Virus record (IMG/VR): IMGVR_UViG_3300045988_145635
From: a virus
Lineage: Duplodnaviria > Heunggongvirae > Uroviricota > Caudoviricetes
DNA: 64,000 nt
Reading direction: 5' to 3' (one strand)
A program made the position numbers and the translations under genes. The notes beneath the pieces were generated by a model that ran no database searches, had not been told where the DNA came from, and saw only the letters and a program-made list of their open reading frames with translations. Numbering within the stretch: position 1 is the stretch's first letter; every line of letters begins with the position of its first letter. Shown piece after piece: positions 1-64,000 of the stretch.

Positions 1-2
1 TT

Positions 3-644
3 ATCAGCGATCTGAAAGCATTACGTAAGAGCGTAGAAGGTGATAACCATGACGTTGTTATCCATACATCCATTAACAAAGCCATTCCAACAATGCCTGA
101 CGTCGGTATCGATGCGCAGGAGTTAAAGGATATCGGCTTTCGTCTCGTGCTTAGTGGGCATTACCACAACCACAAAGAGGTCATTCCTGGAGTTATCAGT
201 GTCGGTGCGCTGACCCATCAAAATTGGGGAGATGTTGGATCTCTGGCTGGTTACATGATCGTAAACCCGGACGGCAGTTTCAGTCACTACGAAACCAGTG
301 CGCCTAAATTCATTAACCTGGAAGATTATGTTGCCGATGACCAAATTCGCGGCAACTACGTGCGTTTCCGCGCCGTAATCGAGAACGATGAAGAAGGCAT
401 TAAGTACCAGAACATCCTTAAAACAATGGGTGCAAAAGGTGTTGTGTGCAACTTCATCCGTAAGTCATCAATGATGGAAGGGACAGCAAGCACAACGGAA
501 ACCAGCAAAATCGATAGCCTGGGAGAGTCGGTATCTGCTTATTGCAAGATTGTCCACGATACTGACGGCGGATTTGATCTGAGCAAGTTGGATATTTTGT
601 GTCAGGAAATCCTCACCGAAGCGGAGAGTTCGGAGGCTGTGTGA
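3..644 (+). CDS. SbcD/Mre11-like nuclease, C-terminal part (5' end lies outside the window)
   Basis: Frame is open from the window start to the stop at 644; metallophosphoesterase-type motifs GDNHD and SGHYHNH; lies directly upstream of an SbcC-like gene. Confidence 0.55.
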   Translation: MSDLKALRKSVEGDNHDVVIHTSINKAIPTMPDVGIDAQELKDIGFRLVLSGHYHNHKEVIPGVISVGALTHQNWGDVGSLAGYMIVNPDGSFSHYETSAPKFINLEDYVADDQIRGNYVRFRAVIENDEEGIKYQNILKTMGAKGVVCNFIRKSSMMEGTASTTETSKIDSLGESVSAYCKIVHDTDGGFDLSKLDILCQEILTEAESSEAV

Positions 645-873
645 GGCAAAGTCGTTATGGGAGCTTTCGAGACTTTGCCATCACGATGAAAAGACTTGAA
701 CGAGGCCAGACGGTGATGTTTCACAAGCCCTACCCGCCACAAGGAAATCCCGTAGCGTTTTATCTTGGAAGGTTAACAAGAAAAGGCGTATTGAGGCGCA
801 GATCCTTCCCGGCGCATACGGAGTTCAGATTGAAAGAAGGCCAAAAGCTAACACACGGTATCAGAGGTGTTAT

Positions 874-2790
874 ATGAAGTTTTTAAAGCTCCAGGTTGAG
901 AATTTTATGGCTATCGCCAGCGCGGAGGTCGAGTTAGATCAGCGTGGTTTAGTGCTCATTCAGGGTGTTAATAGTGATGATAGTTCCGCATCAAGTAATG
1001 GCTCTGGAAAGTCAACGCTAATGAATAGCCTGATGTGGTGTCTTTATGGCGAAACAGCTCATGGTGTGAAGGGTGACGATGTGTTGTCTACCGACCATGA
1101 AAAGAACTGTCGTGTTGCAGTAACCATCGAGGATGAAGGCAAGAGATATGCGATCATTCGTCACCGTAAACACAAAGAGTTCAAAAATCGGCTTATCGTT
1201 CGTGGTGAAGACGGCGATATGACGAAAGGCAAAGATGCGCTGACGCAAGAGTTCGTCGAGCGTCTGATCGGTGCATCTAAAGAGGTTTTCATGGCTTCCA
1301 TCTATGCGAGCCAAGAAGCTATGCCAGATTTACCTGGAATGTCCGACAAAAACCTCAAAACCATCGTAGAAGAAGCCGCTGGCGTTGACAGACTGACACG
1401 CGCCTACGCTATTGCTCGTGAGCGAGCTAATGCAGCTGCCGCACGTATGGATGTGGTTAAAACCAAATTGGAGTCGACAATCTCGACCATTGAGGCAACA
1501 CAGTCAGAAATTGAGTCAGCGAAAGCCTCCTCTGAATCATGGGAGCAAGAGCGTTCTAAACGTTATGACGATGCCCTGGCTGGGCTGGCCAGTGCCGAAG
1601 TTGAGTTAACGGAAGTTGAACTTGAGATCCGCACTCTTCCCGAACAGATCCGTGATACCGAGAAGGCAATCGAAAGTGAGCGCAAAAAGTTAGCCTCAAA
1701 AGAAGAACATGACGCCAAGTTGCTCAAAGTTCGTGGTGCGATAACTGATATTCGGGCAAGCATCAAAGCTACAGAAAATAGTCAGGCTGATGCAATGAAC
1801 CGCGCGCGTAATTTTAAGACCAAAGCAGAAGAGGTTGGTACTAAAGTGGGATCACCATGCCCTACTTGTGGCAAAGCCTACTGCGAAGAAGATCTATCAA
1901 CGGTGAAGGAGAATTTCATTGAACAAGCACGTCAGGAAATTGGTCAGGCGAAGACACTTGCAGAGGCAATGGCTAAACACAAAACGAATCTTGAGAAAGC
2001 GTTAAGCATTGAGTCTGCCCTTGTTAAAACGACACCTGATGTAACGGCTATCATTGCCCGGATTGAAGAGCTTACGAAACAACTCTCATCTTTGCGTCAT
2101 CGTGAGAAGGAGGTTGTTGCTATTGAGTCTCTTGTGACTCGTGCTCGTACTGAGGTCGATCGTATATCAAAAGAGATTAATCCGTTTATTGCTCTTATCG
2201 CCAGACACGAAGATAACCTGGTATCCAGTAAGTCTACCTTCAAGTCCTTAAAAGATGAGTTGAAGGCTATTCAGGAACAAACGTTGCTATTGGAAAAAGC
2301 TCGTCAGGTCTACTCTCCTGCCGGGGTGCGTTCTCATATTTTGACGTCTGTTACGCCTTTCCTGAATACACGCACTGCCGAGTATCTCAATACGTTGTCT
2401 GACGGGAATATTACTGCTGAGTGGTCGACGATGGATGTCACTAAAAAAGGTGAGTATCGCGACAAATTCAACATTAGTGTGCAGAAGAAAGGTTCAAGTA
2501 AGTCGTTCCAGACCCTCTCTGGTGGTGAGAAGCGGAAGGTTCGCATTGCGTGTTCTTTGGCATTGCAGGATCTGGTTAGTAACCGGGCGAGTAAAAACAT
2601 CGATTTGTTTATCGGCGACGAAATTGACGATGCACTCGATACAGCCGGTCTTGAACGCCTCATGGGTATTCTGGAGTCCAAAGCTCGCGAGCGAGGTACT
2701 GTGCTGATTATCTCCCATAAAGAGATGAAGTCATGGTTCCGGGAAACTATTACGCTGGAAGTTAAAGAGGGGCGCAGCTATGTCGTTTAA
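874..2790 (+). CDS. SbcC/Rad50-like recombination ATPase
   Basis: N-terminal Walker A GSGKST, long coiled-coil with a CPTCG zinc-hook-like motif, C-terminal ABC signature LSGGEKRK and Walker B DEIDD. Confidence 0.85.
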   Translation: MKFLKLQVENFMAIASAEVELDQRGLVLIQGVNSDDSSASSNGSGKSTLMNSLMWCLYGETAHGVKGDDVLSTDHEKNCRVAVTIEDEGKRYAIIRHRKHKEFKNRLIVRGEDGDMTKGKDALTQEFVERLIGASKEVFMASIYASQEAMPDLPGMSDKNLKTIVEEAAGVDRLTRAYAIARERANAAAARMDVVKTKLESTISTIEATQSEIESAKASSESWEQERSKRYDDALAGLASAEVELTEVELEIRTLPEQIRDTEKAIESERKKLASKEEHDAKLLKVRGAITDIRASIKATENSQADAMNRARNFKTKAEEVGTKVGSPCPTCGKAYCEEDLSTVKENFIEQARQEIGQAKTLAEAMAKHKTNLEKALSIESALVKTTPDVTAIIARIEELTKQLSSLRHREKEVVAIESLVTRARTEVDRISKEINPFIALIARHEDNLVSSKSTFKSLKDELKAIQEQTLLLEKARQVYSPAGVRSHILTSVTPFLNTRTAEYLNTLSDGNITAEWSTMDVTKKGEYRDKFNISVQKKGSSKSFQTLSGGEKRKVRIACSLALQDLVSNRASKNIDLFIGDEIDDALDTAGLERLMGILESKARERGTVLIISHKEMKSWFRETITLEVKEGRSYVV

Positions 2791-3538
2791 ATTAAGCCGC
2801 TCGCAGTTTTTGCAGGTATTTGCAGTGATGCAGTCGATAAAACTGATCAATGGGCATACTTCCAATGGTGCGGCTCCACGTATTCTGTGGGGCAGCAACA
2901 ATATTGACGGAGTACAATTCGCCGCGTTGCTTGGTCTAATATCCGAGACGCCATTGATGCAAAGTTTGAAATCACTACCACCTGGATGTATTGCGCCGAT
3001 CCTGATTAATCCTTTTGTTGAGGGGGGATATCTTCCCAACGTCGGGCCTGGGTTTATTGCATCCCATGAAACTGAAGATCTTAACATTAATAGCGAAGGG
3101 TTCTTTGGGGGAATGGGTGCGCATCACTGTATGGCTTTCACGAACCTTATTCGACTTGCCAATAAGCGGGTGGATAGTTTGGCATCGCCAGGTGATGCTT
3201 TTACTGGTTTCCTTATCCAAAGGAGGGATAAAAAGTACAGTGCGGACAAACTACAGTTTGTTGGTAAGTATGGAGAAATGGTAGAAATCGAACTTCAGCT
3301 CCCTCATGTTTTAGCAAACGATAGTGCAGACAGTCGGAGGCTGTTGGGCATCATGCGTCATTTCATAGCAAGTGGTGTAAAACATGCCGCAGATAAACAT
3401 GCCGCAGATAAACGTGTCACGCAGGAAAATGAGTATTCAGACTTTGCAAACTATCCCCAACCAACGTTGCAAACGGCAATAGTAGCCAATTCGTTGGAGG
3501 CGAGATTATTGGAAAACCCTATATGGGGAACATGGTAA
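2780..3538 (+). CDS. hypothetical protein
   Basis: 252-aa ORF co-directional with neighbours; contains a tandem 15-bp duplication (KHAADKHAADK); no recognisable motif. Confidence 0.4.
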   Translation: MSFKLSRSQFLQVFAVMQSIKLINGHTSNGAAPRILWGSNNIDGVQFAALLGLISETPLMQSLKSLPPGCIAPILINPFVEGGYLPNVGPGFIASHETEDLNINSEGFFGGMGAHHCMAFTNLIRLANKRVDSLASPGDAFTGFLIQRRDKKYSADKLQFVGKYGEMVEIELQLPHVLANDSADSRRLLGIMRHFIASGVKHAADKHAADKRVTQENEYSDFANYPQPTLQTAIVANSLEARLLENPIWGTW

Positions 3539-3547
3539 GGAGACTAT

Positions 3548-4117
3548 ATGAGTAAAAAAATCAGCGTAGTTGGTGTTGATCCCTCAATGAGCAACTTTGG
3601 GCTTGCTGTGGGCACTTTAGACCTTGAGACGGACGAACTTGAGATTCACGGCCTTACTCTTGTTGAGACTAAAGCGGGGAGTAACAAAAAGACCGTTCGT
3701 GTGAACAGTGACGATCTGCGCCGAGCCAGTGAAATATGGCGTGTTGCGAAGCCAATCATTGATAAGGCAAATATGGTTTTTTGTGAGCTACCGGTTGGGA
3801 GCCAAAACTCTCGTTCGCAGACGTCTTACGGTATTTGTATCGGTGTACTTGCGTGTGTGGATAAGCCATTGATCCAGGTTACTCCAAACGAAATCAAGCA
3901 TTTTGTCGGCAATAAACTTACTACATCGAAAGAAGAGATTATCCAGTGGGCTACGAAAAAACACCCTAAAGCACCGTGGCTGCGTCGTAAGCAATCTGGA
4001 CAGGATGTTCTCGTGAACAAAAACGAACATTTGGCTGATGCGGTGGCTGCCATCCATACCGGTATGCAAACAGATCAGTTCCGCCAGGTGCGCGATGTTC
4101 TTAAGTCTCTCATTTGA
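3548..4117 (+). CDS. putative RuvC-like Holliday junction resolvase
   Basis: N-terminal VVGVDPS motif and acidic residues spaced as in the RuvC/YqgF fold (CELP, ADAVAAIH); sits between SbcC and nrdA. Confidence 0.45.
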   Translation: MSKKISVVGVDPSMSNFGLAVGTLDLETDELEIHGLTLVETKAGSNKKTVRVNSDDLRRASEIWRVAKPIIDKANMVFCELPVGSQNSRSQTSYGICIGVLACVDKPLIQVTPNEIKHFVGNKLTTSKEEIIQWATKKHPKAPWLRRKQSGQDVLVNKNEHLADAVAAIHTGMQTDQFRQVRDVLKSLI

Positions 4118-4190
4118 TTTCATTGATAGGTAAGTGCTTATCTATTAACATGGGCCACTATATTTAGTGGCCCTCTTTATTTGGTGATAC

Positions 4191-6506
4191 ATGATAAGCA
4201 TCGTAAAACGTAACGGCCAAACAGAGCCGTTATCCGAAGAAAAATACAACCGCGTCGTAATGTATGGCGTAGAAGGCATTCGTGGTGTAAGCGCATCCGC
4301 TGTAGCAATGGGAGCTGCGGCCAGCATTTTTGATGGGATGACCACCAGCCAGTTGCATGAGGCTTTGGTTAAATCTGCCGCTGATTTGATCTCACCAGAA
4401 GCACCAAATTACTCACAGGTGGCTGCCCGCCTGAACATTTTTAAAATCCGCAAAGATGCCTTCGGTCGTTACGACTATCCGAACTTCTACCAACACATTG
4501 TCAAGAACGTTAACAAGGGCGTTTATGACAAGGATTTGCTGACACATTATTCGTTTGAAGAGATCGAAGAACTCGGCAATTACATTAAGCCGAAACGTGA
4601 CGATCTTTTTGGCTATGCAGCTACGGTGCAGTTGCAAAGCAAATACCTCGTTCAAAACCGTGTTACTGGTGAGATTCATGAGGGACCGCAACATATCTAT
4701 ATGCTGGTAGGCATGTGTCTGTTCCAGAATTGGGAAGACGACTGCGCTGGCAAAACACGTATGGAGATGGTCAAAGGTTTCTATGACGTTACAAGTACGT
4801 TCAAACTGTCTCTGCCCACACCAATCATGGCCGGCGTCCGTACTCCAACCCGTCAGTTCTCCAGTTGTGTGCTGATTGAGTCTGGCGATAGTCTGAAAGG
4901 GATTAGTGCAGCTTCAGCCGCAATTATCGACTACGTTTCACGTCGTGCTGGAATTGGTATTGGTTTTGGCCGTATCCGTGCGCTGGGCAGCGAGATCCGC
5001 AATGGTGAAGCCACCCATACTGGAGTTATTCCATTCCTGAAGCATTTCCAGACGGCTGTTAAATCTTGTTCGCAAGGTGGTGTTCGTGGTGGCGCAGCAA
5101 CAGCGTTTTACCCGATCTGGCATCTTGAAGTTGAAAGTCTGCTGGTGGTGAAAAATAACCGTGGTATTGATGAAAACCGCGTTCGCCATCTTGATTACGG
5201 CGTCATGAGTAACCGTCTAATGTACCGTCGACTCGTCAGAAGCGAGAACATCACTCTGTTCAGCCCGCATGATGTGCCTGATATGTACGAAGCCTTCTTC
5301 ACAGACCAGGAGCTGTTTGAAAAGCTGTACCATAAATACGAAGCCGATGATTCAATTCGCAAGAAGTCAGTACCTGCCATTGAGCTGTTCTCATCTCTGA
5401 TGCAGGAACGAGCGTCCACGGGCCGAATTTATATTGCGAACGTCGATCATATTAATGAGCATGGCGCTTTCATTCCTGCTCTTGCACCTGTTCGCCAGTC
5501 AAACCTGTGTATGGAGATCACCCTACCCACCCGTCCACTGGCATTTACCGACGACCCGAACGGTGAGATCGCGCTATGCACTTTATCCGCTTTTAACCTC
5601 GGAGCCATCCGTTCACTGGAGTCTCTTAAAGAGGTGGCGTTCTATGCCGTTGCTGCACTGGATTCGTTACTGGATTATCAAGACTATCCGATGGAGGCAG
5701 CCGAAGTGCCTGCCAAAGCTCGTCGTAGCTTGGGAATTGGTGTAACCAACTTTGCTTATTACCTGGCAAAGAATGGCGTTCGTTATTCTGATACCGCTGG
5801 CAATAAACTGGTGCATGAAACGTTCGAAGCTATCCAGTATTACCTTCTTGATGCCAGCTGCCGACTTGCTGAAGCAAAAGGTGAGTGTGACTGGTTTGAG
5901 CAGACCAAATACGCAATTGGTCAGTTGCCGATCGACCATTACCGTTCTTCATTAGACGAAAGTGGCGAAACCAACTTTGAGTTAAAGATGCCGTGGGAAG
6001 AACTGCGTGAACGTATTGCAAAATACGGCCTTCGCAACTCCACACTGACGGCACAAATGCCATGCGAGACTTCCAGCCAGATCACTAATTCCACCAACGG
6101 CATCGAACCGCCTCGTGGCCCGGTGTCAGTGAAATCTTCTAAGGACGGCATCGTCAAGATGGTCGTGCCTGAGTTTGAAAAACTGAAGGAACAGTATGAA
6201 TACCTGTGGGATATGCCGGACAACCGCGGCTATCTGACAAAGGTGGCGATCATCCAGAAGTTCTTTGACCAGGCTATTTCAGCCAATACCAACTATGACC
6301 CTTCTCGCTTTGAAGGCGATAAAGTCCCAATGATGACGCTACTGTCAGATTTGCTTCTCGCCTACAAGATGGGAGTTAAAACGCTTTACTACCACAACAC
6401 CAGAGATGGGGCAGGAAAGCGTGATGACGACGAACCGCAGAATCCACTGACGCAAGCTGTAGCCGTCGAGCCAGAAGATGAGTGCGACGGAGCCTGCAAA
6501 ATCTGA
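4191..6506 (+). CDS. nrdA: ribonucleoside-diphosphate reductase alpha subunit (class Ia)
   Basis: 771-aa protein collinear with recalled E. coli NrdA, including YLVQNRVTGEI, PTPIMAGVRTPTRQFSSCVLIE and VRQSNLCMEI blocks and the C-terminal CxxC tail. Confidence 0.95.
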   Translation: MISIVKRNGQTEPLSEEKYNRVVMYGVEGIRGVSASAVAMGAAASIFDGMTTSQLHEALVKSAADLISPEAPNYSQVAARLNIFKIRKDAFGRYDYPNFYQHIVKNVNKGVYDKDLLTHYSFEEIEELGNYIKPKRDDLFGYAATVQLQSKYLVQNRVTGEIHEGPQHIYMLVGMCLFQNWEDDCAGKTRMEMVKGFYDVTSTFKLSLPTPIMAGVRTPTRQFSSCVLIESGDSLKGISAASAAIIDYVSRRAGIGIGFGRIRALGSEIRNGEATHTGVIPFLKHFQTAVKSCSQGGVRGGAATAFYPIWHLEVESLLVVKNNRGIDENRVRHLDYGVMSNRLMYRRLVRSENITLFSPHDVPDMYEAFFTDQELFEKLYHKYEADDSIRKKSVPAIELFSSLMQERASTGRIYIANVDHINEHGAFIPALAPVRQSNLCMEITLPTRPLAFTDDPNGEIALCTLSAFNLGAIRSLESLKEVAFYAVAALDSLLDYQDYPMEAAEVPAKARRSLGIGVTNFAYYLAKNGVRYSDTAGNKLVHETFEAIQYYLLDASCRLAEAKGECDWFEQTKYAIGQLPIDHYRSSLDESGETNFELKMPWEELRERIAKYGLRNSTLTAQMPCETSSQITNSTNGIEPPRGPVSVKSSKDGIVKMVVPEFEKLKEQYEYLWDMPDNRGYLTKVAIIQKFFDQAISANTNYDPSRFEGDKVPMMTLLSDLLLAYKMGVKTLYYHNTRDGAGKRDDDEPQNPLTQAVAVEPEDECDGACKI

Positions 6507-6613
6507 CATATGGTGGGGGATATCCCCACCTTCTCTTTGATTTGTAAGCCTTGTTTAAACACATAAGATAACAACTTGTTTAAACGCACCAAAAAAAGAA
6601 AAAGGAAAAACAC

Positions 6614-7756
6614 ATGTCATATTCAACGTTCCGTTTGGGTGCTAATGATGCAACCAAAGAGCCTATGTTCCTCGGACAATCTGTCAACGTGGCACGTTAC
6701 GATCAGCAAAAATACCGTGATTTTGAAAAGTTGATTGAACGTCAATTGTCTTTCTTCTGGCGGCCGGAAGAAGTTGATATTTCGAGCGATCGTATCGACT
6801 TCAACACGAAGCTGCGGGACCACGAACGTCACATTTTTCTGAGCAATCTCCGTTATCAAACGTTACTCGATTCAGTTCAGGGACGTAGCCCAAATGCAAC
6901 GCTGCTGCCGCTTATCTCTATTCCTGAACTGGAAACGTGGGTTGAAACGTGGTCTTTCTCTGAGACTATCCATAGCCGTAGCTACACCCACATTATTCGT
7001 GGCATGGTGGACGATCCGAGTATTGTTTTTGACGGTATTGTTACGGATGAAGAAATCATCAACCGAGCGATCAGTATCTCTGCTGAATATGACAGGCTTT
7101 ATGGGATGACATGCGAGCGCCAGTCGTTAGGTGAGAAGGAGTTTGAACGTCTGTACGTAAATGAATATGGCTGGGAGCCATACCCTTTGCATCGTCAGCT
7201 TTTCCGCACGTTGGTGTCCATTAATGCGCTTGAGGCGATCCGTTTCTATGTAAGTTTTGCATGTACGTTTGCCTTTGGCGAACGGAAGTTGCTTGAGGGT
7301 AACACCAAAATTATGCGCTTTATTGCCCGTGATGAAGCTCTGCATTGCGAAGGAACTGAACGCATGATCCGCTTCATGCGTACCGGTCGCGAAGGTTTAT
7401 TGTGGAAAGAGATTGCTGCTGATGAAGAAAACGTCATTTACGACACCATGAAATCAGTCGCCGAACAAGAAATGAACTGGGCAGACTATCTCTTCAAAGA
7501 CGGTTCGATGATTGGTTTAAACGCGGATATTCTGAAGACCTATGTAAAATACCGCACCAATCTGGCTATGAATCGTCTTGGCCTGAAGGCTTTATTTCCA
7601 GAAGTTACCACAGATCCGCTGGTCTGGATGAACAAGTGGTTGTTAACCGACACACTGCAAATTGCACCACAAGAGGCAGAGCAAAGCACATATCTGGTAG
7701 GTCAGATCGATTCTACCGTGGATAAGGCTTCTCTAAGCCAGTTTGCAGACCTGTAA
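6614..7756 (+). CDS. nrdB: ribonucleoside-diphosphate reductase beta subunit
   Basis: 380-aa protein with long blocks matching recalled NrdB ([38 protein letters not shown]); class A motif immediately upstream. Confidence 0.92.
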
Positions 7757-7833
7757 ACCGATACAAAGCATTATGTGGCCTGGCAACGCTGGGCCACAAT
7801 GGATCACAAGAATTAAGAAGGAACAAAACTAGC

Positions 7834-8703
7834 ATGAACTTTACCAAACTGACTGACCACCTGAAACTTGCCACCGATCGTCTCATTGGATTTAAGCCAG
7901 AACCATATGAGTTGCATGAAGGTCATGGTGTAGCTACTGAAAGTATTTACAAGATGGTCGATCAGTTTCATGAACTCTTCCAGCATCCGAGACGCGTTAT
8001 GCCGACACCAGAGCTGCTTCGTCTCCGTGCAAGCCTGATTCATGAAGAAGCTGTAGTGGAAGGTATTCCAGCCGCAATGAATGGGGATATTGAGCAACTG
8101 CTGGATGCAATGGCCGACTTTTTATACGTTGGTGTTGGTACGATGGTCGCCATCAAAGGTGGTATTTCTACCGGCATGACCTATTACACGCAGGAACAGA
8201 GCATTGATCGCTTTATGCAGACAATTTTTGTGCCCGGTAACACTGTTTTCGATGATATGGCAATGCCATTTCAGGAAGCTCGTGAGGCGTCATATATGCT
8301 CGAAGAGCTGGCAGATAAACTTGAGAACAAGACTGTTAAGGATTCTGAGCTGATTCAGGAACTGCGCCGTGTCATGAACAAAATCTATGTGGCGTGCATG
8401 ATGACCTATCGACTGGCTGATTTCCTCGGTATCAATGTAGTCGAGCTGGTTGGCGAAATTCATCGGTCTAACATGACAAAATTATGGCCTGCTGATGTCG
8501 AGGAACGTCGCCAGGCTGTGGCCAACTGCAAATACGACTCTTCAGACCTGGGATTTCGCCATGCTGATGGTACCGATAAGATGATCGGTTTTCGAATTTC
8601 CGATGGAAAGATTCTGAAGTCTCCAACCTATAGTGATGTCGATTTATCCTCCTTTGTTGAGCAAGCTAAAGCCTCAGCAATGTACGGAATGATCAAAAAA
8701 TAA
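7834..8703 (+). CDS. hypothetical protein, possibly MazG-like NTP pyrophosphohydrolase
   Basis: 289-aa ORF with two E/D-rich helical segments (LIHEEAVVEGIPAAMNGDIEQLLDAMADF; LIQELRRVMNKIYVA) resembling all-alpha NTP-PPases; assignment tentative. Confidence 0.4.
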   Translation: MNFTKLTDHLKLATDRLIGFKPEPYELHEGHGVATESIYKMVDQFHELFQHPRRVMPTPELLRLRASLIHEEAVVEGIPAAMNGDIEQLLDAMADFLYVGVGTMVAIKGGISTGMTYYTQEQSIDRFMQTIFVPGNTVFDDMAMPFQEAREASYMLEELADKLENKTVKDSELIQELRRVMNKIYVACMMTYRLADFLGINVVELVGEIHRSNMTKLWPADVEERRQAVANCKYDSSDLGFRHADGTDKMIGFRISDGKILKSPTYSDVDLSSFVEQAKASAMYGMIKK

Positions 8704-8846
8704 TTGTAGGTAGTTATCTATCTATGTATATTGTGTTAGCGCGTTAAATTCCTGAAACAACTATTCATTTTGGTGGCCTATGGCCACCATTTTTTTATCT
8801 ATCTGGCCTTGTTCCCTCAATAAATGTAAACTCACGTAATGAATAA

Positions 8847-9977
8847 GTGATTACTTATCTTTGTGAGGTTTTTGTGTCACTCCTTTTGAATCGTGAGCAT
8901 ACGAACGGTCAGGTAACAAACGCATCGTATGCAAAAGTTATTGAGACGGTGCTTAAAAGCGGCGTGCAGGCTGATGATCGCACAGGCACTGGTACTTTAA
9001 GCACCTGCTACGTTCCCTCTTACTACATGCTTACTGGTGGGACTGTGCCGCTTATTTCTGGAAAGGCGGTAAATCTTAAGCCACTGCTTGTCGAACTTGA
9101 GTGGTATCTGAAAGGCACGGGCAACATCCAATTTCTCAAGGATAACGGCGTTAAGATTTGGGATGCATGGGCCGATGAGAATGGCGATTTGGGGCCAGTT
9201 TACGGTAAGCAGTGGCGTCGATGGGAAGATACCCGCATCGTGAGCCATAGTGAATATCTGAGCAAGATCGCTACTTTCCGTGAACGCGGGTACAAAGTCG
9301 AGGGATACCTAGGTATCAGTGAAGATCGCGTAGTGCTGTCCCGTGAAATCGATCAGCTACAGCGTATTGTCGATACACTGCGCACGAACCCTACCGATCG
9401 TCGCATCATGCTTAACGCATGGAACGTAGGCGAGCTTGAGGATATGAAACTGCCACCTTGCCACTTTGTCTTCTCTTTGTGGAGTCGTGAGCTTGATTTT
9501 GAAACCCGTTTAACGATGGCAACTGACATTGGTCTTCAACACAGTCGCCTCGGTTACGAGTCTATCTACACCAAGATGCTATACGATCTGGAGATGGACG
9601 GCAGTGTTACTGAAGCTGAACTGGATGAACTTGGAATCCCCAAACGCATCCTCAACTCCTGCCTCGTACAGCGTAGCGTAGACACTTTTGTTGGTATGCC
9701 ATTCAATATTGCTGGCTATGGCATTCTCACTCATTTTCTCGCGAAGATTACGGGTCACATGGCCGGTGCATTTGTGCATTTTGGCTTTGACGTGCATTTG
9801 TACAACAACCACATGGAAGGTGTGTGTGAGCTAATGAAACGACAGGCTCCAGAGCATTCAGATCCGGTCGTTATTTTCCCTCATGAATGGTCAGAGTTGG
9901 ATGATTTCAAATGGGACGAGGTTTTAATTCTTGGCTATGACCCTCTATCGTGGATCAAGGTTCCAGTGGCGGTGTGA
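8847..9977 (+). CDS. thyA: thymidylate synthase homologue with internal insertion
   Basis: DRTGTGT, IWDAWADENGDLGPVYGKQWRRW, active-site LPPCH and DTFVGMPFNIAGY blocks; about 45 extra residues between the PCH and PFNIA blocks; start codon uncertain (ATG 8847 or GTG 8874). Confidence 0.85.
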   Translation: MITYLCEVFVSLLLNREHTNGQVTNASYAKVIETVLKSGVQADDRTGTGTLSTCYVPSYYMLTGGTVPLISGKAVNLKPLLVELEWYLKGTGNIQFLKDNGVKIWDAWADENGDLGPVYGKQWRRWEDTRIVSHSEYLSKIATFRERGYKVEGYLGISEDRVVLSREIDQLQRIVDTLRTNPTDRRIMLNAWNVGELEDMKLPPCHFVFSLWSRELDFETRLTMATDIGLQHSRLGYESIYTKMLYDLEMDGSVTEAELDELGIPKRILNSCLVQRSVDTFVGMPFNIAGYGILTHFLAKITGHMAGAFVHFGFDVHLYNNHMEGVCELMKRQAPEHSDPVVIFPHEWSELDDFKWDEVLILGYDPLSWIKVPVAV

Positions 9978-9978
9978 T

Positions 9979-10392
9979 ATGGCAAGAGGTATGTATGTCT
10001 TATGCGAAATTGAAGGTGTGCTGGCAAATGCCAGCCATCGTAAATCAGTATCTGACGCGGATGCAGGCCAGCTCATTGCCGGTGATGAACTCATTTTCCC
10101 CACCAGCCGTATGTTGCGTGGTTTTGCTCGCTCAGGGGCTGAAGTGGTGCTTATCAGTAGCCGCTCTGAAACTCTTGAAGCGCCAACTAAACGATGGCTG
10201 AAAGATTTTGGCGTTGATTATGACTGGCTTCATCTCGTACCGAATGGCACCAGTTATGAGAAGCATATTAAGCGCACATTAGCGGAGCATAAAGGCGATC
10301 TGCTTATCGCTGCGCTGGTGCACGATCCTCGACTCCGTGCCGCTTTAGCCGACTCTCACCATCGACCGGTCATCTATGAGGTGAGCAAATGA
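9979..10392 (+). CDS. hypothetical protein
   Basis: ATG overlaps the thyA stop (TGATATG); 137 aa; no confident motif. Confidence 0.45.
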   Translation: MARGMYVLCEIEGVLANASHRKSVSDADAGQLIAGDELIFPTSRMLRGFARSGAEVVLISSRSETLEAPTKRWLKDFGVDYDWLHLVPNGTSYEKHIKRTLAEHKGDLLIAALVHDPRLRAALADSHHRPVIYEVSK

Positions 10393-10865
10393 AGATGATC
10401 GCTGCTGTTGGCCGTAACTATGAGATCGGCATAGCGAATGAACTCCCCTGGCGTTGTTCTACCGATCTGAAGCTATTTAAGAGACTCACCAAAAACGCCA
10501 CTGTCGTTATGGGGCGTAAAACGATGGAAAGTCTCAAACGCCCTCTTCCAGAGCGTCATAACCTCGTTTTGACGCGCTCTCATGGCTTTGTACCAAATGG
10601 ATTCTACCCTGCTGGTGTGGATGATGTGTTGCGATTACCAGAGCCTGTGTGGGTGATTGGCGGGGAACAAATTTACTCGCTATTCATGCCGCATGTTGAA
10701 GAGATTTGGCTCTCCCACATCGGCGTTGATGTGCCAAACGCCGATGCATTCTTCCCGGCAAGCATGATGCGTAATTTAGGCTTTGTGCCTGTTGAAACAG
10801 CTTATACCCAACGAGCCAGCGAGGAAGAGCCTGGCTTTTCGCAGATCGTATACAGAAGGTCGTAA
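10389..10865 (+). CDS. dihydrofolate reductase
   Basis: 158 aa; IAAVGRN, LPWRC, VVMGRKT and VIGGEQIY blocks typical of DHFR; translationally coupled to flanking genes. Confidence 0.85.
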   Translation: MKMIAAVGRNYEIGIANELPWRCSTDLKLFKRLTKNATVVMGRKTMESLKRPLPERHNLVLTRSHGFVPNGFYPAGVDDVLRLPEPVWVIGGEQIYSLFMPHVEEIWLSHIGVDVPNADAFFPASMMRNLGFVPVETAYTQRASEEEPGFSQIVYRRS

Positions 10866-11509
10866 TGGATTACCGGATTGGGATCACTGGTGCTCAGGGC
10901 AGTGGGAAAACAACCCTGGCTAAATATATCGACAAACATTACGGAATCCCTTACGTGGATGCTGGTGTCGGAAGTTTGATGAGCCGCCTCGGTGTTCGAG
11001 TAGGTGATTCTATGCCTCTATATGAGCGGCTTCAGATTCAAATGGAAATAGCAAAGCATATAGAGCTACTTACGCGTGGTGTTGAAGGCTTTGTTATCGA
11101 TCGCACACCTGCTGATGTTATGGCCTACACGTTGGATTTGGTCGGCCATACAAATGAAGATCGGTGTATTGAGTTAGCCCTCGATATCGAAAAGTTTTGC
11201 CACAAAACTGCTATTTCAAACTTTAACGCCATTGCTGGCCTACGCCCGGGGGTCGCTCTCTCAGAGCGAGATTACTTGCGGTCACAACGAGCATCATTAG
11301 ACCGTCTGTATGTCGCTCGTATTGATGCGTTGATGTGCGGGGAACTGACAAAAATTCACCTGCATCCGCAAAGGGGAGATCTGCAAACCTTCGTCGTTTC
11401 CAACCGGTATCGCACAGTTGAAGCAAGAGCCAGATCAGTGATGAGAATGCTAGATAACGCTGTAGAAAAGATAGAAAACCGGTTCTGTGGCCGAGTGACC
11501 GTTCATTAG
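10865..11509 (+). CDS. P-loop NTPase, putative (deoxy)nucleotide kinase
   Basis: N-terminal Walker A GAQGSGKTT within the first 20 residues; 214 aa; sits in the nucleotide-metabolism cluster. Confidence 0.5.
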   Translation: MDYRIGITGAQGSGKTTLAKYIDKHYGIPYVDAGVGSLMSRLGVRVGDSMPLYERLQIQMEIAKHIELLTRGVEGFVIDRTPADVMAYTLDLVGHTNEDRCIELALDIEKFCHKTAISNFNAIAGLRPGVALSERDYLRSQRASLDRLYVARIDALMCGELTKIHLHPQRGDLQTFVVSNRYRTVEARARSVMRMLDNAVEKIENRFCGRVTVH

Positions 11510-11570
11510 AAATTGTTCGCCTCTTCGACATTGCGACAATAAAACTCTCAAAATGGGTTAAGGATAAAAA

Positions 11571-11990
11571 ATGTTTAGTGAAATGTTGCTTGAAGATGAA
11601 CTGGATCGGAAAACAACAGAGGCTTTGATTCGTGTAGCGGACGAACATTCCCGGTCGCTTATGAGCGATCGAGAGGCTCGTCTGGCTATTCGTGCCATAT
11701 TCGAAACTGCGCAGGGGCTTGTTGGTACACAAGTGGGTGAAGCCATTAACATCGCCATGTCTCAGTTCAGTGAAGGCAGTAAAAAGCCTCTGTTTCCTAT
11801 GCATTTGATGCTGGCTGGTGGCACGGTGCTTTATATCTCTGTTTGTCTGGATAGCAACCAAATCAATATTCTCAACACTGTGTCAGGTAAGTGGAAAGAT
11901 CCGATTGTCTGTGAAACCAGTGAAGAAACTTTGAAAAAAGCGGCTCAATTTGTACGTAGCGCACTACTTAAGGGCGCTAAGAAGTTGTAA
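11571..11990 (+). CDS. hypothetical protein
   Basis: 139-aa ORF with plausible AAGGA ribosome-binding site upstream. Confidence 0.45.
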   Translation: MFSEMLLEDELDRKTTEALIRVADEHSRSLMSDREARLAIRAIFETAQGLVGTQVGEAINIAMSQFSEGSKKPLFPMHLMLAGGTVLYISVCLDSNQINILNTVSGKWKDPIVCETSEETLKKAAQFVRSALLKGAKKL

Positions 11991-11999
11991 GGAGTTCTG

Positions 12000-12557
12000 A
12001 TGACAACGATTGTTGCAGGCATCGATATCGAGTCTACGGGACTGGATTTCCTTGCTGGTCATAAAATTATTGAAATCGCAATTACCCGCTATGAACTGGA
12101 GACACAGAGACATATTGATAGTCTGGAGATGCGTTTTAACCCTCGCAGAAACATAGATCCGAAAGCTCAAGCCGTTCATGGCATTTCATTGGAACAGCTC
12201 GCAGCTGAACCTTTGTTGTCAAATCATGCCAGCGAAATTGGCGCTTATATGGGGGCATGTAGTGTGTGGGTTGCTCATAACGGCGAAGCATTTGATATAC
12301 CATTTATTCGACACGAGTTTTCAGGGTATGGAGTAAGACTGCCAGAAGTTCCTGTTATAGATACTATGTTATCGGGATTGTGGGCCACAGAAGACGGTAA
12401 ACGTCCCCGCCTTGAAGAGTTGGCCTTCTCTCTTGGCTTTATATACGATCATGCCAAAGCACATAGTGCCTTATATGACACAAACTTAATGATGCAATGC
12501 TTCTTTAAGGCACGTAATAAGTACGGATTTTTTAAATTACCCTCTGAAATTGTGTAA
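12000..12557 (+). CDS. DnaQ-like 3'-5' exonuclease (DEDDh family)
   Basis: Exo I GIDIESTG, Exo II VAHNGEAFDIPF, Exo III HSALYD motifs. Confidence 0.75.
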   Translation: MTTIVAGIDIESTGLDFLAGHKIIEIAITRYELETQRHIDSLEMRFNPRRNIDPKAQAVHGISLEQLAAEPLLSNHASEIGAYMGACSVWVAHNGEAFDIPFIRHEFSGYGVRLPEVPVIDTMLSGLWATEDGKRPRLEELAFSLGFIYDHAKAHSALYDTNLMMQCFFKARNKYGFFKLPSEIV

Positions 12558-12715
12558 AACAAAAGCCTACTTTAAAAAGTTTAAAGTAGGCTTTCTTTTA
12601 AAGAACAGTCGCCTTTCAATCATTTCCTGCCTGTATTTAATACTTTTCCGCCTGATAGGTTTAGTCAAAATGTAGCCATCGAAACGCAAATGTAACCAAA
12701 CAGAAGGAGACTTAC

Positions 12716-13525
12716 ATGAGTTCGGTTGAAAATGTAATGACAAATGATGATCTGGACGAGCTGGCAGCCATGTTGCAATCACTTGATGAACCAGTAAAAA
12801 AAGCTGCGCAGGTTGAAAATACTGATGATATTGACGATCTGCTGCTCGGCCTAGATGCTGGCGTAGCCATGAGTTCTGATGATGTTGCCGAAGAACTGTT
12901 CAATGAAGAAAAAGCAGGTGATTTCAGCTCAGCTTTAAATGAGTTGGAGTTAGCGCATGAGCCTATAAACGTAATTAACGCTGAAAGTGGTGAAGCTGCC
13001 GAAAACGAACCAGAACAGTTGGGGATCATCGAGGTTGAAGGGTGTGTTGAGATTAATGATGAATTAAAAGTTCAACAGTCAAATGATAGCAACACAAATA
13101 AAAAAGCGCGTACTGCAAGAGGTCCTCGTTTTGCTCTAAGTGATAAAGATGATGCGTTTTTCAATAAAGCGGGTTTAGAGAAAGATATTTTTTTAGACGC
13201 TTACGATAACGCGCCTGTCAAAGCAAAGGATAAGATATTAAACCTTCTTAATTGGTTTAGCGGAGGTCCAGATATTAGTGTTTACACGGTAATTTCCATG
13301 AGACACCTTCTCACAGAAAAGAAGGCTACAAGTAATAGTATTAAGATTGCTTTAATGAGCAATCCAGAAAAACCGTATCCGCTTAACACTGCGTCAACTC
13401 AGGCTGGGCAAATGATGGCTGTATTTCCAGCGACAGGAATTGCCGTTAGAGACGGTGGAAATCTAACATTGAACGAAGAATCACCGATCGTTAAGAAGTT
13501 TGTCGCGGAGTACACTATTGGATGA
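12716..13525 (+). CDS. hypothetical protein with highly acidic N-terminal half
   Basis: 269-aa ORF; first ~130 residues are strongly D/E-rich. Confidence 0.5.
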   Translation: MSSVENVMTNDDLDELAAMLQSLDEPVKKAAQVENTDDIDDLLLGLDAGVAMSSDDVAEELFNEEKAGDFSSALNELELAHEPINVINAESGEAAENEPEQLGIIEVEGCVEINDELKVQQSNDSNTNKKARTARGPRFALSDKDDAFFNKAGLEKDIFLDAYDNAPVKAKDKILNLLNWFSGGPDISVYTVISMRHLLTEKKATSNSIKIALMSNPEKPYPLNTASTQAGQMMAVFPATGIAVRDGGNLTLNEESPIVKKFVAEYTIG

Positions 13526-13708
13526 CGTTCCCCTACTGAAAATAAAGCCCATAGAGAGCTTTATAGTGCTGGGTAAGCCAATCACATACCCAGCACCACA
13601 AAAACGCGCCAGAGAGCTTCTCGTTTGCATTTCTGGCGCGTTTTATTTGATTGCCAGACATAAAATCAAATGCAAAAATAGGTATTTACTTACCTATCGA
13701 GAAAGAAG

Positions 13709-14302
13709 ATGATTGCAGCCGAAAAAATCAAACAGCGAAAGCGCGACAACTCTCTTCGTGACCTCTGGAGAACACCTGACTGGCTGTTTTCTGCCATTCA
13801 ACGTTATCTTGGAGTGACATTTGATGTTGACGTTGCCTGCAACAAGGACAATGCAAAGCTGCCTAATTTCATAGGCGTTGAGCGTGATGCTTTGAAATCT
13901 GAATGGGGACAGCCAGGTACAATTGCCTTCCTCAATCCACCCTACTCCAAAATCTCCCCCTGGATTGATGCGGCTATACGTGAGCAGGCTCGCGGAGTTA
14001 CAACAGTGATGCTAATTCCTCAATCCCTAGATACAAAGTGGTATGAGCGTGCAACAGAGTGTGCGAATGAGACGATTATTCTGTCTGGTGGCCGCGTAGC
14101 GTTTGTCGAGCCTGACGTCAATCTGGGTCAGGTAGAAGTAAACATCAACCCAGGTGGCAGTATGCTCGTTGTTTTTCGAGGATTCTGTCAGGACGCTGGG
14201 CACTCTATAAGCAAGATCCCTTTGGACGTCATGAAAAGTCTGGGAGGGTATGATCCTGCGAATGTGATCAGGAAAAAAAGACCATCAAAGAAGGCTGCTT
14301 AG
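13709..14302 (+). CDS. DNA N6-adenine methyltransferase (phage Dam-like)
   Basis: FLNPPYS catalytic motif in a ~190-aa protein typical of small phage adenine methyltransferases. Confidence 0.75.
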   Translation: MIAAEKIKQRKRDNSLRDLWRTPDWLFSAIQRYLGVTFDVDVACNKDNAKLPNFIGVERDALKSEWGQPGTIAFLNPPYSKISPWIDAAIREQARGVTTVMLIPQSLDTKWYERATECANETIILSGGRVAFVEPDVNLGQVEVNINPGGSMLVVFRGFCQDAGHSISKIPLDVMKSLGGYDPANVIRKKRPSKKAA

Positions 14303-14324
14303 TTTGTTCTGGCGTCTGTAATTA

Positions 14325-14381
14325 GCCTGCTTCTGTATATATAAATAACTACATATTAATTATTAATATACGGAAGCAGGC
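14325..14381. repeat. long AT-loop hairpin element, copy 1
   Basis: GCCTGCTTCTGTATATAT ... ATATACGGAAGCAGGC inverted repeat (about 16-bp stem) downstream of the Dam-like gene; near-identical copy at 45681-45736. Confidence 0.7.
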
Positions 14382-14487
14382 TGTTTTGTATCAGAGACTC
14401 CAGACCTGAACATCACTACAGAATCCACTAGAACCCCTTCCCAGACGCTTTAAAATCGATTTTATGAACCACTTTAAGGAAACCAAC

Positions 14488-14715
14488 ATGTCATACCCGA
14501 CTAATGTCGTTGCGCTCGTAGAGAGCGATTTTCTGGCCCAGGCTCGTGAAATGATGAAAGATCGTGAGCAGGCTTTCAACTTGTACGAATGGGCAATTAA
14601 GTGCTTGCATCTTGGCGAGCATCGCGAACTTGTTGAACAGCTTTTAGGTGAGTTGATCAATGAGGTGTTTGCCTTGAATGTTCAACTACATGGTAGAGAA
14701 AATAATCAATCATAA
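14488..14715 (+). CDS. hypothetical small protein
   Basis: AAGGAAA ribosome-binding site 8 nt before ATG 14488; 75 aa. Confidence 0.4.
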   Translation: MSYPTNVVALVESDFLAQAREMMKDREQAFNLYEWAIKCLHLGEHRELVEQLLGELINEVFALNVQLHGRENNQS

Positions 14716-15303
14716 TGATAGATAAGTACAAACTATTCATAAAGTGAATTGTAAGTGCTAAGATCTGATAGTTTCCAGTCGTAGACTGGAGACTCGACCT
14801 GATGGGTGGGGGTAAGCGTCACTGGCGTCAGGTTTAAAAAAAGCTCACTACCAGCGTAGAACTGGTGCCGTTTAGGTGTCGGGGAAGGGGGAACCAAAGT
14901 GAGCGGAGACAAGGGTCACTTTATGATTGTCGAGTCTGGGGTGTTTCGAGAGGTTGAATCCAGTACTCCCCTTCATAAAGTGTGGGAAGATCTCGGTTCT
15001 GGGGTGCTGTCATCCATAACTTCCCAAGTCTAAGCTGGCAGTAGACTTAGACCATAACTTTTCAGGTTATGAAACGACCAGGTTGGTGAGGGATTTTTAT
15101 ACTCACCTCCCTGGGAGAGTATTACCTGAAAAGACAACCTCTCACTTCGTTCGAGGTGAACTTCACTCACTTCGTTCGTTCAGTTCAGGTTTATAAAAAC
15201 CTGTTCTGGGAAGTAATTTGTTTATTTTAATAATTATTAACACGCACGCGTGTGCGCACGCGCGAGGAAAAAAATCGGCGCGGCGCTTGATTCAGGAGTT
15301 TAT
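14716..15303 (+). other. ORF-free structured intergenic region (candidate ncRNA or regulatory region)
   Basis: ~590 bp with no ORF of 60 aa or more in any frame; G-tracts, repeated TCTGGGGTG and CACTTCGTTCG units, and a 25-bp alternating CG/CA tract at ~15240-15268. Confidence 0.3.
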
Positions 15304-15897
15304 ATGACGACGAAGACACCAGCCCGATCGCAAGAAAAAACTCGCAAAAAAGCCAAAAACAAAAATTCTCCCCGCACCAATTCCACAACGCCTGTCGTAG
15401 AGTTCAATCCCCAGCTTAAAACCGTGAAAATCTTCAGTGATGGCTCTTGCCTTAAAAATCCGGGTGGCCCGGGCGGTTACGGTATAGTTCTCCAGTATCG
15501 TGGTGAGGAACGCGAGTTCTCAGATGGTTTTCATAGCACCACCAATAACCGCATGGAGATGATGGGGGCACTTATCGGGCTGGAGCGTTTGAAATATCCA
15601 TGCAACGTTATTTTGCACTCTGATAGCCAGTATCTGAAAAACGGCATGACACAGTGGATGAAATGGTGGAAACGCAATGGATGGATGACTTCTGACAAAA
15701 AACCGGTAAAGAATGTTGATCTGTGGAAGCGTCTGGATGAGGCCGCAAGTCGACATAATGTTCGCTGGAAGTGGGTTAAAGGTCACGCCGGGCATCGTGA
15801 AAATGAAATATGTGATCGACTCGCGAAGATCGCAGCTTTTTCCGCAGCAGATATGCCTCACAAGAAAGATATTGGTTTTGTTTACAACAAGCAGTAA
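15304..15897 (+). CDS. rnhA: ribonuclease HI
   Basis: Strong collinear match to recalled E. coli RnhA ([62 protein letters not shown]); start placed at ATG 15304 after an AGGAG site. Confidence 0.9.
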
Positions 15898-16042
15898 GTA
15901 AGTGTTTACCTATCATTTTAAATCATGTATCTTATCGGCGTCAGGATGACAATGTGTCGGTAAGACACAGTTCCAGGATGGAACGAGAAAGGCGGCTGGC
16001 AATCGCCAGCCGCAACTCTTTCTGACACTGGATGGAGTCCAC

Positions 16043-16537
16043 ATGGCACGTCAAACCTATTTCACTTCTGCAACTAAACGTCCTCGTTCACTACGTCAAA
16101 TTTTGGCCGAATTATTTAGCGGTCGTGTTCTGTCACGTCTTGATGAACTAGAGACTGCCGTTCGGTTGCTGAATGAACGTTTAGATAAGCAAGCGTCAGT
16201 TGTTGCGAACGTGGGGGCGATTGTTACCTCTGGTTCTTCACGCGAAGCGAAAAGTACACGGCCTTTAGTGAAGGAGAAAAACAACAAGGACAGTTCGAAT
16301 GGAAAATTTTCAAAGAAAGAGGCTGAAACCAATGGCCTACGTTCTCATTATAGTTTCACTGGCGACGGTAGCCGTTCCAGCCGGCCAGAGCCTTTTGATG
16401 CCGGGTTCATCCATCACCACACCTCCGTCGACGACAATTACCACCACTCCAGTAGAGCGTCCTGTCACTCTGGATGGGATGACGGTGGATGCGATACCTC
16501 AAGTTCATCCAGTTACTCAGGATCATGCTGTGACTAA
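16043..16537 (+). CDS. hypothetical protein
   Basis: 164-aa ORF; N-terminal ~90 aa look protein-like, C-terminal part is Ser-rich and overlaps an alternative ORF. Confidence 0.35.
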   Translation: MARQTYFTSATKRPRSLRQILAELFSGRVLSRLDELETAVRLLNERLDKQASVVANVGAIVTSGSSREAKSTRPLVKEKNNKDSSNGKFSKKEAETNGLRSHYSFTGDGSRSSRPEPFDAGFIHHHTSVDDNYHHSSRASCHSGWDDGGCDTSSSSSYSGSCCD

Positions 16538-16550
16538 GGCGGTTGTATGA
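16332..16550 (+). CDS. alternative small membrane/secreted protein (overlaps previous ORF in another frame)
   Basis: AGAGG site 9 nt upstream of ATG; hydrophobic N-terminus MAYVLIIVSLATVAVPA followed by a Pro/Thr-rich segment; only one of the two overlapping models is likely real. Confidence 0.3.
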   Translation: MAYVLIIVSLATVAVPAGQSLLMPGSSITTPPSTTITTTPVERPVTLDGMTVDAIPQVHPVTQDHAVTKAVV

Positions 16551-16744
16551 ACTGGTTTTCAAATCACTTTGGAAAAACTTGGCTGGCGATTCTGGCTTTC
16601 ATAGCTCTCATGGCCGCCGGTTGGGTATCGAACATTGTAAAACTCGTTTGCTCTGGTGATCTCCAGTTTCAGGCTGGTATGACCTTGGCTCGTGTTGTTG
16701 GGATTTTTGTTTTTCCAGTCGGTTCGGTACTTGGTTATTTCTGA
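16547..16744 (+). CDS. small membrane protein
   Basis: 65 aa with two hydrophobic segments. Confidence 0.4.
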   Translation: MNWFSNHFGKTWLAILAFIALMAAGWVSNIVKLVCSGDLQFQAGMTLARVVGIFVFPVGSVLGYF

Positions 16745-16798
16745 CGGTTGTTAGTGCATATGCATTGACCGTCTTTTCGTAAGCAATTCATGTAACTA

Positions 16799-16817
16799 GA
16801 AAACAACTTGTTTTAAC
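16799..16817 (+). promoter_or_regulatory. class A palindromic motif (AAAACAA-C-TTGTTTT)
   Basis: GAAAACAACTTGTTTTAAC about 20 nt upstream of ATG 16838. Confidence 0.5.
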
Positions 16818-16837
16818 AAATAACAAAAGGAAAGCAC

Positions 16838-17263
16838 ATGTTAGGTTTATTCAAAAAGAAAACTCGTAAAGCTGTTATCGAGGTCAAAAAAATGGAGAAC
16901 CGAGATGCGGTTGAAGCCACCGTGTGGGGCGCGTACATGATCTCCTATGCCGATGGCACATGCGACGCAAAGGAAATTTCCATTCTTGAGAAAACAATTG
17001 CAGCTCTGCCTGCGTTTTCTCCGTTTGCTGGTGAGATTGCCCAAATGAGCGCCAATATCCGTGCTCAATACGAAGCCTCACCGCGCCGCGCTAATGCCCA
17101 GGCTTTACGTGAGCTGGCTGATGTGGCCGGGACTAATGATGCAGTAGATGTACTGTGTCTGTGCCTTGATATTGCCGACCAAGACGGTATTGGCGAACAA
17201 GAAGAGCTGGCCCTGAAAAAGATCGCACAGGCGCTTCAGTTGTCACTGGATGCTTATCTCTAA
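16838..17263 (+). CDS. hypothetical protein (possible TerB-like fold)
   Basis: 141-aa ORF directly after a class A motif; helical acidic protein, weak resemblance to TerB-type domains. Confidence 0.5.
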   Translation: MLGLFKKKTRKAVIEVKKMENRDAVEATVWGAYMISYADGTCDAKEISILEKTIAALPAFSPFAGEIAQMSANIRAQYEASPRRANAQALRELADVAGTNDAVDVLCLCLDIADQDGIGEQEELALKKIAQALQLSLDAYL

Positions 17264-17527
17264 TGCTTGAGAGATTCCGGCTTGTGACCGTCATTGCTCT
17301 TCTGGTGATGGCGGTGTTGGTGGATTTTACGGGAAAGATGATGTCTGTCATTTCTGATGGCGTCCTCATTGGTCTGGCGATCTACTTCGCTTATCCGCTA
17401 GTCCGTAAAGCAACGTGTTAATGACAAGGGCCAAATGGCCCTTGTGTTTCGTTGACCGAAATAGAGAGTTTGCACCTTTACGTTTAGCTTGCTCCCCTTT
17501 TATGCCACATCACAATAAAGCCAATAA

Positions 17528-17546
17528 GAAAACAACTTGTTTAAGC
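17528..17546 (+). promoter_or_regulatory. class A palindromic motif
   Basis: AGAAAACAACTTGTTTAAG about 15 nt upstream of ATG 17561. Confidence 0.5.
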
Positions 17547-17560
17547 ATTAGGAAAAACAC

Positions 17561-18130
17561 ATGTGCAAGAAATGCAAAGCGATAGCTGATGAACAAAACG
17601 CCTTATTCGAAGAAATGGATGCTAATGAACTGGTCAAAATGTTAGCCATTCTTCGAGGAATAGAAGACGTTTCCATATTTGAGAGAGTGGTTACAGCACT
17701 TAATTTTGAGTCCACCTTTGAAGAGCCAACTCAGGTTGTAGCTTTAGCACATCATTTCGGTGTTCATTATCTTGCTGAAAAAGAGCGCGCTGATAAGTTG
17801 CAGGCGACTTTGGATATGGTGAGCGAGACTCAACGAACTGATGACACTAACAAGAGTGAGGCGATTATTGCCAGCAAAGATCGTGAAATTGCTGGGCTTA
17901 AATCCTCTCTAACGATGTTGATGTCTGCGTTCAATCTTATGTCTTCTCAGGCGGGTTATAAAATGCCATCACTAAACAGCGATGATCCGATGGCCGTTCG
18001 TCAGCTTTTGGGAGCAATGGCCGACCAACTCGACGACACAAAGAGTCGGCTTGAAGACATGATGCGTGAGTTAAGCCATCGACATAACCTCGCAACACAG
18101 CCACACAAAGCCTTTCAAAGCTCTAATTGA
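17561..18130 (+). CDS. hypothetical protein
   Basis: 189-aa ORF after a class A motif. Confidence 0.5.
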   Translation: MCKKCKAIADEQNALFEEMDANELVKMLAILRGIEDVSIFERVVTALNFESTFEEPTQVVALAHHFGVHYLAEKERADKLQATLDMVSETQRTDDTNKSEAIIASKDREIAGLKSSLTMLMSAFNLMSSQAGYKMPSLNSDDPMAVRQLLGAMADQLDDTKSRLEDMMRELSHRHNLATQPHKAFQSSN

Positions 18131-18185
18131 TCTGATATGGCCGCATGATCGGCCATATTGTGTTGATAAAAAACAAGGATGAAAA

Positions 18186-18467
18186 ATGGCATACGGTACA
18201 GGGATTTACAACAATAAAGGAATTAACGTTACTGGCTTCCTTACTCCTATTTTTTTTCTTGATCGATTTACTGCGTCATCAGGCTCTAAGACGTACTCCA
18301 ATCCGCCACCGGGTAAATCGCTACATGCCGTGTGGTCATTGATGCCTCTTAACAACGACAACTACATTAATTTACCTGTTCCAACAGTTACTATTAATGG
18401 AAATACGGTTAGTTGGTCAAATTTATATACGGGGCTTGGTTCTTACATATACACATACTGGGGATAA
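18186..18467 (+). CDS. hypothetical protein
   Basis: 93-aa ORF; stop overlaps the next start (TAATTATG). Confidence 0.3.
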   Translation: MAYGTGIYNNKGINVTGFLTPIFFLDRFTASSGSKTYSNPPPGKSLHAVWSLMPLNNDNYINLPVPTVTINGNTVSWSNLYTGLGSYIYTYWG

Positions 18468-18469
18468 TT

Positions 18470-19084
18470 ATGTTCGGGATGTCAATTACTCAATCAGATG
18501 GAAGTTTGTGGATGAGTCCAGAATTTACTCCGCAAAATCTGATTAATAAAGGGACAATGTCTACATCTAAAGGTTCTGTTTTTCAAACATCAATCCCATC
18601 AAACAAATCATGCTTTTTCTTCATAAAAAGCAGTAATAAGGCGAACATGATGTTTATTCATGAGCATAGTAACGGATACAATGCTCTCAGATTGCATCAG
18701 GTAAATGGTAGCCCCGGAACAATAACAGTTTATGCTTTTTCTGATATGGTGTTACCACATTCTGGCTATGGCATTGCCATGTATAACAGCGCAGGCGCAA
18801 TGGTGTATCACGGTGAGATGATGCCCCTTGATGCGAAACTTATCACTATTTCGGACCCTCAATTTACCATAGATGTGGGGTATCCGTGTGCGGTAATGCC
18901 TGCTATGGTTGGGGTTTATAACTATAGACGAACCGATTACGACAGACCTGTCTATGTAACTATGACCGGTGCAACTGGAAACCAAGTATATAACGGTCAA
19001 TGGTATTCCGGTAATGTCACATGGGATATTAAGAAGATTTATACAAACAAAATCCTGGTTATAAATACCTCAAAGTATGATTAG
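18470..19084 (+). CDS. hypothetical protein
   Basis: ORF-track entry 18413-19084 trimmed to the internal ATG 18470 that follows the upstream stop. Confidence 0.45.
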   Translation: MFGMSITQSDGSLWMSPEFTPQNLINKGTMSTSKGSVFQTSIPSNKSCFFFIKSSNKANMMFIHEHSNGYNALRLHQVNGSPGTITVYAFSDMVLPHSGYGIAMYNSAGAMVYHGEMMPLDAKLITISDPQFTIDVGYPCAVMPAMVGVYNYRRTDYDRPVYVTMTGATGNQVYNGQWYSGNVTWDIKKIYTNKILVINTSKYD

Positions 19085-19187
19085 CAAATACCTTTATTTA
19101 AAGGATTGCCTGTTAATTTCTATTTAGCACCTTTTCATTTTTGAAATAATTGCACCATTAAACAAATCTTTTCTTAATGGTGCAATT

Positions 19188-20873
19188 ATGAATACAGCTC
19201 TTTCCATCATCGACGATGCCAACTCAAACACTGCTATCGATTATCGTCAGGAAATGAACGTCATCCACGAAATTGTGGCCGAGTGCGAGAAGGAGATCGC
19301 CTTCATGTATCAGGTTCACGACTTCGTTTATGGAGACGAACGCCACAACATGATTAATCGCCTGCTGCAACTGAACCACCGACCAGATGAAGAACGCTCA
19401 CGTTTGAATCGAGCTTGGCTGGATAAAGTCGATCTGGAATGGGTGAAACAGAATATTTGGGCCGAGTACTGGAGGAAGGTCACGGATATGACTAACGTTC
19501 TGCTGATCATGCCAGCTTCCCGTCGCGACGAGTGGCGTGAGCAGTTTATCGAGGGTAAGCAGGAAGTCATCAAAACTGACAGAACCGGCTATCAGATGAA
19601 GGTAAAAGAGTTCGTTGGTGTACCGGAGTTCAAAGCAGAAACGGTCATACCCACGATGCTTAATTTGCTGAATGACAGGCACAAATATCTCTCTGAGCGC
19701 GTGTATGGCTTGTTTAAGGCGCTGAGTCCTGCGCACAAGACAAATAAGACAAACGGTTTCAGCGAACGTCTGATAATCGCTGACTGCATTTCTGATTTCT
19801 GGCGGGACAGCGTTAGTGTGAACTATCGCAAAGAGGACTATATCGACGATCTGCGTGTCTTGCTTCATTTCTTCGCGCACAAAGAATTTATTACCATCAA
19901 CCGCACTGCTGAGGTGCTATCAGCTGCGTATCGGGCAAACGACTGCCAGACCGGTGACTGGATGAACGTCGATGGAAATCTGATGCGCGTGAAGATGTTC
20001 AAGAACGGCAACGTTCACTTTGAAATACATCCTGACGTGGCCTGGAAGTTGAATGAGGTGCTGGCTTACAGTATGCCTGCTGCAATCCCCGCGCCATGTC
20101 GCACCGCGCCAAAAACACGGGCACCAAAGCAGTTCGGGTTAATCCAGAAGACGATCTCCGTGCCGGTTCGCACTGCGCTTCGTGACGGGCGATTGAGCAA
20201 AGACAAAGGCGTATGGTACTTCTCTGATTCAGCTCTCCAGAAGTCGCAGGTGGAAGAGCTTGAGCGCACACTGAGCTTCATTGGCGGCGTGCAGGAGAAA
20301 AAGCACTGGCAGTTCCCGTATGACATCGTCCATACGCTAAATACGATTGTGGCTACCGGTTTAATACCGGATACAAAATCACACCAGTTCTACCCTACCC
20401 CACGCTTGATTGCTGAGTACGTTGCCAGAGCCACTGAATTGAAGCCTGGTGAGAAGCTGCTGGAGCCTCAAGCCGGACGTGGGGATCTTCTGGCCTATAT
20501 TAACGCCGATCTGGAAGATGTTACCTGCATAGAAATCGCACCTCTCTTCGCTGATATCCTGCGTGGAAAAGGGTATACGAACACGATTTGCTGCGACTTC
20601 ATAAAGTGGTCTGAGGACAACGTAGGTTATCAGTTCGACAAAATCGTTATGAACCCGCCGTATTCGCTTGGTCGTCATAGAGAGCACACGCTGGCTGCGC
20701 TGGGGCATCTGAAAGTCGGCGGGCGTCTTGTAGCAGTATTGCCGGGCACTGCGCCAATACTGGACTGGATGACGATGGATAATTACGTTTATGCCAGAGG
20801 GAAGTCGTTTACCAACGAGTTTGAAGACACAGGGATCACAGTCAGCGTATACGTTTTCAAACGCGTTAAATGA
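19188..20873 (+). CDS. DNA N6-adenine methyltransferase with large N-terminal domain of unknown function
   Basis: C-terminal region has motif I LLEPQAGRGDL and motif IV VMNPPYS (gamma-type order); N-terminal ~400 aa unassigned. Confidence 0.65.
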   Translation: MNTALSIIDDANSNTAIDYRQEMNVIHEIVAECEKEIAFMYQVHDFVYGDERHNMINRLLQLNHRPDEERSRLNRAWLDKVDLEWVKQNIWAEYWRKVTDMTNVLLIMPASRRDEWREQFIEGKQEVIKTDRTGYQMKVKEFVGVPEFKAETVIPTMLNLLNDRHKYLSERVYGLFKALSPAHKTNKTNGFSERLIIADCISDFWRDSVSVNYRKEDYIDDLRVLLHFFAHKEFITINRTAEVLSAAYRANDCQTGDWMNVDGNLMRVKMFKNGNVHFEIHPDVAWKLNEVLAYSMPAAIPAPCRTAPKTRAPKQFGLIQKTISVPVRTALRDGRLSKDKGVWYFSDSALQKSQVEELERTLSFIGGVQEKKHWQFPYDIVHTLNTIVATGLIPDTKSHQFYPTPRLIAEYVARATELKPGEKLLEPQAGRGDLLAYINADLEDVTCIEIAPLFADILRGKGYTNTICCDFIKWSEDNVGYQFDKIVMNPPYSLGRHREHTLAALGHLKVGGRLVAVLPGTAPILDWMTMDNYVYARGKSFTNEFEDTGITVSVYVFKRVK

Positions 20874-20934
20874 TAGGTAAATACTTACCTAATTTGTGTA
20901 AGAATGTAGTTACTAAACGATAAGAGAAAAACAC

Positions 20935-21639
20935 ATGAACAACCTCCAGTTAGAGCATTTTAACGTCACAGGCCATTCTGATTTTCCTTTCAAGTTTACA
21001 TTGAAAGGTTATGCAGAGGATGCGGTAGGCCAGATCATTATTGATAAAGGCATCGTTAAGTTTGAGGGGGATTTTGATGAATCCGCGAAAACATTCATAG
21101 ACTTCGTTGCCAAACGTTGGAGCGAGCAATGGAAAAACCTGGAAAAGCGCGCCAATGAGTTTGATCGGTTCATGGATGCAATGGATACAGCAAAAGAGGC
21201 TCTTGATGCCGGGACTCCGTTAGATCTGGAGTCACTTTTCAACGGCGAAGTGGCCTCTGCGATGTTTGCCACCATGTTCGCGGGTGAGTTCGTCCGCAGC
21301 GGTGCCAAAAACTACCTTGAGCTGGATTACAACGTCCCTGCAATTGGCGATTTCGTCGTTACCATCCAACGCAAAGAAGGTAAGACGCCAGGTGAACGCG
21401 TCGCAGAGCTTGAGGCCGTTGTGGATCAGCGTAACGGAGAGTGTGACCGTTTGATCAACGAGCTTCATGCACTTCGGGAAGAAAGAATATGCGCGGGTAG
21501 TAATACACGTAATGCAGCGGATATCTACTTCCAGTTAGTTGAGGAATGCCAGATTCCACCAGGTGGCTCTCTTGTCGATTACGTAAGACATTTAATGGCG
21601 GAAGTTAGCTCCAGCCATAAAGATGGTGAGGTGCGCTGA
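20935..21639 (+). CDS. hypothetical protein
   Basis: 234-aa ORF preceded by a class B palindrome and a purine-rich site. Confidence 0.5.
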   Translation: MNNLQLEHFNVTGHSDFPFKFTLKGYAEDAVGQIIIDKGIVKFEGDFDESAKTFIDFVAKRWSEQWKNLEKRANEFDRFMDAMDTAKEALDAGTPLDLESLFNGEVASAMFATMFAGEFVRSGAKNYLELDYNVPAIGDFVVTIQRKEGKTPGERVAELEAVVDQRNGECDRLINELHALREERICAGSNTRNAADIYFQLVEECQIPPGGSLVDYVRHLMAEVSSSHKDGEVR

Positions 21640-22019
21640 TGTTTGGCATTGACGCACAGCGTATAGCCGCTTTTGCAAAAAGCCCTCTTGATAATCCCTT
21701 GTCTCGTAGTGAGCAAATGGAGCTGGCAAGGCTTTTTCTTCACATTCAAAAACAGGCAGACATTTTCAATAACATGCCTAATCAACCTATTCTGGATGGT
21801 CACATCCAGATGGTCATTAACAGTCATGAGAAAGGCTGGGCTGCAATCGTCCCCAGCACAATTACATACAAGTTGGCGAAAGAGGTTCAAGAGTTTCGAA
21901 AAGCCAGTGTCGAATCTGAGTCTACCAAAGCCGCAATAAACACTCTTATTCGCATGGGATTCACATGGAACGGTGGAGCCTACTGGCAAGCACCTCACCC
22001 CATTTTATCCGGCAATTAG
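21639..22019 (+). CDS. hypothetical protein
   Basis: 126-aa ORF whose start overlaps the upstream stop. Confidence 0.45.
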   Translation: MFGIDAQRIAAFAKSPLDNPLSRSEQMELARLFLHIQKQADIFNNMPNQPILDGHIQMVINSHEKGWAAIVPSTITYKLAKEVQEFRKASVESESTKAAINTLIRMGFTWNGGAYWQAPHPILSGN

Positions 22020-22074
22020 ACGCTACAAATCCTTCTGCGTGAATAAATAAAGGCCATAAGTTGTGGCCTTAAAT

Positions 22075-22130
22075 AAATTGTTTTCTGCCTTTTCTTATTT
22101 GTGAAAATAACCACAACTAGAAAACAACGG
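22075..22130 (+). promoter_or_regulatory. class A extended module (AATTGTTTTCTGCC ... TTTGTGAAAAT ... AGAAAACAA)
   Basis: Conserved ~55-bp module also present at 30182-30247 and 34255-34305; ends about 10 nt before ATG 22139. Confidence 0.5.
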
Positions 22131-22138
22131 AGTTAAGA

Positions 22139-22780
22139 ATGTCTAGTATTTCCGAAGCACATATGTTCGCCGCTGGCGCTCATGGTGGCGTTGGTCAGAA
22201 AAGAAAATATACCGGCGAAAACTACATCAACCACCCGGTTGCTGTCCGAGAGATTGTTGCATTGCATGACGGAACCGTGGAGATGCAAATCGCGGCGCTT
22301 CTGCATGATGTGGTCGAAGACACCCATGTAACCATAGAGATGGTTCGTGATCACTTCGGTGAGCGCGTAGCTGAAATGGTTCAGGCTCTGACCAACATTG
22401 CAAGGCCAGAAGACGGCAATCGAATACAGCGTTTCATCATCAATGTCCGGGAGCTGGAGCAAAATCTCGACATGCAGACGCGCATGATCAAGCTGGCTGA
22501 CCTGCTCGACAATACCTCTTCTATCGTGAGTCGCGATCCTGAGTTTTCAGCTATCTACCTTGCAGAGAAAGAGCTGATGCTGGACGTACTTTTTAACGGG
22601 AAGGAGATTGGTGCCAACGCTGATGTTGTCGAGTACATGGAGAGGATAGGTATAGAACACCCGTTGTTATTAAGCGCAAAGGCGAAAGTCACTGAAGGTA
22701 TTGCGCTTCTGAAACCGGTACACATCAAACGTTATGAAAAACACAAATCGCTGATCTGGAGCGCGTGGGAGGCTGCATGA
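22139..22780 (+). CDS. HD-domain (p)ppGpp hydrolase-like protein (RelA/SpoT hydrolase domain only)
   Basis: HPVAVREIV ... AALLHDVVEDT block matching the SpoT/RelA HD hydrolase signature; 213 aa, no synthetase domain. Confidence 0.7.
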   Translation: MSSISEAHMFAAGAHGGVGQKRKYTGENYINHPVAVREIVALHDGTVEMQIAALLHDVVEDTHVTIEMVRDHFGERVAEMVQALTNIARPEDGNRIQRFIINVRELEQNLDMQTRMIKLADLLDNTSSIVSRDPEFSAIYLAEKELMLDVLFNGKEIGANADVVEYMERIGIEHPLLLSAKAKVTEGIALLKPVHIKRYEKHKSLIWSAWEAA

Positions 22781-23319
22781 AGGTCGAAAAAATAGATGTT
22801 CTTTCCTTTGTGCTGACGGATCTGGAACGCCTCGATCCGGTTCGAGTGATGATTGAAAACTACGAACCTGGTAAGGGAAGAATCACCATCACCTGCTACG
22901 GAAAAGCGTGGACTGCGGCTTGGTTTGCTATGGGCGGTGATGATGTGCAGACGTTCATTAAGCGAGTTAGCAACGATTATCTAATCGACAATTTCGACCC
23001 TCAACTGCTAAGCACGGTCGACGATGACAACGATGCAAATCTGCTTTTCGTAAAGTCAGAAATCATAAAGTTACGAAGAGAGAGAGAAATAGACGCCGTA
23101 CTGGCTCGCGAAATGTGGGACGAGGCGGAAAACGCCGATGACGTAAAAGAAAGCTGCTGTTGTTTCGGCGTCGGTAACAAACTGCTGAATCTCTTTGGTG
23201 ATGATCCGTGGTATGCCGACTGGCCAACGGTACCAAACCCGAAATACCAGTATCTGGAACGCATTGTGAACGCGGTACGTGAAGGGCTGAAAGAGTTAGA
23301 TAAGTTAGAGGCATCGTAA
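22777..23319 (+). CDS. hypothetical protein
   Basis: Start set to the ATG overlapping the upstream stop (ATGA). Confidence 0.5.
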   Translation: MKVEKIDVLSFVLTDLERLDPVRVMIENYEPGKGRITITCYGKAWTAAWFAMGGDDVQTFIKRVSNDYLIDNFDPQLLSTVDDDNDANLLFVKSEIIKLRREREIDAVLAREMWDEAENADDVKESCCCFGVGNKLLNLFGDDPWYADWPTVPNPKYQYLERIVNAVREGLKELDKLEAS

Positions 23320-23762
23320 TGAGAGAGAAAATCAAGAACCCGGTCGTCGTATTGTATAAACGGGAAACCAGCGATTCTTATGCGGTATCCATCACTGATG
23401 GAAGCCAGAACATGCACGATGGTCTGCTAATGGCCTCCGTATCTCCTGATGATTCTGACTACCCTTTCGCCACTTTCGCTATGGTTGGTTACTACATGGC
23501 TGCCGAAATTGAGAAGTTGCGTGTTGAGCTGGAGACCGTTAAACAGCGGGAAAAGGATCTGTTTATGGAAAATGTTCGACTTAAGTCAGGTATAGCAGGT
23601 CTGATACACCTCGGTATTCGATATGCGGATGTCGAAGTCATGAAAATAGCTGGAGATGCCCAGCTTTCTACTCCCTGTACTGACAGCATCATAAACAGTA
23701 TTGCATCAGGCGTTTTCACCAAAGAGGGTCAGCATGATGAGAACAGTAGAAGTTCGCGCTGA
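23319..23762 (+). CDS. hypothetical protein
   Basis: 147-aa ORF in the co-directional array. Confidence 0.5.
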   Translation: MREKIKNPVVVLYKRETSDSYAVSITDGSQNMHDGLLMASVSPDDSDYPFATFAMVGYYMAAEIEKLRVELETVKQREKDLFMENVRLKSGIAGLIHLGIRYADVEVMKIAGDAQLSTPCTDSIINSIASGVFTKEGQHDENSRSSR

Positions 23763-23922
23763 AGATGTAATCCCAGGTGATGTGGTCATAACATCTAAAG
23801 GCAAACGATGTGCGGTTAAATCTTTCTGGATGGAAGGTGACAAAGTGACTCTGTTCGGTACAGATGGTTCCGAAACGGATTATGACTACGACGAATTGCT
23901 TGTTGTTGAGAGAGCTATCTAA
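23734..23922 (+). CDS. hypothetical small protein
   Basis: AGAGGG site before ATG 23734; 62 aa. Confidence 0.35.
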   Translation: MMRTVEVRAEDVIPGDVVITSKGKRCAVKSFWMEGDKVTLFGTDGSETDYDYDELLVVERAI

Positions 23923-24575
23923 TGACCACCGTTAACAATAAGAAATGCTACCCAAGCGAGAAATATCTTAATGAGCTGATCACCAACATTGAGTTTGCTG
24001 CAAGGGCACCAGTTGAAGTCGTGAGAGCGATTGCAGCAGAGCTACAGAAGCACCGTAAGGCCTATGCCAATACAGCAGCAACTAAGGATGGTTGGATAAG
24101 CTGTAGTGAGCGAATGCCTGTAATTGGCGAGCTAAATTGGAGAACTAGTTTTCCTTTACTGGTTACGTGTGAGATCGGCGTTATACCTGCTTATTACGGC
24201 TTTGTGAGCGTTAATGGTGATAGGCATTATGGCTTTATGGAGAGTCTTAAATACGGAGACGATAACGGCAACCATCCTCAAACTAATGAATATGGTCTGA
24301 TTAGCAATGTCACACACTGGATGCCACTACCAGAACGCCGCAGGAGTCGAACAGTGAATAAAGCAGAGTTATTTCAGAAAATATCGGCTCTCGCGACTGA
24401 ATGCCACGCTATAGCATCTGAGCTTGATGTTGGCGATGAACGAACCGAGATGTTCGAAATATACAGTGTGCTGCGCAATCTCTGTCGGCGTGGCTACGCC
24501 ACTCAAGTAGGGCGAATGACTAACCCACTACTCTCATCCTGTGATGAGGATGACTCGGATGAGGATGACGAATGA
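23922..24575 (+). CDS. hypothetical protein
   Basis: 217-aa ORF with acidic C-terminal tail; start overlaps the upstream stop. Confidence 0.5.
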   Translation: MTTVNNKKCYPSEKYLNELITNIEFAARAPVEVVRAIAAELQKHRKAYANTAATKDGWISCSERMPVIGELNWRTSFPLLVTCEIGVIPAYYGFVSVNGDRHYGFMESLKYGDDNGNHPQTNEYGLISNVTHWMPLPERRRSRTVNKAELFQKISALATECHAIASELDVGDERTEMFEIYSVLRNLCRRGYATQVGRMTNPLLSSCDEDDSDEDDE

Positions 24576-24955
24576 TGCATAAATCAGTAGCCGGTGAGTT
24601 TCAGAAGGAAGTCGATAATACCACTGATCTATTGGACGATATTTTAAGCATTCTCGCGCTGCTTGAGGCTGGCGATTGGTCAGAACATTGCACTAAAACA
24701 GAGCTAGGCGGTCGGCTTGAAAGAGAGATTACACGACTGATTAGCGATGCCCAAAATGATTTGTCACCTGAGCATCTCCCCTGCGATGTAGTTCTTGTGC
24801 CAGGGATGAGGATACACGAAGGCGTCAGAACGAAAACATTATTAACCGCATTACAGAGAAGAGCCGAACTAAGCTCGCGGATAAAGTTGATGCCATCCAA
24901 AATATTTGATGTCGTCAAATTTATGCCATCGCAACATACTGAGAGAGATAAATGA
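24572..24955 (+). CDS. hypothetical protein
   Basis: 127-aa ORF, overlapping start/stop with neighbours. Confidence 0.5.
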   Translation: MMHKSVAGEFQKEVDNTTDLLDDILSILALLEAGDWSEHCTKTELGGRLEREITRLISDAQNDLSPEHLPCDVVLVPGMRIHEGVRTKTLLTALQRRAELSSRIKLMPSKIFDVVKFMPSQHTERDK

Positions 24956-25578
24956 GCACGGTAGCGAAAGATCTCACAGAAGATATTCTCAATGAAATTA
25001 TTGCTGGTGCAAATACCTCGCTTGAGCAACTTCTTGCGTTAGCACTGAGAGCCGAACGTCGAGACAGAAATCGTTTTTATGAGCGATTACCAGGGAAGCG
25101 ACCAGATAGATCGGATGAAGAAGGTTGCGATATAGACTACATGGAGCCTTCAGAGATTTATCAACTTGGTAAAGATGACGGCTGGAACGCTTATCACGAT
25201 GCTGTGATGAAGTTGGATGAAAAAGTTAAACCTCTTTCTCGACCGGTAGATCACGGTTTCCGCGATAACTGCGAATGCTCTAGTTGCCAGACCACGGCCC
25301 GTATTTGTTCCGAATTGACAGATAAGTCCAGCCTAATCTACGAAGTTAATGTAGGCGGTAATACATGGGTCGAATGCACAAGAGCTGCATACGTAAGAGC
25401 AAAAGACAAGGGTGAATTAACCAGAGTTGTTACCAATCACCCAAATAATGAGCTTAAAGATCACCAGATTCGAGAACTGGTGAACGAGTTGAGAGATATT
25501 GCGGTTCAGTACCACGGAACGCAGCAATTGCGGGAGAAGATTGCCAGAGCAGTGAACAACTCAGTCCGTAAAAAATAA
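24952..25578 (+). CDS. hypothetical protein
   Basis: 208-aa ORF, last gene of the + strand array before the non-coding gap. Confidence 0.5.
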   Translation: MSTVAKDLTEDILNEIIAGANTSLEQLLALALRAERRDRNRFYERLPGKRPDRSDEEGCDIDYMEPSEIYQLGKDDGWNAYHDAVMKLDEKVKPLSRPVDHGFRDNCECSSCQTTARICSELTDKSSLIYEVNVGGNTWVECTRAAYVRAKDKGELTRVVTNHPNNELKDHQIRELVNELRDIAVQYHGTQQLREKIARAVNNSVRKK

Positions 25579-25596
25579 GCAATAGTACGATAAAGA

Positions 25597-25621
25597 GGCC
25601 CCATGCTCTTGATGGGGCCTG
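25597..25621 (+). terminator. hairpin AGGCCCCAT-N7-ATGGGGCCT
   Basis: 9-bp perfect inverted repeat directly after the stop of the 24952-25578 gene; no clean T-run. Confidence 0.4.
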
Positions 25622-26016
25622 TAGCAACTAGCGTTATGGACGCTGGTTTACGTACTCAATGATCGCTTTGATAATCGCGAACATCGGCGGCACGATTTTG
25701 AACAGTAAGTTAACCATAACAGGCCTCACTTAGTTTTATCGCGCCTAGCTGCAAATACCTTTGGGCTTGCCTTTGCAGTTGCAATATCTGTAGTCGCCAG
25801 ATACTTACGGCACGATTTCGAGTTAAGGTAAGGTTTTAGAGTCACCAAAAACCTGGACTTAAATCTTCTTTGAGAACAACGATGTTTAGTAAATGGTCAT
25901 TATTACCTGGTATGACCACTCAACGTTTCTTGATGAATCCAGTACATTCGGTTAATCTTAATTCAGTCGCCAGATACTTATGGCTCAGGAACAGAGCCGC
26001 AAACTCTGTTTCCTTT

Positions 26017-26047
26017 TAAAAAGCCCAGCCTAGTCAACTGGGCTTTT
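26017..26047. terminator. bidirectional rho-independent terminator
   Basis: AAAAAGCCCAG-loop-CTGGGCTTTTT: GC stem flanked by an A-run and a T-run. Confidence 0.6.
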
Positions 26048-26343
26048 TAATGTCTATTTTTAACCCAATGAACCTTCAATACCGCAACATCAGTGTCTTG
26101 CGAATTAAGATAGTGTGTATAGGTTATGCATGCAAGTGCATAACTCTGTGGATAACTCAGGAAGGAAAAAGTAGCTTCCGCGCAATTTAGGCCAGACAAG
26201 GCTTTCGCAAAAGTCAACAGAGAGAAAAAATTTGTTAAAAATAACGTTTGTTGGAATTGTATATATTTATGCCTTTCAATAGTTAGCATCTTATTAACAT
26301 CTTTTTTAAGAGATAGAGTTCAAAAATATATAGCTTCAACATA

Positions 26344-26363
26344 TACTGTATGTGTATACAGTA
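26344..26363. promoter_or_regulatory. LexA (SOS) box
   Basis: TACTGTATGTGTATACAGTA fits CTGT-N8-ACAG with AT-rich centre; 16 nt upstream of the umuD'-like start, overlapping its promoter region. Confidence 0.75.
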
Positions 26364-26379
26364 TTAAGAGGCGAGTATT

Positions 26380-26769
26380 ATGGGCTTCCCTTCTCCTGCG
26401 GCGGATTATGCTGAGAGCCGTATTTCTCTTGATCAGCAGATAATTAGACATCCTTCAGCGACCTACTTCATGAGGGCAGCTGATAGTCATCATCGTGAGG
26501 GAATATTGCAGGGCGCATTGCTGGTGGTCGATTCCTCACTTACCCCGGTTGATGGTTCTCTGCTTGTATGCGCTCTGGATGGGGAATATCGCGTAAAAAG
26601 ATACCGGAAGTATCCACGTCAGCATCTGGAGGATTTAAGAACTGGTAAGAAGGAAGCATTGCCAAAGGATGACGATGGATGCACGGGCAGCAATGCCGTG
26701 TTTGGTGTGATCACTCACATTATCAACGACGCAAGAAGTGGCGAGTTTGATGATTGTCCTGTGATGTAG
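26380..26769 (+). CDS. UmuD'-like protein (UmuD homologue beginning at the position of the RecA-mediated cleavage site)
   Basis: Begins MGFPSPAADY ... HPSATYF, matching UmuD residues directly after the Cys24-Gly25 cleavage site; Ser and Lys retained in ADSH and VKRY; AAGAGG ribosome-binding site; LexA box upstream. Confidence 0.75.
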   Translation: MGFPSPAADYAESRISLDQQIIRHPSATYFMRAADSHHREGILQGALLVVDSSLTPVDGSLLVCALDGEYRVKRYRKYPRQHLEDLRTGKKEALPKDDDGCTGSNAVFGVITHIINDARSGEFDDCPVM

Positions 26770-26780
26770 GAGAACTGTTT

Positions 26781-26806
26781 AGGTGGTGCAATGCACCACC
26801 TTTTTA
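26781..26806 (+). terminator. rho-independent terminator
   Basis: Perfect 10-bp palindrome AGGTGGTGCA/TGCACCACCT followed by TTTTAT, between the convergent umuD'-like and mrp genes. Confidence 0.7.
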
Positions 26807-27907
26807 TCACACTGCGCGGAATGCGATTTCGCCAGGTATTACTTCACCTTGCCAATACATTTGGGCAGCAACGCGATCTGCGAGGTCACGATAAATAGCC
26901 GTAAATTCGCTATCTGGACGACTAATAACGGTTGGTGTTCCGTTATCCAGATCTTCACGAAGAGAGATATGAAGTGGCATTTGGCCTAACAACTGCGTGT
27001 TGTATTTCTCGGCCAGTTTCTGTGCGCCACCGGTGCCAAAAATTGGCTCGTGATGACCGCAGTTACTGCAAATATGCACACTCATGTTTTCGACGATACC
27101 CAGTACCGGCACTTCGACTTTTTCGAACATCACAATGCCTTTCTTCGCATCGATCAGCGCGATGTCTTGCGGCGTAGTTACCACAACCGCACCAGTTACA
27201 GGAATGTTCTGCGCCAGCGTCAACTGAATATCACCAGTGCCCGGCGGCATATCGAGAACGAGATAGTCCAGATCAGGCCATAGAGTTTCCTGCAACATCT
27301 GCATCAGCGCCTTGCTGGCCATCGGTCCACGCCACACCATTGCATTGTCGTCGGTGACCAGATAACCAATAGAGTTGGTTGCCAGGCCATGAGACATGAT
27401 AGGTGCCATGTGAGTACCGTCCGGTGAGGTTGGACGTTGGTTTTCCGCGCCCAGCATGGTTGGAATTGATGGACCATAGATATCGGCATCCAAAATACCA
27501 ACTTTCGCACCTTCAGCAGCCAACGCCAGTGCCAGATTTACCGCCGTGGAGGATTTACCTACGCCGCCCTTGCCTGAGCTGACGGCGATAATGTTCTTAA
27601 CGCCATTAATGCCTGGTTGGTTTTTGACGCGCTTAAGCGTGGCAATGTTGTACGACAGCTTCCAGTCAATAGCCTTTGCGCCAGTGATACGGAGCAGATC
27701 ACCACTACATTGCTCTTTCAGGTCTTCAAAAGGCTTATTCCACACGAAAGGCATGATTAGTTCGACATGCAGTGTGTCATCCATCAACGCAACATGGTGT
27801 AACGCTTTAAGCGTAGTCAGGTTGTGTTTCAGGGTTGGGTGCTGAAAATTAGCCAGCGTACCGGCTACCATTGCTCTCAGGGCATCCGGCGATTTGGACT
27901 CGCTCAT
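26807..27907 (-). CDS. apbC: Fe-S cluster carrier ATPase Mrp/ApbC (host-type)
   Basis: 366-aa protein that matches recalled enterobacterial Mrp almost throughout (SGKGGVGKSSTAVNLALAL, CSNCGHHEPIFG); divergent from metG as in enterobacterial chromosomes. Confidence 0.95.
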   Translation of the reverse strand: MSESKSPDALRAMVAGTLANFQHPTLKHNLTTLKALHHVALMDDTLHVELIMPFVWNKPFEDLKEQCSGDLLRITGAKAIDWKLSYNIATLKRVKNQPGINGVKNIIAVSSGKGGVGKSSTAVNLALALAAEGAKVGILDADIYGPSIPTMLGAENQRPTSPDGTHMAPIMSHGLATNSIGYLVTDDNAMVWRGPMASKALMQMLQETLWPDLDYLVLDMPPGTGDIQLTLAQNIPVTGAVVVTTPQDIALIDAKKGIVMFEKVEVPVLGIVENMSVHICSNCGHHEPIFGTGGAQKLAEKYNTQLLGQMPLHISLREDLDNGTPTVISRPDSEFTAIYRDLADRVAAQMYWQGEVIPGEIAFRAV

Positions 27908-28064
27908 CCCGTCTCCTTTATTTTAATTTGCGCAATTGTCGCCTTGTAGTGTACTCCAGCTACGACATTTAATCATTTATGAGAAATGCTGTTATCACAT
28001 GGCAGACATAAGGCCATTTTGTTACTATCAAGCCCCTTTTCACTACAAAGAAGTAATGCCTACT

Positions 28065-30098
28065 ATGACCCAAGTCGCGAAGAAAATTCTGGTGACGTGC
28101 GCGCTGCCGTACGCTAACGGCTCAATCCACCTCGGCCATATGCTGGAGCACATCCAGGCTGATGTCTGGGTTCGTTACCAGCGAATGCGCGGCCACGAGG
28201 TTAATTTCATCTGTGCCGACGATGCCCACGGTACGCCGATCATGCTGAAAGCGCAGCAGCTTGGTATCACACCGGAGCAGATGATTGGCGAAATGAGTCA
28301 GGAACACCAGACTGATTTCGCAGGCTTTAACATCAGCTATGACAACTATCACTCGACGCACAGCGAAGAGAACCGTCAGTTGTCTGAGCTTATCTATACT
28401 CGCCTGAAAGAGAACGGTTTTATTAAAAACCGCACTATCTCTCAGTTGTACGACCCGGAAAAAGGCATGTTCCTGCCGGATCGTTTTGTAAAAGGCACCT
28501 GCCCGAAATGTAAAGCGCCAGATCAATACGGCGATAACTGTGAAGTCTGCGGCGCAACATATAGCCCGACTGAATTGATCGAGCCGAAATCGGTGGTTTC
28601 TGGCGCTACCCCGGTAATGCGTGATTCCGAACACTTCTTCTTTGATCTGCCTTCTTTCAGCGAAATGTTGCAGGCATGGACCCGCAGCGGCGCGTTGCAG
28701 GAGCAGGTGGCGAACAAAATGCAGGAATGGTTTGAATCCGGCCTGCAACAGTGGGATATCTCCCGCGATGCGCCTTACTTCGGTTTTGAAATTCCGGACG
28801 CGCCGGGCAAATATTTCTACGTCTGGCTGGACGCGCCGATTGGCTACATGGGTTCCTTCAAGAATCTGTGCGACAAGCGCGGCGATACCACCAGCTTCGA
28901 TGAATACTGGAAGAAAGACTCCACCGCCGAGCTGTACCACTTCATCGGTAAAGATATTGTTTACTTCCACAGCCTGTTCTGGCCTGCCATGCTGGAAGGC
29001 AGCAACTTCCGCAAGCCGACCAACCTGTTTGTTCACGGCTATGTGACAGTGAACGGCGCGAAGATGTCCAAGTCTCGCGGTACCTTTATTAAAGCCAGCA
29101 CCTGGCTGAATCATTTTGACGCCGACAGCCTGCGTTACTACTACACTGCGAAACTCTCTTCGCGCATTGATGATATCGATCTCAACCTGGAGGATTTCGT
29201 TCAGCGCGTGAATGCCGATATCGTGAACAAAGTGGTTAACCTGGCCTCCCGTAATGCAGGCTTTATCAACAAGCGTTTTGACGGCGTGCTGGCAAGCGAA
29301 CTGGCTGACCCGCAACTGTACAAAACCTTTACTGATGCCGCTGAAGTGATTGGCGAAGCATGGGAAAGCCGCGAATTTGGTAAAGCTATCCGTGAAATCA
29401 TGGCATTGGCTGACCTGGCTAACCGCTATGTCGATGAACAGGCTCCGTGGGTGGTGGCGAAGCAGGAAGGGCGCGATGCCGATCTGCAGGCGATTTGCTC
29501 TATGGGCATTAACCTGTTCCGCGTGCTGATGACGTACCTGAAACCGGTACTGCCGAAACTGACTGAACGTGCAGAAGCATTCCTGAATACAGAACTGACC
29601 TGGGATGGTATCCAGCAACCGCTGCTGGGCCATAAAGTGAATCCGTTCAAGGCACTGTATAACCGTATCGATATGAAACAGGTGGAAGCACTGGTGGAAG
29701 CATCCAAAGAAGAAGTGAAAGCCACAGCCGCACCGGTAACTGGCCCACTGGCTGACGACCCGATTCAGGAAACCATCACCTTTGACGACTTCGCCAAAGT
29801 TGACCTGCGTGTGGCGCTGATTGAAAACGCGGAGTTTGTTGAAGGCTCTGACAAACTGCTGCGTCTGACACTGGATCTCGGTGGGGAAAAGCGTAATGTC
29901 TTCTCAGGCATCCGTTCTGCTTATCCCGACCCACAGGCATTGATTGGTCGTCACACCATTATGGTGGCTAACCTGGCTCCGCGTAAAATGCGCTTCGGTA
30001 TCTCCGAAGGCATGGTGATGGCTGCTGGCCCCGGCGGGAAAGATATCTTCCTGTTAAGCCCGGATGCTGGTGCTAAACCTGGCCACCAGGTTAAGTAA
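28065..30098 (+). CDS. metG: methionine--tRNA ligase (host-type)
   Basis: 677-aa protein from [25 protein letters not shown] to the C-terminal tRNA-binding domain; essentially identical to recalled E. coli MetG with a handful of substitutions; HIGH and KMSKS motifs present. Confidence 0.97.
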
Positions 30099-30117
30099 TT
30101 AAACAACCTCTGTTCGC

Positions 30118-30146
30118 AATGCCCGGCAACACGCTGGGCATTTTCA
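30118..30146 (+). terminator. metG terminator hairpin
   Basis: AATGCCCGG-loop-CTGGGCATTTT immediately after the metG stop. Confidence 0.55.
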
Positions 30147-30181
30147 TATAGACACAATCCCTTCTGATTTACGCATACCCT

Positions 30182-30247
30182 AAAACAATTTGTTTTCTGC
30201 CTTTTGTTAATTGAGATAATAAGCCACATAAGAAAACAAATTGTTTC
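30182..30247 (+). promoter_or_regulatory. class A extended module
   Basis: AAAACAATTTGTTTTCTGCC ... AGAAAACAAATTGTTT ending a few nt before ATG 30251; marks resumption of phage-type sequence after metG. Confidence 0.55.
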
Positions 30248-30250
30248 GGA

Positions 30251-30559
30251 GTGGTTGAAATGTTGAACATTACCCAAGCCTACCAGGTGGCATTGATCAG
30301 TTCATCTCATACATCAGAGGAAGATGCTCGTCGATTCATGATCGCAAGCAATGAGCTGGATTGGGTTTCGCAAATTGACGGCGGTTGTATTGTCCACGCC
30401 GGGTTACAGGATGATGTCTGGAAAGACGACTTGCGTCGATATGGTATATCCGAAGGCGCGATTGCTAACATTCAGAAAGTACTTGATGTAGGCTTTGACT
30501 CTGTACATTTTGATTGTGGTGCGCCGGTCGTTGAAGGGCTTGAGTGCTGGAACTGGTAA
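30251..30559 (+). CDS. hypothetical protein
   Basis: 102-aa ORF directly downstream of a class A module. Confidence 0.5.
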   Translation: MVEMLNITQAYQVALISSSHTSEEDARRFMIASNELDWVSQIDGGCIVHAGLQDDVWKDDLRRYGISEGAIANIQKVLDVGFDSVHFDCGAPVVEGLECWNW

Positions 30560-30604
30560 CAGATATTAAAGCATTGGTAGTTTGTTTTTAGGATTATCAA
30601 AGAA

Positions 30605-31339
30605 ATGAAAAAGTTGAAAAGTTTAGAAATCCCTGGGACTGGTTATAAATTCTTTATGGACAACGCGGAGTGTGCACCTAACGCGTTGGAAAAAATACAA
30701 AGTCTTATCAACAGCCTTACTGAAGAAGCGAAAGAACTGAAGAGCGAGGCGACAAAGGACAATACAGCTAAAATCCAATGCTTAAATCTCGTTTCTTATT
30801 GTTTATATCAAGTGTCCAAGACACTGATTAAAGGCAATATCTATTACGACGATGAAGACACCTCGACACCTGAAGAAAAAGATAGCGATGAAGAACTCTA
30901 TGAAGATATCTCTACTAGTGCGGGTCACGCTGCCTTCGATGCTATGGGTAAATCGTCAGGCATCAGATCATTTGTTGAACAGAACAATTCGACAATAATG
31001 ATTGAGTACTGTGAACAAACAAGCTCCAAGGCCATACATGTTCTTCACGATGTTGCTGCAGGGGTTCGCTGTGAGGCTGAAGCGGTCAGAAAAGATGTAT
31101 TTGGTGCAGACAGTAATACCGTGAAAGCGTTCATCAACAGTGCTCTGCTAAATTCTTACTCAAACCTTATCGTCAATGCGGCACTATGCGCAAATTCTGG
31201 TGAAGAACACATTGTCATAACCGAAACCAAATATGAGCATCAACAGTCACCAACCATAGAAGAGGTAACTGCATTGGCTATCAAACAGGCGAGTGAAATT
31301 AGTGATGAAATTCTCTCTCTGCTAAACAAAACTAAGTAA
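30605..31339 (+). CDS. hypothetical protein
   Basis: 244-aa ORF with plausible ribosome-binding site. Confidence 0.5.
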   Translation: MKKLKSLEIPGTGYKFFMDNAECAPNALEKIQSLINSLTEEAKELKSEATKDNTAKIQCLNLVSYCLYQVSKTLIKGNIYYDDEDTSTPEEKDSDEELYEDISTSAGHAAFDAMGKSSGIRSFVEQNNSTIMIEYCEQTSSKAIHVLHDVAAGVRCEAEAVRKDVFGADSNTVKAFINSALLNSYSNLIVNAALCANSGEEHIVITETKYEHQQSPTIEEVTALAIKQASEISDEILSLLNKTK

Positions 31340-31446
31340 AACATTGATAATGGCGGTCACAATTTGATTCTTTTCTATAAGAATCCGTTGATCGCCACTA
31401 CTCCCCTTCCATGCCTGGAATCACATCCTTAAATATCAATAGGTTA

Positions 31447-31482
31447 CAGTTGTTTATACCAATAAGAAAACAACTGAATAAC
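31447..31482 (+). promoter_or_regulatory. class A motif, split-palindrome variant
   Basis: CAGTTGTTT-N11-AAACAACTG inverted repeat including CCAATAAGAAAACAA, placed at the start of the AC-rich ORF-free tract. Confidence 0.4.
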
Positions 31483-32337
31483 AGATCAACGAAACATCAA
31501 CGCTTTCACCCGATTTGGTCTAAAAAATTGACGTTTTCACACATCACTGCTTATACCCGTAATTCTACGCAGCAGACAGCGCCACAGCGTCCAATTTTCA
31601 CCACAGACGACCCAACACACTACCAACAAAAACACACGCTCAAAATCGTTCCCGTTGCGTTACATAACCATATAAACAACTTATTTTCAGGAATAACAAA
31701 ACAACTAAATAACACATATGCCATTCCCAAAACAACCAACCTCTTTATGGCAGGCTACCGAAAAGACCCACCTCTTCTTCCCAGGCTACCGGACAACCAA
31801 CCTAACTTTCACAGGCAATCCGAAAACATTCATACGCGCGATACCCACGACACGCCATTACCCAAACAACGAAGAAACACCTGAACCACTGAAACCCCAA
31901 CGAAGCCTGTTACCGCAAGGATTCTCTCAATCCCAAAAGACACGAAACATAACAATCACGGGAAACGCCATTACCCAATACACGAATAACTACAAAAGCC
32001 CTTCACACACTCCAGACAAACAACTCAAACACAATAACGAAAGGAATCGCCCACCTGCCATTACTCCATACACGGAGAAGAACAATCACCAAAACGACGA
32101 GAACACCCCATAGAAGAACCACCGCAAAACGAACGAAACCACATACACCGACAGAGAGAACAACACACCCAATTCACCAACAGAAATAGTCGCCGTATAG
32201 AACGTTCTGGAAGGAGTGAGCATTAACGCCTATAGAGAGGTTGAAACAGATAAAACACGAAGAAAACACAACATGTATAGCGAAGAAGCCAGGTATGTAT
32301 AAGTGGGGAGGGAAGGAGGGGTGTCGCCTCCTTTTTC
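31483..32337 (+). ncRNA. candidate long A+C-rich non-coding transcript (hypothetical)
   Basis: ~850 bp with strong depletion of G and T on the + strand and no credible ORF; begins after a class A-like motif and ends at a GGAGG-loop-CCTCC-TTTTT hairpin (32314-32337). Confidence 0.2.
32314..32337 (+). terminator. rho-independent terminator-like hairpin
   Basis: AGGAGG-GGTGTCG-CCTCCT followed by TTTTT. Confidence 0.5.
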
Positions 32338-32399
32338 GTATTTATTCAACTCCTGATTTTATCCCCCGTAACACCCCTACGGTCAGCCTTCGGTCCATA

Positions 32400-32540
32400 C
32401 AGGGAAAAGGTTGCATCCCGCTACAGAAACGGCTGGGTTGCCTTCGGGGAACGGCTGGGGATTTTCAGGGAAACGGTCGAGTTGCCTGTGTGGATTTCGG
32501 GAAAAGGCTCGATGCCGGTTCAGGAACGGTGGCGTACCGG
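32400..32540 (+). repeat. degenerate tandem repeats, about 6 units of ~20-23 bp (CAGGGAAA-CGG-CTG type)
   Basis: Successive units CAGGGAAAAGGTTGCATCC, ACAGAAACGGCTGGGTTGCC, GGGGAACGGCTGGGGATTTT, CAGGGAAACGGTCGAGTTGCC, CGGGAAAAGGCTCGATGCC, CAGGAACGGTGGCGTACCGG. Confidence 0.6.
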
Positions 32541-32853
32541 TATAGCGTGAGGGAGAGTTGCGGCTGTCCACCTGTAATGTGCGGGAAGAAGAGAGGCGCT
32601 CACGTGCAGGCGAACTTACTTACCGTTGGACTCCCTCTGAATGCCCAGCTACAGCGTAATTGTGCCAGACAGTCAGCGGGTCACAATCGATTTCAGTAGG
32701 TTTTCGGGGAGAGGATTATTCTGCCCACCAGCCACCTTCGGCCACTAAATCAGAATAATGTAAAAAGTGTACTCGGTACTGAACCTGAAAACTCACTGCC
32801 AAAACCACATTCACCGGAATAAAATCCTTTTTCGCCTGTGCGTTATTGCGATA

Positions 32854-32885
32854 ATAACACCAACAAGAAAACATGTTGTTTAAGG
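32854..32885 (+). promoter_or_regulatory. class A palindromic motif
   Basis: TAACACCAACAAGAAAACATGTTGTTTAAGG; upstream half conserved with 35007-35036. Confidence 0.5.
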
Positions 32886-32893
32886 ATTGCTTT

Positions 32894-33223
32894 ATGTTTG
32901 CAAATATCGACATCAACCAAATCAAGAAATTAACTCAAAAAGAGTTTGATCAGTTTTATGAGTTAGAAGGTTGGTCTTCCACTCTGATCAATTCGCGGTG
33001 GGTGCTTGAGCTGATGACTCGTGATGACGCACCTGCTTTGATGATTTGCGACATGGGTGAAGATGCTGACTTTATGGATATGAGCGAATTTTGTGTGGAC
33101 ACATACAACCGCAGCCAGAAGTACTACTTCACATGCGATAGCGAAAATGACGTGATTTCTAAGGTCTATCTTCACCTCGTCCAGCATTGGGACGTTCAGG
33201 AGTTTCTTGAAGTATTCGAGTAA
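32894..33223 (+). CDS. hypothetical protein
   Basis: ORF-track start 32873 lies inside the class A motif; moved to ATG 32894 which follows an AAGGA site. Confidence 0.45.
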   Translation: MFANIDINQIKKLTQKEFDQFYELEGWSSTLINSRWVLELMTRDDAPALMICDMGEDADFMDMSEFCVDTYNRSQKYYFTCDSENDVISKVYLHLVQHWDVQEFLEVFE

Positions 33224-33349
33224 CCCCAACCAAAGCCAGCATTGCTGGCTTAACTTAATCTGTAGCCGCAGGGAAGAACCTGCATATCGCCCATGCACCT
33301 GATCAATATGCTTTGTAGCCGTTTTCTTACTGGTATTATTTACGCCATT

Positions 33350-33370
33350 GAGAAAACAAGTTGTTTACGG
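33350..33370 (+). promoter_or_regulatory. class A palindromic motif
   Basis: GAGAAAACAAGTTGTTTACGG ending 8 nt before ATG 33378. Confidence 0.5.
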
Positions 33371-33377
33371 AGTTGTG

Positions 33378-33689
33378 ATGAAAAAATCATTGGTTCTTGG
33401 TCTGGACAAAGACCAGAAGAGAAAAGAGAAGCCTGCGCTGGTTGCTCAATTAACTTTGCTGGACATCGTTGCCAATGGAACCTCTATTCGTCTGTTCCGT
33501 GAAACGGCGGTGTCTTTCGATAAAAACACCTTTACTCGTTATGTAATGAATGTTCGTCGCCAGCGTGGAAAAGGCTGGGTGGCATTTCAAAGAATGTGGC
33601 CGGAACATCAGCTCGAACTGGCTTTGATGGAAGTTAACCGCGTGGCCCAGCAAGAAATTCAGAGAGCATCAGTGATGGCAATAGCCTGA
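33378..33689 (+). CDS. hypothetical protein
   Basis: Start at ATG 33378 after ACGGAG; 103 aa. Confidence 0.45.
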   Translation: MKKSLVLGLDKDQKRKEKPALVAQLTLLDIVANGTSIRLFRETAVSFDKNTFTRYVMNVRRQRGKGWVAFQRMWPEHQLELALMEVNRVAQQEIQRASVMAIA

Positions 33690-33723
33690 TAATGTGCAAG
33701 TGGTAATTAGTCGACAGTACGAC

Positions 33724-33753
33724 AGCCCCGCCATCCTTACGGGGCTTTTTTTG
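33724..33753 (+). terminator. rho-independent terminator
   Basis: AGCCCCG-CCATCCTTA-CGGGGCT followed by TTTTTTT. Confidence 0.7.
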
Positions 33754-33816
33754 TATTGTAAGTACATACTTACGATCATAGAATATAAAAATAACCAAAA
33801 CACTACGGAGAGTGAA

Positions 33817-34212
33817 ATGACCGTTAAACGCGAAAAACTGACAGTTGATGTTTACTATGCCTCTGAAACCGCCGAAGGTAAGAATGTGGCAAAAATCACC
33901 GTTGTTACGTACAACACCGAAACTGGCGCCGAAGTCCAGGCCAGTACGATCGTGCGTAAAGGTGATGCCTCCGGCGGCGAGTACGAGACTCAATACCAGT
34001 CTATTTTCGATGCAACTGACCCGCTGCTGCTGAAAATCGAGAACTACTTCCGCCAGGTTGATGAAGAGGTGTTTGAAACCATGATGAATATGGTTAACAC
34101 CGTATTCGCCTCCAGCCTGAATACCAGCACCACCTGGATTGGCCAGTACGGTCTGCGCATTACCTCTGGCATTCCTGCCGACACCTTAATCCCTGAAAGC
34201 GTATTCGCTTAA
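33817..34212 (+). CDS. hypothetical protein
   Basis: ORF-track entry 33694-34212 trimmed: its 5' part contains the terminator; ATG 33817 follows a GGAGAG site. Confidence 0.45.
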   Translation: MTVKREKLTVDVYYASETAEGKNVAKITVVTYNTETGAEVQASTIVRKGDASGGEYETQYQSIFDATDPLLLKIENYFRQVDEEVFETMMNMVNTVFASSLNTSTTWIGQYGLRITSGIPADTLIPESVFA

Positions 34213-34220
34213 TCCTCTTT

Positions 34221-34246
34221 AAATGGCGCGTAAACCGCGCCATTTT
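34221..34246. terminator. bidirectional terminator hairpin
   Basis: Perfect 10-bp stem AAATGGCGCG/CGCGCCATTT with 5-nt loop, T-rich on the 3' side. Confidence 0.65.
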
Positions 34247-34254
34247 CTTATACC

Positions 34255-34305
34255 CGATAACAATTTGTTTTCTGCCTTATCTGATTTGTGAAAATGATTT
34301 CACTG
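34255..34305 (+). promoter_or_regulatory. class A extended module
   Basis: CGATAACAATTTGTTTTCTGCCTTATCTGATTTGTGAAAATGATTTCAC, same module as at 22075 and 30182. Confidence 0.5.
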
Positions 34306-34329
34306 AAGCAACTTAATAAGGAAACCATC

Positions 34330-34704
34330 ATGGGACTTGATATCTATATCGAGACACAGCCTAAAAACGATCTGAATAACGAGGCATCCAGAAAGCGGGT
34401 TGCTTACTTCTGTAAGTTCAATGCGCTCGTTGGGTGGATGGAGCGCAACGTAGGTGAAGTCGAAAATTGTGAGCTTTTAGAATTAACGATGAATGACATT
34501 TGTCTTCTGAAAGCTCATTTGATGCACATAAACGAAAGTAATTGCGAAGAGTACTTGCCTACTCGGGAAGGTTTTTTCTTCGGCAGTCAGGAGTACGATG
34601 AAGGTTACTGGCATGATGTGGGGGAGTTGAAAGAGCTTGTGGAAGATCTGATTAAGAACCACGACTTTCACAATAACAGACTGACCTTCTGCGCCTGGTG
34701 GTAA
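34330..34704 (+). CDS. hypothetical protein
   Basis: ORF-track start 34288 is a GTG inside the conserved module; ATG 34330 with AAGGA site preferred. Confidence 0.45.
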   Translation: MGLDIYIETQPKNDLNNEASRKRVAYFCKFNALVGWMERNVGEVENCELLELTMNDICLLKAHLMHINESNCEEYLPTREGFFFGSQEYDEGYWHDVGELKELVEDLIKNHDFHNNRLTFCAWW

Positions 34705-34706
34705 AT

Positions 34707-34850
34707 ATGGGCGATTTCAAGAAACGCCTGAAGGAAAGAGCCGAGATGGTCAGAAAGCAAAACGCCTCTTCTGTCATCAGATACGCAAGGCAGTTTAGTC
34801 GCAACAACAAATCAGTTGAGGAAAAGATCCTTAGCGTAATCGTGCGATAA
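34707..34850 (+). CDS. possible small protein (47 aa)
   Basis: ATG 2 nt after the upstream stop; basic peptide; below the ORF-track size cutoff; followed by a hairpin. Confidence 0.25.
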   Translation: MGDFKKRLKERAEMVRKQNASSVIRYARQFSRNNKSVEEKILSVIVR

Positions 34851-34855
34851 TTATT

Positions 34856-34879
34856 AAGGCCACCAGCATTGGTGGCCTT
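34856..34879. terminator. terminator-like hairpin
   Basis: Perfect 10-bp stem AAGGCCACCA/TGGTGGCCTT with GCAT loop; a related AAGGCCA...TGGCCTT hairpin occurs at 22049-22071. Confidence 0.5.
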
Positions 34880-35006
34880 AAATGACCATCCTGTTTCCCG
34901 CAGGCTAAAACACCAACCTCTTACCTCCAGGCAACCGACAAACCCACCTGTTCCCGTCCGGCTACCGCAACTTTCCACTTTGACGCCTTATTCGTACAAC
35001 GATAAT

Positions 35007-35036
35007 TAACACCAACAAGAAAACAATTTGTTATTT
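35007..35036 (+). promoter_or_regulatory. class A palindromic motif
   Basis: TTAACACCAACAAGAAAACAATTTGTTATTT about 20 nt upstream of ATG 35054. Confidence 0.5.
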
Positions 35037-35053
35037 ACGATAAGGAATTAATC

Positions 35054-35536
35054 ATGAATTTTATCGCTACTGTAAACGCACCCGCACATGGCAATATCGC
35101 TGTAACGTTCTCTGACATTGAAAAACGAGTACTTGGTGCATGGCGCGACAATGAGACGGTAGAACTGTCAGCACAAGAAAAATGCATTATTGCACGCGAC
35201 ATCATTGGCAATCGTCGTTACTCGCGGGTATTTGAGAAAGCGTATGTGGTAAATTCTGGATTCGGAACGTTCGTCTTTCCGGTGCGCTCCGGGCGATTCT
35301 GCCAGTCCAAGTTGATTGAGTTCGCTACGCAGATTTCTGTCTGGATTAAAACTCAATCGTCGTTCAAATTTTCCGACGATGAAGCAGTATCGCAGGGGAT
35401 GCGGATCGCCAACAATGCAATTAAATGCAAAAACATTACGTATACCGCTGGCGTTGATACATGGAAACTGTTTTGCGCTAACTTTATGCTGAATGTATAC
35501 GCAAGCAACCGCATCCACATCCTTGATGGCGTGTAA
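35054..35536 (+). CDS. hypothetical protein
   Basis: 160-aa ORF after a class A motif; followed by a terminator hairpin. Confidence 0.5.
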   Translation: MNFIATVNAPAHGNIAVTFSDIEKRVLGAWRDNETVELSAQEKCIIARDIIGNRRYSRVFEKAYVVNSGFGTFVFPVRSGRFCQSKLIEFATQISVWIKTQSSFKFSDDEAVSQGMRIANNAIKCKNITYTAGVDTWKLFCANFMLNVYASNRIHILDGV

Positions 35537-35544
35537 CTGAGAAG

Positions 35545-35568
35545 AGGGCCAGAAACGGCCCTTTCTCT
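35545..35568 (+). terminator. rho-independent terminator-like hairpin
   Basis: AGGGCC-AGAAAC-GGCCCT followed by TTCTCT. Confidence 0.5.
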
Positions 35569-35570
35569 AT

Positions 35571-35710
35571 AGCCACCAGCTGCCGCAGGGAAATTTTCAG
35601 AAACGGCAAGGAACGCATTCATGAGCCGACGGGAAACGGCCAGGATTTTTTCGGGAAACGGCTGCATTCGCCTTTGTGTAGAAAAAAACATCGGGAAGCT
35701 GGTGGAATCC
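35571..35710. repeat. GGGAAACGGC-type repeats enclosed by a 9-bp inverted repeat
   Basis: CCACCAGCT (35574-35582) and AGCTGGTGG (35697-35705) flank CAGGGAAATTTTCAGAAACGGC, CGGGAAACGGCC and CGGGAAACGGCTG units; same repeat family as 32400-32540. Confidence 0.55.
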
Positions 35711-36084
35711 AACCAGCGGTTGTCGGACAGGTGAGCGGGGAAAATTATGATGACTTTCGTCGCCTGAGACATCCAGATTTCTTTCGTAGCATAATCACAT
35801 ACGTGATTAAGTGGTGTGATTATGTGAAAAATCACGCGCACATAATACGCGAGCGGATACGGAACAAAACAAAATGCCGATCCGCGCCGACAAATAAACG
35901 CGGATCATAAAGCAAGACTAAAAGCCAATGATTAACCATACACCATAACGCAATATAACGCGTTTTAAGCGCGTTAATGCGCTAAGTAATGGGTATATAC
36001 TGGTAAGGATATAAAAGCTCGTCTGTGGCGTTATTTTGGCGCTTATTTTTATGTTGTTGGAGTGAGTCAAAGACAATAAAAAAA

Positions 36085-36148
36085 GCGCCATCATTGGCGC
36101 GTTATGGTGGAAGTATTGGAAACGAAAAAAGCGCCCATAGTGGGCGCT
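36085..36148. terminator. pair of bidirectional terminator hairpins closing the minus-strand island
   Basis: GCGCCA-TCAT-TGGCGC and AGCGCCCA-TAG-TGGGCGCT, both flanked by A-runs upstream and T-rich sequence downstream. Confidence 0.6.
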
Positions 36149-36153
36149 CGATT

Positions 36154-36390
36154 TTATTTATGTAAACTGATTTCAAATCCCATTTCTACAAACGCTTTTA
36201 ACATTAAAAATATATCAGCGTCATTCACGTCTGCTTTTTTTCGCTCCTGGTCGCTCAATAAGTCAATTTTGCGCGTCGTTTCATCTATAAGCTCGACTGC
36301 GCGCCCAGCGTAACCAGCGATCCCAGCGATGCGATTAACATAATATTCGTTATGGACGTTAACGCCAGCGATAAGAACAAACATGATCAA
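36154..36390 (-). CDS. hypothetical protein
   Basis: 78-aa ORF, last gene of the minus-strand array. Confidence 0.35.
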   Translation of the reverse strand: MIMFVLIAGVNVHNEYYVNRIAGIAGYAGRAVELIDETTRKIDLLSDQERKKADVNDADIFLMLKAFVEMGFEISLHK

Positions 36391-36404
36391 GCTCCTTAAA
36401 AAAA

Positions 36405-36608
36405 TTAAATAGAATTTTGAAGTTTTCCGATTAATGCGCTTAAACGTAAGTATTCACGTTTGCGCTTGCAATCTCGCTTGCTGTTAAGCAAATCAGAAAA
36501 CGTAAAATTTAATTGGTCGCGTTGCGCGATCAAATCATCGATTAATTCCAGTTTATAAGCGCGATACTTTGCGCGATATTCCGCGCGGATCTTGTCATAG
36601 CTGACCAT
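36405..36608 (-). CDS. hypothetical protein
   Basis: 67-aa basic ORF; AAGGAG site between the upstream hairpin and the ATG. Confidence 0.4.
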   Translation of the reverse strand: MVSYDKIRAEYRAKYRAYKLELIDDLIAQRDQLNFTFSDLLNSKRDCKRKREYLRLSALIGKLQNSI

Positions 36609-36624
36609 TTTAAAGCTCCTTTAA

Positions 36625-36643
36625 AGCGCCCATAGTGGGCGCT
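36625..36643. repeat. second copy of the perfect hairpin AGCGCCCATAGTGGGCGCT
   Basis: Identical 19-nt hairpin to 36130-36148, here placed between two minus-strand genes directly upstream of a ribosome-binding site. Confidence 0.6.
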
Positions 36644-36655
36644 TGATTCCATTAA

Positions 36656-37306
36656 TTACGCTTTGAAAGCATCAGCTAGATAATTGTAGAAATCATTCTT
36701 GATAAAGCGATATTGCTGCGTACCAGCTTTCGCGCTCCCAGCTCCTTTGACTTTTTCAACAAGTCCAAGACGTTCGCAAAGATTGATCAACTGGTTGGCT
36801 TGAGTATAGCCAGCGTCCAATTTAATCTCGCACGCTTTTTTCGCTTCATTCATTAAATCGAAAACAGCGCCATTGGTGAACGTGTCGATCTCGTCGTTAA
36901 TCATATCGATTAAAGCGAATACACGAGATCCTGACATATCAGCGACGGAATAAACACATTTACCAGCTTTAATGGATTTAACCAGATAAACCAGTTTTTC
37001 CAGTGAATAACTATTAGTCATTGCATCACGGAAAAATACTTCTGGCGCTTGTTTACTTGCTTTGATCGCATAGTAGAAAACAGAGCATAATTTTTCGTCT
37101 TCTACTGCGTTTACGACGTTGTTGATGAAGTAAGCAAGTTTAGTGGTAGCAGCTTGCATATTTGCTTTGTCTGCTTTGGTGTGCGTACCATTTTTATAAT
37201 GTTCATTATATGTTTGAGTTGCCAGATCTGCTTTTTCGCGCAGCTCGTCGGATACAATGGATGCAGCTTCAATGATGGATTTTTTAGAAATGATAATGTT
37301 AGCCAT
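36656..37306 (-). CDS. hypothetical protein
   Basis: 216-aa ORF in the AT-rich minus-strand island. Confidence 0.5.
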   Translation of the reverse strand: MANIIISKKSIIEAASIVSDELREKADLATQTYNEHYKNGTHTKADKANMQAATTKLAYFINNVVNAVEDEKLCSVFYYAIKASKQAPEVFFRDAMTNSYSLEKLVYLVKSIKAGKCVYSVADMSGSRVFALIDMINDEIDTFTNGAVFDLMNEAKKACEIKLDAGYTQANQLINLCERLGLVEKVKGAGSAKAGTQQYRFIKNDFYNYLADAFKA

Positions 37307-37587
37307 GATTTCAATCCTTAGTATAAAATTTAATTGTCGTTAGCGATTTCGCTTTCGATGAGTCCAATTATCGATATGAGAAAAAAGATTGCAAGCGTTT
37401 TTTAATTTTTTTTTGCAGGGCGAAAGTCCTAGAAATAAATACGAGATCGTCGAAGGTGTTCCCTAAATAAATAATCGATTCCGGCTTTAGACCTTATATA
37501 TTTATACGGGGTAGAATTGAAAGAGTATAAAATGAATGGCGTGTAAAATAATAACCGGACTTAGCCGGTTATTACCCTTATAGGAAT

Positions 37588-37887
37588 TTACATCTTTTTT
37601 GCATAGTTCCTGATTTCTTTTATTATATATTCCTGAAAACGCTCCGAGTTTTCGCATTTGTCTTTTGAAGACTCATCAAGTCCCAACTTGCATCCCGCAA
37701 CGATCAGTCCATCTTGATATGCAGCGCCTAAAGCCATGCTTAGGTCTAACATGCACAAATCGTAGTCTTCCGCCTTTGAACACAACTCTGTAGAGACACG
37801 TTGCACTCGTTCAATGCTATTTTCTTGAGAAAATGCGGAAGAGCTAAAAATGAAAGTTAAGAATGTGAATGCTGCTACAGTTTTCAT
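37588..37887 (-). CDS. small secreted Cys-containing protein (paralogue A)
   Basis: N-terminal signal peptide MKTVAAFTFLTFIFSSSAFS; four cysteines with spacing similar to the paralogue at 37963-38259. Confidence 0.5.
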   Translation of the reverse strand: MKTVAAFTFLTFIFSSSAFSQENSIERVQRVSTELCSKAEDYDLCMLDLSMALGAAYQDGLIVAGCKLGLDESSKDKCENSERFQEYIIKEIRNYAKKM

Positions 37888-37903
37888 ATCAATATCCTAA
37901 AAC

Positions 37904-37955
37904 GGTAAAATTCGGTCAACCAAATCGAAGAAAACAAGAATTTTTCTGCCGTCTT
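37904..37955. repeat. 52-bp direct repeat, copy 1 (second copy at 38270-38321)
   Basis: GGTAAAATTCGGTCAACCAAATCGAAGAAAACAAGAATTTTTCTGCCGTCTT, about 94% identical to the copy that encodes the C-terminus of the 38263-38826 ORF. Confidence 0.8.
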
Positions 37956-37962
37956 CATACAT

Positions 37963-38259
37963 TTATCGGACTGACTCTACAGCCTTACGATTGGTGTCAA
38001 AAAGCGCATCAACGAACAGCAATGAAGAGTTGTTCAATTCACATGGTTCATAATTTTCCACCTGTTCACATAGTTGAGCGGTCTTACCTATGTTTATCCC
38101 TAGTTTTACTGCTGCTGAAAGTTGAAACATGCAAACTGGAATATTCTGAGACGTTGAGCATACGTCATGCATCAGCGACTTAATAATTGCAATATCATCC
38201 TTTGCATTGGCTGAAATTGAGTAAACTAAAAATAATGATGTCAATAGTATCGATTTCAT
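37963..38259 (-). CDS. small secreted Cys-containing protein (paralogue B)
   Basis: Signal peptide MKSILLTSLFLVYSISANA; four cysteines. Confidence 0.5.
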   Translation of the reverse strand: MKSILLTSLFLVYSISANAKDDIAIIKSLMHDVCSTSQNIPVCMFQLSAAVKLGINIGKTAQLCEQVENYEPCELNNSSLLFVDALFDTNRKAVESVR

Positions 38260-38262
38260 AAC

Positions 38263-38826
38263 TCAAAAAGGTAAAATTCGTTCAACCCAATCGAAGAAAA
38301 CAAGAATTTTTCTGCCGTCTTTCAACTTAAGTGTGACTAGGCAGGCATCAACGCCATCTGACGTTCCCTCAATTTCGCGGCCGTCTGCCATGTAGACCCT
38401 TATAGATTGGCCGTTTTGATAAGCCTTGCGACATATCTTAAAAAAATCACGACGTGATGGCTGGTTGTCTACATAGTCAGGGTGTATTGTTAGTCTCCCT
38501 TTGAAATCGTAATCAATGCCATCAATTACGCCTGATTCAATTGTGCTAATGCGCTCAAGTGGGAGCCTTATACGATTTTCTTTGTCAAATGGAGTTGGAC
38601 AAAGGTCAACTTTGTTACGAGATGACATGAGACCATAAACGTACATGCAAAACACTTGGCCGTCTTCGAGAGTGACTCTTACAGGAAATTTAGCCCTCCG
38701 CCAGAAGAGCAAGGTGCGTTCAGCATGTTCGTAGTCTCGCGGCCATACTTCAGCCGGTATGCCGTAGGTGATATCTTTCGTCGTCATATCATTATAAAGT
38801 GGTTGGCAATATGTCCATTGTACCAT
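38263..38826 (-). CDS. hypothetical protein
   Basis: 187-aa ORF; alternative start at ATG 38787 would avoid overlap with the lipoprotein gene; its last 19 codons lie in the 52-bp repeat. Confidence 0.45.
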   Translation of the reverse strand: MVQWTYCQPLYNDMTTKDITYGIPAEVWPRDYEHAERTLLFWRRAKFPVRVTLEDGQVFCMYVYGLMSSRNKVDLCPTPFDKENRIRLPLERISTIESGVIDGIDYDFKGRLTIHPDYVDNQPSRRDFFKICRKAYQNGQSIRVYMADGREIEGTSDGVDACLVTLKLKDGRKILVFFDWVERILPF

Positions 38827-39211
38827 CCCAGGTAGTGAAAACCCGATATGTTTTCGAATCGCCCTGCTTTAGCTTTATTTCTCGTTCCATCCTGGAGGGG
38901 TTAAATGCGCAAAGACCTGAACTTTCAATTGATGTCCCAACGATCCACTCTCCTTCGTTAAGGTAGAAAGTTGCTTTTTCACCAGGTTCTAGCTTTGCAG
39001 CCGTTTCTCCATTGATGAAAATGGAAGCGTTACATGCAGAACCAACCAGCCCTTTGTCTCGAACTATTGTTAGACTAGACTCATGTGGTGTTTGATATTT
39101 AAATATTCTGCTTTGAGGTGCATCCTTTGCCTTTGAAATAGATATAGACGAAGACGAACACCCAATTAGTGACGTGGTTAGCATTAGAATCATTAAGTTT
39201 TTTGCTTTCAT
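38792..39211 (-). CDS. putative lipoprotein
   Basis: MKAKNLMILMLTTSLIGCSSSS: signal peptide with LIGC lipobox; 139 aa. Confidence 0.6.
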   Translation of the reverse strand: MKAKNLMILMLTTSLIGCSSSSISISKAKDAPQSRIFKYQTPHESSLTIVRDKGLVGSACNASIFINGETAAKLEPGEKATFYLNEGEWIVGTSIESSGLCAFNPSRMEREIKLKQGDSKTYRVFTTWDGTMDILPTTL

Positions 39212-39238
39212 ATTTGATTGACTATGATTAGTGAGTGG

Positions 39239-39787
39239 CTACATGCTATTCTGAGTTCTGTTGTAAATATCTTTTAAGAGGTCATCTCTTTTTATGTTTT
39301 TACAGACTTTGTCGAAACTTAATTCACCTGATGATATGCAGTTGTTGTATTTTTCGATAAAATTTTTTAATGCCAGATGATTTTTGAAAAGAAAAGAAAA
39401 ACCATAGGGTGACGTGCTATCTCTTATCCATTTCCGAGCACTGGGATAAGTGTATAAATTTGAATGCAACTCCAATTTTCCAGGGGCCACGCCATCACAG
39501 GAGTCCATAATAGCGAACATTTTTGATATATCAAAAGGATAAAAGACTACTCCGCAATTTGTCCTGGTGCCTTCAATATCTTTCACGTATATATAGTGTT
39601 CATAACGATCTTTACGTGAAGTCTTTAACCTGTATTGTATTAGTTTGTGCTCTTCTTTTTGAGAAGAAGTTAGGTGTCTAGGGTTTTCTAAGCAAGATTT
39701 CTGTTTATTTTTTTTATGATAAAAATCCACACAGTCCTTTATTTCCTTTGCACTTAAAAATCTCTTATCAAAAGGTAAGTGACCCAT
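39239..39787 (-). CDS. hypothetical protein
   Basis: GGAGG site 5 nt before the ATG; 182 aa; AT-rich codon usage. Confidence 0.5.
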   Translation of the reverse strand: MGHLPFDKRFLSAKEIKDCVDFYHKKNKQKSCLENPRHLTSSQKEEHKLIQYRLKTSRKDRYEHYIYVKDIEGTRTNCGVVFYPFDISKMFAIMDSCDGVAPGKLELHSNLYTYPSARKWIRDSTSPYGFSFLFKNHLALKNFIEKYNNCISSGELSFDKVCKNIKRDDLLKDIYNRTQNSM

Positions 39788-39927
39788 TCATGCCTCCGGT
39801 TCTAAACATAGGTAAGCCTACAAATATCGTTCAGCCAATCAAGATCTTTTTTCAGCCGGAGGTATATGTTTCAAAAAACGTGACGAATGTCACATGCAGG
39901 TGCTCTCATACACCTGCATGTAGACTA

Positions 39928-40494
39928 TTAATCATTCAATAATCTATATTTTCTTTTGATTAAATCTTCACCTTTTTTGGTGAACACAAAACCAAATTGC
40001 GATTTTTTGTTCAGCCTAAGGACTCTGTTATCCAACGCATCGGTTGATGGAATCAATGTTTGATCATCTATCCAATTTAGTAGCGTAAGAAAGTTCAGCA
40101 GCCTCAACGTTGTTGTGCGAAGCTCTTTCGATATATTTTCAATGCTGGCAATTCGTCTTTCTTTTTTCTCAGGTGGTACAGATAATTGTTCTTGAGGTTT
40201 CGTGGATAGATAATCAATTTCGTTTGCAGCATCGAATGATATATGTGGCGTAATTTTGCTAAAAAAGCCTTTCGCTGACTCACTTGATAATAAACCAGAC
40301 CTATTCATATCGTTTGTTATTCTGTACAGGAGTGGACTGTGTTTCATTTCAGGATAACGTTGATAAAAGTTAAGCAATTCAAAAGCAGCATTAGCGCCAA
40401 CAAGAAAATCAGAAGGATCGCTGACTTTCCAGAAAGAATGATTTTTCTTAGCGCCAGTGGTGTCAACAAATGATAATTCTTTTAACCAACTCAT
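39928..40494 (-). CDS. hypothetical protein
   Basis: ORF-track start 40527 trimmed to ATG 40494, which follows an AAGGAG site at 6-nt spacing. Confidence 0.5.
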   Translation of the reverse strand: MSWLKELSFVDTTGAKKNHSFWKVSDPSDFLVGANAAFELLNFYQRYPEMKHSPLLYRITNDMNRSGLLSSESAKGFFSKITPHISFDAANEIDYLSTKPQEQLSVPPEKKERRIASIENISKELRTTTLRLLNFLTLLNWIDDQTLIPSTDALDNRVLRLNKKSQFGFVFTKKGEDLIKRKYRLLND

Positions 40495-40559
40495 GATGTG
40501 CTCCTTTCTAACAAGTGAGCACATCATAGAATTAGTAGATAGGGGGTAAATATGAAATG

Positions 40560-40838
40560 TTACGGCAACCTGCTCAGTATTTCCTCTAAATCTTTTTTTG
40601 TCATATTGGAGTTTTCATAGATGCGCATGATTTTCTCACGCGTCTTAGCGGAAACCCCAACAGCAGATGTGACTTTGTCAAATTCAGCCATAGTCATCGT
40701 CTCCAGAATGGCATTGATAACTTCAGCCTTAGACATCTTAATTTTTTTCTCTTTGAGTTTTATTTGAAATTTTCCAAGTTTTTCATTGGCCTTATCAGAC
40801 AATGCCACTTGGCAATAAGTTGTTTTTTTTTCGCTCAT
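40560..40838 (-). CDS. hypothetical small protein
   Basis: 92-aa Lys-rich ORF immediately downstream of the helicase gene. Confidence 0.45.
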   Translation of the reverse strand: MSEKKTTYCQVALSDKANEKLGKFQIKLKEKKIKMSKAEVINAILETMTMAEFDKVTSAVGVSAKTREKIMRIYENSNMTKKDLEEILSRLP

Positions 40839-40840
40839 AA

Positions 40841-42400
40841 CTAATCTCGTTTCAGAATTCCAAAATCGAATGCGCCATCAATAGGCAATACACCTTCCGC
40901 AAAGCCAGGTGTGGTGTCGATGATGTGTTTTCGCTCATAAGAGTGAGACAACAGGTATTTGTTGCTAGTGTCAATGAAATCAGTGATAAAACACACGTTT
41001 GCCTGATTCTTCTTGGCTCGTAAGCCACGACCGACACGCTGTCTCATTTCAACTTCTGCTTTCCCACCACCAGCAAGAATGACCGCACCAACGCTTGGCA
41101 CATCAACACCAACATCCAGAATAGTCGAGCCTATTAAAACATCTATTTCACCAGACGCTAAACTGTTCAGCTTTGCTTGCCTTGTCGACTGGTTCGATTC
41201 CCCATAAATGAAGTCAACTCTAAGGCCGGACTCTTTCATCATTTCCATCAGGATTTGCCCGTGGCGTTTAAGACGAACCAGAGTCATACAATTGAGAGAA
41301 TGTTGCTTATAGAGCAATGCTTCGCGAACAATGGCCTCATTACGTCCCAAATTATACACGATCCCCAACTGATAAGCCTTTTGGTAGGCAGTGCTCATAC
41401 CTACTCTAAAATTGAGGTGTTTGTTGGCAAGTTCTGCCTTGATTCTGGCCTCGTCCGGCTTGTAGGCAACTTTATGATAAAGGAAGTATGGTTTTGCCAG
41501 AATGCCTCGATCAATCAGGTACTTTTCTGTGACTTTAATTTCAATTCGCCCGGCCACAGCCATCAGACGCATGTTGGCTTCTGTAGAATCCTTCATGAAC
41601 GGCGTGGCCGTAAGCGCCAGACGATAGTCTGCGTTCACACATAATCTGGCAATGTCATAGAAATTAGAGCCTGAAGACTCATGCGCTTCTTCCAGAATAA
41701 GCAGAGACACACTTGAAAGGAAGCGTTTCACTAGCTCCCGACGTTTGAGGTGGTAGCTCTTTTTATCTGGTGTTGCATCGCGTGGTGGTTCTTCAAGGAA
41801 ACTTGCCAGAGTTTGAACTGTAGCGACGTTGATATGTCGTGATACCTGGAACTCACCCGAGCCAATGACTCCAACCTTTTGGCCCTTTAACCACGGTTCG
41901 CCATTTTCGGCGCGGTAGTCGATGGATCTCTGGAAGTTTTCGGCCATTTGAAACATCAGAACAGAGCGGGTTGTTAAAAATAATGTCATTCGACCGATAC
42001 GTGCAGCTGCTTTGCAGGCAACATTAGATTTCCCGCCACCAGTAGCGATCTGCGCAATCATCATTCCCTCTCGAACCAGTGTTTCCACAGTCTGATCCTG
42101 ATACGCATAATCAGGATTGTATGGGAATGGGTTAACCGCCGGATTTGGTTTTCCAAGCGCCGGGGCTTTGTCTTTGCGGATATGAACACATTTGATGCCC
42201 GCCTTGTTCAAGTTCGCCGCTACAGGCTTGGCAAAGCCAGCAGGGAACGAGTTTTTACTCCAGTTGAACATCGTGCTTGTGCCCTTCCAGTCGCCAGTCT
42301 CGACTTCGTAGCTCAACATCTGTTGCACCAGTTGCTTTACCTTGTCATCTGCGCCAGAAATAAGCGCATTAACTGCGTTAGATACAATCCGAACAGTCAT
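40841..42400 (-). CDS. superfamily 2 helicase
   Basis: Motif I ATGGGKS, motif II LILEEAH (DEAH-type), motif III LTATP, motif VI QRVGRGLR; AAGAGG ribosome-binding site. Confidence 0.8.
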   Translation of the reverse strand: MTVRIVSNAVNALISGADDKVKQLVQQMLSYEVETGDWKGTSTMFNWSKNSFPAGFAKPVAANLNKAGIKCVHIRKDKAPALGKPNPAVNPFPYNPDYAYQDQTVETLVREGMMIAQIATGGGKSNVACKAAARIGRMTLFLTTRSVLMFQMAENFQRSIDYRAENGEPWLKGQKVGVIGSGEFQVSRHINVATVQTLASFLEEPPRDATPDKKSYHLKRRELVKRFLSSVSLLILEEAHESSGSNFYDIARLCVNADYRLALTATPFMKDSTEANMRLMAVAGRIEIKVTEKYLIDRGILAKPYFLYHKVAYKPDEARIKAELANKHLNFRVGMSTAYQKAYQLGIVYNLGRNEAIVREALLYKQHSLNCMTLVRLKRHGQILMEMMKESGLRVDFIYGESNQSTRQAKLNSLASGEIDVLIGSTILDVGVDVPSVGAVILAGGGKAEVEMRQRVGRGLRAKKNQANVCFITDFIDTSNKYLLSHSYERKHIIDTTPGFAEGVLPIDGAFDFGILKRD

Positions 42401-42445
42401 AAACCTCTTTCCTTAGTGCCTTTTGTATGTTATTTGGCTATTATA

Positions 42446-42466
42446 ATAAGTAAGTGATTACTTAGT
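42446..42466. promoter_or_regulatory. class B palindrome (AATAAGTAAGTGATTACTTAG) in a divergent promoter region
   Basis: Sits in the 65-bp gap between the divergently transcribed helicase and ParB-like genes. Confidence 0.45.
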
Positions 42467-42482
42467 GGATTGTAGCAATAAA

Positions 42483-43163
42483 ATGGATGTAAAAATCACG
42501 ATTTTGCAGGTTGATGTTGCCAACCTTCGCCCGAATACCTGGAACACCAATTCGGTTGGTGCGCAGAATTTTGAAAAACTGAAAGGTTCTATCGAAAAAT
42601 TGGGCTTTTTTAAGCCAATTTTGGCTCGTGAACTTGAAGATGGATTTTTTGAAATCCTCGGCGGCGAACATCGCTGGCGTGCCGCTATTGAGCAAGGAAT
42701 TTCAACGGTTCCAGTGCTTTCTGTGGGCAAAATTAGCGATGTCGTAGCTAAACAGATGTCACTGGTGGACAACGAGCGATACGGTGAAGACGACCAAATC
42801 GCATTGCAACGCTTCATTGAAGAAATTCAGTCAGAACTTGACTATCAACTGTCTGAAATCGCCCCGTATGACGACGAAATCTCGATGGTTTTAGCAAAAG
42901 AGGCGGCAATCGACCTTGAAGCACTGGAGGCGTTGTCTCGTGGTAGTGATGGGCCTGTCGATACCGACAAACGAGAGAAAACCGAACGTGTGGGGGCGGA
43001 ACATCAGACCATGCGCTTCAAAGTAACTTTCGATGCGTCAGATCGTGTTGCAGAAACCATAAAAAACATCATCAAAGAGCAGGCTATTAACACCGGTAAT
43101 GAAATGGAGAACGCTGGTGAGGCTCTGGTGTGGCTGGTCGACTACTACAAGGAGCGTATGTAA
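42483..43163 (+). CDS. ParB-like nuclease domain protein
   Basis: ILGGEHRWRAA motif of the ParB/sulfiredoxin fold; ORF-track start 42465 is GTG, ATG 42483 preferred. Confidence 0.65.
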   Translation: MDVKITILQVDVANLRPNTWNTNSVGAQNFEKLKGSIEKLGFFKPILARELEDGFFEILGGEHRWRAAIEQGISTVPVLSVGKISDVVAKQMSLVDNERYGEDDQIALQRFIEEIQSELDYQLSEIAPYDDEISMVLAKEAAIDLEALEALSRGSDGPVDTDKREKTERVGAEHQTMRFKVTFDASDRVAETIKNIIKEQAINTGNEMENAGEALVWLVDYYKERM

Positions 43164-43831
43164 TGACCAAAAAGTTTGAAATCGTATATCGCGACCCGGC
43201 AGATCTTATTCCCTATGAGATGAATGCCAAAAAGCATGATGAACAGCAGATCCGAGATCTGGCCGCAGCCATTAAAAAGCGCGGATTTGACCAGCCAATT
43301 ACGGTCGATAAGAACGACGTAATTATTACTGGCCACGGCCGCCGTGAGGCTGCAATTTTTGCTGGACTTGAGCGCGTGCCGGTTATTGTTCGCGATGATC
43401 TGAGTGATGACGAGGTACGTGCAAAGCGCCTTGAAGATAACCGACTTGCCAGCATTGATTACGATGCAATTAAGCTACAGAAAGAGCTTGAGTCGCTTGT
43501 TCTGGACGATATCGAGGTTTTCGGCTTCGAAGAGCGTGAGTTGAATGTTCTCGTTGGCAGTATGACAGAAGAAATGGACACCGACTCGCTAGTTATCGAT
43601 CTTGGCGAAGAAACTAAACGACAGAAGGATGAACACACCGAGATCAGTCGTGAAGTTGCAGCGGAAGAAGTACGTGTTGTCGACGTATTGGGCTTTAAAA
43701 CGCTCCCTGCTGGCTCTGCCATTGTTGTTGGTGATTTGCTTGCCCATATGGAAGAAATGACGGGAGAAAGCGGGGTAGACGCATTTGTGGCATATGCGGA
43801 GAAGATCTCTTCCGGGGAGATGGCTGCATGA
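43163..43831 (+). CDS. ParB-like nuclease domain protein (second copy)
   Basis: ITGHGRREAA motif; start set to the ATG overlapping the upstream stop (TAATG). Confidence 0.65.
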   Translation: MTKKFEIVYRDPADLIPYEMNAKKHDEQQIRDLAAAIKKRGFDQPITVDKNDVIITGHGRREAAIFAGLERVPVIVRDDLSDDEVRAKRLEDNRLASIDYDAIKLQKELESLVLDDIEVFGFEERELNVLVGSMTEEMDTDSLVIDLGEETKRQKDEHTEISREVAAEEVRVVDVLGFKTLPAGSAIVVGDLLAHMEEMTGESGVDAFVAYAEKISSGEMAA

Positions 43832-44493
43832 GCAAATACATCATCAACGTATCGTTTCAGACACGCGTAAATAAAACCACGCGCACGTTGGAAATCGCTG
43901 AGTCGTTCGGGCTTGGCCTGGACGAAAAAGAGTGGACGCTTTACGACAATCTGGAGCTGGAAGTGAAGCAGGGCGATGTGGTGTACATCACCGGCCAATC
44001 CGGTTCCGGCAAATCCGTTGTGCTGCGCGAGTTGCAACGACAGATGAAGGATGAAGGGCTGTCTGTAGCCTCCATCGATGATTTTACCTTCGATAATGAG
44101 GTTAACGTCATCGATCAGTTGGGCAAAACGACCAGCGATGCGCTTGGGTTGTTATCTATGGCTGGTCTGAACGATGCATATCTGTTTGTTCGCAAGCCTT
44201 CTGAAATGTCAGACGGCCAGAAATATCGTCTCAAGATTGCCAAACTGATTGAGTCAGGCGCTAAAGTGTGGGCTGCTGACGAGTTCGGCGCTGTTCTCGA
44301 CCGTGTAACCGCTCAGGTTGTGGCGTCTAACCTCCAGCGTGCCGCTCGAAAGGTTGGTGCGACGGTAATGGTGGCGACGACTCACGAAGACCTGAAGAAC
44401 GCGCTGCGCCCGGATATGCAGATCACCAAGCACTACAAAGAACGCGTGAAGGTGGAATATCACAATGGTAGTCATGATGAGGTTCATTTATGA
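43828..44493 (+). CDS. ABC-type ATPase-like protein (nucleotide-binding domain only)
   Basis: Walker A GQSGSGKS, signature-like SDGQKYRL, Walker B VWAADEFG, H-loop ATTHE; no transmembrane domain. Confidence 0.6.
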   Translation: MSKYIINVSFQTRVNKTTRTLEIAESFGLGLDEKEWTLYDNLELEVKQGDVVYITGQSGSGKSVVLRELQRQMKDEGLSVASIDDFTFDNEVNVIDQLGKTTSDALGLLSMAGLNDAYLFVRKPSEMSDGQKYRLKIAKLIESGAKVWAADEFGAVLDRVTAQVVASNLQRAARKVGATVMVATTHEDLKNALRPDMQITKHYKERVKVEYHNGSHDEVHL

Positions 44494-45380
44494 CGGACAT
44501 CATCATTAAACGCTACCGCCCTGAAGAGTTTCCGCGTCATCTGGATTTTCTGGAGCGAATGACTGTCACAAAGGGAACTGTAGAGGACTGGCACGCTCTT
44601 AAGTCGCTTCACTACAAAACAGACGGCAAACCTTTCGCGCCAACTTACTATCGCTGCGAACTTGATGACCGTCTGGTGGGCGTCGTGGTTATGGCTTACC
44701 CGAAACTACTGTTGGCACCTCGCCACCGCATGTTTCCTAAGTTGAAACCAACCACTAATACCACCGTGGCTAACCAGTACTGGGGTCGGTACGTGAATAA
44801 CAACTTTGCGGTGATCAGTCGCTCAGTTGTGGATACTCAGTATCGTGGCGTAGGCGTCTCTTATCGAATGATTAACCTGGTTAGCAGGATGCATGACCGG
44901 CCAATCATTGAGATCCAGTCCTCGATGAGCAAATACAATCCCTTCGCCATGAAAGCAGGGTTTAAGTTCATCCGCCCTGAGCGACCGAAGAGCTATGAAA
45001 GTGCACTGCGTGTATTCCAGCGCCATTTCCGTTCCGACCCGGGTGATAACGAGGCGATCGTCAAAGAGTTGTTCGCAATGAGCGAGTCTCGTCGTCGCCG
45101 TGCACTGCGTGATCTGGTGGCGGACTACCACAAGAACAGTTCCCTGGCAAAAGCTGGGCGGAATCGTGGCACGACGATTCAGGACATTGCCGACAGTCTG
45201 GTGGACGAGGCCAGCATTGTGAAGCTGCTCAAGGACATTCACAACCTGAGCTTTACGTCTCCGTTGTATGGTGTGTACCGAAACCCTGACTTTGGTCGTC
45301 GACTGCCTGACACGCTGCCACTGCTGGCATTCGACAAACAACCTTTGGATAAACCGTTAGAAATTGCTTTACCGGCATAA
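44490..45380 (+). CDS. hypothetical protein (possible GNAT-like fold)
   Basis: 296-aa ORF; QYRGVGVSYRMI segment resembles GNAT motif A; tentative. Confidence 0.4.
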   Translation: MTDIIIKRYRPEEFPRHLDFLERMTVTKGTVEDWHALKSLHYKTDGKPFAPTYYRCELDDRLVGVVVMAYPKLLLAPRHRMFPKLKPTTNTTVANQYWGRYVNNNFAVISRSVVDTQYRGVGVSYRMINLVSRMHDRPIIEIQSSMSKYNPFAMKAGFKFIRPERPKSYESALRVFQRHFRSDPGDNEAIVKELFAMSESRRRRALRDLVADYHKNSSLAKAGRNRGTTIQDIADSLVDEASIVKLLKDIHNLSFTSPLYGVYRNPDFGRRLPDTLPLLAFDKQPLDKPLEIALPA

Positions 45381-45389
45381 GGATTTGCC

Positions 45390-45656
45390 ATGACGTTAAC
45401 CGATAAACAAAAGGACATCATCAAAACGCTCAATCTCGGTTATGAGCGAGGTCATTTACTTGATCTGGACGAATTGCTTGAAGTTTTGCCGTACAAGACA
45501 ACCAAGCAAAGTATCCAGTTCTCAATTCGCGCTCTGATAAAAAAGGGGCTGGTGGAGAAAGGGCATACGCGCCAACGCAGTGACAATCGCTATCACCGCC
45601 GGACTCTTGGGTTAACCACTTTAGGTCGAGCCAAAGCGAAGTTACTGGTGATGTAA
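45390..45656 (+). CDS. small putative DNA-binding protein
   Basis: 88-aa basic protein with helix-turn-helix-like segment. Confidence 0.4.
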   Translation: MTLTDKQKDIIKTLNLGYERGHLLDLDELLEVLPYKTTKQSIQFSIRALIKKGLVEKGHTRQRSDNRYHRRTLGLTTLGRAKAKLLVM

Positions 45657-45680
45657 TCGGTCTGGGAGCTTATTTAAAGA

Positions 45681-45736
45681 CCTGCTTCTGTATATATAAA
45701 TAATAAGTAACTTATTAAATATATACGGAAGCAGGC
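45681..45736. repeat. long AT-loop hairpin element, copy 2
   Basis: CCTGCTTCTGTATATATAAATA ... ATATATACGGAAGCAGG, near-identical arms to 14325-14381. Confidence 0.7.
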
Positions 45737-45770
45737 TTAGTAAGACATGCCCAGACCTAATTAAACACCC

Positions 45771-45818
45771 CAGAAAACAAGTTGGTTAGCATATGCAGTA
45801 AACAAGTTGTTTTAGAGC
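45771..45818 (+). promoter_or_regulatory. class A motifs (two adjacent copies)
   Basis: CAGAAAACAAGTTGGTTAGC and GTAAACAAGTTGTTTTAGAGC upstream of the terminase small subunit gene. Confidence 0.5.
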
Positions 45819-45852
45819 GCATGGACGCGCTCTGTGTGTTTTAGAGGGATCT

Positions 45853-46485
45853 ATGACGGTCGAAAAAGACGAGGTAAAAACTCGCCTGACACCAGCGGAG
45901 TGGGCCGAAGCTGAAGCCAAATGGACGTCAGGCGAATATACACTCTCAAAGCTGGAGGAAGAGTACGGCATTCGTCGTGAAACACTCTCCAGACATTTCA
46001 AAAAGCGAGGATTAGAGAAAGGCGCGGACTCTGTTGGGAAGATGGTTCGTGAGTCTCTTAAATCTGACGCAGAGCTTCGCGCTAAAGCCCGTGCGGAAAA
46101 GATAGAAGAACGTCGTACACGTTATGACGGCTGGGCGTATGCGTTGGGGCAGATGGTGATGGTCGAAGTCACTACGGCCAAACGTGAGGGTAAGCCTTTA
46201 GGGGCGATTGAGGATTCTCTCAAGAGCTTACAGAGAGCCAGTAATACCCTTGCAAAATGCTTTGAAGTTTCGTCCAAAGCATTGGGCATGGATCATGCGG
46301 AAAATGACGAGGAAGAAATTCCGAACCTGGTATTTGGTGAGCTTACGCCTTCCCAGGTGGCGAAATTACGTCAGGAAGACGACGAGCCTGAAATCATCGA
46401 TGACGAATTGCTTGAGACGTTGGAAGAAGAAGCTCTAAGCGAATTTGATGCGACAGATGATGGAAGTGAAGGGGAGGACGAATAA
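45853..46485 (+). CDS. putative terminase small subunit
   Basis: Position immediately upstream of the large terminase; N-terminal helix-turn-helix-like region; acidic C-terminus. Confidence 0.55.
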   Translation: MTVEKDEVKTRLTPAEWAEAEAKWTSGEYTLSKLEEEYGIRRETLSRHFKKRGLEKGADSVGKMVRESLKSDAELRAKARAEKIEERRTRYDGWAYALGQMVMVEVTTAKREGKPLGAIEDSLKSLQRASNTLAKCFEVSSKALGMDHAENDEEEIPNLVFGELTPSQVAKLRQEDDEPEIIDDELLETLEEEALSEFDATDDGSEGEDE

Positions 46486-47741
46486 TGGCAATCCCGTCCT
46501 CGCTCAGTCTTGTGCAACTGCATTCTGGACAGATGAAAGTCTTCCAGTCTCCGCATCGATTTAAAGTTGTTTGTGCTGGTCGACGCTGGGGAAAATCCCG
46601 GTTGTCGATCTCCACTATTATTCGTGCGGCGGCAAAGGAAAAAAAGCAAAGGGTCTGGTATGTCGCTCCTACTTACCAGATGGCTCGTCAGATTTTGTGG
46701 GACGATCTACAGGAAGTTCTGCCCCGTAAGTGGGTTAGGAAAAAGAACGACACCACGATGACAATCGTGTTGAAGAACGGTTCGGAGATCGCCCTCAAAG
46801 GTGCTGATAAACCTGACACTCTGCGCGGCGTAGCGTTGCATTTTGTAGTGCTTGATGAATTTCAGGATATGAAGGCTGACACCTGGTACAAGGTGTTACG
46901 ACCTACTCTTTCATCGACACGCGGCGGTGCACTGATCATTGGTACGCCAAAAGGCTTCTCGGAATTTCACAAACTGTGGACTATAGGCCAGAACGTAGAG
47001 CTGCAAAGAAAGGGACAGTGGAAGAGCTGGCAGTTTGTAACTGCTGATTCGCCGTTTGTGCCTACGGCGGAAATTGAAGCTGCTAAGAACGATATGGACC
47101 CTAAATCGTTCGCTCAGGAGTACCTGGCCAGCTTTGAAAATATGTCCGGGCGCGTTTACTACCCGTTCGATCGAAACGTGCATGTTAAACCGCTTCAGTT
47201 CAACCCTCGGTTGCCTATATGGGTAGGACAGGACTTCAACATTGACCCGATGTCTTCCGTAATTTTGCAACCTCAGCCAAATGGTGAGCTATGGGCAATT
47301 GATGAATTGGTGCTCTTTTCCTCTAACACGGCAGAGGTTTGTGATGAGCTTGAGAGACGCTTCTGGCGCTGGAAATCACAGATAACGGTATTTCCAGATC
47401 CGGCAGGTGCTTATCGCCAACATGCTCGCGGGGAGTCTGACGTCGACATATTCAAAGAGAAGGGATTCTTACGTGTCGATTATTCGAAAAAGCACCCGCC
47501 AATTGCGGATCGTGTTAATGCTGTTAACCGAATGCTGATGACCGCATCTGGAGATATCCGGCTGTATATCGATCCGAAGTGCAAGCATTTGATTGATTCA
47601 TTGGAAAAAGTCATCTACAAGCCTGGAACACGAGATATGGATAAGACAGGTGGCATTGAGCATAGTGCAGACGCATTGGGCTATCCAGTACATCGTAGGT
47701 ATCCAGTCAAAAACCGTGTTATTCTTGGTGGCTCTCGATAG
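46485..47741 (+). CDS. terminase large subunit
   Basis: Walker A VCAGRRWGKS and Walker B FVVLDEFQ in the N-terminal ATPase domain; C-terminal nuclease-sized domain. Confidence 0.85.
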   Translation: MAIPSSLSLVQLHSGQMKVFQSPHRFKVVCAGRRWGKSRLSISTIIRAAAKEKKQRVWYVAPTYQMARQILWDDLQEVLPRKWVRKKNDTTMTIVLKNGSEIALKGADKPDTLRGVALHFVVLDEFQDMKADTWYKVLRPTLSSTRGGALIIGTPKGFSEFHKLWTIGQNVELQRKGQWKSWQFVTADSPFVPTAEIEAAKNDMDPKSFAQEYLASFENMSGRVYYPFDRNVHVKPLQFNPRLPIWVGQDFNIDPMSSVILQPQPNGELWAIDELVLFSSNTAEVCDELERRFWRWKSQITVFPDPAGAYRQHARGESDVDIFKEKGFLRVDYSKKHPPIADRVNAVNRMLMTASGDIRLYIDPKCKHLIDSLEKVIYKPGTRDMDKTGGIEHSADALGYPVHRRYPVKNRVILGGSR

Positions 47742-47759
47742 GTAAGTAATTATCTAAGG
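47737..47759. promoter_or_regulatory. class B palindrome (GATAGGTAAGTAATTATCTAAGG)
   Basis: Between terminase and portal genes. Confidence 0.4.
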
Positions 47760-47767
47760 TTATTCAA

Positions 47768-49342
47768 ATGGAATTGAACGACAAACAAATTAAGGATCTG
47801 GTGGTGCGACGCCACCCGGAATACGAAAAGAAAAAAGAACATTGGGACTTCCTCGCCAGCACTTACGCTGGCGGGCGTGGTTGGTTTACAGACAATATCT
47901 TTCGTTACTTTAAAGAGGGAGATCAGGAGTTTAAGGAGCGAGTTGAGCGTGCTTATCGCTTCAACCACACTCGTGAGGTGGTAAACCTCATCAACAAATA
48001 TCTCTTTAAAGAAGACATTCATAGAAATATCGAAGAGGCACCAGAGCAGATCCGCAATTTCTGGAAACGTGCGACTCGCCAGAATGCCTCTATTGACTCA
48101 TTTATGGCCGCTATTGATTTGCAGTCGTCTATTTACGGTCGCATATGGGTTGTTGTCGATAGCACGATGAGTGGTGATGTTGAGTCAGTAGCTGACGAGA
48201 AAAAGAAAGATGCTCGCGCCTACGCCTACTGGATTTCACCTCAGCAAATGCTGGATGTGGCATGGGACGACGACGGGAATATGTTATGGGCGTTAATTGT
48301 GGAAGTCGCTCGCGATGACGCAGATCCTTTTACTTCTACAGGTCAGGAATACCAACGTTATCGTCTGTGGACACAAAACGAGTGGTATCTGTTCCGTGAG
48401 GAAGTGAAGAAGGGGGCTGGTGGAGCAGGTCGTCGTCAGGCAAAAGTTATTTTAGAGGACAGCGGCGCGCATAATCTCGGCGTAGTTCCTGTGTTTCCTG
48501 TTGATTGTATTGGAGAAAGTGAATCACCGTATTTCAGCCCATCGTTGATCGATGATATCGCTTATCTTGATCGTGCGGTTGCAAACTATCTGTCAAACCT
48601 TGATGCCATTATTCAGGATCAGACATTTAGCCAGTTGGCTATACCGGTACAGTCGCTTTTACCTGGTGATGAAAACCACACTAAAGTGCTTGAAATGGGC
48701 ACAAAGCGAGTCTTCACCTACGATTCTGAAGGTGGAAACCAGCCGTTTTATCTGTCACCAGACCCGAAACAAGCTCAGATGATCATCACTACGATTAAGA
48801 CGGTGATTAACGAAATCTACCATTCAGTTGGTGTAGCTGGTGAGCGAACGAAGCAGGACAACGCACAGGGAATCGATAATTCATCTGGTGCCGCAAAAAT
48901 GTATGACTTCCAGCGTGTAAATAGCTTGCTTGTCACAAAAGCAGAGCGTCTGGAAAGGGCTGAACGCCAAATCATGCTACTGGTTGCGAAATGGATGGGG
49001 GTAGATCTGGACGAAGACCACTCTTTAATTGCGTATCCAGAAAGTTTCGATATTCGTGGCCTTACTGATGAATTTTCTGTTGCCGAGAAACTGTCATTAC
49101 TTCAGGCACCGGACTCTGTACGTCGTCACCAGATGGAAATGCTTATTGAGAAGATTTTCCCGAACATTACTGAGGCGATGAAAAAGGAATTTGATAAAGA
49201 TCTCTTGAATTTTCCTCCAAAAAATGATCTAAATACCCTTGAAAATAAGTCAGTACTTACTTATGATCGTGGTGCAGCCCAAGAAAGCGGGCAAGATCAA
49301 CCCCGAGGGAATGGGGACTCATCTACTCAAGAGAACGAGTGA
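47768..49342 (+). CDS. portal protein
   Basis: 524-aa protein immediately after the large terminase; acidic C-terminus; position and size typical of portal proteins. Confidence 0.75.
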   Translation: MELNDKQIKDLVVRRHPEYEKKKEHWDFLASTYAGGRGWFTDNIFRYFKEGDQEFKERVERAYRFNHTREVVNLINKYLFKEDIHRNIEEAPEQIRNFWKRATRQNASIDSFMAAIDLQSSIYGRIWVVVDSTMSGDVESVADEKKKDARAYAYWISPQQMLDVAWDDDGNMLWALIVEVARDDADPFTSTGQEYQRYRLWTQNEWYLFREEVKKGAGGAGRRQAKVILEDSGAHNLGVVPVFPVDCIGESESPYFSPSLIDDIAYLDRAVANYLSNLDAIIQDQTFSQLAIPVQSLLPGDENHTKVLEMGTKRVFTYDSEGGNQPFYLSPDPKQAQMIITTIKTVINEIYHSVGVAGERTKQDNAQGIDNSSGAAKMYDFQRVNSLLVTKAERLERAERQIMLLVAKWMGVDLDEDHSLIAYPESFDIRGLTDEFSVAEKLSLLQAPDSVRRHQMEMLIEKIFPNITEAMKKEFDKDLLNFPPKNDLNTLENKSVLTYDRGAAQESGQDQPRGNGDSSTQENE

Positions 49343-49363
49343 TAAGTAACAAAAGGAATTTTT

Positions 49364-50251
49364 ATGAATCTGTGGCAAATGCTTTTGGCCCGTCGTGGTC
49401 TGATGGATGTCGCTGAAGCGCATGAGCGTGGAGGCGCTGGCGGTGTAGCTGCTGATAATGAGCAGAGTACACAAGATCCTGACAAACAGGGTGAACAAAA
49501 AGAGCAGCCGAAGGGCGATGACGAATACGCTGGCATGACTCAGGAAGAGTTACTGGCCGAGCTTCGTAAAACCAAGAAAGCTGGTGCTGAACTGCTGAAG
49601 GAGAACATGAAGCGCAAAGAGAAAGAGCGCACATTGGCCGATCAGCTTGCTCAGTACGGTGATATCGATCCGGCTCGTGCTCGCCAGCTTTTAGAAGCTG
49701 AACAGGCCGCAGAAAACGCACGTCGTGAGGCGGAGCAAGCTGAACTGGAGCGTCGTGGTGAGTTCGATGCTGTTAAAAAACAGATGATCGAAGCACACCA
49801 GGCAGAGCTAGCACAGCGTGACGAACGTTATGCAGCACTGGAAAGTGAAAACGCATCACTGAAATCTCAATTAGTCGAGATGACCGTGGGCGCTTCCTTC
49901 AGTAACTCTCTCTTCCTACGTGACAAAGTTCTGATGACCCCGGCAAAAGCCCGCGTGATCTACGGTTCTCATTTTGAAGTGGGTGAAGACGGTAGCGTAG
50001 TGGGTTATGACAAACCGGCAGGTCACAAAGAACGAGCTGTTCTGGTTGACGGTGAAGGTAAGCCGTTGCCGTTTGAATCCGCGATTGAACGCATTGTGCG
50101 GGCAGATCCGGAAGCTGACGCATTGATGCGTAGCGAAGCCAAGCAGGGTGTAGGCTCACATTCCAAATCGACCTACACAATATCCCAACCGAAGAACAAG
50201 TCGACTATGGATAAGTTGGCCTCCGGTCTGGGGAAAATTGGACTTAAGTAA
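49364..50251 (+). CDS. putative head scaffolding protein
   Basis: Coiled-coil-rich (EQAAENARREAEQAELERR) 295-aa protein between portal and major capsid genes. Confidence 0.5.
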   Translation: MNLWQMLLARRGLMDVAEAHERGGAGGVAADNEQSTQDPDKQGEQKEQPKGDDEYAGMTQEELLAELRKTKKAGAELLKENMKRKEKERTLADQLAQYGDIDPARARQLLEAEQAAENARREAEQAELERRGEFDAVKKQMIEAHQAELAQRDERYAALESENASLKSQLVEMTVGASFSNSLFLRDKVLMTPAKARVIYGSHFEVGEDGSVVGYDKPAGHKERAVLVDGEGKPLPFESAIERIVRADPEADALMRSEAKQGVGSHSKSTYTISQPKNKSTMDKLASGLGKIGLK

Positions 50252-50276
50252 CATCTAAATCAAAGGGAATTGATAG

Positions 50277-51152
50277 ATGCCATTACTGCGTGAAGAAGCT
50301 GAAAAGCTGTCTAACAACGAACTTGAACAGGGTGTGATCGAAACTATCATCGATCGCGATGACCTGTTTGCCATCCTGCCTTTTATGAAAATTAATTCAA
50401 AGGCATATCTGTACAACCGTGAAAAAACGCTGAGTGAAGCTACCTTCATCGACGTTAACGACACCATCCCTGAAGGTGCAGCAACCTTCGAAGAATGCGT
50501 TGCGAAACTGCGTATTCTGGCTGGTGACGTAGACGTTGATAAATTCCTGGCGACCACTATGGCCGACACCAACAACCAGTTGGCTATTCAGGTTCGTCAG
50601 AAAGTTAAAGGTCTGGCTCGTGCGTTCCGTCGCAACCTGATTTTGGGTGACTCCAGCTCCAACAACAAGGCGTTTGACGGCATTCCACGCCTGATGCACG
50701 CAGATCAGAAGATCGATATCGCCGGTGCATCTATGACTTTCTCTATGTTCGACGAACTGGTCGATGCGGTGAAAGATCTTGGTGCTGACTGCATCATGAT
50801 GCGTTCAGAGCACCTGCGTGCTTACCGTGCGCTGCTGCGTACAGTAAACGTAGGTCCGTCTGAAATCATGATGGAGAACTTCGGTCGTCCGATGCTGTGT
50901 CATAACGGCGTTCCGTTCATCATCAACGACTTCATCCCGACCGATGCTGGCAAAGCAAGCATCTACTGCCTGCATCTGTCAGAAGAGAACGGCGTTACTG
51001 GTCTGTATGGCGGCGATAACGCAGGTATCGTTGTTGAAAACATTGGTACTGTACAGAACAAAGACGCAGTACGTACCCGTGTGAAGTGGTACTGCTCTCT
51101 GGCGAATAAGCACGATAAGGCTATCGCTGCACTGACCAATGTAAAAATTTAA
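50277..51152 (+). CDS. major capsid protein
   Basis: 291-aa protein following the scaffold; highly expressed-type codon usage; strong terminator downstream. Confidence 0.7.
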   Translation: MPLLREEAEKLSNNELEQGVIETIIDRDDLFAILPFMKINSKAYLYNREKTLSEATFIDVNDTIPEGAATFEECVAKLRILAGDVDVDKFLATTMADTNNQLAIQVRQKVKGLARAFRRNLILGDSSSNNKAFDGIPRLMHADQKIDIAGASMTFSMFDELVDAVKDLGADCIMMRSEHLRAYRALLRTVNVGPSEIMMENFGRPMLCHNGVPFIINDFIPTDAGKASIYCLHLSEENGVTGLYGGDNAGIVVENIGTVQNKDAVRTRVKWYCSLANKHDKAIAALTNVKI

Positions 51153-51186
51153 TCAGTGTGGTAGATAAGCAATTATCTATGTTTAA

Positions 51187-51215
51187 GGGTGGGCTATACG
51201 CCCACCCTTTTTGTA
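51187..51215 (+). terminator. rho-independent terminator
   Basis: AGGGTGGGC-TATAC-GCCCACCC followed by TTTTTG, directly after the capsid gene. Confidence 0.75.
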
Positions 51216-51225
51216 GGAGCGAGAA

Positions 51226-52146
51226 ATGCCAGAACAAAAGATGAAGATTACGGAAGAGGCATTTTCGGATTTTACGGGGCATATGTGCCGCGCCGGATTT
51301 ACCAATTCTATCTCCGATGAACCTTTAACCGAGCGGCAACAAAGTCAGCTATCTGCTTGTTTGCAGGCGGTTCCCCTCTCCCAATCCGTAAACATAACCC
51401 CGGCTTCACCGTCAGTTTTGGTTGGGAAAACTGTTCAACTTAGTGCAGGTATTAGTATGGGTAAGAGTGCCAGTTCATTCACCTGGAAGTCAGCGAATGA
51501 TCAAATTGCAACCGTTAACGGCACTGGATTAGTAACTGGTGTAGCACCAGGCAAAGTAAAAATTACTGCAACTGATCAGGAAACCCAGCTTTCCGCTTCA
51601 GTGGAAGTCACCGTAAATCCGGTAGCCGTTCAATCCGTAACGGTAACGCCAGACTCAACCTCTGTTGAGAAAGGGAAATCAGTCAGTCTGAAAGCGAATG
51701 TTCAGCCGTCAAATGCGACGAATAAGGCTGTTACCTGGTCTTCCAAAAATGAAGATAAGGCAACGGTAGACCAGAGCGGGAACGTTACTGGTGTAGAAGT
51801 TGGCACTGCGACGATTGAGATCGTTTCCCAAGATGGCAGCAAAAAGGCAACTGCAACGGTGGAAGTAACTGCGCCTGTTGTAGCTGTTACCGGCGTCGAA
51901 ATCGACCCAAATAGCACAACCGTTGAGGCAAACAAAACTGTTCAGCTGACCGCAAATGTCGAGCCGGCAGGAGCAACAAATAAAACCGTTACTTGGGAAT
52001 CCAAAAATACCGAGTTTGCAACGGTGGATAGCGAAACCGGTGTTGTAACTGGCGTTGCGGCTGGTACTGCCACAATCGAGGTTACTACCCAAGATGGTAG
52101 CCACAAAGCGACAGCGACCGTAGAAGTCACTGCTGCACAGGAATAA
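51226..52146 (+). CDS. Ig-like (Big_2-type) domain protein, probable head decoration protein
   Basis: Three tandem ~90-aa repeats of the pattern TATVDQSGNVTGVEVGTATIEI typical of bacterial Ig-like domains. Confidence 0.65.
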   Translation: MPEQKMKITEEAFSDFTGHMCRAGFTNSISDEPLTERQQSQLSACLQAVPLSQSVNITPASPSVLVGKTVQLSAGISMGKSASSFTWKSANDQIATVNGTGLVTGVAPGKVKITATDQETQLSASVEVTVNPVAVQSVTVTPDSTSVEKGKSVSLKANVQPSNATNKAVTWSSKNEDKATVDQSGNVTGVEVGTATIEIVSQDGSKKATATVEVTAPVVAVTGVEIDPNSTTVEANKTVQLTANVEPAGATNKTVTWESKNTEFATVDSETGVVTGVAAGTATIEVTTQDGSHKATATVEVTAAQE

Positions 52147-52190
52147 TCAATATTGGGCGGCGAAAGCCGCCCAAGTGGAGAGAAAGCGTT

Positions 52191-52625
52191 ATGAAACCAG
52201 CAAAAATTGTTTTATTAGAACCGCAATTTTCCGGTTATTCGGGAATGCTGTGTGGCGTTCAGTTCGAGAACGGGGTGTCCGTAGCGGAGTTGCCTTTTAT
52301 CGATCAGCAAAGGATTTGTGCCTCAATGCGAGCATCAACAGTCGAGGGCAAAAATGTTTCTCCGTCTGCCGCATACAGTGATCGTGGCGAGTTGACCGCA
52401 GACCTGATTACCGAGCCAGCAGCACCTGACATTGTGCCAATGAAACGTGGGACACCAGATGAACCGGCCAAACAGATCCAAACTTTCACACGAGAAGAGT
52501 TGGAGTCAATTGCAGACAATGAAGGCATTGCCGGTCTACGTGTGATTGGTAATCAGGTTGGTGTCAAAGCGAAAGGAATTGTCGAGATGATTGAAGGCAT
52601 CCTGAAAGCACAAGGCGGTGAGTAA
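52191..52625 (+). CDS. hypothetical structural protein
   Basis: 144-aa ORF in the head-tail connector region. Confidence 0.4.
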   Translation: MKPAKIVLLEPQFSGYSGMLCGVQFENGVSVAELPFIDQQRICASMRASTVEGKNVSPSAAYSDRGELTADLITEPAAPDIVPMKRGTPDEPAKQIQTFTREELESIADNEGIAGLRVIGNQVGVKAKGIVEMIEGILKAQGGE

Positions 52626-53458
52626 TGGCGCAGATCGACTCGTATCGTAGCGGTGAAGCTGTTTCCCTTTCATTTGCCTTCAACGTGCTGGATATCGAAT
52701 CTGCTACCTACACAGTAAAGGACAGCACCGGGGCTATTCTCGTTGATGGCGAGCCGCTAGAAATTACCAGCGGTCAAATGTCGATTCCGGTTGTCGTGTC
52801 GGCTGAATATAACCAGCTCTCTGAGAAAGAACGCGATCTGCGGTACGTCATTGTGAAGGCTGTTGCATCGGGTCTGACGCATGAAGAGCGGCAAATGTAT
52901 GTTCTGCTGAATAGTTTTGAACTGTCGATACCAGAACAGTCGTTTGCAACTGTCGCTGATGCTCAAATGCAGGCGATCGATATGCTGAATGGGGACACTT
53001 TGCTGTCGGATGGTGAAGGCTTAATGCGCAAGCGTCTCATTGAGGCTACCAGACGAATTAAAACTTTACCGTTCTCAATCCGCAAAATTCTACGTATCGA
53101 CTTTGACCGATACGATCGCCCTCAAAATATGCTGAATGTGTATGACATTCCGTGGGGAGCAGATGGAGCGTACCGGCATGATTTAGTCGATTGGGAAAAG
53201 ATGACGCAGGAGAAGTTTGAAGAGTTCCCTGACTACTTCAAAGAAGCGTTGATGCTTGCCGTTGTCAACGAAGCGTGTGAGATCGCAAATGGCAATGATG
53301 TTGCCGCAGCACGAGAGGATGGCATTTTGTCAGAGTCCATCGGTGAAACAACCAACATGTACCGTACCGGTAAAGCCGCAAGCGTGCATGTGGCTCGCAG
53401 TACCTGGCGCTTGCTGGTCAGTTACATCAACAACCGTATGATTGTTCGCCGTGCGTAA
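52625..53458 (+). CDS. hypothetical structural protein
   Basis: 277-aa ORF; start overlaps the upstream stop. Confidence 0.4.
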   Translation: MAQIDSYRSGEAVSLSFAFNVLDIESATYTVKDSTGAILVDGEPLEITSGQMSIPVVVSAEYNQLSEKERDLRYVIVKAVASGLTHEERQMYVLLNSFELSIPEQSFATVADAQMQAIDMLNGDTLLSDGEGLMRKRLIEATRRIKTLPFSIRKILRIDFDRYDRPQNMLNVYDIPWGADGAYRHDLVDWEKMTQEKFEEFPDYFKEALMLAVVNEACEIANGNDVAAAREDGILSESIGETTNMYRTGKAASVHVARSTWRLLVSYINNRMIVRRA

Positions 53459-53537
53459 CGCCAGTCGCATTATTTACTTTTGGTCTAAAGGGTTTTTGGC
53501 CAGTAATGAGAGCGACCGACAACAACAGGGAGAGAGC

Positions 53538-53882
53538 ATGAATATTTCATGGCAAACAGAAATTGCGATCTACCGCTTTGGCGCAAAGAACGTTTACGGT
53601 GAGGCGCAATTACAATTCGTCAGGAAGACGAATGTCGGCGTGGTTAAGTTCGAACAGAGTAATGAGAAATCGTCAGTTCGTGCTGATAGCTCTGGTAGTC
53701 GTGGTAAGGCGAGTCTGGAGCTGTTTGATGCTGTGTTAGTTGTCCCTTTAGAAGCGGCTGTACAACTTGATGATGTACTGATCCTTGAAGGTCAAAAATT
53801 AAAGGTGTCCAGTGTTCATCGCCGCTGGGGGCTACGAGGAAGACCTGGGCATCTTGAAGTAGGGGCGAATATATGGGTCTGA
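53538..53882 (+). CDS. hypothetical head-tail joining protein
   Basis: ORF-track start 53442 trimmed to ATG 53538, which follows a GGGAGAGAG site. Confidence 0.4.
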   Translation: MNISWQTEIAIYRFGAKNVYGEAQLQFVRKTNVGVVKFEQSNEKSSVRADSSGSRGKASLELFDAVLVVPLEAAVQLDDVLILEGQKLKVSSVHRRWGLRGRPGHLEVGANIWV

Positions 53883-54346
53883 AATACGATGCGCATCAGT
53901 TCAAACGTGCGGGGAATCGACTCAACAACAGCCAGAAAGCATTTAAGCGATATCTTATTCGGGACATGGAAAAGCTGGCGCGTTTGGTTGAGCGTCTCAG
54001 CCGTGCAATGGCCCCGCTGGAAACCGGATCTCTGGAGACAGCCATCTTTGCCAGGGTGATTAAAGAAGGTTATTCAGGGCTGCGTATTGAGCTTTCTGTG
54101 TCTGGAGCAAAACCACGTCAGGGGCATCCGGGCGTAGAAGTCGGTGACTATGCTAAGTACATGGAGCTGGGTAAATACCGACTCGGTTATCTTTCTCGAA
54201 TGAAGAGCGTGACAAACCCACCAATTGCCGGTGTTAAACCTCGTGTTGGGCCACACTTTCTGGAAAGAGCGGTGGAAATTAGCGAGAAGCAGTTCTCAGA
54301 AGCGATTCTTGAGGCTGCCAGAAAAGCCGGTTTTACGAGAGGTTAA
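53873..54346 (+). CDS. hypothetical tail completion-type protein
   Basis: 157-aa ORF with position and size typical of HK97 gp10-like proteins. Confidence 0.4.
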   Translation: MGLKYDAHQFKRAGNRLNNSQKAFKRYLIRDMEKLARLVERLSRAMAPLETGSLETAIFARVIKEGYSGLRIELSVSGAKPRQGHPGVEVGDYAKYMELGKYRLGYLSRMKSVTNPPIAGVKPRVGPHFLERAVEISEKQFSEAILEAARKAGFTRG

Positions 54347-54347
54347 T

Positions 54348-54731
54348 GTGTTTATTGAAGCGTTTGCAAGTTTGATGCAGAAGGCAAAGATTGGCACGGT
54401 CGGGACTGACATTTTCTGTCACTACTTGCCTGCCAATGTGAAATCTGGCGTCCTGCTTATTAACCCAAATACCGGTATCAGCATCGATCATGAGCTACAG
54501 GGCTTTTATCACGAATCATTCACAATCATTGTGCGTGGTTCGTCAATTACTACGACGGTTGAGAAAGCCAATAAAATCATTGAGATGTTTCCAGTAGAGG
54601 AAACGGAATCTGGTGGTGTTTATTTTCGACTGGTACGACCGATGGCGATGCCAATCATTTATCCCAAAAATGATGGGGCATTAATAGAAGCAGGCATTCC
54701 TGTTGAATTTGCTGGCTATTTATTGAATTAA
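54348..54731 (+). CDS. hypothetical tail protein
   Basis: GTG 54348 after a GAGAGG site, directly following the upstream stop; 127 aa. Confidence 0.4.
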   Translation: MFIEAFASLMQKAKIGTVGTDIFCHYLPANVKSGVLLINPNTGISIDHELQGFYHESFTIIVRGSSITTTVEKANKIIEMFPVEETESGGVYFRLVRPMAMPIIYPKNDGALIEAGIPVEFAGYLLN

Positions 54732-54734
54732 GTT

Positions 54735-54759
54735 AATCGGTAAGTATATACTTACTATT
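54735..54759. promoter_or_regulatory. class B palindrome with perfect GTAAGTATATACTTAC core
   Basis: Located upstream of the major tail protein gene. Confidence 0.45.
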
Positions 54760-54805
54760 AGCGCAATGAATGCGTAGAATTAACGGAAAAAGGAGTTTTC
54801 CATCA

Positions 54806-55552
54806 ATGTCTAATACCCATGTAAAAAACATCAAACTTGGTGCCTGTAAGGTGTCGTTTGGTGGTGTGGATTTGGGTTACACCAAAGGTGGTGTTCAGGT
54901 TGAAGTAGCCACTGAAACGCTGAAAGTCACCGTCGATCAGTTGGGGCAGACCGTAATTTCCGAATTAGTTCAGGGGCGCAACATTACCATCACCGCGCCT
55001 CTGGCTGAGTCTGTACTCCAAAACATGGTTGACCTGATGCCTGGTTCTACTCTGAGCGAAGATGACAACTCTGTCACGATCACATCTGCACAGGGCGTTA
55101 ACCTGATTGATGTGGCGAAGGAGCTGGTTCTGACTCCGCAGGACACCACCGACTATGTGTTGACCATCCCGAAAGCGGCAACCGCGGGCAACTTCACTAT
55201 GACCTACCAGTCTGATGATGTTCGTGTGTTCTCTGTTCAGTTCAGCGCATACCCGGATGATGAAGGCGTTCTGGGCAAAATGAGCGGCCCTAAACCGGTA
55301 AAAACTGTGTCGATCTCACCGGAATCTCCAACCGTAAAAGCTGGAGAAACTGTGCAACTGACAGCCGAAATCACTCCAGCTGATGCCGCAGACAAAACCG
55401 GTGTTTGGGAATCCGAAGACCAGGAAAAGGCCACGGTAGATCAAACGGGTCTGGTACGTGGTGTGGCGCAGGGTTCTACAAATATTTCCTTCACCAGCAA
55501 TAGCGGTGGTAAGAAGGCAACTAAGTCAGTAACGATTAACCCCGCAGATTAA
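54806..55552 (+). CDS. major tail protein with C-terminal Ig-like domain
   Basis: ATG 54806 after AAAAAGGAG; C-terminal 90 aa form a Big_2-like repeat similar to those in the decoration protein; position upstream of the chaperone and tape measure genes. Confidence 0.65.
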   Translation: MSNTHVKNIKLGACKVSFGGVDLGYTKGGVQVEVATETLKVTVDQLGQTVISELVQGRNITITAPLAESVLQNMVDLMPGSTLSEDDNSVTITSAQGVNLIDVAKELVLTPQDTTDYVLTIPKAATAGNFTMTYQSDDVRVFSVQFSAYPDDEGVLGKMSGPKPVKTVSISPESPTVKAGETVQLTAEITPADAADKTGVWESEDQEKATVDQTGLVRGVAQGSTNISFTSNSGGKKATKSVTINPAD

Positions 55553-55607
55553 TCAGTAATTAAGCAGAGGCTCAGGATGGGCCTCTCTTTTAAAAGGATT
55601 TTAACCA

Positions 55608-55925
55608 ATGACCAAATTACTCGATCTCGATTCCATTCTGCCTCCGAAGAAAAGCATCAAATTTGGCGGTCAGGAATATCCCATCGTTGAAATGACGGTA
55701 GGTCTGTTCGTTTCCATCAAGCAGATGGAAGGCAAAGATCTCATGAACATGTCTCCTGTTGAGCAAGTGACAGCTTATGCAGATCTGGTTCGTAAGGTTA
55801 TCCCTTCAGTACCTGACGAAGTTCTTGAAAAACTGACTGTTCCGCAACTCCAGCAGATCTTCACCTTCGCTATGGAAGTGATTGATGAAGAAAACGAAAA
55901 AGCGGCTGGCGAAGGGGCAAAGTAA
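55608..55925 (+). CDS. tail assembly chaperone (lambda G-like)
   Basis: 105-aa acidic protein directly upstream of the tape measure gene. Confidence 0.55.
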   Translation: MTKLLDLDSILPPKKSIKFGGQEYPIVEMTVGLFVSIKQMEGKDLMNMSPVEQVTAYADLVRKVIPSVPDEVLEKLTVPQLQQIFTFAMEVIDEENEKAAGEGAK

Positions 55926-56005
55926 TTTCCCGCGATGAATCCGGGACAAGGACCGTCTCAATAGATCTCGGATTCTATTTCAGTCGTGTAGTTGCTCACT
56001 ACGCC

Positions 56006-56275
56006 GTGTCGCCATTAGAGCTACTGAACGTTCCTCTCACGATGTTCTGGATGCTCAGTCGCAATATAGACCGTCTGCGTGCGGAAGAGGATGTCCGCAA
56101 CTTACAAGTCGCTCGTGCGTCCCAGGCGGATGGCGAGGCTGTGAAGGCGTTCATGGAGGGTTTGCAACTCAGGATTGGAAGACCAGTCGTAACAGATAAA
56201 GTCTACGATCCAAGCCAGGATAAGGCAGACCCTGACGCCAAAGAGCAACTGATGCAAATATTTGGCAGAGGATGA
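56006..56275 (+). CDS. tail assembly chaperone T-like segment (possibly made as a frameshift fusion)
   Basis: The -1 frame is open from 55889 through 56275 and overlaps the end of the G-like ORF; A-rich candidate slip region GAAAAAG at about 55896-55902. Confidence 0.35.
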   Translation: MSPLELLNVPLTMFWMLSRNIDRLRAEEDVRNLQVARASQADGEAVKAFMEGLQLRIGRPVVTDKVYDPSQDKADPDAKEQLMQIFGRG

Positions 56276-59200
56276 CAAGGGAATGTCACAAAACGTAGAG
56301 TTTATCCTGTCGCTGGAAGACAAACAGTTTACAGCGTCAATCGATCGTGCGGGGAAACTGCTTACTCGATTTGGTGAGCAGGTAACAAAGCCTGCTCAAA
56401 AAATCCAAACCTTTGAACGCTCTTTGGGTTCGGTCGCCCGTATCATTGGCGTTCTGGAAAGCAAGCTCGATTCTACGGCAGATAAACTACAGGATGTAGC
56501 TGCCGGTTTTGAGCTTGCTTCAGATGCTACGCGTAAAATGCGTGGCAACATCACCAGCCTCAATTCTGGTCTTAAAGCCCTGATTGAGCGCGTCGATACG
56601 ACAACTTCTTCAGTAGATAAACTCACCGCGTCATTACGTAAAGTGCAATCAGAGCTAAATGATTTCTCTGATTGGGCGACCTATGCAAGCAAAAGCGCAA
56701 GCCGCTTTGGTACGGAGGTCAAAGAAGCCTCTGTGTCCGTGAGTGGCATGAATACGCGCCTTAATACCACGACGAAGCGACTCAGTAATTGGGGTGTCAC
56801 AACGAGTCAGGCTGCCGAGGGACTGAAAAAGGTTCGTGAGCAGATGGACGAAGTTATCGGACGTCAGCAACTGATTAGCAAGCCGGTACGCGTTCGTACA
56901 TCTGGAAGTGGCGATGGTGGTAGCGGGCGGCGTAGCGGCGCTTCTGGCCATAGCGGTAAAAGTAACGAAGGAGGTATGTTCTCTGGCCTTCGTGGCAACA
57001 TTTTCCTGCTTGGCGAGATCGGAGATGCAGCCAGAACGGTTACTGACATCATGTTTGGGTGGCAGAAGCCTATTGTTGAAGCTGCGGCCGAAATGGAACG
57101 TATGCGGGTGATGCTTCGAGGGTTGAATAAGGAGAAGTCCAACCCGGGCCAGGCTGCCGCTGATGATATGAAGTACATCGTAGACATGGCTCAAAATGCG
57201 CCGTTCGCGATGCAGGCGTTAACAGACTCCTTCGTGAAGTTTCGTTCTGCTGGCTTAGATCCAACCGATGGTTCTCTGAAGGCGCTGGTGGACTCCGTTG
57301 CTCGTTTTGGTGGTGATAGTGAGCTGTTGAAACGTGCGGCTGTGGCCGTTCAGCAGATGTCCGGTAAGGGCGTTGTGTCAATGGAAGAGCTACGTCAGCA
57401 ATTAGGTGAAGCCGTTCCTAACGCGATGCAGGCAATGGCAGACGCCGCAGGCATCACTATGGGGGAACTGACTAAAGCCGTTGCCAGCGGTACGGTTGAG
57501 GCAAAACAGGCGTTGTCTCTGATGTTTGTTGGTCTGCGTGCGGAGAATGAGAACGCAGCGAAAGACATGATGCAAACCTACACAGGTGCGCTGGCGCAAC
57601 TTCAGACGTCATTCACGTTATTTGCTGATCGGGTTGGTCAGGCCGGATATCTGGATTCTCTATCGAAGGGGATGAAAGAACTGGCTTCAATCATGAATAG
57701 CGCCGAAGGGATTTCGTTTGCCAATTCTTTAGGTTCGGGGTTAACAACGGCAATCGATGGGTTGCGTCAGCTTGCTCAATGGTTAGCAAAGAACCAAGAG
57801 CTGGTAATTAATCTCGGTAAGGTCGTGGCCGCGATGGTTGCGTTCAAACTGATGCGAGCAGGGATCATGGGGGTAGTTGGCGCTGGGAGCCAGATGGTTA
57901 GCACCTTTGCCACTATGGCGACCGCCATACAGACTCCATTTAACCTCGGCGCTACAGCAGTAACTCGATTCAATCGTGCGGCACGTATGGGGCTGGCTCC
58001 GATCCCCTCTCTTATTTTCGCCATCCGTGGGGCGATTACGGGGCTTAAAGGCGCTTTTGCTGGCTTGACTGCGTTTATTGCGGCGAATCCGATAGGTTTT
58101 GTTTTCACTGCTGCAATGACCGCTGTTGCTGGCTTAATCACGTATATGACCATGCTTCGTAGCGAAACTTCAAAGGTCGTTGACGAGATTAGGAAAATAC
58201 CAGAAGCGATGACGGCGGCCAAACGTGCACAGATGGCGGAGTATAAAGCGCGTCTCGAGCAACAAATCACGCAAAAGGAACAACAGTTAAAATCTGGCGA
58301 AAAGGTGGTTTATGGGCCGGGTATGGCCGGAACCACAGTAAAGATTGATCAGGATGAACGGAAGCGAATAGAAACTGGGCTAAATGATCTTCGTAAGGAA
58401 CTCGATAAAACTACTGGGGCTATTGAACGTGGAGACACAGCTGTTGCAAAACGTCTTGCAAAAGATGCGGCAGAATCACAGATAGAGAAAATACTCGAAG
58501 AGAATAAAGACTTTGCGGCAACATTCGTTAAATCTCGTCAGGAGGCTCTGGAGAAGATTCAGAAAATCAAGGATGACGGTTCACTTTCAGATGACGAAAA
58601 GAACAAGCTATTGGCACCGTTACGTGAAACGGTAAACAAAAGCTATCTGAAACCAGCGCAAGAATTGGTTGATTCACTTTCTTCTCGTAAGAATGCTGTC
58701 GAGGGGCAAATAGCCACTCTTAATGATCAGCTTGAAAAAGCGAAAAAGGAAGGAAACACCGAGCAGATCAAGAAACTGCAAGGCAGTATTCGTGGTTATC
58801 AGGAGAATTTGGAAGTCGTCGCTCAGGAACTGACTCAGGCAGAGTTTAAGAGGGATAACGCGGCCAAAAGTGGTAATGGCTTAATGTCAGTCAATGGAGA
58901 TGTTCTTGGGTTAGGTACAACTGATAAAGCTGCTCAGAAGGCGCTGGCGCAATATATGCGAAACCAGATGGATTCTGCGACTTATCAACGTACTTTGCCT
59001 GACGGCACTCCGATGATGGACTTCGAAGGTAAGCCGATTATTGGGCCTAAACAACTCAAGACGCAGCTTAATTTGCAGAAAGCATCCAGTGCCAGCTCTC
59101 TGGAGAAAATGAGCGATGAAGAGCGTGCCGCAGCCATTGCCGCACTGACTAAAGCTCGTGAACAGGATGCAGCAGCAGCCGAGAAAGCAGCCCAACGATC

Positions 59201-60860
59201 AGCTAACGCCTCGCAGCGTGCGGCCAAGAAGGAACAGGCAGCGCAACAGAAACTGGCAGCCGGATACCAGAAGGCTCTGGACAAAGCCGATCAGCTTATG
59301 GGGCAAATGGGTGAAAGCTCTAAGGCTACGGTATCGTTTGATCAGTCTCTTCGCGATACAACGAAATCGCTGACAGATTTGGCTAATGCGGTTCCTAACG
59401 AGTTCATCACTCAAGAGATGATCGACAAGGCGAAAAAACGTCTTGAAGACCTCAAAAATGCGACACCTGAATATCGCGAGATGTTTAATCGCCGCAATGT
59501 TGAGCAGATGATCTCCACTTGGGCACCGGAGGCGGATTCCATTATTAGTGCTGGCTATACGCCGTCTCGCGAAGAGAAAGTTGCTGATTTCGAAGACACC
59601 TACAACCGCAATCTCAAAGCGTTGATAGAACTTCGTGATAAGGCGTCTGATCCTAAAGTCGTGGCGCTTTATACAAAGAAAATCAATCAACTTATTGCTG
59701 CTGGCAATACCGCGCTCATTAAAGAGACAGGGACTGCGACGCAGAAGTTGGCACTGGAATACGAAAACCTGGCAGAGCAGATCGAAAGCACCTGGACTGA
59801 TTTGTTTAGTGGCTTAACGGATGTCCTGACTGATTTCGTTATTAACGGGAAGATGAGCTTCTCCAGCCTGTCTCAGTCCATTTTGAAAGATATCACCAAT
59901 ATGGTCGTGAAGTCGCAGATCACGCTGCCTCTAATGAACATGTTGGGGATGGGAACCACCGCAGCTGGTAGTTCACAGAGTGGTAATTTGCTCACCGGGG
60001 TTGCTTCCGCCGTTGCCAATCAAGGGGTACGAATGGGCAACACTGTTAACGGCGACAAGTCGGTAGGAGAAGCCACGAAGGAGACGTCCAGTTCGGTAAC
60101 TGGATTGGGGCAAACGACACAGCAGACCACCAGCGCAATTGGCACAGCAACAAATGCGATTGGTAGCTGGGTATCAGGGCTATTTGATAGCACCGAAGCC
60201 AAAGATGCTGAGACAAAAGCAGTGAAGGATTCCATCTTCTCGATGCAGAACCTCAGCTCTGTTACCGGCGCTCTGTCTGCCGCGTTTGCAATGCTTGGAG
60301 CTAATGCTTCCGGCTCTGGTAATAAGTGGTTGAATTTCGGCGCGACAGTTGCATCTGGTTTGGTTTCAGTATGGGCTGGTGGTGGATTCGATGGATTGAT
60401 GTCCGGTTCTTCTGGCTCAACTTCCGGGTTCAACAATCTGACCAGTTCTGCTGCCGATGGCACGAATGGTATTCCTGCAATTCCGAAGTTTGCAAATGGT
60501 GGCATATTCGGAAAAGACGGCGTGATCCCGCTCCGGGCATACCAGAAAGGCGGTATCGCCAACTCACCTCAATTGGCGTTGTTTGGGGAAGGCGATATGA
60601 ATGAGGCGTATGTTCCATTGCCTGATGGTCGAACAATCCCTGTAACGCTCAGTACCGATGGTATGAGTGGAGGAGGAAATGTTCTTTCTCCTGTATCAAT
60701 TGAGATCAACGTCCATAGTGACGGTAGCACAACTGAATCCGGCGATACAGAAAGCATATGGAACAATGCCGCTCAACGGATGAAAGCAATCGCGCTTGAG
60801 ACTATCGCTCAAGAGAAACGCCCTGGCGGATCACTCAACCCAAACACTCAACGTAACTAA
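56262..60860 (+). CDS. tail tape measure protein
   Basis: 1532-aa protein with long coiled-coil regions, Gly/Ala-rich hydrophobic segments and its position in the tail module. Confidence 0.9.
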   Translation: MAEDDKGMSQNVEFILSLEDKQFTASIDRAGKLLTRFGEQVTKPAQKIQTFERSLGSVARIIGVLESKLDSTADKLQDVAAGFELASDATRKMRGNITSLNSGLKALIERVDTTTSSVDKLTASLRKVQSELNDFSDWATYASKSASRFGTEVKEASVSVSGMNTRLNTTTKRLSNWGVTTSQAAEGLKKVREQMDEVIGRQQLISKPVRVRTSGSGDGGSGRRSGASGHSGKSNEGGMFSGLRGNIFLLGEIGDAARTVTDIMFGWQKPIVEAAAEMERMRVMLRGLNKEKSNPGQAAADDMKYIVDMAQNAPFAMQALTDSFVKFRSAGLDPTDGSLKALVDSVARFGGDSELLKRAAVAVQQMSGKGVVSMEELRQQLGEAVPNAMQAMADAAGITMGELTKAVASGTVEAKQALSLMFVGLRAENENAAKDMMQTYTGALAQLQTSFTLFADRVGQAGYLDSLSKGMKELASIMNSAEGISFANSLGSGLTTAIDGLRQLAQWLAKNQELVINLGKVVAAMVAFKLMRAGIMGVVGAGSQMVSTFATMATAIQTPFNLGATAVTRFNRAARMGLAPIPSLIFAIRGAITGLKGAFAGLTAFIAANPIGFVFTAAMTAVAGLITYMTMLRSETSKVVDEIRKIPEAMTAAKRAQMAEYKARLEQQITQKEQQLKSGEKVVYGPGMAGTTVKIDQDERKRIETGLNDLRKELDKTTGAIERGDTAVAKRLAKDAAESQIEKILEENKDFAATFVKSRQEALEKIQKIKDDGSLSDDEKNKLLAPLRETVNKSYLKPAQELVDSLSSRKNAVEGQIATLNDQLEKAKKEGNTEQIKKLQGSIRGYQENLEVVAQELTQAEFKRDNAAKSGNGLMSVNGDVLGLGTTDKAAQKALAQYMRNQMDSATYQRTLPDGTPMMDFEGKPIIGPKQLKTQLNLQKASSASSLEKMSDEERAAAIAALTKAREQDAAAAEKAAQRSANASQRAAKKEQAAQQKLAAGYQKALDKADQLMGQMGESSKATVSFDQSLRDTTKSLTDLANAVPNEFITQEMIDKAKKRLEDLKNATPEYREMFNRRNVEQMISTWAPEADSIISAGYTPSREEKVADFEDTYNRNLKALIELRDKASDPKVVALYTKKINQLIAAGNTALIKETGTATQKLALEYENLAEQIESTWTDLFSGLTDVLTDFVINGKMSFSSLSQSILKDITNMVVKSQITLPLMNMLGMGTTAAGSSQSGNLLTGVASAVANQGVRMGNTVNGDKSVGEATKETSSSVTGLGQTTQQTTSAIGTATNAIGSWVSGLFDSTEAKDAETKAVKDSIFSMQNLSSVTGALSAAFAMLGANASGSGNKWLNFGATVASGLVSVWAGGGFDGLMSGSSGSTSGFNNLTSSAADGTNGIPAIPKFANGGIFGKDGVIPLRAYQKGGIANSPQLALFGEGDMNEAYVPLPDGRTIPVTLSTDGMSGGGNVLSPVSIEINVHSDGSTTESGDTESIWNNAAQRMKAIALETIAQEKRPGGSLNPNTQRN

Positions 60861-60902
60861 CTATCGACTGCCCCCGACGGGGCAGTCTTACAAGGATGTG
60901 AG

Positions 60903-61238
60903 ATGGAAAGACAGACGTTTAATTGGTATCCAGATTACGAATCTGAGAAAAGCGTAAAACCGAATGTAACGGTACTTAATTTTGGTGATGACTACGAGCA
61001 ACGACAGGCTCAAGGTCTTAATCGTATTAAAGAAGAATGGTCGCTAACCTTTACCAGACCATACAACGAAATTAATGCAATCGATGACTTCCTGACTGAG
61101 CGAGCAGGCGTTGAGTCGTTCTATTGGGTTAATCCAAGAGGAAAACGGATTGTAGTTGTATGTGACAGTCATACGGTCAAGCGATATCAGGGGTACTGTG
61201 TCTTAACTGCTACATTCAGACAAGTATTTGAGGCTTAA
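60903..61238 (+). CDS. minor tail protein (lambda M-like)
   Basis: 111-aa ORF immediately after the tape measure gene. Confidence 0.55.
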   Translation: MERQTFNWYPDYESEKSVKPNVTVLNFGDDYEQRQAQGLNRIKEEWSLTFTRPYNEINAIDDFLTERAGVESFYWVNPRGKRIVVVCDSHTVKRYQGYCVLTATFRQVFEA

Positions 61239-61244
61239 GTATCT

Positions 61245-61270
61245 GGATAAGTAAGTACTAATTTACTATC
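61245..61270. promoter_or_regulatory. class B palindrome-like motif
   Basis: GGATAAGTAAGTACTAATTTACTATC followed by a GGCGCT/AGCGCC hairpin. Confidence 0.35.
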
Positions 61271-61320
61271 ATTGTGGCGCTGACAGGATGTTAGCGCCTA
61301 CTTATTTCAAGGATGAAACA

Positions 61321-62019
61321 ATGGGAATTAAAGCTGATATTCAGAGCTTATCTCCCTCTGCACTCATTGAGTTGTTCGTACTGGATATGTCGAACACAAC
61401 TTCAGGGGGGAAGCTATTCTTCCACGCCGGAACAAACGAACTGATGCAACCGGTCGTCTGGCAAGGAGTGACATACGAGCCGTGGCCAATCAAAGCATCA
61501 GGCTTTGACAAAACTGGCCAGGGAACGTTGCCACGTCCAAAAATTCAGGTATCGAACTTTGCCGGAACTGTCTCTGCGGAAGTTCAGGCAAACGACGATC
61601 TTGTTGGCTGCCGCATTATTCGCAAGATGACACTGGCTCGCTTCCTCGATGCCGTTAATTTTAAAGACGGCAACCCAACAGCAGATCCAAACCAACATTT
61701 CCCGGATGAAATGTGGTTTATCGAACAGAAAACTCTCGAAACTCATCAGGTTGTCGAGTTTGAATTGTCCAGTGTGTTCGATTTGATGGGGGTGCAACTG
61801 CCGTATCGTCAGATCATTAAAAACACCTGCCCGTGGAAATACCGAGGGCCAGAATGCGGCTATACCGGTCCATATATCGACAAAAATAACCAGCAGACGT
61901 CTATGTCTGGTGCGGATTACTGCACAAAACGTTATGACGCCTGTAATGCGCGTCGGAATTATTTTGTCGACGGTGTGATCCATTTTGGCGGATTTATTGG
62001 AGCTACGCGGTATGGGTAA
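61321..62019 (+). CDS. minor tail protein (lambda L-like)
   Basis: RFLDAVNF ... NTCPWKYRGPECGYTGP block matching the recalled lambda gpL cysteine region; start set to ATG 61321 after AGGATGA. Confidence 0.8.
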   Translation: MGIKADIQSLSPSALIELFVLDMSNTTSGGKLFFHAGTNELMQPVVWQGVTYEPWPIKASGFDKTGQGTLPRPKIQVSNFAGTVSAEVQANDDLVGCRIIRKMTLARFLDAVNFKDGNPTADPNQHFPDEMWFIEQKTLETHQVVEFELSSVFDLMGVQLPYRQIIKNTCPWKYRGPECGYTGPYIDKNNQQTSMSGADYCTKRYDACNARRNYFVDGVIHFGGFIGATRYG

Positions 62020-62809
62020 TAAAGCAATCCCTGAGCTTGGCTCTGACGTTATGCAGCAAATCTATCTCTGCGCCATAAATCGCTACCCTAATGAAGCGTG
62101 TGGCTTTCTGGTTAGAACTAATGGCGACAAATATCGCTTTATGGAAGCGCGGAATGTTTCAGAGAACCCGCAGAACACTTTTGTAATGCACGTTGACGAC
62201 ATTATGGCGGCAGAGGATGCAGGTGACGTAATCGCAATCTGGCATTCACATACTGATGAATCAGCAGAAGCATCTGATGCCGATCGTGCAGGCTGTGAAG
62301 CGACGGAAGTTCCGTGGATGATTCTGGCTATTCGCAAGAATGTTGAGGGAGATGCCCCTTTCCATTTTAGCGAGATGAATGTGATCACACCTGATGGTTT
62401 CGAAATGCCATACCTGGGCAGACCGTATGTATTTGGCGTATTCGATTGCTGGATGTTGTGTCGGGACTATTTGAAGCGTGAGTTTAACGTCGAACTAAAC
62501 CCGAACGCACACCTGCATATTCCATCGTGGTACACCGGCGATAACGACATTCTCGACCAGAACTACCGAAACGAAGGATTGGTACGGCTTGCGCCCGGAA
62601 CAGAACCTCAACGTGGGGACGTCTTCTTTATCCAATACGGAAAAATGCCTGACCACTGTGCGGTTTATATCGGCGATGGAATGATTCTTCATCACCAGAT
62701 CGACCGTCTTAGTTGTCGTGCTTATTACGGCGGGATGTATCAGAAACATACGACGCATCACTTGCGTCACAGAGACTTGCTCAAGGGAGATGAGACGTGT
62801 CTGAGTTAG
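62012..62809 (+). CDS. tail assembly protein (lambda K-like, JAB/MPN plus NlpC/P60-type)
   Basis: HSHT-x8-SDAD metalloprotease-type motif followed by a Cys/His-containing C-terminal half; start overlaps the L-like stop. Confidence 0.7.
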   Translation: MGNKAIPELGSDVMQQIYLCAINRYPNEACGFLVRTNGDKYRFMEARNVSENPQNTFVMHVDDIMAAEDAGDVIAIWHSHTDESAEASDADRAGCEATEVPWMILAIRKNVEGDAPFHFSEMNVITPDGFEMPYLGRPYVFGVFDCWMLCRDYLKREFNVELNPNAHLHIPSWYTGDNDILDQNYRNEGLVRLAPGTEPQRGDVFFIQYGKMPDHCAVYIGDGMILHHQIDRLSCRAYYGGMYQKHTTHHLRHRDLLKGDETCLS

Positions 62810-63390
62810 TTCATGTGCAGCTTGGCGGCCCTATGGCCAAACATTTTGGCCGCCACTGGCATCTAAAGGTGCGCAATACAAAACAGGCTCTGGATTTAAT
62901 TGAGGCCAACAAGCCTGGGTTTAAAGCATGGATGAAGCGCAATATCAAAACCTATGACCGTTACCACATCCAGATCACCAATAAACAGGGCCACAAGTGG
63001 TCTGTGGACGAGAGTGAATATCAGATGATGGGGCAGTCTGACAACATTGCAAAAATCCGCATTACCCCTGTTCCGCGAGGGAGCGGCGGATCTGCTTTTG
63101 GGTGGTTTCAGACGGTAGTAGGCGCCGCTTTGTTGGTTGTATCGGCGGTAATGATGCCTGCTTTAGCACCTCTCGGTTTGTCACTGATGATGGGTGGTAT
63201 ATCACAAATCATATCGCCGCAAGCCACTAACGAAAGTGTGAGGCAAGCGGATAATTCGAACTCATATTATTTCGACGGCCCTCAAAATACAGAAAACCAG
63301 GGAAACCCAGTACAACTTATCTACGGCGAGGAAATTCTGGTTGGCTCACAGGTTGTGAGTTCTTCAATCACGATTGACCAGCTAATGTAA
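62797..63390 (+). CDS. tail assembly protein (lambda I-like)
   Basis: 197-aa protein with C-terminal hydrophobic stretch; position between the K-like and J-like genes. Confidence 0.55.
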   Translation: MSELVHVQLGGPMAKHFGRHWHLKVRNTKQALDLIEANKPGFKAWMKRNIKTYDRYHIQITNKQGHKWSVDESEYQMMGQSDNIAKIRITPVPRGSGGSAFGWFQTVVGAALLVVSAVMMPALAPLGLSLMMGGISQIISPQATNESVRQADNSNSYYFDGPQNTENQGNPVQLIYGEEILVGSQVVSSSITIDQLM

Positions 63391-63408
63391 ACAAGGATTT
63401 TTTTGAAC

Positions 63409-64000
63409 ATGGAACAGTTCAAGAAGAAAAAGTTACCGCTGTTTATTGCAGGTGCGGGTGGTAAAAAAAGCAGCAAAAGCTCCAGCCGTACACCGGTTGA
63501 AGCCGACGATACCGTAAATTCTCGTGCAATGGCCGCTATCCTCGATCTTCTTGGGGAAGGGGTAATTGGCGGCTTAGTAAATGGCGCAAGATCTATTTTT
63601 ATCGACGATCTGCCGATTGTAAATGAAGACGGTTCCTCCAACTTCAGCGGAATCACATGGGATTTTCGCGACGGTTCACAAGACCAGACTCCAATGTCTG
63701 GCTTTGATTTCGTTGAAACGCCTAAATCCGTCAATATCCAGTTAAAAAAAACACATTATGTAACGGTTTCAATCGATAACGATGAAGCTGATCGGGTTCG
63801 TGTCATCATGAAGTTTCCTTCTTTGCGAAGCATAGATAAAAAAACTGGTGACACGAACGGTACGACTGTTGAGTACAAGTTCCAGATAGCAAATGGCGAC
63901 TCAACATTTGTAGATGTGGTCGCTGAAGGTGAAAAAAGCGTTGGCATTAAGCTAACAGCAAAGAAGACCGGCGTTTATTACCGTAGCTATGAGCTGAAGC
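63409..64000 (+). CDS. host specificity / central tail fibre protein (lambda J-like), N-terminal part; continues past window end
   Basis: Open frame from ATG 63409 to the window end; N-terminal segment LDLLGEGVIGGLVNG ... GSQDQTPMSGFDF parallels the recalled lambda gpJ N-terminus. Confidence 0.75.
   Translation, partial: MEQFKKKKLPLFIAGAGGKKSSKSSSRTPVEADDTVNSRAMAAILDLLGEGVIGGLVNGARSIFIDDLPIVNEDGSSNFSGITWDFRDGSQDQTPMSGFDFVETPKSVNIQLKKTHYVTVSIDNDEADRVRVIMKFPSLRSIDKKTGDTNGTTVEYKFQIANGDSTFVDVVAEGEKSVGIKLTAKKTGVYYRSYELK

What the first reader, a model, noticed from the sequence alone, without database searches (positions are those of the whole stretch)
38792..39211. Lipoprotein gene as a candidate superinfection-exclusion factor
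The 139-aa protein has a classical signal peptide and lipobox (LIGC). Phage lipoproteins of this size commonly block the phage's own receptor after infection (the Llp and Cor type). It is embedded among secreted and unknown genes in the accessory island.
Basis: partly seen in the sequence, partly recalled or inferred. Interest (0 to 1): 0.5.

Follow-up and report, generated by a model that had tools for sequence, protein, structure and literature searches.

The report
Uncharacterised phage moron outer-membrane lipoprotein
The gene is a real outer-membrane lipoprotein carried as an add-on ("moron") gene by many temperate phages, phage-plasmids and satellites, but it is unrelated to the known receptor-blocking lipoproteins Llp and Cor, its variants do not track the phage's receptor-binding protein, and its function remains untested.

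Summary
Window 38792..39211(-) encodes a 139-aa prolipoprotein (lipobox LIG|C, Ser at +2, mature 13.3 kDa) on an SSU5-like E. coli phage-plasmid.

It belongs to phrog_890, a large family (1331 clusters) distantly related to Pfam DUF2846, with a transthyretin-like beta-sandwich fold. Nothing found gives it an experimental function.

- **Not Llp/Cor:** only the signal peptides align, the mature part is twice as large, and the fold searches returned no Llp or Cor.
- **No link to receptor specificity:** elements with identical J receptor-binding domains carry this allele, a 60% allele or no family member. In 36 lambdoid loci lipoprotein type and J C-terminal type are unlinked (Spearman 0.16).
- **SSU5's receptor:** it is LPS core, not a protein.

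Some prophage-expressed conversion or exclusion role remains plausible.
- In about 110 of 144 loci the gene sits as a moron at three junctions of the lambda-type tail-tip operon, nearly always with its own terminator.
- In two phages it lies just downstream of the cI-like repressor.
- It also occurs in P4-like satellites, and in every phage record examined the carrier is temperate or a satellite.

My best guess (0.4) is exclusion at a step independent of receptor identity.

The parts
38792..39211 (-). Prolipoprotein gene, 139 aa. Signal peptide is residues 1-17, lipobox LIGC, lipidated Cys18. The mature 122-aa domain is a DUF2846-related beta-sandwich.
   Evidence: ORF and sequence. phrog_890 E 7.8e-51. 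AF2 model pLDDT 81, pTM 0.75, eight beta-strands. Family lipobox statistics. dN/dS 0.06-0.16.
38263..38787 (-). FljA-family gene (repressor of phase-1 flagellin). Its likely start lies 4 nt after the lipoprotein stop, so the two are probably co-transcribed. It is the conserved downstream partner in SSU5-type loci.
   Evidence: Pfam Flag1_repress E 3.3e-80. phrog_1444 E 1e-97, with the match starting at Met14 of the longer ORF. All 27 SSU5-type loci whose flank reaches downstream show LIPO followed by FljA. No terminator lies between them in 0 of 27 SSU5-type loci.
39239..39787 (-). Unknown 182-aa gene (phrog_31250) that ends 27 nt upstream of the lipoprotein start. It is present only in the window-type subgroup of SSU5-like elements.
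   Evidence: Found in L027-L030 only among the sampled loci. No Pfam hit.
39878..39895 (-). Terminator-like hairpin with a T-run. It lies upstream of the p182 - lipoprotein - FljA cassette and separates it from the 199-aa gene.
   Evidence: Consensus scan only. The number found in the region does not exceed the shuffled expectation.
40560..40838 (-). 92-aa gene (phrog_1466). In SSU5, pMT1 and most relatives it lies directly upstream of the lipoprotein. It diverges as fast as the lipoprotein does. Its Cyrano homolog is transcribed in lysogens.
   Evidence: Synteny. Identity to SSU5-type relatives 55-58%. CYRAN_117 is transcribed 12-fold above the local prophage background (PMC9928086).

Best explanation
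This is a moron-type accessory gene of an SSU5-like phage-plasmid.

**Predicted from sequence.** The product is exported through the Sec pathway, lipidated at Cys18 and cleaved by signal peptidase II. [quoted passage not shown] There a 13-kDa beta-sandwich, probably stabilised by a disulfide bond and related to DUF2846, would face the periplasm.

**Inferred from context.** The gene is expressed from the resident element during lysogeny.

**Most likely function (inferred, untested).** It is a lysogenic-conversion factor that protects the carrier cell against incoming phages at a step that does not depend on receptor identity. The best candidate is a periplasmic, post-adsorption step of lambda-type tail-tip penetration or DNA transit. 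This matches the logic of T4 Spackle, HK97 gp15 or TP-J34 Ltp. It does not match allosteric inactivation of the phage's own receptor, which is how Llp and Cor work.
For: **Real and predicted to reach the outer membrane.** The gene is constrained and carries a canonical lipobox.

**Moron architecture.**
- In 144 related loci the gene sits at three different junctions of the tail-tip operon: about 96 at K|I, about 13 at TMP|M and 1 at I|J.
- 101 of 104 tail-operon copies have an intrinsic-terminator hairpin with a T-run immediately downstream. The rate in random windows is 42 of 720. The mEp390 terminator was read directly from the sequence.

**Linked to the lysogeny repressor.**
- In Vibrio phage H20 the gene starts 16 nt after cI on the same strand.
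- In contig L112 it starts 68 nt after an HTH_3 repressor-like gene.
- In SSU5-type loci the upstream gene p92 is transcribed in lysogens of the relative Cyrano.

**Found only in temperate elements.** Of 50,697 phage records, 39 carry a homolog, and all are temperate phages, phage-plasmids or satellites (one is an unclassified faecal contig). P4-like satellites carry it next to variable cargo.

**Not tied to a mammalian-virulence niche.** Hosts include environmental Pseudomonas, Vibrio anguillarum, Gilliamella and Kluyvera.

**Fast but constrained evolution.** dN is about 6 times that of the adjacent helicase while dN/dS stays low.

**Independent of receptor type.**

**Shared tail-tip type.** Every carrier phage examined has a lambda-type M-L-K-I-J tail tip.
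Against: - No experiment on any family member was found.
- No PADLOC defence model matches.
- The K|I and I|J junctions are general moron insertion sites. HK022 has unrelated morons there, so position inside the tail operon does not by itself imply a tail-related target.
- Lambda Bor and Lom show that morons encoding outer-membrane proteins can serve host fitness and not exclusion.
- No consensus sigma-70 promoter was found upstream in mEp390.
- Some distant relatives lie in ordinary chromosomal contexts, so the ancestral function may be cellular.
- Lambda-type tail tips are very common among temperate siphophages of Proteobacteria, so that association may be trivial.
Confidence: 0.4

Rival explanations
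1. Host-fitness conversion lipoprotein. The protein alters envelope physiology (stress, serum or complement resistance, adhesion, peptidoglycan or outer-membrane homeostasis) for the benefit of the lysogen, as lambda Bor or Lom do, and has no role in phage exclusion.
For: - It has the same moron architecture and lysogeny-linked positions that fit the best explanation.
- The related DUF2846 family and some distant members are ordinary chromosomal genes.
- The protein is under purifying selection, with no gene-wide positive selection.
- It is independent of the receptor-binding protein.
- In SSU5-type loci it is in an operon with an FljA-family regulator of host flagellin, which is another host-phenotype gene.
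Against: - Hosts span very different niches (bee gut, fish pathogen, soil and Antarctic Pseudomonas, Enterobacterales), so no single host-environment benefit is obvious.
- It diverges faster than its neighbours.
- It is carried by satellites next to variable cargo.
- No match to the Bor or TraT Pfam families.
Confidence: 0.3
2. One reading: an Llp/Cor-type superinfection-exclusion lipoprotein. It would bind the periplasmic face of the phage's own outer-membrane receptor and inactivate it.
For: - It is a lipoprotein predicted to go to the outer membrane, with an internal Cys pair, as Llp has.
- In lambdoid phages the gene usually lies close to J.
- Four of the five plasmids with the window-type allele share one J C-terminal region.
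Against: - No homology to Llp or Cor beyond the signal peptide.
- The fold searches returned no Llp or Cor, and the protein is twice their size.
- An identical J receptor-binding region occurs with three different states of the locus.
- One lipoprotein cluster pairs with 5-7 J C-terminal clusters, and one J C-terminal cluster with up to 4 lipoprotein clusters. Spearman is 0.16, below the linkage controls.
- SSU5's reported receptor is LPS core.
- The gene is not adjacent to receptor-binding genes in SSU5-like elements. It lies about 24 kb from J.
Confidence: 0.1
3. A lytic-cycle function. In lambdoids the protein would be made late together with the tail genes and act in the envelope of the dying cell. 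It might protect progeny from adsorbing to debris, or modulate lysis or peptidoglycan hydrolysis, for example as a periplasmic inhibitor or immunity protein for an NlpC/P60-type hydrolase such as gpK.
For: - It is embedded in the late tail operon next to K (JAB plus NlpC/P60 domains) in about 96 loci.
- T5 Llp is thought mainly to protect progeny from receptor-bearing debris.
Against: - The terminator directly downstream argues for an autonomous transcription unit, not a late-operon member.
- It is absent from virulent phages.
- In H20, L112 and the SSU5-type loci it lies outside the late operon.
- It is not in a lysis cassette, and it is unlike an o-spanin in size and fold.
Confidence: 0.1

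Closest known systems
T5 Llp and the Cor proteins of phi80, HK022, N15 and T1 (FhuA-inactivating exclusion lipoproteins)
   Same: Phage-encoded lipoprotein predicted to go to the outer membrane, Cys pair in the mature part, accessory gene, and in lambdoid phages often near the tail genes.
   Different: - No sequence similarity beyond the signal peptide.
- Mature part is 122 aa, against about 60 aa.
- A transthyretin-like sandwich; the fold searches returned no Llp or Cor.
- The gene is not co-segregating with the receptor-binding gene, and its alleles do not track receptor-binding type.
Lambdoid tail-operon morons, for example HK97 gp15 (exclusion protein that blocks DNA entry) and HK022 gp20, gp22 and srb
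   Same: A self-contained gene with its own terminator, inserted between tail genes at the same K|I and I|J junctions. For gp15, exclusion at DNA entry and not at the receptor is stated from my own knowledge of Cumby et al. 2012, a paper cited.
   Different: An unrelated protein. gp15 is a small inner-membrane protein, whereas this is an outer-membrane lipoprotein with a globular periplasmic domain. No phenotype is known for it.
Lambda Bor (and the related Iss) and F-plasmid TraT, lipoproteins of mobile elements that confer serum resistance or surface exclusion
   Same: Outer-membrane lipoproteins carried as conversion genes by temperate phages or plasmids.
   Different: No Pfam match to Lambda_Bor or TraT. 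This protein evolves much faster, and its hosts include non-pathogens.
Pfam DUF2846 (bacterial lipoprotein-like beta-sandwich domain of unknown function)
   Same: Weak but repeated profile matches. 17 of 62 family members hit DUF2846, best E 3.7e-7, with a matching strand pattern.
   Different: The window protein scores 14.4 bits against the 34.3-bit gathering cut-off. DUF2846 itself has no known function.
T6SS lipoprotein TssJ (an outer-membrane lipoprotein with a transthyretin-like fold that binds a periplasmic partner)
   Different: Low structural score, no sequence similarity and no T6SS genes nearby.

Membership tests
Bacterial lipoprotein (Lgt/LspA substrate) | N-terminal signal peptide ending in a lipobox [LVI][ASTVI][GAS]C | tested here: met
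   MKAKNLMILMLTTSLIG|C. Cys18 is invariant in 62 sequences. 159 of 173 relatives have a lipobox. No dedicated predictor such as LipoP or SignalP was available.
Bacterial lipoprotein (Lgt/LspA substrate) | Outer-membrane sorting: no Asp at +2 | tested here: met
   +2 is Ser. Across the family +2 is Ala, Ser, Thr or Gly and never Asp. Actual localisation was not tested.
PHROG 890 'lipoprotein' | Full-length profile match | tested here: met
   E 7.8e-51, residues 4-139 against profile positions 2-136 of 136.
Pfam DUF2846 (PF11008) | Score at or above the gathering cut-off of 34.3 bits | tested here: not met
   14.4 bits, E 0.041. 17 of 62 relatives match at E <= 0.01, so this is a related but divergent branch.
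Llp/Cor exclusion lipoproteins | Sequence or profile similarity of the mature domain | tested here: not met
   BLASTP finds nothing against HK022 Cor, and only the signal-peptide region (residues 4-41, E 1.0) against T5 Llp. hhalign of the family profile aligns residues 1-20 only. The PDB sequence search matches 8a60 (Llp) in residues 1-18 only, E 0.97.
Llp/Cor exclusion lipoproteins | Small mature protein of about 7 kDa with the Llp fold | tested here: not met
Llp/Cor exclusion lipoproteins | Gene linked to and co-varying with the receptor-binding protein gene | tested here: not met
   The gene is about 24 kb from J in SSU5-like elements. An identical J C-terminal region occurs with three states of the locus. 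There is no association in 36 lambdoid loci, and the same allele occurs with two J types and three fibre types.
Llp/Cor exclusion lipoproteins | Inactivates the phage's receptor and blocks adsorption | not testable with these tools
   This needs expression with adsorption and plating assays.
Moron (autonomous accessory transcription unit in a phage genome) | Present or absent between otherwise syntenic genomes | tested here: met
   The closest phage relatives do not appear among the family's tblastn hits, and Cyrano carries a different lipoprotein at the locus. About half of E. coli SSU5-like plasmids carry a family member. The gene occupies three alternative junctions in tail operons.
Moron (autonomous accessory transcription unit in a phage genome) | Own terminator and promoter | tested here: inconclusive
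   A terminator is present in 101 of 104 tail-operon copies. In the window itself the gene is followed directly by the FljA-family gene with no terminator (0 of 27 SSU5-type loci). No consensus promoter was identified.
o-spanin (Rz1-like lysis lipoprotein) | Small lipoprotein (about 40-60 aa mature) encoded within or next to an i-spanin gene in a lysis cassette | tested here: not met
   The mature part is a 122-aa globular sandwich. The neighbours are an FljA-family gene and unknown genes, with no holin, endolysin or i-spanin PHROG hits. The size and organisation of o-spanins are stated from my own knowledge of the family.
Lambda Bor / TraT | Pfam Lambda_Bor or TraT match | tested here: not met
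   A Pfam scan at E <= 1 returned only DUF2846.
Known anti-phage defence systems (PADLOC) | Match to any PADLOC model | tested here: not met
   No hit at E <= 0.1.

The most novel reading that the evidence does not exclude
The family could be a widespread class of prophage-, phage-plasmid- and satellite-encoded periplasmic exclusion factors that has not been recognised. It would work independently of receptor identity by intercepting a conserved component of lambda-type tail tips as it crosses the periplasm. Candidates are the gpK NlpC/P60 peptidase, the C-terminal part of gpI, or the tape-measure protein. This would explain four things: its confinement to elements with such tails, its recurrent insertion among the tail-tip genes, its pairing with a gpI homolog in P4-like satellites, and its lack of coupling to the J receptor-binding domain.
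Probability: 0.2. Interest if true: 0.65.

Novelty: new variant of a known kind. Interest (0 to 1): 0.4.

Why it matters
SSU5-like phage-plasmids are common in E. coli, Salmonella (pHCM2), Yersinia pestis (pMT1), Enterobacter and Citrobacter. The family occurs in 415 PLSDB plasmids and many prophages, yet it has no assigned function.

If it proves to be an exclusion factor that does not depend on receptor type, it would add a mechanism to the short list of envelope-level phage exclusion systems in Gram-negative bacteria. It would also matter for phage-therapy host-range prediction in strains carrying these elements.

If it is instead a host-fitness lipoprotein, it is an ordinary moron. In both cases, filing it as 'Llp/Cor-like' from the lipobox alone would be wrong, and the analysis here shows why.

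Tried and rejected
- **Llp/Cor membership.** Rejected by sequence, profile, size, fold and linkage tests.
- **Solved homolog.** The PDB sequence search with the family profile found none.
- **Curated libraries.** NCBIfam and PADLOC gave no hit.
- **DUF2846 literature.** The only structural paper concerns Bd1399, which turned out to be DUF4360-like. It says nothing about function.
- **Tai tail-assembly-inhibition systems.** I considered these because of the satellites and tail genes. [quoted passage not shown]
- **A satellite receptor-binding gene paired with the lipoprotein.** The downstream satellite genes are a 724-aa unknown protein and a histidine kinase, neither similar to J or to a tail fibre.
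- **Literature on SSU5, pHCM2, pMT1 and morons.** No experimental test of this gene was found.
- **Broad-alignment locus scans.** The search for related loci failed with alignments A2 and A3 because they have no conserved stretch. I used sub-family queries instead, so the 144 loci are biased toward SSU5-, mEp390-, HK639- and one Pseudomonas-type relatives.
- **The two small secreted neighbours.** They have no PDB relatives.
- **The window's own J gene.** It lies beyond the window end. I used plasmid NZ_CP126951, which carries the identical lipoprotein allele, as the proxy. It is 97.5% identical to the window across M-L-K-I-J' but mosaic in the tape-measure gene.
Full report
**1. The observation**

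The ORF at 38792..39211 on the minus strand is present exactly as described. It encodes 139 aa beginning MKAKNLMILMLTTSLIG|C. That gives a basic n-region, a hydrophobic core and a canonical lipobox with Cys18. Ser at +2 means no Lol-avoidance signal. The mature protein is 122 aa, 13.3 kDa, with two further Cys at positions 60 and 101.

It is not a chance ORF.
- It matches phrog_890 'lipoprotein' over its whole length, E 7.8e-51.
- An exhaustive profile search finds 1331 cluster representatives, almost all about 140 aa.
- The lipid-anchor Cys is invariant, and C60 and C101 are at least 90% conserved in a 62-sequence alignment.
- 159 of 173 relatives have a lipobox, and none has Asp at +2.
- dN/dS against close relatives is 0.06-0.16.

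**2. What element this is**

The window is an SSU5-like phage-plasmid of E. coli. Its content runs from nucleotide-metabolism and replication genes, through an AT-rich accessory block at 36.0-40.8 kb (36-40% GC against 44-51% in the flanks), to ParB genes and then head and tail genes up to the start of J.

The allele is rare. It is at least 90% identical in 9 of 5426 complete E. coli genomes. About 98 more carry divergent alleles. All copies are on plasmids. The identical allele lies on plasmid NZ_CP126951 of an APEC strain, where RefSeq does not annotate it.

**3. The locus in SSU5-like elements**

SSU5, pMT1 of Y. pestis, pHCM2-type Salmonella plasmids and many Enterobacter, Citrobacter and Kluyvera elements share one arrangement: helicase - p92 - lipoprotein - FljA-family gene - p216. 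The window subgroup adds an unknown 182-aa gene before the lipoprotein. The window itself also has a 199-aa gene (shared with Cyrano) and two small secreted proteins after the FljA-family gene.

The downstream neighbour is a true FljA-family protein (Flag1_repress, E 3e-80). It probably starts 4 nt after the lipoprotein stop codon.

The lipoprotein is common but dispensable. The table counts PLSDB plasmid records by genus. The two searches were not cross-matched record by record, so the counts are parallel, not nested.

| Genus | Records with the lipoprotein | Records with the SSU5-type helicase |
|---|---|---|
| Yersinia | 62 | 62 |
| Salmonella | 47 | 49 |
| Enterobacter | 82 | 92 |
| Escherichia | 127 | 228 |

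- Klebsiella has 346 helicase records but only 52 lipoprotein records. The listed Klebsiella lipoprotein plasmids are about 54-70 kb, not SSU5-sized.
- The closest phage relatives Cyrano, PhiR41_1 and CMS-2020a (SCU-175) do not appear among the family's tblastn hits.
- Cyrano carries a different 266-aa lipoprotein with Asp at +2 on the other strand at that spot. The site therefore looks like a cargo hotspot.
- Between the window and SSU5 or pMT1 the lipoprotein is 55-59% identical and p92 is 58%. The helicase is 92-93%, the FljA-family gene 78-79% and p216 86%.
- In Cyrano lysogens the p92 homolog (CYRAN_117) is transcribed 12-fold above the local prophage background (PMC9928086).

**4. The family elsewhere**

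Among 50,697 phage records only 39 carry a homolog. All are temperate phages, phage-plasmids or satellites, apart from one unclassified faecal contig: SSU5, lambdoid mEp390, CharmingMan, Fostie, HK639, Salmonella SW-37, the Vibrio anguillarum H20 group, and Pseudomonas phiAH14a and phiAH14b.

I collected 144 loci from IMG/VR and GTDB genomes and classified each neighbourhood with reference proteins.

| Arrangement | Loci |
|---|---|
| K - lipoprotein - I (- J) | about 96 |
| Tape measure - lipoprotein - M | about 13 |
| I - lipoprotein - J | 1 |
| SSU5 type (helicase - p92 - lipoprotein - FljA) | 28 |
| Unresolved | 6 |

- Independent look-ups of proteins 28-40% identical to the window protein gave the same K|I placement in Pseudomonas prophages and in one unidentified sequencing-run contig.
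- 101 of 104 tail-operon copies are followed within 110 nt by a hairpin with a T-run. The rate is 42 of 720 in random windows and 0 of 27 in SSU5-type loci.
- The mEp390 terminator, GGCCACCtccgGGTGGC followed by six T, was read directly from the sequence.
- In Vibrio phage H20 the gene starts 16 nt after cI on the same strand. In the 110-kb contig L112 it starts 68 nt after an HTH_3 repressor-like gene.
- P4-like Pseudomonas satellites carry a genuine gpI homolog, about 50% identical to phage gpI, directly upstream of the lipoprotein. Unrelated cargo follows.
- One distant member lies in a plain metabolic chromosomal context.
- Every carrier phage examined, H20 included, has a lambda-type M-L-K-I-J tail tip.
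- A caution on position: HK022 has unrelated morons at the same K|I and I|J junctions. These are general insertion sites.
- A caution on sampling: the loci were seeded from four sub-families, so the proportions are not unbiased.

**5. Fold and homology**

The window protein hits Pfam DUF2846 below threshold (14.4 against 34.3 bits). 17 of 62 relatives hit it, best E 3.7e-7. This is therefore a divergent relative of a domain that itself has no known function. NCBIfam and PADLOC give nothing.

**6. Testing the Llp/Cor reading**

Llp is a 7.09-kDa outer-membrane lipoprotein with an essential disulfide bond. Its gene lies immediately next to the receptor-binding gene so that the two co-segregate. 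It binds the periplasmic face of FhuA. Cor proteins share its fold (bioRxiv 10.64898/2026.03.26.714494).

- **Homology.** HK022 Cor and T5 Llp are both 77-aa precursors. BLASTP finds nothing against Cor, and only the signal-peptide region (E 1.0) against Llp. The family-profile comparison aligns residues 1-20 only. The PDB entry for Llp matches in residues 1-18 only.
- **Coupling in SSU5-like elements.** The last 399 aa of J in NZ_CP126951 (identical lipoprotein allele) are 100% identical in two other elements. Cyrano has no family member, and CMS-2020a SCU-107 carries a 60% allele. Conversely, the five plasmids with the window-type allele have two J C-terminal types (100% and 67%) and three tail-fibre types.
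- **Coupling in lambdoid loci.** In 36 loci with a complete J, one lipoprotein cluster (at least 80% identity) pairs with 5 J C-terminal clusters and another with 7. One J C-terminal cluster pairs with 4 lipoprotein clusters. Spearman for lipoprotein against J C-terminus is 0.16. The controls are 0.41 for gpI against J C-terminus and 0.44 for J N-terminus against J C-terminus.
- **SSU5's receptor.** It is reported to be LPS core polysaccharide (Kim et al. 2014, as cited in PMC10975011). A periplasm-facing lipoprotein could not mask that in the Llp manner.

The specific analogy therefore fails on every feature that could be tested here.

**7. What it most likely does**

*Predicted from sequence:* a constrained, fast-evolving lipoprotein with an outer-membrane sorting signal.

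*Shown by comparative context:* it behaves as a moron, is linked to lysogeny control in two phages, was found only in temperate elements and satellites, and is independent of receptor-binding type.

*Inferred:* it is expressed in the lysogen and changes an envelope property.

I favour, at confidence about 0.4, protection against incoming phages at a step that does not depend on receptor identity. That would be a periplasmic stage of tail-tip penetration or DNA transit, with the logic of T4 Spackle, HK97 gp15 or TP-J34 Ltp. The reasons are the taxonomic breadth across unrelated niches, the satellite carriage, the fast divergence under purifying selection, and the restriction to elements with lambda-type tail tips.

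The rivals are:
- a host-fitness lipoprotein of the Bor type (0.3), which the same architecture fits equally well;
- a lytic-cycle role (0.1), for example progeny protection or inhibition of an NlpC/P60 hydrolase.

No experiment on any family member was found in the searchable literature.

**8. Verdict**

The gene is real and the lipoprotein call is correct. The claim that it is 'Llp/Cor-type' is not supported. A broader role as an exclusion or conversion factor is plausible but unproven.

The family is already catalogued as a 'lipoprotein' of unknown function. The new points here are its systematic moron deployment and its lack of coupling to receptor specificity. Interest is moderate: this is a testable and widespread unknown, not a surprise.

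Noticed in passing
window 38263..38787 (-): An FljA-family 'repressor of phase-1 flagellin' (Pfam Flag1_repress, E 3e-80) lies directly downstream of the lipoprotein. It follows the lipoprotein in every sampled SSU5-like locus whose flank reaches that far, and Cyrano keeps it although it lacks the lipoprotein. A phage-plasmid that may silence host flagellin could affect motility, immune recognition or susceptibility to flagellum-dependent phages.
   Followed up: partly
window 37963..38259 (-) and 37588..37887 (-): A tandem pair of small proteins (98 and 99 aa), each with an N-terminal sequence that looks like a signal peptide and four Cys. They are distant paralogs (they cross-hit phrog_9536 and phrog_27673). 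Cyrano and SSU5 lack them. They have no Pfam or PDB relatives.
   Followed up: partly
L001 6002..6802 (+), phage Cyrano, the position equivalent to window ~38.8-39.9 kb: Cyrano carries an unrelated 266-aa lipoprotein at the same locus on the opposite strand. Its lipobox is LLTGC with Asp at +2, which predicts inner-membrane retention. The site therefore looks like a hotspot for lipoprotein cargo.
   Followed up: partly
L022 3212..5384 (phiAH14b) and L015 6293..8429 (P. protegens island): P4-like Pseudomonas satellites (AlpA, Toprim and DUF927 primase) share a conserved block: a 201-aa gene, a 111-126-aa gene, a gpI homolog (about 50% identical to phage tail assembly protein I), then the lipoprotein. 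Variable cargo follows. Why a satellite keeps a tail-tip assembly gene is unexplained.
   Followed up: partly
window 40560..40838 (-): The 92-aa gene p92 (phrog_1466) diverges as fast as the lipoprotein (55-58% identity to SSU5-type relatives, against 92-93% for the adjacent helicase). Its Cyrano homolog CYRAN_117 is among the genes expressed in lysogeny, 12-fold above background (PMC9928086). It may be a small regulator of this accessory operon.
   Followed up: partly
L161 3749..3973 and 4653..4973 (HK022): HK022 has unrelated morons (gp20; gp22 and srb) at the same K|I and I|J junctions where the lipoprotein sits in other lambdoid phages. These junctions are general moron insertion sites.
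   Followed up: yes
NZ_CP126951.1 52978..53397 (the plasmid with the identical lipoprotein allele): The RefSeq annotation has no feature over the lipoprotein gene there, although the allele is 100% identical to the window and is clearly coding.
   Followed up: no
L164-L167 and L004 (tail-fibre regions of five plasmids sharing the window-type lipoprotein allele): The region downstream of J is highly mosaic. The tail fibres are 625, 1022, 1260, 1472 and 1583 aa. Three of the five plasmids add a separate 'receptor-recognizing protein', and one has a tail-protein pseudogene. Part of the NZ_CP126951 fibre C-terminal region resembles the S fibre of phage P1 (59-76% identity over 56-76% of the 399-aa query).
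   Followed up: partly
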